A DNA stretch of 64,000 nucleotides, taken from Lytechinus pictus (Eukaryota). The translations under genes were made by a program, and so were the position numbers. Below, piece after piece: positions 1 to 64,000 of the stretch; the stretch's first letter is position 1, and every line of letters starts with the position of its first letter. Where the stretch lies: positions 10,914,001-10,978,000 of the forward strand of contig NC_087250.1 in the NCBI RefSeq assembly GCF_037042905.1, in the 5' to 3' direction. The notes beneath the pieces are model-generated. The model worked only from the letters and a program-made list of their open reading frames with translations, was not told the origin of the DNA and searched no databases.

Positions 1-730
1 ATTTATTTTATTTTCTGAGATATGAGAGGATTTTCACGGCGATGCCATACATATTTTTGTATAAAATGCACAAATCCCATTAGATACAATTCAATGCGCG
101 CGGTCAGCCAAACTGTCGTATCGGCCATCTGCACTGTATTGACTTTGCACGTGAAAAGTGATACGACGTTTTGACAGACCGCGCGCATTGAAATCGCGGT
201 CAGGGTTGTTGTATTCCCTATGGCCTTTTGTACAGGGGAAATCTAAACCGCTCAAACCGATAATACAAGCATGTAGCTCTTTTGCGATATTTTCTCTGAT
301 CCTTGCTTTTATGTAAAAATAAGGATACCATTGTCAAGCAATTGTCTTGGTCTTTCTAACCATGCATTTTTCTAGCAATGAATATGTTGTAAGGCTGGGG
401 AACTAAGTGTGAAAATTATAGTAAACTTTGAAGTCGATTTTCTCTGAAATGGGTTTGCACCGTCGTATGTGTGATACGACGGTTCGGAAGACCGCCGACG
501 AATTGTCTGCTCCCGCTCCCTTTATATTCTCTGCATGTTATCGGGAGAGCCAAATAATTCCCGGTAACTAAATTTAGAATCAGTGGCGTTGCTAGGATTT
601 CATTTAAGGGGGTGATGGTGAGCACGCGAATCGTCCATCGGGGACTGAGTTTTCATGAGGGAGTCGCCCTCCGGAGGAGTGGTCCTAAAACACATTTTGT
701 ATAGTTTTTTTTGGTGTGTTATCGTGATAT

Positions 731-756
731 CAGCAGCAGCAGCAGCAGTAGAAGTC

Positions 757-788
<32 letters not shown>

Positions 789-910
789 CGGAGTCGTAGT
801 CATCGTAGTTGTTGTAGTAGTTGTAGTAGTCGTAGTAGTAGTAGTAGTGTAGTAGTGATAAACCTGATATTTGTTTCTATTGTCGTTATTATTCACCATT
901 ATTATCGTTA
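731..910. repeat. Compound trinucleotide microsatellite (GCA)n-(GTA)n decaying into (TTA/TCA)n
   Basis: Directly visible: cagcagcagcagcagcagta...gtagtagtagta; it explains the poly-T/V/S ORFs at 600-983. Confidence 0.95.
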
Positions 911-2131
911 TCATCATACGATTATTGATATTTTTATCAATATTATTAATGTAGAGGAAGCGTGAAAGAGGAAGGACATGCATTTGATAGATAGGAAAGA
1001 GGAATAGAGAAATGCAGATGAAGAAAAAAAAATGTAGATGAGGTAAATAATAATAATAGCCGTAAAATGGTAGGAAAATAAATTAATAGAAGCACCGAGT
1101 TCACCTAGAGCATATAGGAAAGACGTAGATAAAAATCATGAAGAAAAAAGAAGCGAAATTATTTAGGAATAAGATGCTAACATAATTAAAGATAACAGAG
1201 AAGGAGAGAGAGAGAGGGGGGGTCAAAACTCAACCCCCACCCTGAAAAAGTTATAGGAGAACGTGAATGCTCGGCTGGAGGATCAGGCGTAGCATCTCGC
1301 CGCGAACTGTGGGTGCAACATTTGCACTCTTGCTCTTGGAATACTTTAAAACGTTTTTTACGTATGTGAGAACATATACCAATATCAATCTTAGAGTGCA
1401 GACAATTTAAACTAATTTCAAGAGAATGGATCGTTCAATTTAGACAATTTTATGATATTACATTGAAAATATGTATTTTGAGGAGAGATGCTTGGACTGC
1501 GGAACTCGACGGAGTTAATCGCCGCAACCCTGGTAGGGTCAGGCTGCCAAGCCCGCTGAGCGCTGTTGCAAGCTGAACTCGAAGCTGGGTGTGCAAACGT
1601 GGCGCAAAAGTAGAAAAACACAGTTGTTTAGAAATAGATCATCAATTGCCTACCGGATATTTAGTGTCTGAAAACAGGACACACGAAATGTAATGGAAAC
1701 ACTGTTTAACAAGCAGTAACTTGCCGTTTACCAGCCCTGCTGAATCAATGAAACATGAATGTTGATGCGGCTTCATTCATTTTTGCTAAGCTTAGATGAC
1801 GTCATCATGTACGAATTAGCGCTCGTTCGAGCACTATGACATCGTACCAGTGGCGTACCTGATATATTACGTCAGGGGGGGGGGGGGGCAAGCGGCAAGG
1901 ATGAGCACGGTGGGGGGGGGGTAGAAGGCATGGACGTATAGGCACAATTTCTTCGAGCGAGCGAACATTTTTTTCAATTATTATTTAGCCTTTTTACATG
2001 ATGTGAAAGTGCAGAAATTATACATTCGATCATAAAATTACCAATACACGAGGATATTTGGGCGCCTCGCAGTCCTCGTTGCCCTGCATTTTACAGTCCA
2101 CCCCCACCCATACACGTTTGGATGTGTAGGT

Positions 2132-2380
2132 CAATTTTCAATTTAAATTTATTTTATTTCATTTTCAACAGAACAAAGTAAAGTGGTCGAAATAATTACA
2201 ATAAACTTATACAGACAAAATAAATTGAGGCATGTGCAATATATGATATTTATCTATAAGTACAAGTAAAACAAAACAGAATATTACATATAAGCAAAAT
2301 ATCATAAACATTATAAAATAAAATTTAAAAAAATGGAGGATCCACTAAAAACAATGCTTGTATTGTGTGAACCCCTCTGA
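2132..2380 (-). mobile_element. Probable 3' end of a LINE (3' UTR only), nested in the hAT-like element
   Basis: Minus strand ends with AATAAA and a degenerate (ATTGA)-like tail; imperfect stem-loop gaggatccac...gtgaacccctc at ~2336-2378. No coding remnant seen. Confidence 0.35.
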
Positions 2381-3280
2381 ATAATTATTTTAGATTAATA
2401 AAGTGGCACTGAAGGTGGGAAAGGTTACCCAGGGGGTGCCCAATAAAACAGTTGGGATCTTGCTACTACTGATATTTGCTATCGGGCGATTGCACTTTAT
2501 TGTCAAAATGAATTCTTTTTTGGTATATCATTCCAGAAATGAAATGTATTTTATCGTGATCGATATATTTTTATCCGGGATTTATATTCAAGTGGTAATT
2601 GCAATGTATATATTAAAACAATTATTTTATTCCACTTTGAATGTGTTACATTATGTTCCCAATTCTGCTCATTTGGAGACGTTTTATAAAATAGTTATTT
2701 GACATTGAAATCAGTTATATTCATGTATTGATTTGCATTTGTTTTATTTCCATATACACAGTTAAAAACAAAACAAAAATGCATCCATTCACTCATAAAA
2801 AATAAATATGAACATGAAAATATATGCGACAGTAACATGATATATCACTAGATATGGGGAAAATCACTCACTCACTGGTAGGAATGTCAGAAGGTTGGGG
2901 GAAATTGAAATTTGAAAAAAGATAAAGGTGGACGAAGGGATCGGGTACATAGGATAGAAAGGGGGTGGTAACAACAAGAGGAATGTGTAAGCCCTTGCTT
3001 ACACATTCCTCTGGTTATATGGATATAATTCCCGAAACTTAGACATAGCTAGACCTTTTCGAGTGGGGGGGGGGGTGGAGGACCTTGATTACCGACAGAT
3101 ATCAGCACCGATTACTGACGACCAAAACTCATCTATATCCAACCCAGGTGCAGATCCAGGATTTTCAAGGGGGACATTTTTGTTTACTAAAATTTTGACA
3201 AGCCCCACCCCCAAAAAAGTCTTCACTTTCACTGACACGTGCCTAACAATTTACGCTACAATAAAATAAAAATAATAATT

Positions 3281-4201
3281 GCGAGCGTGAAGCGCGAGCT
3301 GAATTTTTTTTGAAAATCTAAACCTAAAACGATACATTTTGTGCACTTAATCATGAATAGGATGGGTATTTTCCTTAATAAATTATGCGAGCGCGAAGCG
3401 CGAGCTCAAAATTTTGATATTTGTAACAGGACCCTAGACATTCTAAACAGTTTACAGGATGGATATCTAAACGGTCGTGCGGGCGCGAAGCGCGAGCTAA
3501 AATTTTTGATATTCCGACTTAAGAACTGGATATTCTAAGCACTTTTAGTAACCATGAACCAATTGGTTTCTAACTGAAAACTTAATTGATGCGAGCGCGA
3601 AGAGCGAGCTGAAAATTTGAGATATTCCCCCCTGAAACGTGGACATTCTAAGCACCTTTTTTTTAACTATGAACAACATGGTAGTTAAAAACAATTAATT
3701 GGTGTGAGCGCGAAACGCGAGCTGAAAAATGTTGATATTTCGACATGAAAACTTTACATCACTTCATTTAATTATGAACAAAATGGAATTTTATGCGAGT
3801 GCGAAGCTCGAGCTGAAATTTTTGATATTCCAACCTAAGAACTTAATATTCTAAGCAATTTCTGTAACCGTGAACAAATTGGTTTTTATGATGTATTTTT
3901 GATATTTTTTATTTTTTATATTTCGACCTGGAAACCGGACATTCTAAGCACTTAATTTAACTATGAACAGGATGGTTATACCTAAACAGTTATATGAGAG
4001 CACGAAGCGCGAGCTGAAATATTCCGGCCTAAGAACTGGATACATAAGCACTTTTTGTAACTGTGAACAAATTGCATTCTAACTAATCAATTGACGCAAG
4101 CGCGAAGTGCGAGCTAAAAATTTTGGATATTTCAACCTGAAAACTAGACATTTATCTTAGGTATCCAACTAAAAAGTTGATGCGAGCACGTAGCGCGAGC
4201 G
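3281..4201. repeat. Degenerate ~85-112 bp tandem repeat (~9 copies) with conserved GCGAGCGCGAAGCGCGAGC core
   Basis: Core seen at ~3281, 3387, 3479, 3591, 3704, 3795, 3996, 4096 and 4182, mostly followed by ...ttgatatt...gacattctaagcac...atgaaca. Confidence 0.85.
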
Positions 4202-5059
4202 ATTTTTTTATTGTTATGATTATATTACCTAAAAATTGTTATCTACATTTTTCCTGTCCTTGGTCAGCCCAGTCCGTCCTCACTATCGGTACAGAGAGCT
4301 CTAAAAGTCGCATTGCGTAAAAATCACAATTTACCGATAAAAGTGTACAGTTTAATTGACATTTACCGACAAAGATGATGGAAGTAAAAAACCGAATCAG
4401 TTGGAACAGCACCGTGTGCCCGACAGTTATCATTTTTTTCCGAAAGTCTGCAGTCCAGTTTTTGTTTTCCCTTTCTCTTAAACTCTTTCTTCTTTTGCCC
4501 CTTCCCCTTTTTTCTCTCTCTCCTTTTTTCCTCTTTTCTAAACCCTTTTTCGCTTTTTTTTTGCTTGTGACTCGTCAGGGGGGGGGGGGGGGCAGTCTGC
4601 CCCCCTTAGGTACGCTAGTGCATCGTACGTCAAAACCCTCAAATGCAAGTTACAGATTTGGGCAGTGAATGAGAAGGCTCGTCACAGATTACTTCGCGCA
4701 TGCGCATAGCTCCCAAAATCCCTTAATCCCGTACGTCCACATGGCTAGTCACAGAAAACGAAAGGTCTCTAGTGAATCTTATTATTCATCGTGTTTTAAC
4801 ATCAATTTCATCATCGCCAGCATTGTGGACATTAATTTGAGGAACCTTTGTCAGCCAACTTGGATGTATATATCATTTGGAAAAGCTCAGAAGCGACTCC
4901 TTAAGATATGTAGGATGTATTATCCTGTTTTGTTTATTTTGTGTAAATAAAAAACAAAAATAATTTAATAAGTTGTCTTTGTTGTTTGTTCGGTATTCAA
5001 TATCATAACATTCCTTATTTTTACAGATTTGACCAACTTGATTGAAACACATAGTAAAC

Positions 5060-5280
5060 AATGTTAATTCAAAATGTTCATGGGGGAATTGTTTTACTTC
5101 GCAATGAGGAGAAAACTATAATATTTCATATAATAAATTACAAAAGAAATAGTCAGTGGATGACGTCATCAATCTCCTCATATCCATACAACCGTTTCGT
5201 GAAATTAAGCAAAACTTTAAATGTCAAAACTTTCTTATTTTATTTTAATGACTTTTTGCTGGGGTGGACTTGTCCTTTAT
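5060..5280. mobile_element. Probable terminal fragment of a TTAA-type (Kolobok/piggyBac-like) MITE
   Basis: Ends ...ggggtggacttgtcctttat, the same terminal style (..CCT+TTAA) as the complete MITE at 16245-16723; internal TGACGTCA; no partner end found. Confidence 0.35.
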
Positions 5281-5428
5281 AATAAAGAAGATTCTGCTAG
5301 GATCGAAAGCTTAGGCCCCTTTTTGACTTTCTAATTTACTCCATTGGCTCTCTTTTATTAGATAAGCAGTTTTTAGCAGCTTCTTTTTGCCTTTATAATA
5401 AAATGTAAAAACATAAAAAATAACGTAC

Positions 5429-5474
5429 CTGAGCTTCCTGCAACATCTTGTTCTTCTTTACTCCTTTTAAATTT
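5429..5474 (-). CDS. Putative exon 4 of Roc-like GTPase gene (KFKRSKEEQDVAGSS)
   Basis: Strong acceptor (ttttctcctcttttggccag) and donor (cag|gtacgt); 46 nt; phase-0 start matches the phase-0 end of exon 10020-10090; open frame. Confidence 0.55.
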
Positions 5475-6908
5475 CTGGCCAAAAGAGGAGAAAAACAAAT
5501 ATACAAAATTAATGATGGATAACAAGAAACTTAATATTCATTAGTAGTCCAGGAAAAATAACTGATTTTGGGGGTGAACCGCAAACTAATTGAAATATAT
5601 ATATATATATATATTTGTTTTGCCGCAATGCATTTTCATGAAGTCCCGAAAATGACACACTAAAAGTCCAGAAAATCGCAGTAGTGGAAAGACGTCTAAT
5701 TTGCATAAATTCAAAATGGCTGCCATAATAAGAATTTTACTTATTTATTGGTAGTAGTACAAAAACTGATCTGACCATAGCACTTTAAAAAAATCATGAT
5801 TACAGCATTGAACTTTCACCAGTGTTATATCTTGCTATAGGCTTCATTTTGAAATAAGGAAGTAAGGTGAAGTTTTAAGGTTAGGATGTTAGGCAGACTT
5901 AACCTCCGGAGGTCGATTACCTTAAGGTTAACGAACTTGAAATATCAGAAAATATGTCCATCAGTAGTTCATAAATATGGTTATGATGACAAGAAAAGTA
6001 TTTTGACTTTTAAGGTATCCTGGTATTCTAGAGATAATTTTGTGCTTTATAAGCTTTGACCTTTGACCCTGGAGAAATGCCAAAGGTCATTGACCTTAAA
6101 AAAATCAGAATATTGACACTCAGCTTCACTGGTTAATGATAAACAGGCCTCTCGTGTAAAAATTGCAATACAATCGTTCAGCACAATGTATTTTCATGAT
6201 GTCCCCAAAATGACATATTAAAAGACAAGAAAATGCAAGATGATGGAAGACGTCTAATTTGCATAAATACAAAAGGGCTGCTATCGTATTAGAGGCTTAC
6301 ATGATTATTGGTGATATATACTATAAAGACTGGTCTAATCATAACAGTTTCATAAATTAAAGCCTTAAACAGTCACCAGTGTTTTCCTGTCATAAACTTC
6401 ATTTTAGAATTAAGATATAAGGCAAATTTGACCTCTGCTGACCAGAAAAATCAAAGAGGTTGAAAGACGTCTAACTTTCATGAAAATGTTCAGGATTTTT
6501 AGTTTTTAGAACAAAGACTGATCTGACCATAGCACTTTAAATAATTAATATTTAAAACAATTAAAGCATTAAACTTTCACCAGTGTTATATCTTACCATA
6601 GGCTTCATATTAAAGTTAAGATGTTAGTCAGACTTTACCTCTGCTGACCTCTACAGCCAATAACCTTAAGGTCAACGACCTCTAAAACATAGTATTGATG
6701 ATTTGCGTCGATAGATCCTGATTGGCATGTCCATATTGTGAGGATATTTTTATATAATTTTTTATAATCGCTGAATATTCCATAGATAATTGCTCAATAT
6801 TACAGGCTTTGATTTTTGAAAATAGTGGAACTTGGAATCACTGGTAAATGATAAACTGATCGATATTTTGAGTTTAACCCTTCACTTTTCTCAGCAGTCA
6901 AATGTTGA

Positions 6909-7200
6909 GATAATGATTATGATAATGGTTGCTACTTGTATAGCGCACAGGTCCACCTTTCATGACGCTTTAAAAAGGCACTTCTATTATTATTACCCTG
7001 GCTAAGCTAGGCAACCAATTATGGCGCAACAGCATTTTAATGAATTACTTCCTGCCAGTACCCATTTACATCACCTGGGTCGAGTGCAGCACACAGTGAT
7101 GAATTCCTTGCTGAAAGAAATTACGTCACGTCTGGTATTTGAACCCACGACCCTCTGTTCAAAAGTCCGGAGACTAATCCTCTGGGCCACAACGCTCCAC
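6909..7200 (-). mobile_element. tRNA-derived SINE
   Basis: Minus strand starts gtggagcgttgTGGCCCAGAGGattagtctccggacttttgaacagagggtcgtgGGTTCAAATACC (Pol III A and B boxes, tRNA-like head) and ends gcgctatacaag...cattatcataatcattat (L2-like tail). Confidence 0.85.
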
Positions 7201-7689
7201 AGTAAATATTTGGGTAAAGTTCTGCGATCTTCACCCAAATGATATTTTGTTGAAAATTAACAAAATTGTATCATTAGTATACAATAGCCTTGTTTTTATT
7301 AAACAGTGGTGCGAAGTATCAGTATTCTTTTATCTTGATGTCAATGACCTTCGAAAACCCTCACATGTCAAAACCTGTAATACCAATACTATATTGATTA
7401 TTCAGAGTAACTAAAAGGTTATTGTGTGTGTCTATCAACTACATGTAAAAATTAATATCATATATTTGGTTAAAACTTGGTTATTACACAACCTTTGTTT
7501 TTGCAGTCATCCGGTCTTTTTTTGGCTAGTAAATGGTTTAGTGAGGTTAAGGCATTGGGGAGGTGTGAAATAAAATGCCTTAATCAGAATTTTTGCTGTC
7601 ATCATCTATGTTAACCCCCACTTTGAGAGACTTTCATGTTTTCCTTTGTAGATTGTAAACTAGTGTAGTTGCTCATAAGAAGGGAGATG

Positions 7690-8775
7690 CAGCTTACCAT
7701 GATGCTGCTTGACACTGCACATCTCTCCCATAACTGACATTTAGTCATACATAGTGACTCTGCCAGAAAGTGTACAGAATGTAAAATATGTTTACTAGAT
7801 TTTGTTTTCAAATGGTATATTTTCATAGATTTGATAGAGGCTATATCTTCATTTTGCTGAGAGATCAGTGGTACCACTTGCTGGTCTGCGTATATCAGGT
7901 GGGCAATACCTGACAGGACATACAGACTATTCACATTTGTTGGTCTTAGATTGCTTGTGATAGTCCTACAACTATTGTACAGAGATGGGCCATGTTTCTT
8001 TGACTGGGGGATTTTCCAAAACAGGGCATGCATACTCTTTTTATAGCAGAGTAACAAAGAACAAAAGTTTTTGCCCAAAGTGTTGGTGCACTGGCTCCCC
8101 AGGAGGAGTTCGTCGATTCCGGAGGTTATTATGGATCCTCACTTTCACTTTAATTCTTAATGTGTTGCGTAAATGACAATGGCTGATCAATAGTAACACC
8201 AAGATAAATTTCATGGTCACAGTGATCGAAGGATATGCCATTTCATGTTTTGAGTTTCCTCAGAGAATGAGAAATGCGGGAATGAAAGAAAATAACCTTC
8301 CTTGGTCTTGGTGGAGAAAACCGGAACAAGAACACAACATTGAGAGATTCAATTTTTTGAATTCTCCACCTGCTGTTCTATGTGTACTTGAGCTCCATAA
8401 AGAAATATTTGTTTTCTAGTAGAAGTCTGATGAGTTTGGCCAGATGAATGTTTTCAACGTTTTATACAGTTATGAGTAGACCACGGTGTCCGATGCATCT
8501 TTCAAGTCAACGAAATCATCTTAACTCGTTGGTTAGTTACTTTCTTAACCATCTGCAGTGAACTGAGTTAGGTTGAGAATCTAGCCTGTAAATTATTTCC
8601 CAAGGCAAAAACTAGCGTGTTTAGGAATAGGATGTTGTTCTGTAATGGGACCATCTTTTGTTCCGGATTATGCTCAAGTAGCTTGTAGAGATGTCAGACT
8701 CGGGATGTACGCATGTACATTTCAGACACATTGGGATCTTTCCTGGGTTGGACGATAGCAATTACTCTAGCCTTC
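7690..8775 (-). pseudogene. Decayed LINE reverse transcriptase fragment, Ingi/Vingi-like
   Basis: Frameshifted minus-strand translation gives ARVIAIVQPRKDP, ILNLTQF, FVDLKDASDTV, SRWRIQK, LCYSA..EYACPV and NSCRTITSNLRPTNVNSLYVLSGIA. These resemble RT and post-RT motifs of Ingi/Vingi-type LINEs. Many stops; catalytic YADD region apparently deleted. Confidence 0.75.
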
Positions 8776-10019
8776 CTTTATCATTATCATAAATCGGTGA
8801 TACTAAAAGTCAATATTCTAAAATGTTAAGGTCATTGACCTTTGTCATCTTTCCAGGGTCAAATTTCAAAACATATAATACACAAAAATTATTTCTAGAA
8901 TATAAAGGTGCCTTAAAATCAATATTGAATCAATATTTTGCAACAAAACCATGTTATTCATGAACTAAAGATGCAAAAACAGCAATATTTTTTATATTAG
9001 GAGGTCGTTGACCTTAAGGTCATTGACCTCTATAGAGTCAGTAGAGGTCAAATAAGACTTAAATCCTAATTTCAAAATGAAGCCTATTGTTAGATATAAC
9101 ACTGGTGAAAGAGTAATTAATGTTTTAAGTGCTATGATGAGAGGATTGTTTATACAAACTACTAGCAATAAACATTAAAAAATATCACGATGACAGCCAT
9201 TTTGGATTTAAGCAAATTGGACATCTATCCACTATATGGATTTGTTGGACTTTTAGAGTGTCATTTTGGGGACTTCATGGAAATCCAATGCGGTGGAAAG
9301 AAATTTATTGCAATTTGTTTGCGGTCAAACCTTATGTTTTCTGGAGCGTACGAACATCTCCACCTATCCATTATAGTACGTGATTTTAAATTGGTTTGGC
9401 CAAAATAATAGATCTGGGCGAACCTTTTTTTATTAAAATGCTTGTTGATGATTTATTATGTCTTCTTTCATTAGGCATATCAATACAGGCTTGATTATAG
9501 ATGATGTGCACCCATTCTATTTTTAGATAAAATGATGCTGATCGATGTGTAGAACTACCACGTTTGGTTTGCTGGTCTAATCAGAATTTACATAATCGAC
9601 CACTACACATCTATTTGTCTTCGCCTAAGTTGTTAAAAACAAGATTATGAAAACAGGACCGTTCTATAAATTTCACAGGACGTGTCTAGTAACAATACAA
9701 GTTTTATACCAAGATAGGTGATGTTTAATATGCCAATTTTATGTAGTAATCCACATTGTAAGATTATAGGTGTTTTCACGACTCTGATGCAAGAACTATT
9801 CTGTTTGTAAGGGATAAACTAGTTCCAACAGCGTATACTAGCAAGCATTTTTTTTAATTTGGTCAATAGTCCAGCATCTAGCCACTTAAATATTTTCTCT
9901 AAACAAATTACTTAAAATTAAGCAATAGAGAAGAGATACAAAGTGTTGGCCAGAAAAATAATTGGATACAATTCGGTTAGATTTGTAAGGCTTATATTAT
10001 AAATTGATGAGATGCTTAC

Positions 10020-10090
10020 ATGTAGGTCTCTAACCTTTTCCATGGTTCGTTGTTTGCATGATGCTAAGCTTTCTGCTACTTCATCTCTGG
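10020..10090 (-). CDS. Exon 3 of Roc-like GTPase gene ((A)RDEVAESLASCKQRTMEKVRDLH)
   Basis: Acceptor gttatttgcag|, donor cat|gtaagc; 71 nt; phase 1 to phase 0, in frame with exon 10731-10828. Confidence 0.7.
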
Positions 10091-10730
10091 CTGCAAATAA
10101 CGACAACGATATGTAAGATAAGGTAGAGTGTAATCATTTTCCATATGCAATAAATGAAAATTCGCATCTTTGCATGGTATTTTGAATATAGAATAACATA
10201 ATGAGACACAAATACATACATAACAGGGGCAACTGAACAAAGGGGCTGGGGGCTTAAGTCCCCATAAAAAAACTATACAGATATATGGGGATTTCGGATG
10301 TGTGTAATCAAAAATATGAGATTGTGTACAAGATGTACACGATCAATAGCTGAGGTACCTGACTGTACATGGTAATCATACAAGTTTCTGACATGATTTA
10401 AGTCTAAGTGAAGACAATATGCCAATGGATAATATGCGAATCTGCTTCTACTTCACCAAAATATGTTTTAACCAGGTTATCAAGAAATAGTAATCGTATT
10501 GATTCTCCCTGGAAGCATAATCATAACTTTTTTGACAGTATTCAAAGCAATGATAACGACTTATAACCGTTTTTAACCGTTGATAATAAAAACCACCAGT
10601 TTACGGATTTTTTTTCTGTGTGTGTGTGTTTTTTTTGGACGTGCATGATCTCCAACTTAACAGTGAAACCTTTGGGAGAAAAATAAACAAAAAATATCAA
10701 TGAAAAAATAAAGCAGTTAAAATTTCTCAC

Positions 10731-10828
10731 CATCTTTCTCATTGCCAACTATTTTCCAGCTACTAACTGCGCTCTTAGAAACAGTGTTCTGCTCCGTACC
10801 CTTGGTACTATTTTCGGCTGGATTGAAA
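10731..10828 (-). CDS. Exon 2 of Roc-like GTPase gene ((D)FNPAENSTKGTEQNTVSKSAVSSWKIVGNEKD; switch I/G2)
   Basis: Acceptor ttttcattaaag|, donor atg|gtgaga; 98 nt; phase 2 to phase 1; supplies the F......ST.G motif expected after a Roc P-loop. Confidence 0.8.
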
Positions 10829-11380
10829 CTTTAATGAAAATTATAAACATACGATTTGAGCATTAATTAGGCTATTTAAATTGGTGTGTAATTGAAAATG
10901 TCAAATATCATTTAAATGTCAAATATCTGGAAAAGGTACTTGACAAAACGTTTTTGCCAGGATCAAATAATGTCAAAACCTATCATGAAATAGGAATTTT
11001 CATAATTAAACTGAATTACGAGTGTGTGCGCGTGTCTATTTATTTGTTGTATTTTTAAACATGATCCATAATTTCTCTGGCTAATCCCGTGCTCCCCATT
11101 CATTATTTAAAATGATAAAATATCGAAAAATCGAGAAAAAAAAATGTTTGAAAAAATGGAACCCATGCCCTTCATTTTCAAATACGTTTCCTGCGCTATG
11201 TTGGCAAACAAATTCATTTTTTTGCGTATCACTGTGTTAAAGCATATAGTTATGATTATCCCATGGTTAACTATGATATCATTCACGTATATCAACCTAT
11301 ACATGTATATATTAAACGAACATGCAGTTAATAGTATGATTAGGACAAGGCACCCGGATTGTAAAAAAGTATTTACTTAC

Positions 11381-11498
11381 TCCTGTCCCGTGAGTCGACG
11401 GATAAGGCTTGTCTTGCCAACCCCAGCTGGACCAATGACCATTATTCGAGATCTGTTACAAGGGGTCTTCCCGGTCATCAAAGTTTGTTTAGTTTCAT
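11381..11498 (-). CDS. P-loop exon of Roc-like (ROCO-family) GTPase gene (ETKQTLMTGKTPCNRSRIMVIGPAGVGKTSLIRRLTGQ)
   Basis: Acceptor cattttctag|, donor gga|gtaagt; 118 nt; phase 1 to phase 2; Walker A GxxxxGKT preceded by a hydrophobic strand RIMVIG. Confidence 0.85.
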
Positions 11499-11897
11499 CT
11501 AGAAAATGATGGTGTATATGGAGGTGGGAGTATAAACTGATTATGCGTTAACATTGAAGCTAAAAAGTGTGATCTTAATAATTAAACGTTGAGAAATGGA
11601 AAAAAAATCATCAATCGTATCACATAATCCCATGGAAACAGATAGCAAGAAGTGGGGGAAAGGACACATATGGTTGTCTGTCGGTATGTTAGGTGCGGAG
11701 TGTACCATCTTTTTGTCAAAGCGGTGCGTCAATGAAGTACTTTGAGATTCAATGATATATTTTACTGTGTTTAGTTTTGATGACGTCCTCTAATTTCAAA
11801 AGAAGACGAGGAGAGCGAAGCCACGTCAACTGGTAGATACGTAAAATTGTTCTGGTTTCTCTCAAAGCGCAAAGAGGTTGTGAGCGTCTTAAACATC

Positions 11898-12270
11898 CAA
11901 TTCAATTCAATTCAATTTTATTCAACCATAAAAATATGTATATACAAATCAAACAGTGTACATAATTAGGTAATAAATGGTACAAAATATGGCTAGGACC
12001 ATAAAAAATCTAACTGCTCGTAGAGAATGGCCCCCAAAACAATAACATTGACAAACATTTACAATTAGAAACAGAAAACTAACAAAACTCAAACTTTATC
12101 AGCAGATATAAATGCAAATATATAAACATACACACACACACACGTACACACACCGTCACAAACCCTAATGATTTTAAAGATTTTCCATTAAGTAGGCCCT
12201 ACACATTTTTTAAAAAAGGATACAGTTGAGCAATCTTTTAGGGAAGTCATTTTAAGTCATCCAAACTATT
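11898..12270 (-). mobile_element. 3' end of a CR1/L2-group LINE
   Basis: Minus strand ends AATAAA+(ATTGA)n (plus strand caattcaattcaattcaattttatt). Weak ORF2 C-terminal remnant (LPKDCSTVSFFKK) near 12200-12270. Confidence 0.55.
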
Positions 12271-13529
12271 TACACGCGATTATCATCTCGCAATCATGTT
12301 CTTGAGACCAGCCAAGGTTTAAATCCCCCCCCCCCAAAAAAAAATCTGAAATGGCTCCTAACCATGGAGTTTAAAATGGCTGCTATTAATTGAAATCCCA
12401 CATGGATTATTAAGTTGTCATCCCGAGGAGTTGTAATTTTGGTGCTTAAACCATGGTTTGAAGGGTCAAGTATTATAAATTGGGCCAAGTTTTCCCATGG
12501 TTAGTCAATCATGTCCAACAATCCAAAATATATTCCTAAATGAGTTTAAAATGACTTCTGATTCTTGAAAATTGACAGAATTCATTCAAAATCCACTTCG
12601 GAGGGCTAATTTGGGATCTACACTCCTGTTCAAGGGTCACATTGTATACTCGGGTCTGGTTCCAATGATATACATGTACAGTTGTTCATTTTGTCTGAAC
12701 ATCCAAGAGGCTTCCAAAATGACGTAAAAACTGTATATAAACACTTATAAATTGACATAGATCATACACATTAGGGATGAGCGCATGATCATGTGCACAT
12801 GCTTTTGCGGCTCTCCAGTTTGGAGCTCTTAATTACTTGAAGTTGCATGGCATCAGCTGGGTAATTTGAAAGTTTATTATTTGATGTTTTCATGTTTATT
12901 TTCAAAAATTTATTTTTTGGTGGTTGTCTATACTTACATAGTATGTAAACATCCATGTTGTATGTATGCACATCTATGTATCACGATACGTTATTACATA
13001 ACTCAAAACGAAGATTCTTGCCATCTGATTGGTTGAAAGGTGTTCAATATTTGGTCCATTCTTTACTGCATGCATTTTTTAATTTTCCATTGCACGGTGA
13101 CCGTGCATATTTTTATATGTCCATTGCACGGTACGCTCCGCTCCCTCAGTATAATCATGTGTATGTCTACTTACACTTTTCATGTAAGGGTGTGTGTGTG
13201 TGAGTGTGTGGGGGTGTGCGTGTGTGTTTGTGCGCATAAAGTTAGCGCAGATCAAATTGACTGTGGTGCGCACTCGACTCAGATCCATGAAGGCAAGGCA
13301 CGTCACAAAAGAATTAAAGCAAAGGGCTGATGAGCTGTCGATACATGGGGGAATCCACCGTAAGCCGACTAGCAATTATTATAGAAAAGGAGTTGCTGGA
13401 AATAGGCCTACCTAATATTTATCTATTTTATTCTTTTTTTTTTTTACTTTTTTAACAACTTTGTAACCTATGTGAGTTATATAAAACATACATATACACA
13501 TTCATTATTTGTATACTGTGTAGCCATGG

Positions 13530-13925
13530 TGTAGCTATTGTCAATAGTTAACTTCAATGAACTTGTATGCTTTGACTGAGAACAACCACAATGCAGGATG
13601 TTCATCGGGGACTATTCATCCTTCTGTGATACTCTGCTAGTGCTCTTGACTTTGTGGACTGCAGTGGACATACCATTGTGTATTTTCAGAGTTACCTTTT
13701 TGGCGATTGTCTATACTTACATAGTATGTAAACATCCATGTTGTATGTATGCACCTCTATGCGTCACTATACCTTGCTATGTAGCTATTGTGTATAATTT
13801 ACTTCAATGAACTTGTATGCTTTGACTGAGATCAACCACAATGCAGGCTGTTCATCTGGGACTATTCATCCTTCTGTGCTACTCTGCAAGTGCTATTGAC
13901 TTTGTGGACTACTGTGGACAATACA
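13530..13925 (+). repeat. 250-bp tandem duplication immediately 5' of the L2-like LINE remnant; further partial copy at ~12920-12980
   Basis: acttcaatgaacttgtatgctttgactgag at 13551 and 13801; gtctatacttacatagtatgtaaacatccatgttgtatgtatgcac at ~12926 and ~13709. Confidence 0.85.
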
Positions 13926-13929
13926 TCTT

Positions 13930-15183
13930 TTGGGTTGTAAACTTTTCACTAGAAAACATTTTCTTAAAAGGAGGATCCCATATAGTGTAATTAGCAATGC
14001 CTCCTTTCAGTTGGAACTGCTTCATGCCGGCGATGTCCAGCCTAATCCCGGCCCTGACAAGCTACGCGATGACACTCTTCATGATACAAAAATTCATTTA
14101 AAGATCTTCCCGAATCACTCTGTTGTACTCAGTTTGTAAACTTTGGTACTCATTCTCAAGGTCACACGCTTGACCTCCTTCTTTGTCGCCAATCTGATGA
14201 TGTAATTGTTGGTCATCCATGGCCTTGTAAATATCTTATTTCAGATTATATTCCAGTCATGTGCCATCTCAACACATGTAAACCATTTTTGACGGACAAG
14301 ATTGTGTCGTATCGTAAATGCTCCCGTATTAACACTGCAGTATTTAACAAAGAGATTGCAGATAGTACGCTATGTAAAAATTGACATGTATCACAAGATA
14401 TTTCTGAATTGGCAAACGTGTATGATATCACACTCAGGAACCTCTTAGATGAGCATGCTCCCTTGGTTTTGAAGCGAGTAGTTGCTCGCCCTCACGTGCA
14501 ATGGTATACAGACGAGGTCCGAGAAGCAAAAAGGCAGAGACGTAAAGCAGAAAAGAAATGGCATAGAACAATAACTGATTAATGTCTGAACAAGTATAAG
14601 AAAGCTCGTAACACGGCATTATTTGTTTTAAATGCTGCTCACAAAACCTATCACAAAGACTTGATATCACTTAAAAAGGATGACGTAAAAGTCTCGTTCA
14701 CCGTTGTTAAATCTCTGCTGAATGTCTCAAACAAACATCCAGTGATGCCATGTAACATTGATAGGATGGCATTTGTGAATGACATAGGAAAACATTTTCA
14801 TGATAAAGTTCTTAGTATTTACAGTGATATTCAATCAAATATAAATTTGATTGATGGTATTGATACTGATTCATTTGGTTTATCTCCAGCACCCGAAGAT
14901 ATTAATTTTATAAATTTAAAATTTTATCAGAACGAGAAGTGCGGTAACTCGTGATGAAGCTCACTAGGAAGTCTTGCTCTGCTGATCCACTTCCAACAAG
15001 TATTATTATGCAACAAATCAATGTTATACTTTCTGTGTTTACGTCTATGATCAATGTCTCCGTGTCTACAGGTCATTTTCCTAATAAATGGAAAAAAACC
15101 TTGTTTCACCTCTGTTGAAAAATCCAGGTCTAGATCCCGAATTCTGTAATCTAAGACATGTAAGCAACTTACAATACATTTCA
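13930..15183 (+). pseudogene. Decayed L2-like LINE ORF2 (2A-like leader, partial APE, linker, start of RT)
   Basis: Frameshifted motifs GDVQPNPGP, THSQGHTLDLLLCR, SDY.PVMCHL, LLDEHAP, KSCSADPLPT, GHFPNKWKK and LLKNPGLD...RHVSNLQYIS; numerous stops. Confidence 0.8.
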
Positions 15184-16244
15184 CTTGCCCATTTCATCCT
15201 ACAGGATGGCCCAAAAACATTAGAACAACTGAGATCTTTAATGTCAGTGATATCATAGCCAAAGGGTCATTGTATTGGATATTTCTTTTCTTTTTTGGTA
15301 GAATGATGTAATTGTCACGTTTTTGTGAACCCTTGTCATTCTGATTTTCTAAATATCATTTACCACCTAGTATTTCCCACTCCTGCATTACCTGTCAAAC
15401 CTGCTCTTAGTATGTAATGTATAATACAGATTATCCAACTAGATGTCTGTGTGATTGGTCTTCTACCCCCTTCGTTTCTTTGTTTTGCACTTTATTTAGG
15501 AAGGAGCATGAAGAAAAAGAAGATGAATTGGCATTGACGATGGCGCGTTCCATACCTGGGAGAGTGATTTCACAGTGGCACCCTTGATGTATTTGATGAC
15601 CTAATTTATGTATGTTTAATTATCAAAGGTCAATTAACTGCCAAATTTTGAAATTTTGTTCTCATGTGCAAGTAGGGGAAATAGGAGTTAGATGGTGCAT
15701 GAAGCTTGTTGCATATAAACGTTTGACCAACATTATATCACTTTTCACGTCTGTTGGAGATGTTTGTAATTGTCCCCATGGAAAGAAATTCAAAAGGAGA
15801 CAATGAAACAGACTCGCCTCTAAGTGTATGTGTGAACCTCCAGTAAAAAAAATATGCCACTTCTCTATTTACCACTAGGTTTTTCCCTTCAGATCGGCCT
15901 TGAGGAGGGGTTCAAAATTTCAATACAGTATTTAGGAAGTCATTAGTTATGCAAATTCTCTCTACTATCCTGGCGGGGACATATATATCTCATTGCATAA
16001 TTTAATCATAATTCACTTGTGATTTGTATGATACTGTATGCTGAATGACAATCAAATCGTTGTGACCATTTGAGGTTTAAAAATCTCTAAAACAATAAAA
16101 GGCAAGAACTAAACAATTTTCCTCAGCAAATTCGACAGGATCCAAAATACCAAGGGCCAAATAACTGCTTGGCCAGGTTAGTTTGTACTTTTGACATGGT
16201 CATGTTTGCAGTAAATTGTTGCAATCTGTAAACGATTGCAAAAA

Positions 16245-16723
16245 AGGCAAGGTTCACCCTGACATCAAGTTGGTTTTAATAAAAAGGAGAACAATGAGAG
16301 AAATTAATTAATGAAAGTTTGGCGAAATCCGCCAAAGAAGAACAAAGTTATGAGGTTTCAAAGTTTTAGATTTGTGACGTGACATGCGAGCAGCTCCCAA
16401 TATGTCATGTAATATAAATTCCATAAATTGCCATTTTTTAATGGTTTATGATAATTAAATAGGTTTTTATCATAGTGTGTGAAATAATGTTTCTGATAAC
16501 ATTGAATGCACAGGTAAAATTATTTTCCAATTTCCCTAGAAATAGCACTTTAATAGAATGTATATCACATGAAATATGGGGAGCTGCTTGCATGTGACGT
16601 CACAAATTAAAAACTTCATAACTCTTTTATTCTTTGGTGGATTTTCACCAAACTTTCATTATATGTTTCTGTCACTGTTCTGATTTTATTAAAACCAACT
16701 TAATGTCAGGATGAACCTTGCCT
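16245..16723. mobile_element. Palindromic MITE with ~170-bp TIRs, AGG...CCT termini (Kolobok-like)
   Basis: aggcaaggttcaccctgacatcaagttggttttaataaaa (16245) pairs with ttttattaaaaccaacttaatgtcaggatgaaccttgcct (ends 16723); inner arms gtgacgtgacatgcgagcagctccc / gggagctgcttgcatgtgacgtcac. TTAA on the right, degenerate on the left. Confidence 0.85.
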
Positions 16724-17960
16724 TTAAACCTTATGTTGGCAGCCTTACATTGACACTGGTATATCACTCACAGTATAGATATTTTAGGTTTCATGAGCAA
16801 GTATATGTAAAAGGTGCTAATTAACGCCTACTTCCCCCTTCTTAAGAGGAGTACTCGTTTGTTACTCTATTGATTACATCTAAATATTTTTAGGTTAACC
16901 GTCAAATTTTTTTTTTTTTAATGACAGTTGGCTAATTTGAAGAGTTGTTTAAATAATTTCACATTTTGGTGGAGAACAGTTCTCCTTGTTAGTAACTTTG
17001 TTGTAAGAACTATAAGTCCAGTACACAGTATCTTTCCAGATTTCATGCAAATACAAGAAAGAATCTTCTAAGGCCTGTCTAAAACAGTTGGATGACAATC
17101 TTTATTGCAATAGGAGATCGTGTGATTGAAGCCAAATATCTCTGCCAAGGCTTTTATTCCAATTTGTTGTGCCAGGATTTCTGTACAAATTTGACTCATT
17201 TCGATACTTGATCAATGCTAATTATGAATGTTCCATCGTTGATTTTATTGAAATATTCAGCAACTGAACATTTGCTCAATGCATTAAAAAGCAAATGATC
17301 TTTTGTACCATATCTGGATACCACCCTCTTATTTTTCATCCATTGCACACTATTTCACTTTGGCCCGCAGTGATGCTGACCTTGGGTCTGTAATAGAACA
17401 TATACTTCATATGTGCTTTGCTCATATAGTATTCAGTGGCTTAAAATAGATTTAATGTTTATGAGTCTTGTTATTTGCAATGTTTCATGAAAATGTTTTT
17501 AAGGCAACATTTTTGTGTAAATAAGTTATCAAGCCAATATTCAATGCAATTTTCATTTATTTATGTATCAAATAGCTAATTGAAATAAGAAAAAAAATGA
17601 ATTCTATACTGTTGCAATTTATTTATCAGAGTACTTCTGAAATATAATGCCTGAATTGAGATTTTCTGCATATTTAAGATCACTGCAAGGATCCCCATCT
17701 TTTTAGGATAACGTTAATCTTCTGCATTTGTGAAAGCACATAGACGTCTCATTTTCTTGTAAAAAAGGGAAAAATTAGATTTAATTACTGTTTCTGAAAC
17801 AAGGGATAGGAAAATTACTGCTTTAAAAATATATATTGATAACAAGAGGGCAGCAAATACATCAATGATAAGTTTTGGACATTTCTTTATATTTTGTACA
17901 CATTTCAAAATGTTGTACTTTTCCCCGTGCATGATTGAATCTACTCCGTGTTACGGTATA

Positions 17961-19093
17961 CAGTGCGTATCAAAAAACGGGGCAGATTTGAAAAGTCTAT
18001 GACATTTTTGTTTCAAATTATGATCTCTATATTTTGGTGTCAATATGTGCTCTGAGGTCTTATCCTTCAAATGCCATAAAAATAATTTAGTTTCGTTCAT
18101 GCTTGAGCGAACAATGGAATGTTTTTGTCTGGGGTTAAAAAGGAGGCTTGCGCAAAAATGGCATAAAATAATAAATATGATGGTCGGAGTTCTTGCTAAT
18201 CAGCAGACTTCCTCTAAACCTTTTCAATATCTTTGCCATAATTTTCGAATTATGCGGTCAAAATTCGTTTCCAAATCGACTTATTTGCTTGAATAGTTCT
18301 GTTGTTGTTCGTTTTTAATATGTTCTCTTTCAGCTTTGAATATTCCTTCCCTAAACAAAAAAATTTTTTTTTTACCAAAGTATGGGAGAGCGTCAATTTT
18401 TTTTTTCAAATCCTTTCATTGTGTGCTACAAAGGTTATGGTGCCTTTGAACAGTGGCATACTGATGGGTGGGGGATCGGGGTGTCCACCCCCCCAAAAAA
18501 AAAATATGATGATATATAAAAAAAATCATGACTAAGAAACAAAGTGAAAAGGAAATCATAAAAAAATAGAAAGTGAAATGTGATATCATTTTCTGAATAT
18601 TGTCTCAAAATCACAAAATTTGATATTTTAATAAACAAAGTGGAAATGGTTTGCTTGCTCGCTTCACAACTTTTTAACACATTTTACCCGATCTGCCTTA
18701 TCTTGCTTTTTCAAAATCGACTCAATAGGCTACACCATTGCCATTGAAAGACATGAATCCTTTCCTGTTTGTCCTACCAAGCACATTATTAAACTTGAAG
18801 GATTCAATAACCCCTTGAAAGTAGGATTCATGTCTTTTATAGGTACCATAACATAATTAGTTTCACATATTTAAGGATTTGAATGACAAATTCTCCAAAT
18901 TAATAAAGCAAATCTTCTTACTTGGGTTGACAAAAAGTCTTCTTTTCTTACTTATGAAGGAAAATTCAAAGGTAAAATAAGTTTAAATGAAAAACAAAAT
19001 AATTAAGGTAAACAAATAAATTTGTAAATGAAATTTGACAGCATTATTTGAAAATTATGGCAAAGATAATGAAAAGATTAAGAGGAAGTCTTT
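17961..19093. mobile_element. Tc1/mariner-like foldback MITE with truncated right arm
   Basis: Starts TA|CAGTGCGTATCAAAAAA. gacttcctctaaaccttttcaatatctttgccataatt (~18206-18243) is inverted at ~19053-19090. Centre ttatggtgcctttgaa[insert]agacatgaatcct pairs with aggattcatgtcttttataggtaccataa. Confidence 0.6.
18451..18740. mobile_element. 290-bp hAT-like MITE nested in the foldback element
   Basis: Ends CAGTGGCATACT / GGCTACACCATTG; flanks CCTTTGAA (18443-18450) and CCATTGAA (18741-18748), a 7/8 match TSD. Confidence 0.7.
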
Positions 19094-19371
19094 GCCTCCT
19101 CCTTCTTCTTTTATACAACCATAATTTATACAGTTGCACAAAATTTAATCGGAATTGCATACACAAAAATTACAACCCGCTGTACGAAACCAAGTTCTAA
19201 ACATAAATTGTATAAAAAAATTATACAACCTTTTGGTTTAAACTTTAAACAACCGAGTGTTGTAAAATTTTCAAACAACAGTTGTAAGGTTCATATAGTA
19301 AACACCGGTTGTATAAACTTTTATACAGGTTGTATAATTTTGATTTTACTGTGTACACTGGATAACGTTGC

Positions 19372-22300
19372 TTTTTGTTTGTACTTATACTGTGGATTAA
19401 TCAAGGTGACCGTTCGTTGTAGTGAACATATCTGATTTCATGAAGAAATCTTTTCCACTGATATATTGAATAGACGAGAATAGATTTTGACATTTCTCTT
19501 AAGAATAGTGAACAAAAAACATTAAATTTTAAATTCATGAAGGTGTATACTTACCGACTTTCAGATAATGTAAGGATAAAGATAGAGAATAAAAAAATAT
19601 AAAAGCGTTAAGGAATATTTTCGAAAACGCTCTTCGAAAAGAACTATTTGTATTGTTTTAGAGGTTGGCCTGATTTCAAAAAATATATCTTAGAGGATTG
19701 AAAATGGAATTATTTCATTGCCATTACCCTAAATATCAATTGATTTTTTTCTCATACTGTGGGTTAATCAAGGTGACCATATGTTGTATTGAAAATATCT
19801 GATTTTATGAAAGAAACTTTTTCAATTGATATATTGGATAGACAAAAATCAAGCCTATAGACATTCATCTAAATGATAGTCAAAAATACTTTAAAATAAA
19901 AACGTATATGATGTATACCTAAGTTCTGCCAAATAAGATAAGGAAAAAGAAAAAGAATAACAAAAGATAAAAGCATTAAGGAATATTTTCGAAAACGCTC
20001 TTCGAAACGTACTTGGAACTATTCGTTTGGTTTTAGAGGTTGGTCTGATTTGAAATAAGTAGTTTTAGAGGATCGAAAAATAGAATTATTTTATATTCAT
20101 TACTCTAAAATTCAATGGATTTTTTTTTCGAACTTATACTGTGGGTAAATCAAGGTGACCATACGTTGTATTGATCGTATCTAACTTCATGAGGAAACCT
20201 TTTCCACTGATATATTGGATAGACAAAAATCAAGGTTATAGACATTCATCTAAATGATAGTTAAAAATACTTTGAAATATAAATGTATAAGGTGTATACT
20301 TACGTTCTGCCAAATAAGATAAGGAAAAGAGAAAGAATAACAAAATATAAAAAATAAGGAATATTTTCGAAAACGCTCTTCGAAACGTACTAGGAACTAA
20401 TTATATTGTTTTAGAGGTTGGCCTGATTTCAAAAAAATAATTTTAGAGGATTGAAAAATGGAATCATTTAATTGTCATTATTCTAAATATCAATGGATTT
20501 TTTTCTCATACTGTGTGTTAATCAAGGTGACCATACGTTGTATTGAAAATAACTGATTTTATGAAAAAAACTTTTTCTATTGATATATTGGATAGACATA
20601 AATCAAGCTCATAAACATTCATCTAAATGATAGTATTAAAAAATTGAAATATAAGCGTATGTGGTGTATACTTACCGACTATCAGATAACGTAAGGATAA
20701 AGAGAAAGATTAAGAAAATGTAGAAGCATTAAGGAATATTTTAGAAAACGCTCTTCGAAACGTACTTTGACCTATTTGTATTGTTTAAGAGGTTGGCCTG
20801 ATTTCAAAAAAATAATTTTAGAGGATTGAAAAATGGAATTATTTCATTGCCATTACCGTAAATATCAGTGGATTTTTTTTGTACTTATACTGTGGGTTAA
20901 TCAACGGGACCCTACGTTGTATTGAAAATATCGGATTTTTTGAAAAAAACTTTTTCTATTGATAAATTGGGTGGACAAAAATCAATCTTATAGACATTCA
21001 TCTAAATGATAGCCAAAAATACTTTGAAATATAAATATATGTGGTGTATACTTACATTCTGCCAAATAAGATAAGGAAAAAAGAGAAAGAATAACAAAAA
21101 AAAAGAAGCATTAAGAAAAATTTTCGAAAACGCTCTTCGAAACGTACTTTGAACTATTTGTATTGTTTAAGAGGTTGGCCTGATTTCAAAAAAATAATTT
21201 TAGAGGATTGAAAAATCGAATGATTTCATTGTCATTACCCTAAATATCAATGGATTTGTTTCGTACTTATACTGTGGATTAATCAAGGTGACCATACGTT
21301 GTATTGAAAATATCTGTTTTCATGAAAATATCTTTTCCATTGATATATTGGATAGACAAAAATCAAGCTTATAGACATTCATCTAAATGATTGTCAAAAA
21401 TACTTTGAAATATGAATGTTTGTGGTGTATATTTACCGACTTTCAAATAACATAAGGAAAAAGAGAAAGGATAACAAAATATAGAAAAATAAGGAATATA
21501 AAAAAAAAACGCTCTTCAAAACATACTTGGAACTATTTGTATTGTTTAAGAGGTTGGCCTGATTTCAAAAAAGTAATTTTAGATGATTGAAAAATGGAAT
21601 TATTCATTGTCATTACCCTAAATATCAGTGGATTTTTTTCGTACTTATACTGTGGGTTAATCAACGGGACCCTACGTTGTATTGAAAATATCTGATTTCA
21701 TGAAAATATCTTTTCAATTGATATATTGGATAGACAAAAATCAAGCTTATAGACATTCATCTAAATGATTGTCAAAAATACTTTGAAATATAAATGTTTG
21801 TGGTGTATACTTACCGACTGTCAAATAACGTAAGGAAAAAGAGAAAGAATAACAAAAGATAAAAACATTAAGGAATATTTTCGAAAACGCTCTTTGAAAC
21901 GTACTTTGAACTATTCGTTTGGTTTTACAGGTTAGTCTGATTTTGACATAAGTAGTTTTAGAGGATCGAAAAATACAATTATTTTATATTCATTACTCTA
22001 ATATTTAATGGATTTTTTTTCGAACTTATACTGCGGGTAAATCAAGGTGAACATACGTTGTATTGAACATATCTAACTTCATGAGGAAACCTTTTCCACT
22101 GATATATTGAATAGACAAAAATATATTTTGACATTTATCTAAGGACTAGTGAACAAAGACCATTAAAATATAAATACATGAAGGTGTATACTTACGGCCT
22201 GTTAAATAAGGAAAAAGAGAAAGGATAACAAAAATATAAAAATATTAAGGAATATTTTAGAAAACGCTCTTCGAAACGTACTTGGAACTATTTGTATTGT

Positions 22301-25300
22301 TTAAAGAGGTCGGTGTGATTTGAAAAAAATAATTTCAGAGGATTGAAAAATTGAATTATTTTATTGTCATTACCCTAAATATCAAAGGATTTTTTCTCGT
22401 ACTGTGGGTTAATCAAGATGACCATGCGTTGTATTAAAAATATCTGAAGGTGTATACTTACGACCTGTTAAATAAGGAAAAAGAGAAAGGATAACAAAAA
22501 TATAAAAATATTTTAGAAAACGCTCTTCGAAACGTACTTTGAACTATTTTTGTATTGTTTAAGAGGTTGGCCTGATTTAAAAAAAAATAATTTTAGAGGA
22601 TTGAAAAATGGAACTATTCATTATCATTACCCTCAACATCAGTGGATTTTTTTTTCGTACTTATACTGTGGGTTAATCAAGGTGACCCTACGTTGTATTG
22701 AAAATATCTGATTTTTTTAAATAACTTTTCCATTGATATATTGAATAGACAAAAATATATTTTTACATTTCTCTAAGGAATAGTGAACAAAGACCATTAA
22801 AATATAAATACATGAAGGTGTATACTTACCGTCTGTCAAATAACGTAAGGAAAAAGAGATAGAATAACAAAAGATAAAAGCATTAAGGAATATTTTCGAA
22901 TACACTCTTCGAAACGTACTTGGAACTATTTGTATTGTTTAAGAGGTTGGCCTGATTTAAAAAAAATATATTTTAGAGGATTGAAAAATGGAAAAATTTC
23001 ATTGTCATTACCCTAAATATCAATGGATTTATTTCGTACTTATACTGTGGGTAAATCAAGGTGACCATACGTTGTATTGAAAATATCTGATTTCATGAAA
23101 TAACTTTTCCACTGATATATTGAATAGACAAAAATATATTTTGACATTTCTCTAAGGAATATTGAACAAAGACCATTAAAATATAAATACATGAAGGTGT
23201 ATACTTACGGGCTGTTAAATAAGGAAAAAGAGAAAGGATAACAAAAATATAAAAATATTAAGTAATATTTTAGAAAACGCTCTTCGAAACGTACTTTGAA
23301 CTATTTTTGTATTGTTTTAGATATCGGCCTGATTTCAGAAAAGTAATTTTAGAGGATTGAAAAATGGAATTATTCTTTATCATTACCCTAAACATCAGTG
23401 GATTTTTTTTTCGTACTTATACTGTGGGTTAATCAAGGTGACCCTGCGTTGTATTGAAAATATCTGATTTTTTGAAGGAAAAAAAATTTCTATTGATATA
23501 TTGGATGGACAAGAATCAATCTTATAGACATTCATCTAAATGATAGTCAAAAATGCTTTGAAATATAAATGTATGTGGTGTATACTTACTTTCTGCCAAA
23601 TAAGATAAGGAAAAAAGAGGAAGAATAACAAAATATAGAAGCATTAAGAAAACTTTTCGAAAACGCTCTTCGAAACGGACTTGGAAATATTTGAATTGTT
23701 TAAGAGGTTGGCCTGATTTAAAAAAAAATAATTTTAAAGGATTGAAAAATGGAATAATTTCATTGTCATTACCCTAAATATCAATGGATTTATTTCGTAC
23801 TTATCCTGTGGGTAAATCAAGGTGACCATACGTTGTATTGAAAATATCTGATTTCATGAAATAACTTTTCGATTGATATATTGAATAGACACAAATATAT
23901 TTTTACATTTCTCTAAGGAATAGTGAACAAAGACCATTAAAATATAAATACATGAAGGTGTATACTTACCGTCTGTCAAATAACGTAAGGAAAAAGAGAT
24001 AAAATAACAAAAGATAAAAGCATTAAGGAATATTTTCGAATACACTCTTCGAAACGTACTTGGAACTATTTGTATTGTTTAAGAGGTTGGCCTGATTTCA
24101 AAAAAGTAATTTTAGAGGATTGAAAAATGGAATTATTCATTATCATTGCCCTAAACATCAGTGGATTTTTTTTCGTACTTATACTGTGGGTTAATCAAGG
24201 TAATCCTACGTTGTATTATTTTTTTTAAGAAAAAAAAAATTTATATTGATATATTGGATGGACAAGAATCAATCTTATAGACATTCATCTAAATGATAGT
24301 CAAAAATGCTTTGAAATATAAATACATGAAGGTGTATACTTACGGCCTGTTAAATAAGGAAAAAGAGAAAGGATAACAAAAATATAAAAATATTAAGGTA
24401 TATTTTAGGAAACGCTCTTCGAAACGTACTTATAACTATTTATATTGTTTTAGAGGTTGGTGTGATTTGAAAAAAATAATTTCAGAGGATTGAAAAATTG
24501 AATTATTTTATTGTCATTACCCTAAATATCAAAGGATTTTTTCTCGTACTGTGGGTTAATCAAGATGACCATGCGTTGTATTAAAAATATCTGAAGGTGT
24601 ATACTTAAGACCTGTTAAATAAGGAAAAAGAGAAAGGATAACAAAAATATAAAAATATTTTAGAAAACGCTCTCCGAAACGTACTTTGAACTATTTTTGT
24701 ATTGTTTAAGAGGTTGGCCTGATTTAAAAAAAAATAATTTTAGAGGATTGAAAAATGGAATTATTCATTATCATTACCCTAAACATCAGTGGATTTTTTT
24801 TCGTACTTATACTGTGGGTTAATCAAGGTGACCCTACGTTGTATTGAAAATATCTGATTTTTTTAAATAACTTTTCCATTGATATATTGAATAGACAAAA
24901 ATATATTTTTACATTTCTTTAAGGAATAGTGAACAAAGACCATTAAAATATAAATACATGAAGGTGTATACTTACCGTCTGTCAAATAACGTAAGGAAAA
25001 AGAGATAGAATAACAAAAGATAAAAGCATTAAGGAATATTTTCGAATACACTCTTCGAAACGTACTTGGAACTATTTGTATTGTTTAAGAGGTTGGCCTG
25101 ATTTAAAAAAAAAATAATTTTAGAGGATTGAAAAATGGAAAAATGTCATTGTCATTACCCTAAATATCAATGGATTTATTTCGTACTTATACTGTGGGTA
25201 AATCAAGGTGACCATACGTTGTATTGAAAATATCTGATTTCATGAAATAACTTTTCCACTGATATATTGAATAGACAAAAATATATTTTGACATTTCTCT

Positions 25301-28300
25301 AAGGAATAGTGAACAAAGACCATTAAAATATAAATACATGAAGGTGTATACTTACGGGCTGTTAAATAAGGAAAAAGAGAAAGGATAACAAAAATATAAA
25401 AATATTAAGGAATATTTTAGAAAACCCTCTTCGAAACGTACTTTGAACTATTTTTGTATTGTTTTAGATATCGGCCTGATTTCAGAAAAGTAATTTTAGA
25501 GGATTGAAAAATGGAATTATTCATTATCATTACCCTAAACATCAGTGGATTTTTTTTTCGTACTTATACTGTGGGTTAATCAAGGTGACCCTACGTTGTA
25601 TTGAAAATATCTGATTTTTTGAAGGAAAAAAAAATTATATTGATATATTTGATGGACAAGAATCAATCTTATAGACATTCATCTAAATGATAGTCAAAAA
25701 TGCTTTGAAATATAAATGTATGTGGTGTATACTTACTTTCTGCCAAATAAGATAAGGAAAAAAGAGGAAGAATAACAAAAGATAAAAGCATTAAGGAATA
25801 TTTTCGAATACACTCTTCGAAACGTACTTGGAACTATTTGTATTGTTTAAGAGGTTGGCCTGATTTAAAAAAAATATATTTTAGAGGATTGAAAAATGGA
25901 AAAATTTCATTGTCATTACCCTAAATATCAATGGATTTATTTCGTACTTATACTGTGGGTAAATCAAGGTGACCATACGTTGTATTGAAAATATCTGATT
26001 TCATGAAATAACTTTTCCACTGATATATTGAATAGACAAAAATATATTTTGACATTTCTCTAAGGAATATTGAACAAAGACCATTAAAATATAAATACAT
26101 GAAGGTGTATACTTACGGGCTGTTAAATAAGGAAAAAGAGAAAGGATAACAAAAATATAAAAATATTAAGTAATATTTTAGAAAACGCTCTTCGAAACGT
26201 ACTTTGAACTATTTTTGTATTGTTTTAGATATCGGCCTGATTTCAGAAAAGTAATTTTAGAGGATTGAAAAATGGAATTATTCTTTATCATTACCCTAAA
26301 CATCAGTGGATTTTTTTTTCGTACTTATACTGTGGGTTAATCAAGGTGACCCTGCGTTGTATTGAAAATATCTGATTTTTTGAAGGAAAAAAAATTTCTA
26401 TTGATATATTGGATGGACAAGAATCAATCTTATAGACATTCATCTAAATGATAGTCAAAAATGCTTTGAAATATAAATGTATGTGGTGTATACTTACTTT
26501 CTGCCAAATAAGATAAGGAAAAAAGAGGAAGAATAACAAAATATAGAAGCATTAAGAAAACTTTTCGAAAACGCTCTTCGAAACGGACTTGGAAATATTT
26601 GAATTGTTTAAGAGGTTGGCCTGATTTAAAAAAAAATAATTTTAAAGGATTGAAAAATGGAATAATTTCATTGTCATTACCCTAAATATCAATGGATTTA
26701 TTTCGTACTTATCCTGTGGGTAAATCAAGGTGACCATACGTTGTATTGAAAATATCTGATTTCATGAAATAACTTTTCGATTGATATATTGAATAGACAC
26801 AAATATATTTTTACATTTCTCTAAGGAATAGTGAACAAAGACCATTAAAATATAAATACATGAAGGTGTATACTTACCGTCTGTCAAATAACGTAAGGAA
26901 AAAGAGATAAAATAACAAAAGATAAAAGCATTAAGGAATATTTTCGAATACACTCTTCGAAACGTACTTGGAACTATTTGTATTGTTTAAGAGGTTGGCC
27001 TGATTTCAAAAAAGTAATTTTAGAGGATTGAAAAATGGAATTATTCATTATCATTGCCCTAAACATCAGTGGATTTTTTTTCGTACTTATACTGTGGGTT
27101 AATCAAGGTAATCCTACGTTGTATTATTTTTTTTAAGAAAAAAAAAATTTATATTGATATATTGGATGGACAAGAATCAATCTTATAGACATTCATCTAA
27201 ATGATAGTCAAAAATGCTTTGAAATATAAATACATGAAGGTGTATACTTACGGCCTGTTAAATAAGGAAAAAGAGAAAGGATAACAAAAATATAAAAATA
27301 TTAAGGTATATTTTAGGAAACGCTCTTCGAAACGTACTTATAACTATTTATATTGTTTTAGAGGTTGGTGTGATTTGAAAAAAATAATTTCAGAGGATTG
27401 AAAAATTGAATTATTTTATTGTCATTACCCTAAATATCAAAGGATTTTTTCTCGTACTGTGGGTTAATCAAGATGACCATGCGTTGTATTAAAAATATCT
27501 GAAGGTGTATACTTAAGACCTGTTAAATAAGGAAAAAGAGAAAGGATAACAAAAATATAAAAATATTTTAGAAAACGCTCTCCGAAACGTACTTTGAACT
27601 ATTTTTGTATTGTTTAAGAGGTTGGCCTGATTTAAAAAAAAATAATTTTAGAGGATTGAAAAATGGAATTATTCATTATCATTACCCTAAACATCAGTGG
27701 ATTTTTTTTCGTACTTATACTGTGGGTTAATCAAGGTGACCCTACGTTGTATTGAAAATATCTGATTTTTTTAAATAACTTTTCCATTGATATATTGAAT
27801 AGACAAAAATATATTTTTACATTTCTTTAAGGAATAGTGAACAAAGACCATTAAAATATAAATACATGAAGGTGTATACTTACCGTCTGTCAAATAACGT
27901 AAGGAAAAAGAGATAGAATAACAAAAGATAAAAGCATTAAGGAATATTTTCGAATACACTCTTCGAAACGTACTTGGAACTATTTGTATTGTTTAAGAGG
28001 TTGGCCTGATTTAAAAAAAAAATAATTTTAGAGGATTGAAAAATGGAAAAATGTCATTGTCATTACCCTAAATATCAATGGATTTATTTCGTACTTATAC
28101 TGTGGGTAAATCAAGGTGACCATACGTTGTATTGAAAATATCTGATTTCATGAAATAACTTTTCCACTGATATATTGAATAGACAAAAATATATTTTGAC
28201 ATTTCTCTAAGGAATAGTGAACAAAGACCATTAAAATATAAATACATGAAGGTGTATACTTACGGGCTGTTAAATAAGGAAAAAGAGAAAGGATAACAAA

Positions 28301-31300
28301 AATATAAAAATATTAAGGAATATTTTAGAAAACCCTCTTCGAAACGTACTTTGAACTATTTTTGTATTGTTTTAGATATCGGCCTGATTTCAGAAAAGTA
28401 ATTTTAGAGGATTGAAAAATGGAATTATTCATTATCATTACCCTAAACATCAGTGGATTTTTTTTTCGTACTTATACTGTGGGTTAATCAAGGTGACCCT
28501 ACGTTGTATTGAAAATATCTGATTTTTTGAAGGAAAAAAAAATTATATTGATATATTTGATGGACAAGAATCAATCTTATAGACATTCATCTAAATGATA
28601 GTCAAAAATGCTTTGAAATATAAATGTATGTGGTGTATACTTACTTTCTGCCAAATAAGATAAGGAAAAAAGAGGAAGAATAACAAAATATAGAAGCATA
28701 AAGAAAACTTTTCGAAAACGCTCTTCGAAACGGACTTGGAAATATTTGAATTGTTTAAGAGGTTGGCCTGATTTCAAAAAAATAATTTTAAAGGATTGAA
28801 AAATTGAATAATTTCATTGTCATTACCCTAAATATCAATGGATTTATTTCGTACTTATCCTGTGGGTAAATCAAGGTGACCATACGTTGTATTGAAAATA
28901 TCTGATTTCATGAAATAACTTTTCGATTGATATATTGAATAGACACAAATATATTTTTACATTTCTCTAAGGAATAGTGAACAAAGACCATTAAAATATA
29001 AATACATGAAGGTGTATACTTACCGTCTGTCAGATAACATAAGGATGAAGAGAAAGATAAAGAAAATGTAGAAGCATTAAGGAATATTTTCGAAAACGCT
29101 CTTCAAAACGTACTTGGAACTACTTGTATTGTTTAAGAGGTCGGTCTGATTTAAAAAAAAAAATTAGAGGATTAAAAAATAACATTATTTTATTGTCATT
29201 ACCCTAAATATTAATTATTTTTTTTTCTCGTATCGTGGGTTAATCAAGGTGACCATACGTTGTATTGAAAATAGCTGATTTCATGAAATAACTTTTCCAT
29301 TGATATATTGAATAGACACAAATATATTTTTACATTTCTCTAAGGAATAGTGAACAAAGACCATTAAAATATAAATACATGAAGGTGTATACTTACCGAC
29401 TGTCAGATAACATAAGGATGAAGAGAAAGATAAAGAAAATGTAGAAGCATTAAGGAATATTTTCGAAAACGCTCTTCAAAACGTACTTGGAACTACTTGT
29501 ATTGTTTAAGAGGTCGGTCTGATTAAAAAAAAAAATTTAGAGGATTAAAAAATAACATTATTTTATTGTCATTACCCTAAATATTAATTAATTTTTTTTC
29601 TCGTATCGTTGGTTAATCAAGGTGACCATACGTTGTATTGAAAATATCTGATTTTTTGAAGAAAAAAAAAATTTCTATTGATATATTGGATGGACAAGAA
29701 TCAATCTTATAGACATTCATCTAAATGATAGTCAAAAATGCTTTGAAATATAAATGTATGTGGTGTATACTTACTTTCTGCCAAATAGGATAAGGAAAAA
29801 AGAGGAAGAATAACAAAATATAGAAGCATTAAGAAAACTCTTCGAAAACGCTCTTCGAAACGGCCTTGGAAATATTTGAATTGTTTAAGAGGTTGGCCTG
29901 ATTTCAAAAAAATAATTTTAGAGGATTGAAAAATGGAATAATTTCATTTTCATTACCCTAAATATCAATGGATTTATTTCGTACTTATCCTGTGGGTAAA
30001 GCAAGGTGACCATACGTTGTATTGAAAATATCTGATTTCATGAAATAACTTTTCCATTGATATATTGAATAGACAAAAATATATTTTTACATTTCTCTAA
30101 GGAATAGTGAACAAAGACCATGAAAATATAAATACATTAAGGTGTATACTTACTGGCTGTTAAATAAGGAAAAAGAGAAAGGATAACAAAAATATAAAAA
30201 TATTAAGGTATATTTTAGGAAACGCTCTTCGAAACGTACTTAGAACTATTTATATTGTTTTAGAGGTTGGCCTGATTTCAAAAAAGTAATTTTAGAGGAT
30301 TGAAAAATTGAATTATTTGATTGTCATTATTCTAAATATCAATGGATTTTTTTCTCATACTGTGGGTTAATCAGGGTGACCATACGTTGTATTAAAAATA
30401 TCTGATTTCATGAAATAACTTTTCCATTGATATATTGAATAGACACAAATATATTTTACATTTCTCTAAGGAATAGTGAACAAAGACCATTAAAATATAA
30501 ATATATGAAGGTGTATACTTACCGTCTGTCAAATAACGTAAGGAAAAAGAGATAGAATAACAAAAGATAAAAGCATTAAGGAATATTTTCGAATACACTC
30601 TTCGAAACGTACTTGGAACTATTTGTATTGTTTAAGAGGTTGTCCTGATTTAAAAAAAATAATAATTTTAGAGGATTGAAAAATGGAATAATTTCATTGT
30701 CATTACCCTAAATATCAATGGATTTATTTCGTACTTATACTGTGGGTAAATCAAGGTTACCATACGTTGTATTGAAAACAGCTGATTTCATGAAATAACT
30801 TTTCCACTGATATATTGAATAGACAAAAATATATTTTGACATTTCTCTAAGGAATAGTGAACAAAGACCATTAAAATGTAAATACATGAAGGTGTATACT
30901 TACCGTCTGTCAAATAACGTAAGGAAAAAGAGATAGAATAACAAAAGATAAAAGCATTAAGGAATATTTTCGAATACACTCTTCGAAACGTACTTGGAAC
31001 TATTTGTATTGTTTAAGAGGTTGGCCTGATTTAAAAAAAATAATAATTTTAGAGAATTGAAAAATTGAATAATTTCATTGTCATTACCCTAAATATCAAT
31101 GGATTTATTTCGTACTTATACTGTGGGTAAATCAAGGTGACCATACGTTGTATTGAAAATAGCTGATTTCATGAAATAACTTTTCAACTGATATATTGAA
31201 TAGACAAAAATACATTTTGACATTTCTCTAAGGAATAGTGAACAAAGACCATTAAAATATAAATATATGAAGGTGTATACTTACCGTCTGTCAAATAACG

Positions 31301-34300
31301 TAAGGAAAAAGAGATAGAATAACAAAAGATAAAAGCATTAAGGAATATTTTCGAATACACTCTTCGAAACGTACTTGGAACTATTTGTATTGTTTAAGAG
31401 GTTGGCCTGATTTAAAAAAAATAATAATTTTAGAGGATTGAAAAATGGAATAATTTCATTGTCATTACCCTAAATATCAATGGATTTATTTCGTACTTAT
31501 ACTGTGGGTAAATCAAGGTTACCATACGTTGTATTGAAAATAGCTGATTTCATGAAATAACTTTTCCACTGATATATTGAATAGACAAAAATATATTTTG
31601 ACATTTCTCTAAGGAATAGTGAACAAAGACCATTAAAATGTAAATACATGAAGGTGTATACTTACCGTCTGTCAAATAACGTAAGGAAAAAGAGATAGAA
31701 TAACAAAAGATAAAAGCATTAAGGAATATTTTCGAATACACTCTTCGAAACGTACTTGTAACTATTTGTATTGTTTAAGAGGTTGGCCTGATTTCAAAAA
31801 AGTAATTTTAGAGGATTGAAAAATGGAATTATTCATTATCATTACCCTAAACATCAGTGGATTTTTTTTTCGTACTTATACTGTGGGTTAATCAAGGTGA
31901 CCCTACGTTGTATTGAAAATATCTGATTTTTTTGAAGAAAAAAGATTTTTCTATTGATATATTGGATGGACAAGAATCAATCTTATACACATTCATCTAA
32001 ATGATAGTCAAAAATGCTTTGAAATATAAATACATGAAGGTGTATACTTACGGCCTGTTAAATAAGGAAAAAGAGAAAGGATAACAAAAAAAAAAGAAGC
32101 ATTAAGAAAAATTTTCGAAAACGCTCTTTGAAACGTACTTTGAACTATTTGTATTGTTTAAGAAGTTGGCCTGATTTCAAAAATTTGTTTAGAGGATTGA
32201 AAAATGGAATGATTTCATTGTCATTACCCTAAATATCAATGGATTTGTTTCGTACTTATACTGTGGGTTAATCAAGGTGACCATACGTTGTATTGAAAAT
32301 ATCTGATTTCATGAAAATATATTTTCCATTGATAATATTTGATTGACAAAAATCAAGCTTATAGACATTCATCTAAATGATTGTCAAAAATACTTTGAAA
32401 TATGAATGTTTGTGGTGTATATTTACCGACTTTCAAATAACGTAAGGAAAAAGAGATAGAATAACAAAAGATAAAAGCATTAAGGAATATTTTCGAATAC
32501 ACTCTTCGAAACGTACTTGGAACTATTTGTATTGTTTAAGAGGTTGGCCTGATTTAAAAAAAATAATAATTTTAGAGAATTGAAAAATTGAATAATTTCA
32601 TTGTCATTACCCTAAATATCAATGGATTTATTTCGTACTTATACTGTGGGTAAATCAAGGTGACCATACGTTGTATTGAAAATAGCTGATTTCATGAAAT
32701 AACTTTTCCACTGATATATTGAATAGACAAAAATATATTTTGACATTTCTCTAAGGAATAGTGAACAAAGACCATTAAAATGTAAATACATGAAGGTGTA
32801 TACTTACCGTCTGTCAAATAACGTAAGGAAAAAGAGATAGAATAACAAAAGATAAAAGCATTAAGGAATATTTTCGAATACACTCTTCGAAACGTACTTG
32901 GAACTATTTGTATTGTTTAAGAGGTTGGCCTGATTAAAAAAAAATAATAATTTTAGAGGATTGAAAAATGGAATAATTTAATTGTCATTACCCTAAATAT
33001 CAATGGATTTATTTCGTACTTATACTGTGGGTAAATCAAGGTTACCATACGTTGTATTGAAAATAGCTGATTTGATGAAATAACTTTTCCACAGATATAT
33101 TGAATAGACAAAAATATATTTTGACATTTCTCTAAGGAATAGTGAACAAAGACCATTAAAATGTAAATACATGAAGGTGTGTACTTACCGTCTGTCAAAT
33201 AACGTAAGGAAAAAGAGATAGAATAACAAAAGATAAAAGCATTAAGGAATATTTTCGAATACACTCTTCGAAACGTACTTGGAACTATTTGTATTGTTTA
33301 AGAGGTTGGCCTGATTTAAAAAAAATAATAATTTTAGAGGATTGAAAAATGGAATAATTTAATTGTCATTACCCTAAATATCAATGGATTTATTTCGTAC
33401 TTATACTGTGGGTAAATCAAGGTGACCATACGTTGTATTGAAAATAGCTGATTTCATGAAATAACTTTTCCACTGATATATTGAATAGACAAAAACATAT
33501 TTTGACATTTCTCTAAGGAATAGTGAACAAAGACCATTAAAATATAAATACATGAAGGTGTATACTTACCGTCTGTCAAATAACGTAAGGAAAAAGAGAT
33601 AGAATAACAAAAGATAAAAGCATTAAGGAATATTTTCGAATACACTCTTCGAAACGTACTTGTAACTATTTGTATTGTTTAAGAGGTTGGCCTGATTTCA
33701 AAAAAGTAATTTTAGAGGATTGAAAAATGGAATTATTCATTATCATTACCCTAAACATCAGTGGATTTTTTTTCGTACTTATACTGTGGGTTAATCAAGG
33801 TGACCCTACGTTGTATTGAAAATATCTGATTTTTTTGAAGAAAAAAAAATTTTCTATTGATATATTTGATGGACAAGAATCAATCTTATAGACATTCATC
33901 TAAATGATAGTCAAAAATGCTTTGAAATATGAATGTTTGTGGTGTATATTTACCGACTTTCAAATAACGTAAGGAAAAAGAGATAGAATAACAAAAGATA
34001 AAAGCATTAAGGAATATTTTCGAATACACTCTTCGAAACGTACTTGGAACTATTTGTATTGTTTAAGAGGTTGGCCTGATTTAAAAAAAATAATAATTTT
34101 AGAGGATTGAAAAATTGAATAATTTCATTGTCATTACCCTAAATATCAATGGATTTATTTCGTACTTATACTGTGGGTAAATCAAGGTGACCATACGTTG
34201 TTTTGAACATATCTAACTTCATGAGGAAACCTTTTCCACTGATATATTGAATAGACAAAAATATATTTTGACATTTCTCTAAGGAATAGTGAACAAAGAC

Positions 34301-37300
34301 CATTAAAATATAAATACATGAAGGTGTATACTTACAGGCTGTTAAATAAGGAAAAAGAGAAAGGATAATAAAAATATAAAAATATTAAGGAATATTTTAT
34401 AAAACGCTCTTCGAAACGTACTTTGAACTATTTTTGTATTGTTTAAGAGGTTGGCCTGATTTAACAAAAAATAATTTTAGAGGATTGAAAAATTGAATTA
34501 TTCATTATCATTACCCTAAACATCAGTTGATTTTTTTTTCGTACTTATACTGTGGGTTAATCAAGGTGACCCTACGTTGTATTGAAAATATCTGATTTTT
34601 TAAAATAACTTTTCCATTGATATATTGAATAGACAAAAATATATTTTGACATTTCTCTAAGGAATAGTGAACAAAGACCATTAAAATATAAATACATGAA
34701 GGTGTATACTTACGGGCTGTTAAATAAGGAAAAAGAGAAAGAATAACAAAATATAGAAGCATTAAGAAAACGTTTCGAAAACGCTCTTCGAAACGGACTT
34801 GGAAATATTTGTATTGTTTAAGAGGTTGGCCTGATTTCAAAAAAATAATTTTAGAGGATTGAAAAATGGAACAATTTCATTGTCATTACCCTAAATATCA
34901 ATTGATTTATTTCGTACTTATACTGTAGGTAAATCAAGGTGACCATACGTTGTATTGAACATATCTAACTTCATGAGGAAACCTTTTCCACTGATATATT
35001 AAATAGACAAAAATATATTTTGACATTTCTCTAAGGAATAGTGAACAAAGACCATTAAAATATAAACACATGAAGGTGTATACTTACGGGCTGTTAAATA
35101 AGGAAAAAGAGAAAGAATAACAAAATATAGAAGCATTAAGAAAACTTTTTCGAAAACGCTCTTCGAAACGGACTTGGAAATATTTGAATTGTTTAAGAGG
35201 TTGGCCTGATTTCAGAAAAATAATTTTAGAGGATTGAAAAATGGAATAATTTTATTGTCATTACCGTAAACATCAATGGATTTTTTTTTCGTACTTATAC
35301 TGTGGGTTAATCAAGGTGACCCTACGTTGTATTGAAAATATCTGATTATTTTGAAAAAAAAAAAATTTTCTATTGATATATTGGATGGACAAGAATCAAT
35401 CTTATAGACATTCATCTAAATGATAGTCAAAAATGCTTTGAAATTTCTCTAAGGAATAGTGAACAAAGACCATTAAAATATAAATACATTAAGGTGTATA
35501 CTTACGGGCTGTTAAATAAGGAAAAAGAGAAAGGATAACAAAAATATAAAAATATTAAGGAATATTTTAGAAAACGCTCTTCGAAACGTACTTTGAACTA
35601 TTTTTGTATTGTTTTAGATGTCGGCCTGATTTCAAAAAAGTAATTTTAGAGGATTGAAAAATTGAATTATTTTATTGTCATTACCCTAAATATCAATGGA
35701 TTTATTTCGTACTTATACTGTGGGTTAGTCAAGGTAACCATACGTTGTATTAAAAATATCTGATTTCATGAGGAAACCTTTTCCACTGATATATTGAATA
35801 GACAAAAATATATTTTGACATTTCTCTAAGGAATAGTGAACAAAGACCATTAAAATATAAATACATGAAGGTGTATACTTACGGCCTGTTAAATAAGGAA
35901 AAAGAGAAAGGATAACAAAAATATAAAAATATTAAGGTATATTTTAGGAAACGCTCTTCGAAACGTACTTAGAACTTTTTATATTGTTTTAGAGGTTGGC
36001 CTGATTTCAAAAAAGTAATTTTAGAGGATTGAAAAATTGAATTATTTGATTGTCATTATTCTAAATATCAATGGATTTTTTTCTCATACTGTGGGTTAAT
36101 CAGGGTGACCATGCGTTGTATTAAAAATATCTGATTTTATGAAAATAACTTTTTCTATTGATATAGTGGATAGACAAAAATCAAGCTTATAAACATTCAT
36201 CTAAATGATAGTCAAAAATACTTTGAAATATAAACGTATGTGGTGTATACTTACTGACTGTCAGATAACGTAAGGATAAAGAGAAAGATTAAGAAAATGT
36301 AGAAGCATAAAGGAATATTTTAGAAAACGCTCTTCGAAACGGACTTGGAAATATTTGAATTGTTTAAGAGGTTGGCCTGATTTCAAAAAAATAATTTTAG
36401 AGGATTGAAAAATTGAATAATTTCATTGTCATTACCCTAAATATCAATGGATTTATTTCGTACTTATACTGTGGGTAAATCAAGGTGACCATACGTTGTT
36501 TTGAACATATCTAACTTCATGAGGAAACCTTTTCCACTGATATATTGAATAGACAAAAATATATTTTGACATTTCTCTAAGGAATAGTGAACAAAGACCA
36601 TTAAAATATAAATACATGAAGGTGTATACTTACAGGCTGTTAAATAAGGAAAAAGAGAAAGGATAACAAAAATATAAAAATATTAAGGAATATTTTATAA
36701 AACGCTCTTCGAAACGTACTTTGAACTATTTTTGTATTGTTTAAGAGGTTGGCCTGATTTAACAAAAAATAATTTTAGAGGATTGAAAAATTGAATTATT
36801 CATTATCATTACCCTAAACATCAGTGGATTTTTTTTCGTACTTATACTGTGGGTTAATCAAGGTGACCCTACGTTGTATTGAAAATATCTGATTTTTTTA
36901 AATAACTTTTCCATTGATATATTGAATAGACAAAAATATATTTTGACATTTCTCTAAGGAATAGTGAACAAAGACCATTAAAATATAAATACATGAAGGT
37001 GTATACTTACGGGCTGTTAAATAAGGAAAAAGAGAAAGAATAACAAAATATAGAAGCATTAAGAAAACTTTTCGAAAACGCTCTTCGAAACGGACTTGGA
37101 AATATTTGTATTGTTTAAGAGGTTGGCCTGATTTCAAAAAAATAATTTTAGAGGATTGAAAAATGGAACAATTTCATTGTCATTACCCTAAATATCAATT
37201 GATTTATTTCGTACTTATACTGTAGGTAAATCAAGGTGACCATACGTTGTATTGAACATATCTAACTTCATGAGGAAACCTTTTCCACTGATATATTAAA

Positions 37301-40300
37301 TAGACAAAAATATATTTTGACATTTCTCTAAGGAATAGTGAACAAAGACCATTAAAATATAACACATGAAGGTGTATACTTACGGGCTGTTAAATAAGGA
37401 AAAAGAGAAAGAATAACAAAATATAGAAGCATTAAGAAAACTTTTTCGAAAACGCTCTTCGAAACGGACTTGGAAATATTTGAATTGTTTAAGAGGTTGG
37501 CCTGATTTCAAAAAAATAATTTTAGAGGATTGAAAAATGGAACAATTTCATTGTCATTACCCTAAATATCAATTGATTTATTTCGTACTTATACTGTAGG
37601 TAAATCAAGGTGACCATACGTTGTATTGAACATATCTAACTTCATGAGGAAACCTTTTCCACTGATATATTAAATAGACAAAAATATATTTTGACATTTC
37701 TCTAAGGAATAGTGAACAAAGACCATTAAAATATAAACACATGAAGGTGTATACTTACGGGCTGTTAAATAAGGAAAAAGAGAAAGAATAACAAAATATA
37801 GAAGCATTAAGAAAACTTTTTCGAAAACGCTCTTCGAAACGGACTTGGAAATATTTGAATTGTTTAAGAGGTTGGCCTGATTTCAGAAAAATAATTTTAG
37901 AGGATTGAAAAATGGAATAATTTTATTGTCATTACCCTAAACATCAGTGGATTTTTTTTTCGTACTTATACTGTGGGTTAATCAAGGTGACCCTACGTTG
38001 TATTGAAAATATCTGATTTTTTTTTAAGAAAAAAAAAATTTCTATTGATATATTGGATGGACAAGAATCAATCTTATAGACATTCATCAAAATGATAGTC
38101 AAAAATGCTTTGAAATATAAATACATGAAGGTGTATACTTACGGCCTGTTAAATAAGGAAAAAGAGAAAGGATAACAAAAATATAAAAATATTAAGGTGT
38201 ATTTCAGGAAACGCTCTTCGAAACGTACTTAGAACTATTTATATTGTTTTAGAGTTTGGCCTGATTTCAAAAAAGTAATTTTAGAGGATTGAAAAATTGA
38301 ATTATTTGATTGTCATTATTCTAAATATCAATGGATTTTTTTCTCATAATGTGGGTTAATCCCGGTGACCATACGTTGTATTAAAAATATCTGATTTTAT
38401 GAAAATAACTTTTTCTATTGATATAGTGGATAGACAAAAATCAAGCTTATAAACATTCATCTAAATGATAGTCAAAAATACTTTGAAATATAAACGTATG
38501 TGGTGTATACTTACTGACTGTCAGATAACGTAAGGATAAAGAGAAAGATTAAGAAAATGTAGAAGCATAAAGGAATATTTTAGAAAACGCTCTTCGAAAC
38601 GGACTTGGAAATATTTGAATTGTTTAAGAGGTTGGCCTGATTTCAAAAAAAATAATTTTAGAGGATTGAAAAATTGAATAATTTCATTGTCATTACCCTA
38701 AATATCAATGGATTTATTTCGTACTTATGCTGTGGGTAAATCAAGGTGACCATACGTTGTATTGAAAATAGCTGATTTCATGAAATAACTTTTCCATTGA
38801 TATATTGGATAGACAAAATTCAAGCTTATAGACATTCATCTAAATGATAGTTAAAAATACTTTGAAATATAAATGTTTGTGGTGTATACTTAAGTTCTGC
38901 CAAATAAGATGATGAAACAGAGAAAGAATAACAAATAATAGAAGCATTAAGGAATATTTTCGAAAACGCTCTTCGAAACGTACTTTGAACAATTTGTTTG
39001 GTTTAAGAGGTTGGTCTGATTTGACATAAGTAGTTTTAGAGGATCGAAAAAAAGAATTATTTTATATTAATTACTCTAAAATTTAATGGATTTTTTTTTT
39101 CGAACTTAGACTGCGGGTAAATCAAGGTGACCATACGTTGTATTGAACATATCTTACTTCATGAGGAAACCTTTTCCACTGATATATTGAATACACAAAA
39201 ATATATTTTGAAATTTCTCTAAGGAATAGTGAACAAAGACCATTAAAATATGATTACATGAAGGTGTATACTTACCGTCTGTCAAATAAAGTAAGGAAAA
39301 AGAGAAAGAATAACAAGAGATAAAAGCATTTAGGAATATTTTCGAATACACTCTTCGAAACGTGATTGGAACTATTTGTATTGTTCAAAGAGGTCGGTGT
39401 GATTTCAAAAAAGTAATTTTAGAGGATTGAAAAATTGAATTATTTTATTGTCATTACCCTAAATATCAATGGATTTATTTCGTACTTATACTGTGGGTAA
39501 ATCAAGGTGACCATACGTTTTATTGAAAATATCTGATTTCATGAAATAACTTTTCCACTGATATATTGAATAGACAAAAATCAAGCTTGTAAACATTCAT
39601 CTAAATGATAGTCAAAATACTTTAAAATATAAACGTATGTGGTGTATACTTACCGACTGTCAGATAACGTAAGGATAAAGAGAAAGATTAAGAAAATGTA
39701 CAAGCATTAAGGAATATTTTAGAAAACGCTCTTCGAAACGTACTTTGAACTATTTGTATTGTTTAAGAGGTTGGCCTGATTTCAAAAAAATTATTTTAGA
39801 GGATTGAAAAATGGAATTATTTCATTATCATTACCCTAAATATCAGTGGATTTTTTTTCGTACTTATACTGTGGGTTTATCAAGGTGACCCTACGTTGTA
39901 TTGAAAATATCTGATTTTTTGAAAGAAAAAAAATTTCTATTGATATATTGGATGGACAAGAATCAATCTTATAGACATTCATCTAAATGATAGTCAAAAA
40001 TGCTTTGAAATATAAATGTATGTGGTGTATACTTACTTTCTGCCAAATAACGTAAGGAAAAAGATATAGAATAACAAAAGATAAAAGCATTAAGGAATAT
40101 TTTCGAATACACTCTTCGAAACGGAATTGGAAATATTTGAATTGTTTAAGAGTTTGGCCTGATTTCAAAAAAATAATTTTAGAGGATTGAAAAATGGAAT
40201 AATTTCATTGTCATTACCCTAAATATCAATGGATTTATTTCGTACTTATACTGTGGGTAAATCAAGGTGACCATACGTTGTATTGAAAATATCTGATTTC

Positions 40301-43300
40301 ATGAAATAACTTTTCCATTGATATATTGAATAGACAAAAATATATTTTGACATTTCTCTAAGGAATAGTGAACAAAGACCATTAAAATATAAATACATGA
40401 AGGTGTATACTTACCGTCTGTCAAATAACGTAAGGAAAAAGATATAGAATAACAAAAGATAAAAGCATTAAGGAATATTTTCGAATACACTCTTCGAAAC
40501 GTACTTGTAACTATTTGTATTGTTTAAGAGGTTGGCCTGATTTCAAAAAAGTAATTTTAGAGGATTGAAAAATGGAATTATTCATTATCATTACCCTAAA
40601 CATCAGTGGATTTTTTTTTCGTACTTATACTGTGGGTTAATCAAGGTGACCCTACGTTGTATTGAAAATATCTGATTTTTTTTGAAGAAAAAAAAAATTT
40701 TCTATTGATATATTGGATGGACAAGAATCAATCTTATAGACATTCATCTAAATGATAGTCAAAAATGCTTTGAAATATAAATACATGAAGGTGTATACTT
40801 ACGGCCTGTTAAATAAGGAAAAAGAGAAAGGATAACAAAAAAAAAGAAGCATTAAGAAAAATCTTCGAAAACGCTCTTTGAAACGTACTTTGAACTATTT
40901 GTATTGTTTAAGAAGTTGGCCTGATTTCAAAAATTTGTTTAGAGGATTGAAAAATGGAATGATTTCATTGTCATTACCCTAAATATCAATGGATTTGTTT
41001 CGTACTTATACTGTGGGTTAATCAAGGTGACCATACGTTGTATTGAAAATATCTGATTTCATGAAAATATATTTTCCATTGATAATATTTGATAGACAAA
41101 AATCAAGCTTATAGACATTCATCTAAATGATTGTCAAAAATACTTTGAAATATGAATGTTTGTGGTGTATATTTACCGACTTTCAAATAACGTAAGGAAA
41201 AAGAGATAGAATAACAAAAGATAAAAGCATTAAGGAATATTTTCGAATACACTCTTCGAAACGTACTTGGAACTATTTATATTGTTTTAGAGGTTGGCCT
41301 GATTTCAAAAAAGTAATTTTAGAGGATTGAAAAATTGAATTATTTGATTGTCATTATTCTAAATATCAATGGATTTTTTTCTCATACTGTGGGTTAATCA
41401 GGGTGACCATACGTTGTATTAAAAATATCTGATTTCATGAAATAACTTTTCCATTGATATATTGAATAGACACAAATATATTTTTACATTTCTCTAAGGA
41501 ATAGTGAACAAAGACCATTAAAATATAAATACATGAAGGTGTATACTTACCGTCTGTCAAATAACGTAAGGAAAAAGAGATAGAATAACAAAAGATAAAA
41601 GCATTAAGGAATATTTTCGAATACACTCTTCGAAACGTACTTGGAACTATTTGTATTGTTTAAGAGGTTGGCCTGATTTAAAAAAAAAAATAATTTTAGA
41701 GGATTGAAAAATGGAATAATTTCATTGTCATTACCCTAAATATCAATGGATTTATTTCGTACTTATACTGTGGGTAAATCAAGGTGACCATACGTTGTAT
41801 TGAAAATAGCTGATTTCATGAAATAACTTTTCCACTGATATATTGAATAGACAAAAATATATTTTGACATTTCTCTAAGGATTAGTGAACAAAGACCATT
41901 AAAATATAAATACATGAAGGTGTATACTTACCGTCTGTCAAATAACGTAAGGAAAAAGAGATAGAATAACAAAAGATAAAAGCATTAAGGAATATTTTCG
42001 AATACACTCTTCGAAACGTACTTGGAACTATTTGTATTGTTTAAGAGGTTGGCCTGATTTCAAAAAAGTAATTTTAGAGGATTGAAAAATGGAATTATTC
42101 ATTATCATTACCCTAAACATCAGTGGATTTTTTTTCGTACTTATACTGTGGGTTAATCAAGGTGACCCTACGTTGTATTGAAAATATCTGATTTTTTTGA
42201 AGAAAAAAAATTTTTCTATTGATATATTTGATGGACAAGAATCAATCTTATAGACATTCATCTAAATGATAGTCAAAAATGCTTTGAAATATAAATACAT
42301 GAAGGTGTATACTTACGGCCTGTTAAATAAGGAAAAAGAGAAAGGAAAACAAAAATATAAAAATATTAAGGTATATTTTAGGAAACGCTCTTCGAAACGT
42401 ACTTAGAACTATTTATATTGTTTTAGAGGTTGGCCTGATTTAAAAAAAATAATAATTTTAGAGGATTGAAAAATGGAATAATTTCATTGTCATTATCCTA
42501 AATATCAATGGATTTATTTCGTACTTATACTGTGGGTAAATCAAGGTGACCATACGTTGTATTGAAAATAGCTGATTTCATGAAATAACTTTTCCACTGA
42601 TATATTGAATAGACAAAAATATATTTTGACATTTCTCTAAGGAATAGTGAACAAAGACCATTAAAATATAAATACATGAAGGTGTATACTTACCGTCTGT
42701 CAAATAACGTAAGGAAAAAGAGATAGAATAACAAAAGATAAAAGCATTAAGGAATATTTTCGAATACACTCTTCGAAACGTACTTGGAACTATTTGTATT
42801 GTTTAAGAGGTTGGCCTGATTTCAAAAAAGTAATTTTAGAGGATTGAAAAATGGAATTATTCATTATCATTACCCTAAACATCAGTGGATTTTTTTTCGT
42901 ACTTATACTGTGGGTTAATCAAGGTGACCCTACGTTGTATTGAAAATATCTGATTTTTTTGAAGAAAAAAAAATTTTCTATTGATATATTTGATGGACAA
43001 GAATCAATCTTATAGACATTCATCTAAATGATAGTCAAAAATGCTTTGAAATATAAATACATGAAGGTGTATACTTACGTCCTGTTAAATAAGGAAAAAG
43101 AGAAAGGAAAACAAAAATATAAAAATATTAAGGTATATTTTAGGAAACGCTCTTCGAAACGTACTTAGAACTATTTATATTGTTTTAGAGGTTGGCCTGA
43201 TTTAAAAAAATTATAATTTTAGAGGATTGAAAAATGGAATAATTTCATTGTCATTACCCTAAATATCAATGGATTTATTTCGTACTTATACTGTGGGTAA

Positions 43301-46300
43301 ATCAAGGTGACCATACGTTGTATTGAAAATATCTGATTTCATGAGGAAACCTTTTCCACTGATATATTGAATAGACAAAAATAAATTTCTACATTTCTCT
43401 AAGGAATAGTGAACAAAGACCATTAAAATATAAATACATGAAGGTGTATACTTACGCCCTGTCAAATAACGTAAGGAAAAAGAGAAAGAATAACAAAAGA
43501 TAAAAGCAATAAGGAATATTTTCGAATACACTCTTCGAAACGTACTTGGAACTATTTATATTGTTTTAGAGGTGGGCCTGATTTAAAAAAAATAATTCTA
43601 GAGGATCGAAAAATAGAATTATTTTATATTCATTACTCTAAAATTCAATGGACTTTTTTTTTAACTTATACTGTGGGTAAATCAAGGTGACCATACGTTG
43701 TATTGAACATATCAAACTTCATGAGGAAACCTTTTCCACTGATATATTGAATAGACAAAAATATATTTTGACATTTCTCTAAGGAATAGTGAACAAAGAC
43801 CATTAAAATATAAATACATGAAGGTGTATACTTACAGACTGTTAAATAAGGAAAAAGAGAAAGGATAACAAAAATATAAATATATTAAGGAATATTTTTC
43901 GAAAACGCTCTTCGAAACGTACTTGGAACTATTTGTATTGTTCAAATAGGTCGGTGTGATTTCAAAAAAGTAATTTTAGAGGATTGAAAAATTGAATTAT
44001 TTTATTGTCATTACCCTAAATATCAATGGATTTATTTCGTACTTATACTGTGGGTAAATCAAGGTGACCATACGTTGTATTGAACATATCTAACTTCATG
44101 AGGAAACATTTTCCACTGATATATTGAATAGACAAAAATCAAGCTTGTAAACATTCATCTAAATGATAGTCAAAATACTTTAAAATATAAACGTATGTGG
44201 TGTATACTTACCGACTGTCAGATAACGTAAGGATAAAGAGAAAGATTAAGAAAATGTACAAGCATTAAGGAATATTTTAGAAAACGCTCTTCGAAACGTA
44301 CATTGAACTATTTGTATTGTTTAAGAGGTTGGCCTGATTTCAAAAAAATTATTCTAGAGGATCGAAAAATAGAATTATTTTATATTCATTACTCTAAAAT
44401 TCAATGGACTTTTTTTTTAACTTATACTGTGGGTAAATCAAGGTGACCATACGTTGTATTGAACATATCTAACTTCATGAGGAAACATTTTCCACTGATA
44501 TATTGAATAGACAAAAATATATTTTGACATTTCTCTAAGGAATAGTGAACAAAGACCATTAAAATATAAATACATGAAGGTGTATACTTACAGGCTGTTA
44601 AATAAGGAAAAAGAGAAAGGATAACAAAAATATAAATATATTAAGGAATATTTTTCGAAAACGCTCTTCGAAACGTACTTGGAACTATTTGTATTGTTCA
44701 AATAGGTCGGTGTGATTTCAAAAAAGTAATTTTAGAGGATTGAATAATTGAATTAGTTTATTGTCATTACCCTAAATATCAATGGATTTTTTTTTCTCGT
44801 ACTGCGGGTTAGTCAAGTTGACCATGCGTTGTAATGAAAATATCTGATTTCATGAAAAACTTTTTCCATTGATATATTGGATAGACAAAAATCAAGCTTG
44901 TAAACATTCATCTAAATGATAGTCAAAATACTTTAAAATATAAACGTATGTGGTGTATACTTACCGACTGTCAGATAACGTAAGGATAAAGAGAAAGATT
45001 AAGAAAATGTACAAGCATTAAGGAATATTTTAGAAAACGCTCTTCGAAACGTACTTTGAACTATTTGTATTGTTTAAGAGGTTGGCCTGATTTCAAAAAA
45101 AATATTTTAGAGGATTGAAAAATGGAATTATTTCATTATCATTACCCTAAATATCAGTGGATTTTTTTTCGTACTTATACTGTGGGTTTATCAAGGTGAC
45201 CCTACGTTGTATTGAAAATATCTGATTTTTTTAAAGAAAAAAAATTTCTATTGATATATTGGATGGACAAGAATCAATTTTATAGACATTCATCTAAATG
45301 ATAGTCAAAAATGCTTTGAAATATAAATGTATGTGGTGTATACTTACTTTCTGCCAAATAAGATAAGGAAAAAAGAGGAAGAATAACAAAATATAGAAGC
45401 ATTAAGAAAACTTTTCGAAAACGCTCTTCGAAACGGAATTGGAAATATTTGAATTGTTTAAGAGTTTGGCCTGATTTCAAAAAAGTAATTTTAGAGGATT
45501 GAAAAATTGAATTATTTGATTGTCATTATTCTAAATATCAATGGATTTTTTTCTCATACTGTGGGTTAATCAGGGTGACCATACGTTGTATTAAAAATAT
45601 CTGATTTCATGAAATAACTTTTCCATTGATATATTGAATAGACACAAATATATTTTTACATTTCTCTAAGGAATAGTGAACAAAGACCATTAAAATATAA
45701 ATACATGAAGGTGTATACTTACCGTCTGTCAAATAACGTAAGGAAAAAGAGATAGAATAACAAAAGATAAAAGCATTAAGGAATATTTTCGAATACACTC
45801 TTCGAAACGTACTTGGAACTATTTGTATTGTTTAAGAGGTTGGCCTGATTTAAAAAAAATAATAATTTTAGAGGATTGAAAAATGGAATAATTTCATTGT
45901 CATTACCCTAAATATCAATGGATTTATTTCGTACTTATACTGTGGGTAAATCAAGGTGACCATACGTTGTATTGAAAATAGCTGATTTCATGAAATAACT
46001 TTTCCACTGATATCTTGAATAGACAAAAACATATTTTGACATTTCTCTAAGGAATAGTGAACAAAGACCATTAAAATATAAATACATGAAGGTGTATACT
46101 TACCGTCTGTCAAAAAACGTAAGGAAAAAGAGATAGAATAACAAAAGATAAAAGCATTAAGGAATATTTTCGAATACACTCTTCGAAACGTATTTGGAAC
46201 TATTTTTGTATTGTTTTAGATGTCGGCCTGATTTCAAAAAAGTAATTTTAGAGGATTGAAAAATTGAATTATTTTATTGTCATTACCCTAAATATCAATG

Positions 46301-49300
46301 GATTTATTTCGTACTTATACTGTGGGTTAGTCAAGGTAACCATACGTTGTATTAAAAATATCTGATTTCATGAGGAAACCTTTTCCACTGATATATTGAA
46401 TAGACAAAAATATATTTTGACATTTCTCTAAGGAATAGTGAACAAAGACCATTAAAATATAAATACATGAAGGTGTATACTTACGGCCTGTTAAATAAGG
46501 AAAAAGAGAAAGGATAACAAAAATATAAAAATATTAAGGTATATTTTAGGAAACGCTCTTCGAAACGTACTTAGAACTATTTATATTGTTTTAGAGGTTG
46601 GCCTGATTTCAAAAAAGTAATTTTAGAGGATTGAAAAATTCAATTATTTGATTGTCATTATTCTAAATATCAATGGATTTTTTTCTCATACTGTGGGTTA
46701 ATCAGGGTGACCATACGTTGTATTAAAAATATCTGATTTTATGAAAATAACTTTTTCTATTGATATAGTGGATAGACAAAAATCAAGCTTATAAACATTC
46801 ATCTAAATGATAGTCAAAAATACTTTGAAATATAAACGTATATGGTGTATACTTACTGACTGTCAGATAACGTAAGGATAAAGAGAAAGATTAAGAAAAT
46901 GTAGAAGCATAAAGGAATATTTTAGAAAACGCTCTTCGAAACGGACTTGGAAATATTTGAATTGTTTAAGAGGTTGGCCTGATTTCAAAAAAATAATTTT
47001 AGAGGATTGAAAAATTGAATAATTTCATTGTCATTACCCTAAATATCAATGGATTTATTTCGTACTTATACTGTGGGTAAATCAAGGTGACCATACGTTG
47101 TTTTGAACATATCTAACTTCATGAGGAAACCTTTTCCACTGATATATTGAATAGACAAAAATATATTTTGACATTTCTCTAAGGAATAGTGAACAAAGAC
47201 CATTAAAATATAAATACATGAAGGTGTATACTTACAGGCTGTTAAATAAGGAAAAAGAGAAAGGATAACAAAAATATAAAAATATTAAGGAATATTTTAT
47301 AAAACGCTCTTCGAAACGTACTTTGAACTATTTTTGTATTGTTTAAGAGGTTGGCCTGATTTAACAAAAAATAATTTTAGAGGATTGAAAAATTGAATTA
47401 TTCATTATCATTACCCTAAACATCAGTTGATTTTTTTTTCGTACTTATACTGTGGGTTAATCAAGGTGACCCTACGTTGTATTGAAAATATCTGATTTTT
47501 TAAAATAACTTTTCCATTGATATATTGAATAGACAAAAATATATTTTGACATTTCTCTAAGGAATAGTGAACAAAGACCATTAAAATATAAATACATGAA
47601 GGTGTATACTTACGGGCTGTTAAATAAGGAAAAAGAGAAAGAATAACAAAATATAGAAGCATTAAGAAAACTTTTCGAAAATGCTCTTCGAAACGGACTT
47701 GGAAATATTTGTATTGTTTAAGAGGTTGGCCTGATTTCAAAAAAATAATTTTAGAGGATTGAAAAATGGAACAATTTCATTGTCATTACCCTAAATATCA
47801 ATTGATTTATTTCGTACTTATACTGTAGGTAAATCAAGGTGACCATACGTTGTATTGAACATATCTAACTTCATGAGGAAACCTTTTCCACTGATATATT
47901 AAATAGACAAAAATATATTTTGACATTTCTCTAAGGAATAGTGAACAAAGACCATTAAAATATAAACACATGAAGGTGTATACTTACGGGCTGTTAAATA
48001 AGGAAAAAGAGAAAGAATAACAAAATATAGAAGCATTAAGAAAACTTTTTCGAAAACGCTCTTCGAAACGGACTTGGAAATATTTGAATTGTTTAAGAGG
48101 TTGGCCTGATTTCAGAAAAATAATTTTAGAGGATTGAAAAATGGAATAATTTTATTGTCATTACCCTAAACATCAGTGGATTTTTTTTTCGTACTTATAC
48201 TGTGGGTTAATCAAGGTGACCCTACGTTGTATTGAAAATATCTGATTTTTTTTTAAGAAAAAAAAAAATTCTATTGATATATTGGATGGACAAGAATCAA
48301 TCTTATAGACATTCATCAAAATGATAGTCAAAAATGCTTTGAAATATAAATACATGAAGGTGTATACTTACGGCCTGTTAAATAAGGAAAAAGAGAAAGG
48401 ATAACAAAAATATAAAAATATTAAGGTATATTTTAGGAAACGCTCTTCGAAACGTACTTAGAACTATTTATATTGTTTTAGAGGTTGGCCTGATTTCAAA
48501 AAAGTAATTTTAGAGGATTGAAAAATTGAATTATTTGATTGTCATTATTCTAAATATCAATGGATTTTTTTCTCATAATGTGGGTTAATCCCGGTGACCA
48601 TACGTTGTATTAAAAATATCTGATTTTATGAAAATAACTTTTTCTATTGATATAGTGGATAGACAAAAATCAAGCTTATAAACATTCATCTAAATGATAG
48701 TCAAAAATACTTTGAAATATAAACGTATGTGGTGTATACTTACTGACTGTCAGATAACGTAAGGATAAAGAGAAAGATTAAGAAAATGTAGAAGCATAAA
48801 GGAATATTTTAGAAAACGCTCTTCGAAACGGACTTGGAAATATTTGAATTGTTTAAGAGGTTGGCCTGATTTCAAAAAAATAATTTTAGAGGATTGAAAA
48901 ATTGAATAATTTCATTGTCATTACCCTAAAAATCAATGGATTTATTTCGTACTTATACTGTGGGTAAATCAAGGTGACCATACGTTGTATTGAAAATAGC
49001 TGATTTCATGAAATAACTTTTCCACTGATATCTTGAATAGACAAAAACATATTTTGACATTTCTCTAAGGAATAGTGAACAAAGACCATTAAAATATAAA
49101 TACATGAAGGTGTATACTTACCGTCTGTCAAAAAACGTAAGGAAAAAGAGATAGAATAACAAAAGATAAAAGCATTAAGGAATATTTTCGAATACACTCT
49201 TCGAAACGTATTTGGAACTATTTTTGTATTGTTTTAGATGTCGGCCTGATTTCAAAAAAGTAATTTTAGAGGATTGAAAAATTGAATTATTTTATTGTCA

Positions 49301-52300
49301 TTACCCTAAATATCAATGGATTTATTTCGTACTTATACTGTGGGTTAGTCAAGGTAACCATACGTTGTATTAAAAATATCTGATTTCATGAGGAAACCTT
49401 TTCCACTGATATATTGAATAGACAAAAATATATTTTGACATTTCTCTAAGGAATAGTGAACAAAGACCATTAAAATATAAATACATGAAGGTGTATACTT
49501 ACGGCCTGTTAAATAAGGAAAAAGAGAAAGGATAACAAAAATATAAAAATATTAAGGTATATTTTAGGAAACGCTCTTCGAAACGTACTTAGAACTATTT
49601 ATATTGTTTTAGAGGTTGGCCTGATTTCAAAAAAGTAATTTTAGAGGATTGAAAAATTCAATTATTTGATTGTCATTATTCTAAATATCAATGGATTTTT
49701 TTCTCATACTGTGGGTTAATCAGGGTGACCATACGTTGTATTAAAAATATCTGATTTTATGAAAATAACTTTTTCTATTGATATAGTGGATAGACAAAAA
49801 TCAAGCTTATAAACATTCATCTAAATGATAGTCAAAAATACTTTGAAATATAAACGTATATGGTGTATACTTACTGACTGTCAGATAACGTAAGGATAAA
49901 GAGAAAGATTAAGAAAATGTAGAAGCATAAAGGAATATTTTAGAAAACGCTCTTCGAAACGGACTTGGAAATATTTGAATTGTTTAAGAGGTTGGCCTGA
50001 TTTCAAAAAAATAATTTTAGAGGATTGAAAAATTGAATAATTTCATTGTCATTACCCTAAATATCAATGGATTTATTTCGTACTTATACTGTGGGTAAAT
50101 CAAGGTGACCATACGTTGTTTTGAACATATCTAACTTCATGAGGAAACCTTTTCCACTGATATATTGAATAGACAAAAATATATTTTGACATTTCTCTAA
50201 GGAATAGTGAACAAAGACCATTAAAATATAAATACATGAAGGTGTATACTTACAGGCTGTTAAATAAGGAAAAAGAGAAAGGATAACAAAAATATAAAAA
50301 TATTAAGGAATATTTTATAAAACGCTCTTCGAAACGTACTTTGAACTATTTTTGTATTGTTTAAGAGGTTGGCCTGATTTAACAAAAAATAATTTTAGAG
50401 GATTGAAAAATTGAATTATTCATTATCATTACCCTAAACATCAGTTGATTTTTTTTTCGTACTTATACTGTGGGTTAATCAAGGTGACCCTACGTTGTAT
50501 TGAAAATATCTGATTTTTTAAAATAACTTTTCCATTGATATATTGAATAGACAAAAATATATTTTGACATTTCTCTAAGGAATAGTGAACAAAGACCATT
50601 AAAATATAAATACATGAAGGTGTATACTTACGGGCTGTTAAATAAGGAAAAAGAGAAAGAATAACAAAATATAGAAGCATTAAGAAAACTTTTCGAAAAT
50701 GCTCTTCGAAACGGACTTGGAAATATTTGTATTGTTTAAGAGGTTGGCCTGATTTCAAAAAAATAATTTTAGAGGATTGAAAAATGGAACAATTTCATTG
50801 TCATTACCCTAAATATCAATTGATTTATTTCGTACTTATACTGTAGGTAAATCAAGGTGACCATACGTTGTATTGAACATATCTAACTTCATGAGGAAAC
50901 CTTTTCCACTGATATATTAAATAGACAAAAATATATTTTGACATTTCTCTAAGGAATAGTGAACAAAGACCATTAAAATATAAACACATGAAGGTGTATA
51001 CTTACGGGCTGTTAAATAAGGAAAAAGAGAAAGAATAACAAAATATAGAAGCATTAAGAAAACTTTTTCGAAAACGCTCTTCGAAACGGACTTGGAAATA
51101 TTTGAATTGTTTAAGAGGTTGGCCTGATTTCAGAAAAATAATTTTAGAGGATTGAAAAATGGAATAATTTTATTGTCATTACCCTAAACATCAGTGGATT
51201 TTTTTTTCGTACTTATACTGTGGGTTAATCAAGGTGACCCTACGTTGTATTGAAAATATCTGATTTTTTTTTAAGAAAAAAAAAAATTCTATTGATATAT
51301 TGGATGGACAAGAATCAATCTTATAGACATTCATCAAAATGATAGTCAAAAATGCTTTGAAATATAAATACATGAAGGTGTATACTTACGGCCTGTTAAA
51401 TAAGGAAAAAGAGAAAGGATAACAAAAATATAAAAATATTAAGGTATATTTTAGGAAACGCTCTTCGAAACGTACTTAGAACTATTTATATTGTTTTAGA
51501 GGTTGGCCTGATTTCAAAAAAGTAATTTTAGAGGATTGAAAAATTGAATTATTTGATTGTCATTATTCTAAATATCAATGGATTTTTTTCTCATAATGTG
51601 GGTTAATCCCGGTGACCATACGTTGTATTAAAAATATCTGATTTTATGAAAATAACTTTTTCTATTGATATAGTGGATAGACAAAAATCAAGCTTATAAA
51701 CATTCATCTAAATGATAGTCAAAAATACTTTGAAATATAAACGTATGTGGTGTATACTTACTGACTGTCAGATAACGTAAGGATAAAGAGAAAGATTAAG
51801 AAAATGTAGAAGCATAAAGGAATATTTTAGAAAACGCTCTTCGAAACGGACTTGGAAATATTTGAATTGTTTAAGAGGTTGGCCTGATTTCAAAAAAATA
51901 ATTTTAGAGGATTGAAAAATTGAATAATTTCATTGTCATTACCCTAAAAATCAATGGATTTATTTCGTACTTATGCTGTGGGTAAATCAAGGTGACCATA
52001 CGTTGTATTGAAAATAGCTGATTTCATGAAATAACTTTTCCACTGATATATTGCATAGACAAAAATATATTTTGAAATTTCTCTAAGAAATAGTGAACAA
52101 AGACCATTAAAATATAAATACATTAAGGTGTATACTTACGGGCTGTTAAATAAGGAGAAAGAGAAAGGATAACAAAAATATAGAAATATTAAGGAATATT
52201 TTAGAAAACGCTCTTCGAAACGTACTTTGAACTATTTTTGTATTGTTTTAGATGTCGGCCTGATTTCAAAAAAGTAATTTTAGAGGATTGAAAAATGGAA

Positions 52301-55300
52301 TAATTTCATTGTCATTACCCTAAATATCAATGGATTTATTTCGTACTTATACTGTGGGTAAATCAAGGTGACCATACGTTGTATTGAACATATCTAACTT
52401 CATGAGGAAACCTTTTCCACTGATATATTGAATAGACAAAAATAAATTACTACATTTCTCTAAGGAATAGTGAACAAAGACCATTAAAATATAAATACAT
52501 GAAGGTGTATACTTACGCCCTGTCAAATAACGTAAGGAAAAAGAGAAAGAATAACAAAAGATAAAAGCAATAAGGAATATTTTCGAATACACTCTTCGAA
52601 ACGTACTTGGAACTATTTATATTGTTTTAGAGGTGGGCCTGATTTAAAAAAAATAATTCTAGAGGATCGAAAAATATAATTATTTTATATTCATTACTCT
52701 AAAATTCAATGGACTTTTTTTTTAACTTATACTGTGGGTAAATCAAGGTGACCATACGTTGTATTGAACATATCTAACTTCATGAGGAAACCTTTTCCAC
52801 TGATATATTGAATAGACAAAAATATATTTTGACATTTCTCTAAGGAATAGTGAACAAAGACCATTAAAATATAAATACATGAAGGTGTATACTTACAGGC
52901 TGTTAAATAAGGAAAAAGAGAAAGGATAACAAAAATATAAATATATTAAGGAATATTTTTCGAAAACGCTCTTCGAAACGTACTTGGAACTATTTGTATT
53001 GTTCAAATAGGTCGGTGTGATTTCAAAAAAGTAATTTTAGAGGATTGAATAATTGAATTAGTTTATTGTCATTACCCTAAATATCAATGGATTTTTTTTT
53101 CTCGTACTGCGGGTTAGTCAAGTTGACCATGCGTTGTAATGAAAATATCTGATTTCATGAAAAACCTTTTCCATTGATATATTGGATAGACAAAATTCAA
53201 GCTTATAGACATTCATCTAAATGATAGTTAAAAATACTTTGAAATATAAATGTTTGTGGTGTATACTTAAGTTCTGCCAATTAAGATGAGGAAACAGAGA
53301 AAGAATAACACATAATAGAAGCATTAAGGAATATTTTCGAAAACGCTCTTCGAAACGTACTTTGAACAATTTGTTTGGTTTAAGAGGTTGGCCTGATTTC
53401 AAAAAAATAATTTTAGAGGATTGAAAAATGGAATAATTTCATTGTCATTACCCTAAAAATCAATGGATTTATTTCGTACTTATGCTGTGGGTAAATCAAG
53501 GTGACCATACGTTGTATTGAAAATAGCTGATTTCATGAAATAACTTTTCCACTGATATATTGCATAGACAAAAATATATTTTGAAATTTCTCTAAGAAAT
53601 AGTGAACAAAGACCATTAAAATATAAATACATTAAGGTGTATACTTACGGGCTGTTAAATAAGGAAAAAGAGAAAGGATAACAAAAATATAAAAATATTA
53701 AGGAATATTTTAGAAAACGCTCTTCGAAACGTACTTTGAACTATTTTTGTATTGTTTTAGATGTCGGCCTGATTTCAAAAAAGTAATTTTAGAGGATTGA
53801 AAAATGGAATAATTTCATTGTCATTACCCTAAATATCAATGGATTTATTTCGTACTTATACTGTGGGTAAATCAAGGTGACCATACGTTGTATTGAACAT
53901 ATCTAACTTCATGAGGAAACCTTTTCCACTGATATATTGAATAGACAAAAATAAATTACTACATTTCTCTAAGGAATAGTGAACAAAGACCATTAAAATA
54001 TAAATACATGAAGGTGTATACTTACGCCCTGTCAAATAACGTAAGGAAAAAGAGAAAGAATAACAAAAGATAAAAGCAATAAGGACTATTTTCGAATACA
54101 CTCTTCGAAACGTACTTGGAACTATTTATATTGTTTTAGAGGTGGGCCTGATTTAAAAAAAATAATTCTAGAGGATCGAAAAATATAATTATTTTATATT
54201 CATTACTCTAAAATTCAATGGACTTTTTTTTTTACTTATTCTGTGGGTAAATCAAGGTGACCATACGTTGTATTGAACATATCTAACTTCATGAGGAAAC
54301 CTTTTCCACTGATATATTGAATAGACAAAAATATATTTTGACATTTCTCTAAGGAATAGTGAACAAAGACCATTAAAATATAAATACATGAAGGTGTATA
54401 CTTACAGGCTGTTAAATAAGGAAAAAGAGAAAGGATAACAAAAATATAAATATATTAAGGAATATTTTTCGAAAACGCTCTTCGAAACGTACTTGGAACT
54501 ATTTGTATTGTTCAAATAGGTCGGTGTGATTTCAAAAAAGTAATTTTAGAGGATTGAATAATTGAATTAGTTTATTGTCATTACCCTAAATATCAATGGA
54601 TTTTTTTTTCTCGTACTGCGGGTTAGTCAAGTTGACCATGCGTTGTAATGAAAATATCTGATTTCATGAAAAACCTTTTCCATTGATATATTGGATAGAC
54701 AAAATTCAAGCTTATAGACATTCATCTAAATGATAGTTAAAAATACTTTGAAATATAAATGTTTGTGGTGTATACTTAAGTTCTGCCAAATAAGATGAGG
54801 AAACAGAGAAAGAATAACACATAATAGAAGCATTAAGGAATATTTTCGAAAACGCTCTTCGAAACGTACTTTGAACAATTTGTTTGGTTTAAGAGGTTGG
54901 CCTGATTTCAAAAAAATAATTTTAGAGGATTGAAAAATGGAATAATTTCATTGTCACTACCCTAAATATCAATAGATTTATTTCGTACTTATACTGTGGG
55001 TAAATCAAGGTGACCATACGTTGTATTGAAAATATCTGATTTCATGAAATAACTTTTCCATTGATATATTGAATAGACAAAAATATATTTTACATTTCTC
55101 TAAGGAATAGTGAACAAAGACCATTAAAATATGATTACATGAAGGTGTATACTTACCGTCTGTCAAATAACGTAAGGAAAAAGAAAAAGAATAACAAGAG
55201 ATAAAAGCATTTAGGAATATTTTCGAATACACTCTTCGAAACGTGATTGGAACTATTTGTATTGTTCAAAGAGGTCGGTGTGATTTCAAAAAAGTAATTT

Positions 55301-56643
55301 TAGAGGATTGAAAAATTGAATTATTTTATTGTCATTACCCTAAATATCAATGGATTTATTTCGTACTTATACTGTGGGTAAATCAAGGTGACCATACGTT
55401 GTATTGAAAATATCTGATTTCATGAAATAACTTTTCCACTGATATATTGAATAGACAAAAATCAAGCTTGTAAACATTCATCTAAATGATAGTCAAAATA
55501 CTTTAAAATATAAACGTATGTGGTGTATACTTACCGACTGTCAGATAACGTAAGGATAAAGAGAAAGATTAAGAAAATGTACAAGCATTAAGGAATATTT
55601 CAGAAAACGCTCTTCGAAACGTACTTTGAACTATTTGTATTGTTTAAGAGGTTGGCCTGATTTCAAAAAAATAATTTTAGAGGATTGAAAAATGGAATTA
55701 TTTCATTATCATTACCCTAAATATCAGTGGATTTTTTTTCGTACTTATACTGTGGGTTTATCAAGGTGACCCTACGTTGTATTGAAAATATCTGATTTTT
55801 TGAAAGAAAAATAAATTCTATTGATATATTGGATGGACAAGAATCAATCTTATAGACATTCATCTAAATGATAGTCAAAAATGCTTTGAAATATAAATGT
55901 ATGTGGTGTATACTTACTTTCTGCCAAATAAGATAAGGAAAAAAGAGGAAGAATAACAAAATATAGAAGCATTAAGAAAACTTTTCGAAAACGCTTTTCG
56001 AAACGGAATTGGAAATATTTGAATTGTTTAAGAGTTTGGCCTGATTTAAAAAAAATAATTTTTGAGGATTGAAAAATGGAATAATTTCATTGTCATTACC
56101 CTAAATATCAATGGATTTATTTCGTACTTATACTGTGGGTAAATCAAGGTGACCATACGTTGTATTGAAAATATCTGATTTCATGAAATAACTTTTCCAT
56201 TGATATATTGAATAGACAAAAATATATTTTTACATTTCTCTAAGGAATAGTGAACAAAGACCATTAAAATATAAATACATGAAGGTGTATACTTACGCCC
56301 TGTCAAATAACGTAAGGAAAAAGAGAAAGAATAACAAAAGATAAAAGCAATAAGGAATATTTTCGAATACACTCTTCGAAACGTACTTGGAACTATTTAT
56401 ATTGTTTTAGAGGTGGGCCTGATTTAAAACAAAATAATTCTAGAGGATCGAAAAATAGAATTATTTTATATTCATTACTCTAAAATTCAATGGACTTTTT
56501 TTTTAACTTATACTGTGGGTAAATCAAGGTGACCATACGTTGTATAGAACATATCTAACTTCATGAGGAAACCTTTTCCACTGATATATTGAATAGACAA
56601 AAATATATTTTGACATTTCTCTAAGGAATAGTGAACAAAGACC
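19372..56643. repeat. ~380-bp AT-rich tandem satellite array (left part, ~98 monomers)
   Basis: Head-to-tail recurrence of cgtacttatactgtgggt(a/t)aatcaaggtgacc...ggtgtatacttac...gctcttcgaaacg...ttttagaggattgaaaaat. Recurring ORFs are spaced by multiples of 381 (30788, 31550; 41435, 42578). Confidence 0.98.
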
Positions 56644-56644
56644 T

Positions 56645-59623
56645 AAAGCTCGATATTCTAATCTCTACATCCAGAAAGCATACTTGAAATCTCGTATCCC
56701 ATACTATACTAACGCTATCGCTAGTCTCAACATTAGGATCATATGCTGTGGTGATGTGAATCCTAATCCAGGCCCATGTGTTAGTTCACGTCTCTCTGAT
56801 AAAACTCAATTTCGATCAACTAGTAAGCAATTGAGTTGCATTTTGCTAAATGCCAGAAGTCTACGTCAGAAAGTACCTGAGTTCGAATCATATATATGTA
56901 CTTCCCGACCAGACATCATATGTATTAATGAAACATGGTTGAATGATGATGTTTACGATGCCTCCTTGGGTATTCCACAAGATTACCTTATATTTCGTCG
57001 TGATCGCCCTGGTAATCGGCGTGGAGGTGGCGTCTTGCTTGCTATAAAGCAGTACCTGATACCGGAACGGAAGGTAAACAATAGCTGTCTTGAAATCATC
57101 TGGGCCTCCTTGAAGAATGGTTCTGACTCATGGCTGATTGGTGTATTATATAGACCTCCCAATAGCAACACATCTTATTGGGATAGGTTGCAAGCTGAAT
57201 TAGATTTAATCAAACCTGATGATTATGATGGATGTCTCCTTCTAGGTGATTTCAATGTTGATATGTCGCCAAATGTTCATTCTTCAAATCGGATTCACTT
57301 GTCATCGATGATGAATGAGCTTGATCTGATTCAAATGGTATCCTCTCCAACTAGATTGTCGAATGAATCTTCCACTGAGGGATCAATCATCGATCTTGTC
57401 TTTACCAACCGCCAATTCGCTCTTCTGGATGTTAATACCATGGCTAATCCTGTGGAGTCTGACCACCTGGCAGTAAGTGTTCGCCTGCGATCACCTAAGC
57501 CTGCTCCGACGCCTTCAGTTCTCCGATCGTTTCTTCATTTGGAACAGGCAGACTTTGGTCATCTTCGGCATACTTTACACCTATTGCCATGGGGTTCTCT
57601 ATTGGATCCGGCTAACATTGAGGAAAGCTACGAACTATTTCTTGACCTGTTTCATGCTGCCGTCAATGATGCCATCCCACGTACCTTGAAGAAGAAGTCT
57701 AAATGTTCACCTTGGATCTCAACAGAACTAAAGAAACTTGTCTTGGTGAAACATTCTTTGTTTAGAAACGCTAGACGGTCTAAAAGACCTGACGATTGGA
57801 CTGCTTACAAAGCTCTTAGAAATAAGGTAAAGAAAGAAACTAGGAAATCTTACTGGACTTATGTGAACTCTCTCTTTACTTGTAAAGATAACAGGCGTAA
57901 ATTCTGGTCATTTATACGTAATAGAAAGCATGCTGTACCACCTCCTAAATTCAAGTTAAATGATATTAACATGTGTAAACCTTGTGACATTGCTAATGCT
58001 TTCAGCACTTATTTCTCCTCCATTTTTGGTCCTTCTTTACCTATTCCTAAGGCTCCTTCTTCGTGTACTTTGCCTATCCCTTCTCTCTCTGACCTGTCCG
58101 TCTCCACCTCTGATATTCATTCTGCTCTTCTTCGCTTATCCAAGAACAAACCACCGGGACCTGACGGATTGTTACCCAGTGTACTCAGTAACATTGCCCT
58201 CGAAATTTCACATCCTCTATCTATTCTGTTTAATGCTTCTCTCCACAGTGGAACTGTACCTTCTTCTTGGAAACGAGCCCATGTTACTCCTGTTTTTAAG
58301 AAAGGTGAAACATCCGACATTACTAATTACCGACCAGTTGCCCTAACATCTGTGTTGTGCAGAGTGCTTGAGAAGATGATCGTGAAGGCTATTGATAATC
58401 ATGTCGAATCGTTTGGTCTCCTCAATAGATACCAGCATGGTTTTACCAGAGGGAAGAGTTGTGTTACTCAGCTGGTGAATGTGCTCCATAGATGGGCGAC
58501 TGTCTTGGATAAGAGATCCCCACCACGAATCGACGCAGTTTTTCTAGACATGTCGAAAGCTTTCGACAAAATGCCTCACAATGCTCTTCTTGCCAAGCTA
58601 TCCTCTCAATTCAACATTCAGGGTAACCTTTGGAGATGGATTTGTTCTTTCCTTTCTAACCGCTATCAGTCTGTTCTCTTTCAGGGTTCAACCTCTCCTT
58701 GGATTCATGTCCCTTCCGGAATTCCGCAAGGGAGTGTTCTGGGGCCCAAGCTATTCAATCTCTTCATTAATGACATCTCCATTTCCCTTTCTTCTGAAGC
58801 TGTTCTCTTTGCAGATGACCTTCTTTTATTCCGTGTTATTTCTTCTGATGCTGACGAAATCATAGTCCAAAATGACTTAGATAGTTTGATACAGTGGACT
58901 GCCAGCAATGGTATGTCCTTTAATGCACAGAAGACTAAAGTTATGCATGTGACCAGGAAGAAAAGAATCCAAACTCCTCATTACTATTTAGGAAACGCAT
59001 GCATAGCATCCGTATCTTCATTCTTGTACTTGGGTATTACAATTAGTTCAGACCTATCATGGAACCCACATATTGAATCAATTGTCTCTAGGTCGAACCG
59101 TCTGCTTGGTTTTATCCGTGTTGTCGCACGTGGTGCTTCTACCAATGCCATTTTTGCATTGTATAAAGCTCTCATCTTACCAATCCTCGAATATGGCATT
59201 CCTGCCTGGCACCCGACGACCTTAACTCAATCTAGAAAAATTGAAAAGATTCAGCGTACGGCAACCCGCTTGGCTCTCAAGCAGAGGCGAGGCGAAATGC
59301 CGTACGATGAAAGACTTCAGGCACTTAACTGGTCATCACTCACATCTCGTAGGGACTACTTGTTATGCTCATTTGCATACAAGTGCCTATCAGGTTTATG
59401 TGACTGTGAATCTCTTCTTGAAAACATACTCATTAACCCACGTCATATGGAAGTTCTTTCCTTTCGACATCTTTCTTCTAGGACACAATCCCTTTTCTGC
59501 ACCCCCTCCAGAAGACTACCTCGACTGTGGGATACACTACCCAACGACATCAAGGATGTTGCTGTTCTTTCTCCTTCTACTTTCATCAGGTCTGTAAAGC
59601 AAGCAATTCTATTTCCTGATTAG
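56645..59623 (+). CDS. LINE ORF2: 2A-like leader + AP endonuclease + reverse transcriptase (5'-partial, no initiating ATG)
   Basis: APE motifs LLNARSL, ICINETWL, GGGVLL, LYRPP, LGDFN, SDH; RT motifs PGPDG, YRPVAL, QHGF, FLDMSKAFD, GIPQGSVLGP, FADD, YLG; CR1-type C-terminus YDERLQAL..SL..RR. Frame is open back to the insertion junction. Confidence 0.95.
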   Translation, partial: KARYSNLYIQKAYLKSRIPYYTNAIASLNIRIICCGDVNPNPGPCVSSRLSDKTQFRSTSKQLSCILLNARSLRQKVPEFESYICTSRPDIICINETWLNDDVYDASLGIPQDYLIFRRDRPGNRRGGGVLLAIKQYLIPERKVNNSCLEIIWASLKNGSDSWLIGVLYRPPNSNTSYWDRLQAELDLIKPDDYDGCLLLGDFNVDMSPNVHSSNRIHLSSMMNELDLIQMVSSPTRLSNESSTEGSIIDLVFTNRQFALLDVNTMANPVESDHLAVSVRLRSPKPAPTPSVLRSFLHLEQADFGHLRHTLHLLPWGSLLDPANIEESYELFLDLFHAAVNDAIPRTLKKKSKCSPWISTELKKLVLVKHSLFRNARRSKRPDDWTAYKALRNKVKKETRKSYWTYVNSLFTCKDNRRKFWSFIRNRKHAVPPPKFKLNDINMCKPCDIANAFSTYFSSIFGPSLPIPKAPSSCTLPIPSLSDLSVSTSDIHSALLRLSKNKPPGPDGLLPSVLSNIALEISHPLSILFNASLHSGTVPSSWKRAHVTPVFKKGETSDITNYRPVALTSVLCRVLEKMIVKAIDNHVESFGLLNRYQHGFTRGKSCVTQLVNVLHRWATVLDKRSPPRIDAVFLDMSKAFDKMPHNALLAKLSSQFNIQGNLWRWICSFLSNRYQSVLFQGSTSPWIHVPSGIPQGSVLGPKLFNLFINDISISLSSEAVLFADDLLLFRVISSDADEIIVQNDLDSLIQWTASNGMSFNAQKTKVMHVTRKKRIQTPHYYLGNACIASVSSFLYLGITISSDLSWNPHIESIVSRSNRLLGFIRVVARGASTNAIFALYKALILPILEYGIPAWHPTTLTQSRKIEKIQRTATRLALKQRRGEMPYDERLQALNWSSLTSRRDYLLCSFAYKCLSGLCDCESLLENILINPRHMEVLSFRHLSSRTQSLFCTPSRRLPRLWDTLPNDIKDVAVLSPSTFIRSVKQAILFPD
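56687..56776 (+). other. 2A/StopGo-like peptide KSRIPYYTNAIASLNIRIICCGDVNPNPG-P
   Basis: Matches GD(V/I)xxNPGP with N in place of the canonical E; located directly N-terminal to the APE domain. Confidence 0.75.
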
Positions 59624-60292
59624 GACTATTATGCTTTTCTACTTTTTCTGCTTAATACAATGATTCTGGTTCTGCCTTGGAGACATTTCCTTTTCATTAT
59701 CTCTGCCTCTCTTTCTCTCTCTCTCTCTTTTCTCTCCTTCTTACTTTGTATAAATTATCTCTTTCTCTCCAATCAAAATTATGCAATTATACAATATGCA
59801 CTTAATGCATGCTTTTTCTCTAGATTTTATCTTGTATTTTATCTTGTAAATTACCTTAATTATTTAAGACTTGTACAGGGATACTCTTATCCTTCCTCTT
59901 TATCTCCTCGATTCGTTAATCCAAAGCTGTATCTTATCCCCATTTCCTATCCTGATGAGTTTTATTGTGTTATCATGTGTTTTTTTCCATTCCATCCTAC
60001 TTTGGATTTCTACCCCCCCCCCTATTTTTTTCCGAACTCCAGTTACCCCAGATCTGTTTAATCTTATATATTTGAATTCCTAATTTCTATTGCAAGTTTA
60101 TTTAAAATGCCCCTTGCTTTACTGTTCAGCACCGAGGTGTTAATTTTTTACTATGTTATATCCAATTTTGCAGTGGTATTTTTTTCTATTGCTTCTCAAG
60201 ACTTTCTAATTAATTATTTTGTCACCCTTTTCAGTATTCCCTTTTTTAACGTGCAATATTTTGTGTAAGAGTATATATTTTATTTATGTCTT

Positions 60293-60376
60293 GGGAGCGG
60301 CATGTGTGGGGGCTCATGCCTTCGGGCAACAGTGATGTATTTCGCTTTTGTGCCCCCTGACCCAAATGCCGTTCCC
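60293..60376 (+). other. Multi-branched stem-loop in the LINE 3' UTR
   Basis: GGGAGCGGCAT/ATGCCGTTCCC outer stem, GGGGGC/GCCCCC inner stem, and hairpins TGCC-TTCG-GGCA and AGTGA-tgtatt-TCGCT. Confidence 0.7.
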
Positions 60377-60470
60377 GCATTTCTTTGCATGTTAATGTAC
60401 TGTAAATGTTATTCTAATGTAATGTATATGTTCTTTTTTATATTGGTCAAATAAATAATAATAATAATAA

Positions 60471-63400
60471 TAAAATATAAATACATGAAGGTGTATACTT
60501 ACAGGCTGTTAAATAAGGAAAAAGAGAAAGGATAACAAAAATATAAATATATTAAGGAATATTTTAGAAAACGCTCTTCGAAACGTACTTGGAACTATTT
60601 GTATTGTTAAAATAGGTTGGCCTGATTTCAAAAAAATAATTTTAGAGGATTGAAAAATGGAATTATTTCATTATCATTACCCTAAATATCAGTGGATTTT
60701 TTTTCGTACTTATACTGTGGGTAAATCAAGGTGACCCTACGTTGTATTGAAAATATCTGATTTTTTGAAAGAAAAAAAATTTCTATTGATATATTGGATG
60801 GACAAGAATCAATCTTATAGACATTCATCTAAATGATAGTCAAAAATGCTTTGAAATATAAATGTATGTGGTGTATACTTACTTTCTGCCAAATAAGATA
60901 AGGAAAAAAGAGGAAGAATAACAAAATATAGAAGCATTAAGAAAACTTTTCGAAAACGCTCTTCGAAACGGACTTGGAAATATTTGAATTGTTTAAGAGG
61001 TTGGCCTGATTTCAAAAAAATAATTTTAGAGGATTGAAAAATGGAATAATTTCATTGTCACTACCCTAAATATCAATAGATTTATTTCGTACTTATACTG
61101 TGGGTAAATCAAGGTGACCATACGTTGTATTGAAAATATCTGATTTCATGAAATAACTTTTCCATTGATATATTGAATAGACAAAAATATATTTTTACAT
61201 TTCTCTAAGGAATAGTGAACAAAGACCATTAAAATATAATTACATGAAGGTGTATACTTACCGTCTGTCAAATAACGTAAGGAAAAAGAGAAAGAATAAC
61301 AAGAGATAAAAGCATTAAGGAATATTTTCGAATACACTCTTCGAAACGTGATTGGAACTATTTGTTTTGTTCAAAGAGGTCGGTGTGATTTCAAAAAAGT
61401 AATTTTAGAGGATTGAAAAATAGAATTATTTTATTGTCATTACCCTAAATATCAATGGATTTATTTCGTACTTATACTGTGGGTTAATCAAGGTTACCAT
61501 ACGTTGTATTGAACATATCTGATTTCATGAAATAACTTTTCCACTGATATATTGAATAGACAAAAATCAAGCTTGTAAACATTCATCTAAATGATAGTCA
61601 AAATACTTTAAAATATAAACGTATGTGGTGTATACTTACTGACTGTCAGATAACGTAAGGATAAAGAGAAAGATTAAGAAAATGTACAAGCATTAAGGAA
61701 TATTTTAGAAAACGCTCTTCGAAACGTACTTTGAACTACTTGTATTGTTTAAGAGGTTGGCCTGATTTCAAAAAAATAATTTTAGAGGATTGAAAAATGG
61801 AATTATTTCATTATCATTACCCTAAATATCAGTGGATTTTTTTTCGTAATTATACTGTGGGTTTATCAAGGTGACCCAACGTTGTATTGAAAATATCAGA
61901 TTTTTTGAAAGAAAAAATTTTTTTCTATTGATATATTGGATGGACAAGAATCAATCTTATAGACATTCATCTAAATGATAGTCAAAAATGCTTTGAAATA
62001 TAAATGTATGTGGTGTATACTTACTTTCTGCCAAATAAGATAAGGAAAAAAGAGGAAGAATAACAAAATATAGAAGCATTAAGAAAACTTTTCGAAAACG
62101 CTCTTCGAAACGGAATTGCAAATATTTGAATTGTTTAAGAGTTTGGCCTTATTTAAAAAAAAAATAATTTTAGAGGATTGAAAAATGGAATCATTTCATT
62201 GTCATTACCCTAAATATCAATGGATTTATTTCGTACTTATATTGTGGGTAAATCAAGGTGACCATACGTTATATTGAACATATCTAACTTCATGAGGAAA
62301 CCTTTTCCACTGATATATTGAATAGACAAAAATACATTTCTACATTTCTTTAAGGAATAGTGAACAAAGACCATTAAAATATAAATACATGAAGGTGTAT
62401 ACTTACGCCCTGTCAAATAACGTAAGGAAAAAGAGAAAGAATAACAAAAGATAAAAGCAATAAGGAATATTTTCGAATACACTCTTCGAAACGTACTTGG
62501 AACTATTTATATTGTTTTAGAGGTGGGCCTGATTTAAAACAAAACAATTCTAGAGGATCGAAAAATAGAATTATTTTATATTCATTACTCTAAAATTCAA
62601 TGGACTTTTTTTTTAACTTATACTGTGGGTAAATCAAGGTGACCATACGTTGTATTGAACATATCTAACTTCATGAGGAAACCTTTTCCACTGATAAATT
62701 GAATAGACAAAAATATATTTTGACATTTCTATAAGGAATAGTGAACAAAGACCATTAAAATATAAATACATGAGGGTGTATACTTACAGGCTGTTAAATA
62801 AGGAAAAAGAGAAAGGATAACAAAAATATAAATATATTAAGGAATATTTTAGAAAACGCTCTTCGAAACGTACTTGGAACTATTTGTATTGTTCAAATAG
62901 GTCGGTGTGATTTCAAAAAAGTAATTTTAGAGGATTGAAAAATTGAATTAGTTTATTGTCATTACCCTAAATATCAATGGATTTTTTTTTCTCGTACTGC
63001 GGGTTAGTCAAGTTGACCATGCGTTGTAATGAAAATATCTGATTTCATGAAAAACCTTTTCCATTGATATATTGGATAGACAAAATTCAAGCTTATAGAC
63101 ATTCATCTAAATGATAGTTAAAAATACTTTGAAATATAAATGTTTGTGGTGTATACTTAAGTTCTGCCAAATAAGATGAGGAAACAGAGAAAGAATAACA
63201 AATAATAGAAGCATTAAGGAATATTTTCGAAAACGCTCTTCGAAACGTACTTTGAACAATTTGTTTGGTTTAAGAGGTTGGTCTGATTTGACATAAGTAG
63301 TTTTAGAGGATCGAAAAAAAGAATTATTTTATATTCATTACTCTAAAATTTAATGGATTTTTTTTTCGAACTTAGACTGCGGGTAAATCAAGGTGACCAT

Positions 63401-64000
63401 ACGTTGTATTGAACATATCTTACTTCATGAGGAAACCTTTTCCACTGATATATTGAATACACAAAAATATATTTTGACATTTCTCTAAGGAATAGTGAAC
63501 CAAGATCATTAAAATATAAATACATGAAGGTGTATACTTACGGCCTGTTAAATAAGTAAAAAGAGAGCGGATAACAAAAATATAAAAATATTAAGGAATA
63601 TTTTAGAAAACGCTCTTCGAAACGTAATTGGAACTATTTGTATTGTTCAAAGAGGTCGGTGTGATTTCAAAAAAGTAATTTTAGAGGATTGAAAAATGGA
63701 ATAATTTCATTGTCATTACCCTAAATATCAATGGATTTATTTCGTACTTATACTGTGGGTAAATCAAGGTGACCCTACGTTGTATTGAAAATATCGGATT
63801 TTTTGAAGAAAAATAATTTTCTATTGATATATTGGATGGACAAGAATCAATCTTATAGACATTCATCTAAATGATAGTCAAAAATGCTTTGAAATATAAA
63901 TGTATGTGGTGTATACTTACTTTCTGCCAAATAAGATAAGGAAAAAAGAGGAAGAATAACAAAATATAGAAGCATTAAGAAAACTTTTCAAAAACGCTCT
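60471..64000. repeat. ~380-bp satellite array (right part, continues past the window end)
   Basis: Same monomers and orientation as 19372-56643. Confidence 0.98.

Follow-up and report, generated by a model that had tools for sequence, protein, structure and literature searches.

Does a 2A-like peptide in which the conserved glutamate is replaced by asparagine still divide the ORF2 product of a LINE, and what would such a peptide be kept for? The question is raised by a locus in a 64,000-nucleotide stretch of Lytechinus pictus DNA (hereafter the window), where a preliminary description made from the sequence had placed a non-canonical 2A-like peptide, followed by a short Ser-rich linker, directly ahead of the APE domain of a LINE ORF2. 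This arrangement was confirmed by translation, Pfam searches and block shuffles. The 30 residues encoded by positions 56687–56776 of the plus strand read KSRIPYYTNAIASLNIRIICCGDVNPNPGP, and the region consists of the following parts:

56687–56776 (+), 2A-like peptide of the YYxN upstream type, like those of STR-40/55/61/89/197/51/69/142_SP
56750–56776 (+), core GDVNPNPG/P, with the skip predicted between 56773 and 56774
56777–56833 (+), Ser-rich linker of 19 residues (5 Ser), poorly conserved in the comparison with relatives and contigs

The peptide is in frame near the N-terminus of ORF2, 19 residues ahead of the APE domain, a position which the preliminary description had associated with APE-type non-LTR elements and which indeed matches the elements of Odon 2013 (PMC3708506). 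Its core departs from the exact canonical D(V/I)ExNPG/P by having Asn at the Glu place (DVNPNPGP; Asn-Pro at 56759–56764 instead of Glu-x), and agrees with the GD(V/I)xxNPGP core of Odon 2013, for which not more than one deviation from the canonical form is allowed. The upstream tract shares the YYxN stretch with the active STR-51/61/69/197, yet it is poor in Leu, with a single Leu in positions -19 to -10, and has Leu at -16 where the YYxN type usually has Phe. A chance origin of the motif is ruled out: the six-frame translation of the window contains two instances of GD[VI]xxNPGP, none of 60 block shuffles produced one, and only about 2e-6 would be expected by chance in this ORF. Pfam gave no family for either of the two 2A-like peptides of the window or for the leader, and the protein atlas returned three clusters at 0.83–0.84, which is below the level often reached by shuffled proteins.

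The element that carries the peptide was delimited within its satellite host as follows:

19372–64000 (no strand assigned), satellite array (monomer about 377 bases) that received the insertion and continues in phase on either side of it
56641–60470 (+), 5'-truncated CR1-type APE LINE in the satellite array, delimited by the satellite junctions and family contigs
56641–56643 (+), 3-base microhomology at the 5' junction of the element with the satellite (contigs match from 56641, satellite runs to 56643)
56642–59623 (+), remaining ORF2 by reading frame, 993 open codons, first in-frame ATG at 57263
56834–57475 (+), APE endonuclease with NARS (56849), NETW, YRPP, GDFN, IDL and SDH (Pfam Exo_endo_phos, E 3.1e-14)
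58301–59044 (+), reverse transcriptase with QGSVLGP and FADD (Pfam RVT_1, E 1.3e-32)
59624–60470 (+), pyrimidine-rich 3' UTR with AATAAA and a (TAA)n tail at about 60449–60470

All catalytic motifs of the APE and RT domains are present in one frame without a stop over the 993 codons, and to this extent the ORF2 was rightly called intact. The stop-to-stop frame has 1008 codons, of which the first 15 are satellite DNA; since the element starts at 56641, within the leader, and its first in-frame ATG (57263) falls inside the APE domain, with only a TTG (56684) in frame ahead of the core, the word holds for the reading frame alone. The copy therefore has neither promoter nor start codon nor the front of its leader, and it is untranslatable through the peptide from an ATG. 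A simple-repeat tail at the 3' end and 5' truncation are usual for LINEs of the CR1 clade, and both are present here. The (TAA)n tail merges into a TAAAAT of the target, there is no target-site duplication, the element replaces 2 target bases, and the target 24-mer was found in 50 of the 59 satellite monomers examined. The copy is probably young. The array itself extends over 45 kb, is AT-rich, shows higher-order periodicity at about 754, 1133 and 1509, and is possibly centromeric or heterochromatic. As judged by eye against reference passages in the Odon supplement, the RT resembles those of CR1-19_NV, CR1-19_HM and CR1-23_HM and differs from the L2 and Rex1 references STR-142 and STR-197, which places the element in the CR1 type; its APE-RT is 24% identical to that of the L2-type protein P0315.

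The copy was compared with family contigs from four sequencing runs. In all four runs the contigs matched from 56641 and continued upstream of that point with 30 identical letters; by eye these form 10 sense codons in frame, and one contig reached 1309 bases further upstream. The divergence from the copy was about 3% in the X12 contig (36 differences over 1160 bases), a contig that may derive from RNA. No change of the Asn codon was among the contig differences listed for the four runs, making it unlikely that the Glu-to-Asn replacement is a mutation private to this copy, and the only difference listed in the core (56750–56776) was silent. In the X3 contig 14 differences were counted and 12 listed over 56641–57020; the two remaining are A>C or G>A according to the X5 change-type tally and more probably sit near the contig end. 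Neither change can produce Glu, but His could arise by A>C. Silent and replacing differences among the 40 listed numbered 4 and 1 in the peptide, 0 and 3 in the linker, 13 and 5 in the APE domain, 5 and 8 downstream of that domain and 0 and 1 in the leader, with an overall pN/pS of 0.25; the contrast between peptide and linker taken alone was not significant (Fisher p 0.14). The same contrast was found with the nearest two proteins, whose identity to the copy is 63% and 55% and which share 7/9 and 6/9 residues of the core and 4/19 and 1/19 of the linker. Conservation of the NPGP-bearing core relative to the linker, the check proposed in the preliminary description, was thus found both in the nearest relatives and, with small numbers, in the contigs.

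For a wider comparison 269 relatives were kept after 45 near-duplicate cluster members had been dropped, the named ones including crinoid and sea urchin elements. An [NH]PGP ahead of the APE domain was present in 95 of the 266 APE-bearing relatives, a set biased toward 2A bearers because the search profile held the motif. Asp at -7 (83/94) and Gly at -8 (75/94) were conserved, and the Glu place was occupied by E in 46, H in 29, A in 5, N, Q and S in 4 each and K in 2 relatives. Thus 48 of 94 relatives are without Glu, and 27 of these 48 have Pro at the next position against 3 of the 46 with Glu. This association was followed on an RT tree built with FastTree from 131 rows of unnamed relatives (14 of 145 were left out for having no usable RT), where 5.8 of 9 independent pairs pointed in the same direction and 0.0 in the opposite (median p 0.03, range 0.008–0.375). 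Glu and non-Glu states changed into one another 20 times among 86 rows. The copy belongs to a clade of five (support 99) with the cores DINP, DISP, DVES, DIET and DVNP, and Asn-Pro recurs in four other relatives on separate branches. The mixed cores within the clade, together with the pair test, therefore make Asn-Pro a recurring alternative; the replacement of Glu-x by Asn-Pro is a recurrent family-level variant and not decay of this copy. The departure at the Glu place, which the preliminary description had singled out, is accordingly real, while the surprise was overstated, both for the number of relatives without Glu and because the same change has been published and assayed.

Several other arrangements were seen among the relatives. 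The single ORF2 leader of P0236 holds tandem 2A-like cores, DIELNPGP and DVELNPGP, 13 residues apart. In P0002 (residues about 55–90) 14 inserted residues separate the YYxN stretch from the core, and a second hydrophobic run precedes its GDIETNPGP; P0293 is similar. Among 35 distant loci inspected by eye, two had a 2A and were free of ORFs over the 812 and 255 bases upstream, while 12 with an adjoining upstream ORF had no 2A; non-LTR elements with a 2A are usually without ORF1 according to Odon 2013. The 2A-bearing ORF2s at L001:813-4271 and L009:256-2058 have a hydrophobic stretch at the N-terminus, and the available DNA ahead of them contains no ORF.

The reading we consider probable is that the peptide gives partial skipping and drop-off, which would ration APE-RT in full-length members. 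ORF2 of such members would begin about 75–100 codons ahead of the APE domain with a leader ending in the 2A-like peptide, and the peptide would be kept by selection. A ribosome stalling at NPG/P would yield a released leader and free APE-RT, or drop off, or continue into an uncut fusion, and we propose that from this mixture little ORF2 protein would be made. Down-regulation of ORF2 was proposed by Luke et al. (2013; PMC3894237). We infer skipping by the peptide of the CR1-type copy from its near-twins, and we also infer its use as a throttle. By eye, STR-40_SP has 19 of 30 residues identical to it and STR-197_SP 17 of 30, the latter sharing the YYxN stretch and the replacement of Glu by Asn followed by Pro. 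With its CGDINPNPGP, STR-197_SP is listed as active in the supplement of Rao et al. (2025; PMC12338488), where STR-55_SP holds the identical DVNPNPGP; the rows of that supplement consulted contain eight S. purpuratus peptides of the YYxN type, and those tested (STR-51, -61, -69 and -197) are listed as active in four of four cases. All three xNPNPGP 20-mers found in the preprint of Snell and Matreyek were assigned to the skipping or the skipping-and-falloff class, by means of a model with an accuracy of 86% on the data used to train it. In the same preprint five Ser-Pro or His-Pro 20-mers that look like the YYxN type were non-skipping in human cells; these 20-mers include no YYxN stretch, and their type was judged by eye. 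Odon 2013 reported that Glu is often changed, that the E>D, E>Q and E>N forms (the last being STR-197_SP) had low activity, and that most 2As of the CR1 clade are weak or inactive.

A possible but rather doubtful extension of partial skipping, compatible with it, is that the leader combines a signal peptide, a spacer and the 2A, so that uncut ORF2 protein would enter the ER and be lost while the skipped enzyme would stay cytosolic; skip efficiency would therefore set the dose. In 9 of 11 relatives with a YYxN peptide an N-terminal 10-residue stretch reached a mean hydropathy of at least 2.5, a threshold met by 9 of the 79 ATG-led frames in the non-satellite DNA of the window, and 7 of the 11 leaders exceeded shuffles of themselves at p <0.05. 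The stretch is uncharged and lies at residues about 5–25, with the 2A ending at 74–109. Among 51 long leaders with a 2A it fell within residues 1–28 in 26 and within the next 28 in 9 (Wilcoxon p 0.002), and the decayed L2-type copy described below keeps such an N-terminus, 69% identical to that of P0319 over 29 residues. The same logic has been shown for sea urchin NLR proteins (PMC4981915), and ER targeting itself can inhibit skipping (PMC2978324). Against this extension, the targeting is predicted from hydropathy of the sequence, the CR1-type copy has lost this part of the leader, P0003 of the same clade is without the stretch and P0317 scores 2.19. The N-termini of the relatives are those of automatic gene calls. 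The tree-aware test of a hydrophobic start did not reach significance (7 pairs, median p 0.25), and its rows without 2A are often truncated N-terminally. The frequency in 2A-bearing and 2A-less proteins (26/51 and 2/49) was not relied on because many of the latter are probably cut short at the N-terminus. A second conserved type of leader ahead of the 2A, with a YRxxIG-like start and mostly without the hydrophobic stretch, was found in 18 proteins with CR1-like ORF2s (P0044, P0051, P0069, P0083, P0086, P0169, P0172, P0180 and 10 more). A search with the P0001 leader returned itself and one weak match (2 of 32 candidates).

A second 2A-like peptide, missed in the preliminary description, was found elsewhere in the window, at 13966–14055 and ending in GDVQPNPGP, within the following element:

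13841–15183 (+), decayed L2-type element, recovered by tblastn with P0319 at 69–82% identity in five pieces

This element begins with an ATG-led hydrophobic N-terminus at 13841, followed by a frameshift in the leader, and an internal deletion of about 230 codons has removed most of its APE domain. Its core is DVQPNPGP where its relatives have DVHPNPGP. Its 5' part is duplicated at 13530–13670. The RT of P0315, a cluster mate of P0319, is that of STR-142_SP letter for letter over the passage available, and STR-142_SP, among the L2 elements in Odon 2013, is thus a close relative of the decayed element. The 2A region of STR-142_SP, with a His-Pro core, is 49% identical to that of the CR1-type copy over 37 residues. 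The 37-residue region of the copy is 46–51% identical to those of three L2-type leaders, compared with 24% between the enzymes, and with the core excluded the best and the joint second-best upstream matches among 80 peptides were L2-type. The YYxN type was found in 0 of the 25 CR1- or Crack-named rows consulted in the Rao table (PMC12338488). This likeness fits an exchange of modules between clades, which Odon 2013 had raised as a possibility; shared ancestry or convergence could also lie behind it.

Taken together with the leaders, this allows a broader proposal, unlikely as a whole, of a portable leader (signal peptide, spacer and YYxN 2A) shared by CR1, L2 and Rex1 elements and moved between the clades. 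It would dock the ribosome at the ER and dump uncut ORF2 protein into the secretory pathway, leaving only the skipped APE-RT with its own RNA; cores with Glu or with Asn, His or Ser plus Pro would tune the skip split, and the YYxN stretch, which lies beyond the usual 20-mer, would be required for activity.

It is equally unlikely, in our estimate, that the peptide no longer breaks the chain and is kept as a stalling, drop-off or protein-lowering element that throttles ORF2. The frequent exchange of Glu while GD and NPGP are kept would agree with such a role, as would the lowered protein output of 59% of the ORF2p-associated peptides of Snell and Matreyek and the small share of highly active ones (43 of 580 retroelement-associated peptides) in the preprint of Baral. 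However, lowering of output tracks at least three Leu in positions -19 to -10 (Snell and Matreyek), where the peptide of the copy has its single Leu, and the near-twin STR-197_SP made skipped products as its main products (PMC3708506). The other role suggested for the motif in the preliminary description thus has no direct support, although drop-off or lowered output is a published alternative. A relic, that is, an ancestrally active 2A decaying neutrally in the family of the copy, is highly improbable: decay is given as the simplest reading by Odon 2013, and the two nearest relatives have the canonical DVESNPGP and DIETNPGP, but silent differences outnumber replacing ones in the listed differences of the peptide, Asn-Pro is repeated on the separate branches mentioned and in two published elements, and GD, NPGP and YYxN are all intact.

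As found, the locus adds one family to the list of 2013 and therefore matters little: a 2A-like peptide in a LINE is not new, and this is one more family of a published type. The leader architecture, namely the signal-like start and the sharing of the peptide between CR1 and L2 elements, is the part for which no paper was found. The signal-like start of complete YYxN leaders may thus be without a published description: among papers other than theses, Repbase notes and subscription journals, none was found that describes a LINE ORF2 leader with a signal peptide, and the text of Odon 2013, as far as consulted, has no use of 'signal peptide' or 'signal sequence'. If true, such a start would tell the purpose of the peptide upstream of the 2A, and single-ORF LINEs would gain a dosage control through ER targeting. 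The clade of five offers a natural series (Glu-Ser, Glu-Thr, Ser-Pro and Asn-Pro) for a bypass of the Glu contact.

Among known systems, the closest are the LINE peptides of Odon 2013, which lie before the APE domain in Rex1, L2, Crack, CR1 and Ingi elements. STR-197/55/40/61_SP resemble the copy in the YYxN type, the GD(V/I)xxNPGP core and the position ahead of APE, and with STR-55_SP and STR-197_SP published both the phenomenon and the Glu-to-Asn variant are therefore already in print. The setting differs: STR-61 and STR-197 belong to the Rex1 clade with 90–115 residues from 2A to APE, while the copy has a CR1-like RT and 19 residues. Compared with F2A and P2A, the peptide keeps G11, D12, V13, N16, P17, G18 and P19, but it has Asn for E14 and no LL helix at L6-L7, having Arg and Ile where F2A has these two Leu. 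In F2A and P2A, E14 is intolerant of substitution, His in P2A excepted, as are L6/L7 (Baral preprint); the F2A structure shows E14 stacked on 28S rRNA, and natural His variants are about 90% active (Li et al., 2026; PMC12846837). The leaders of the relatives are comparable to SpNLR2A (Roulston et al., 2016; PMC4981915) in joining an N-terminal hydrophobic, signal-like stretch with a 2A, a combination that allows two destinations in SpNLR2A. There the 2A, 26 residues long, doubles as the signal, while in the LINE leaders of 74–109 residues the two are separate parts and the targeting is predicted.
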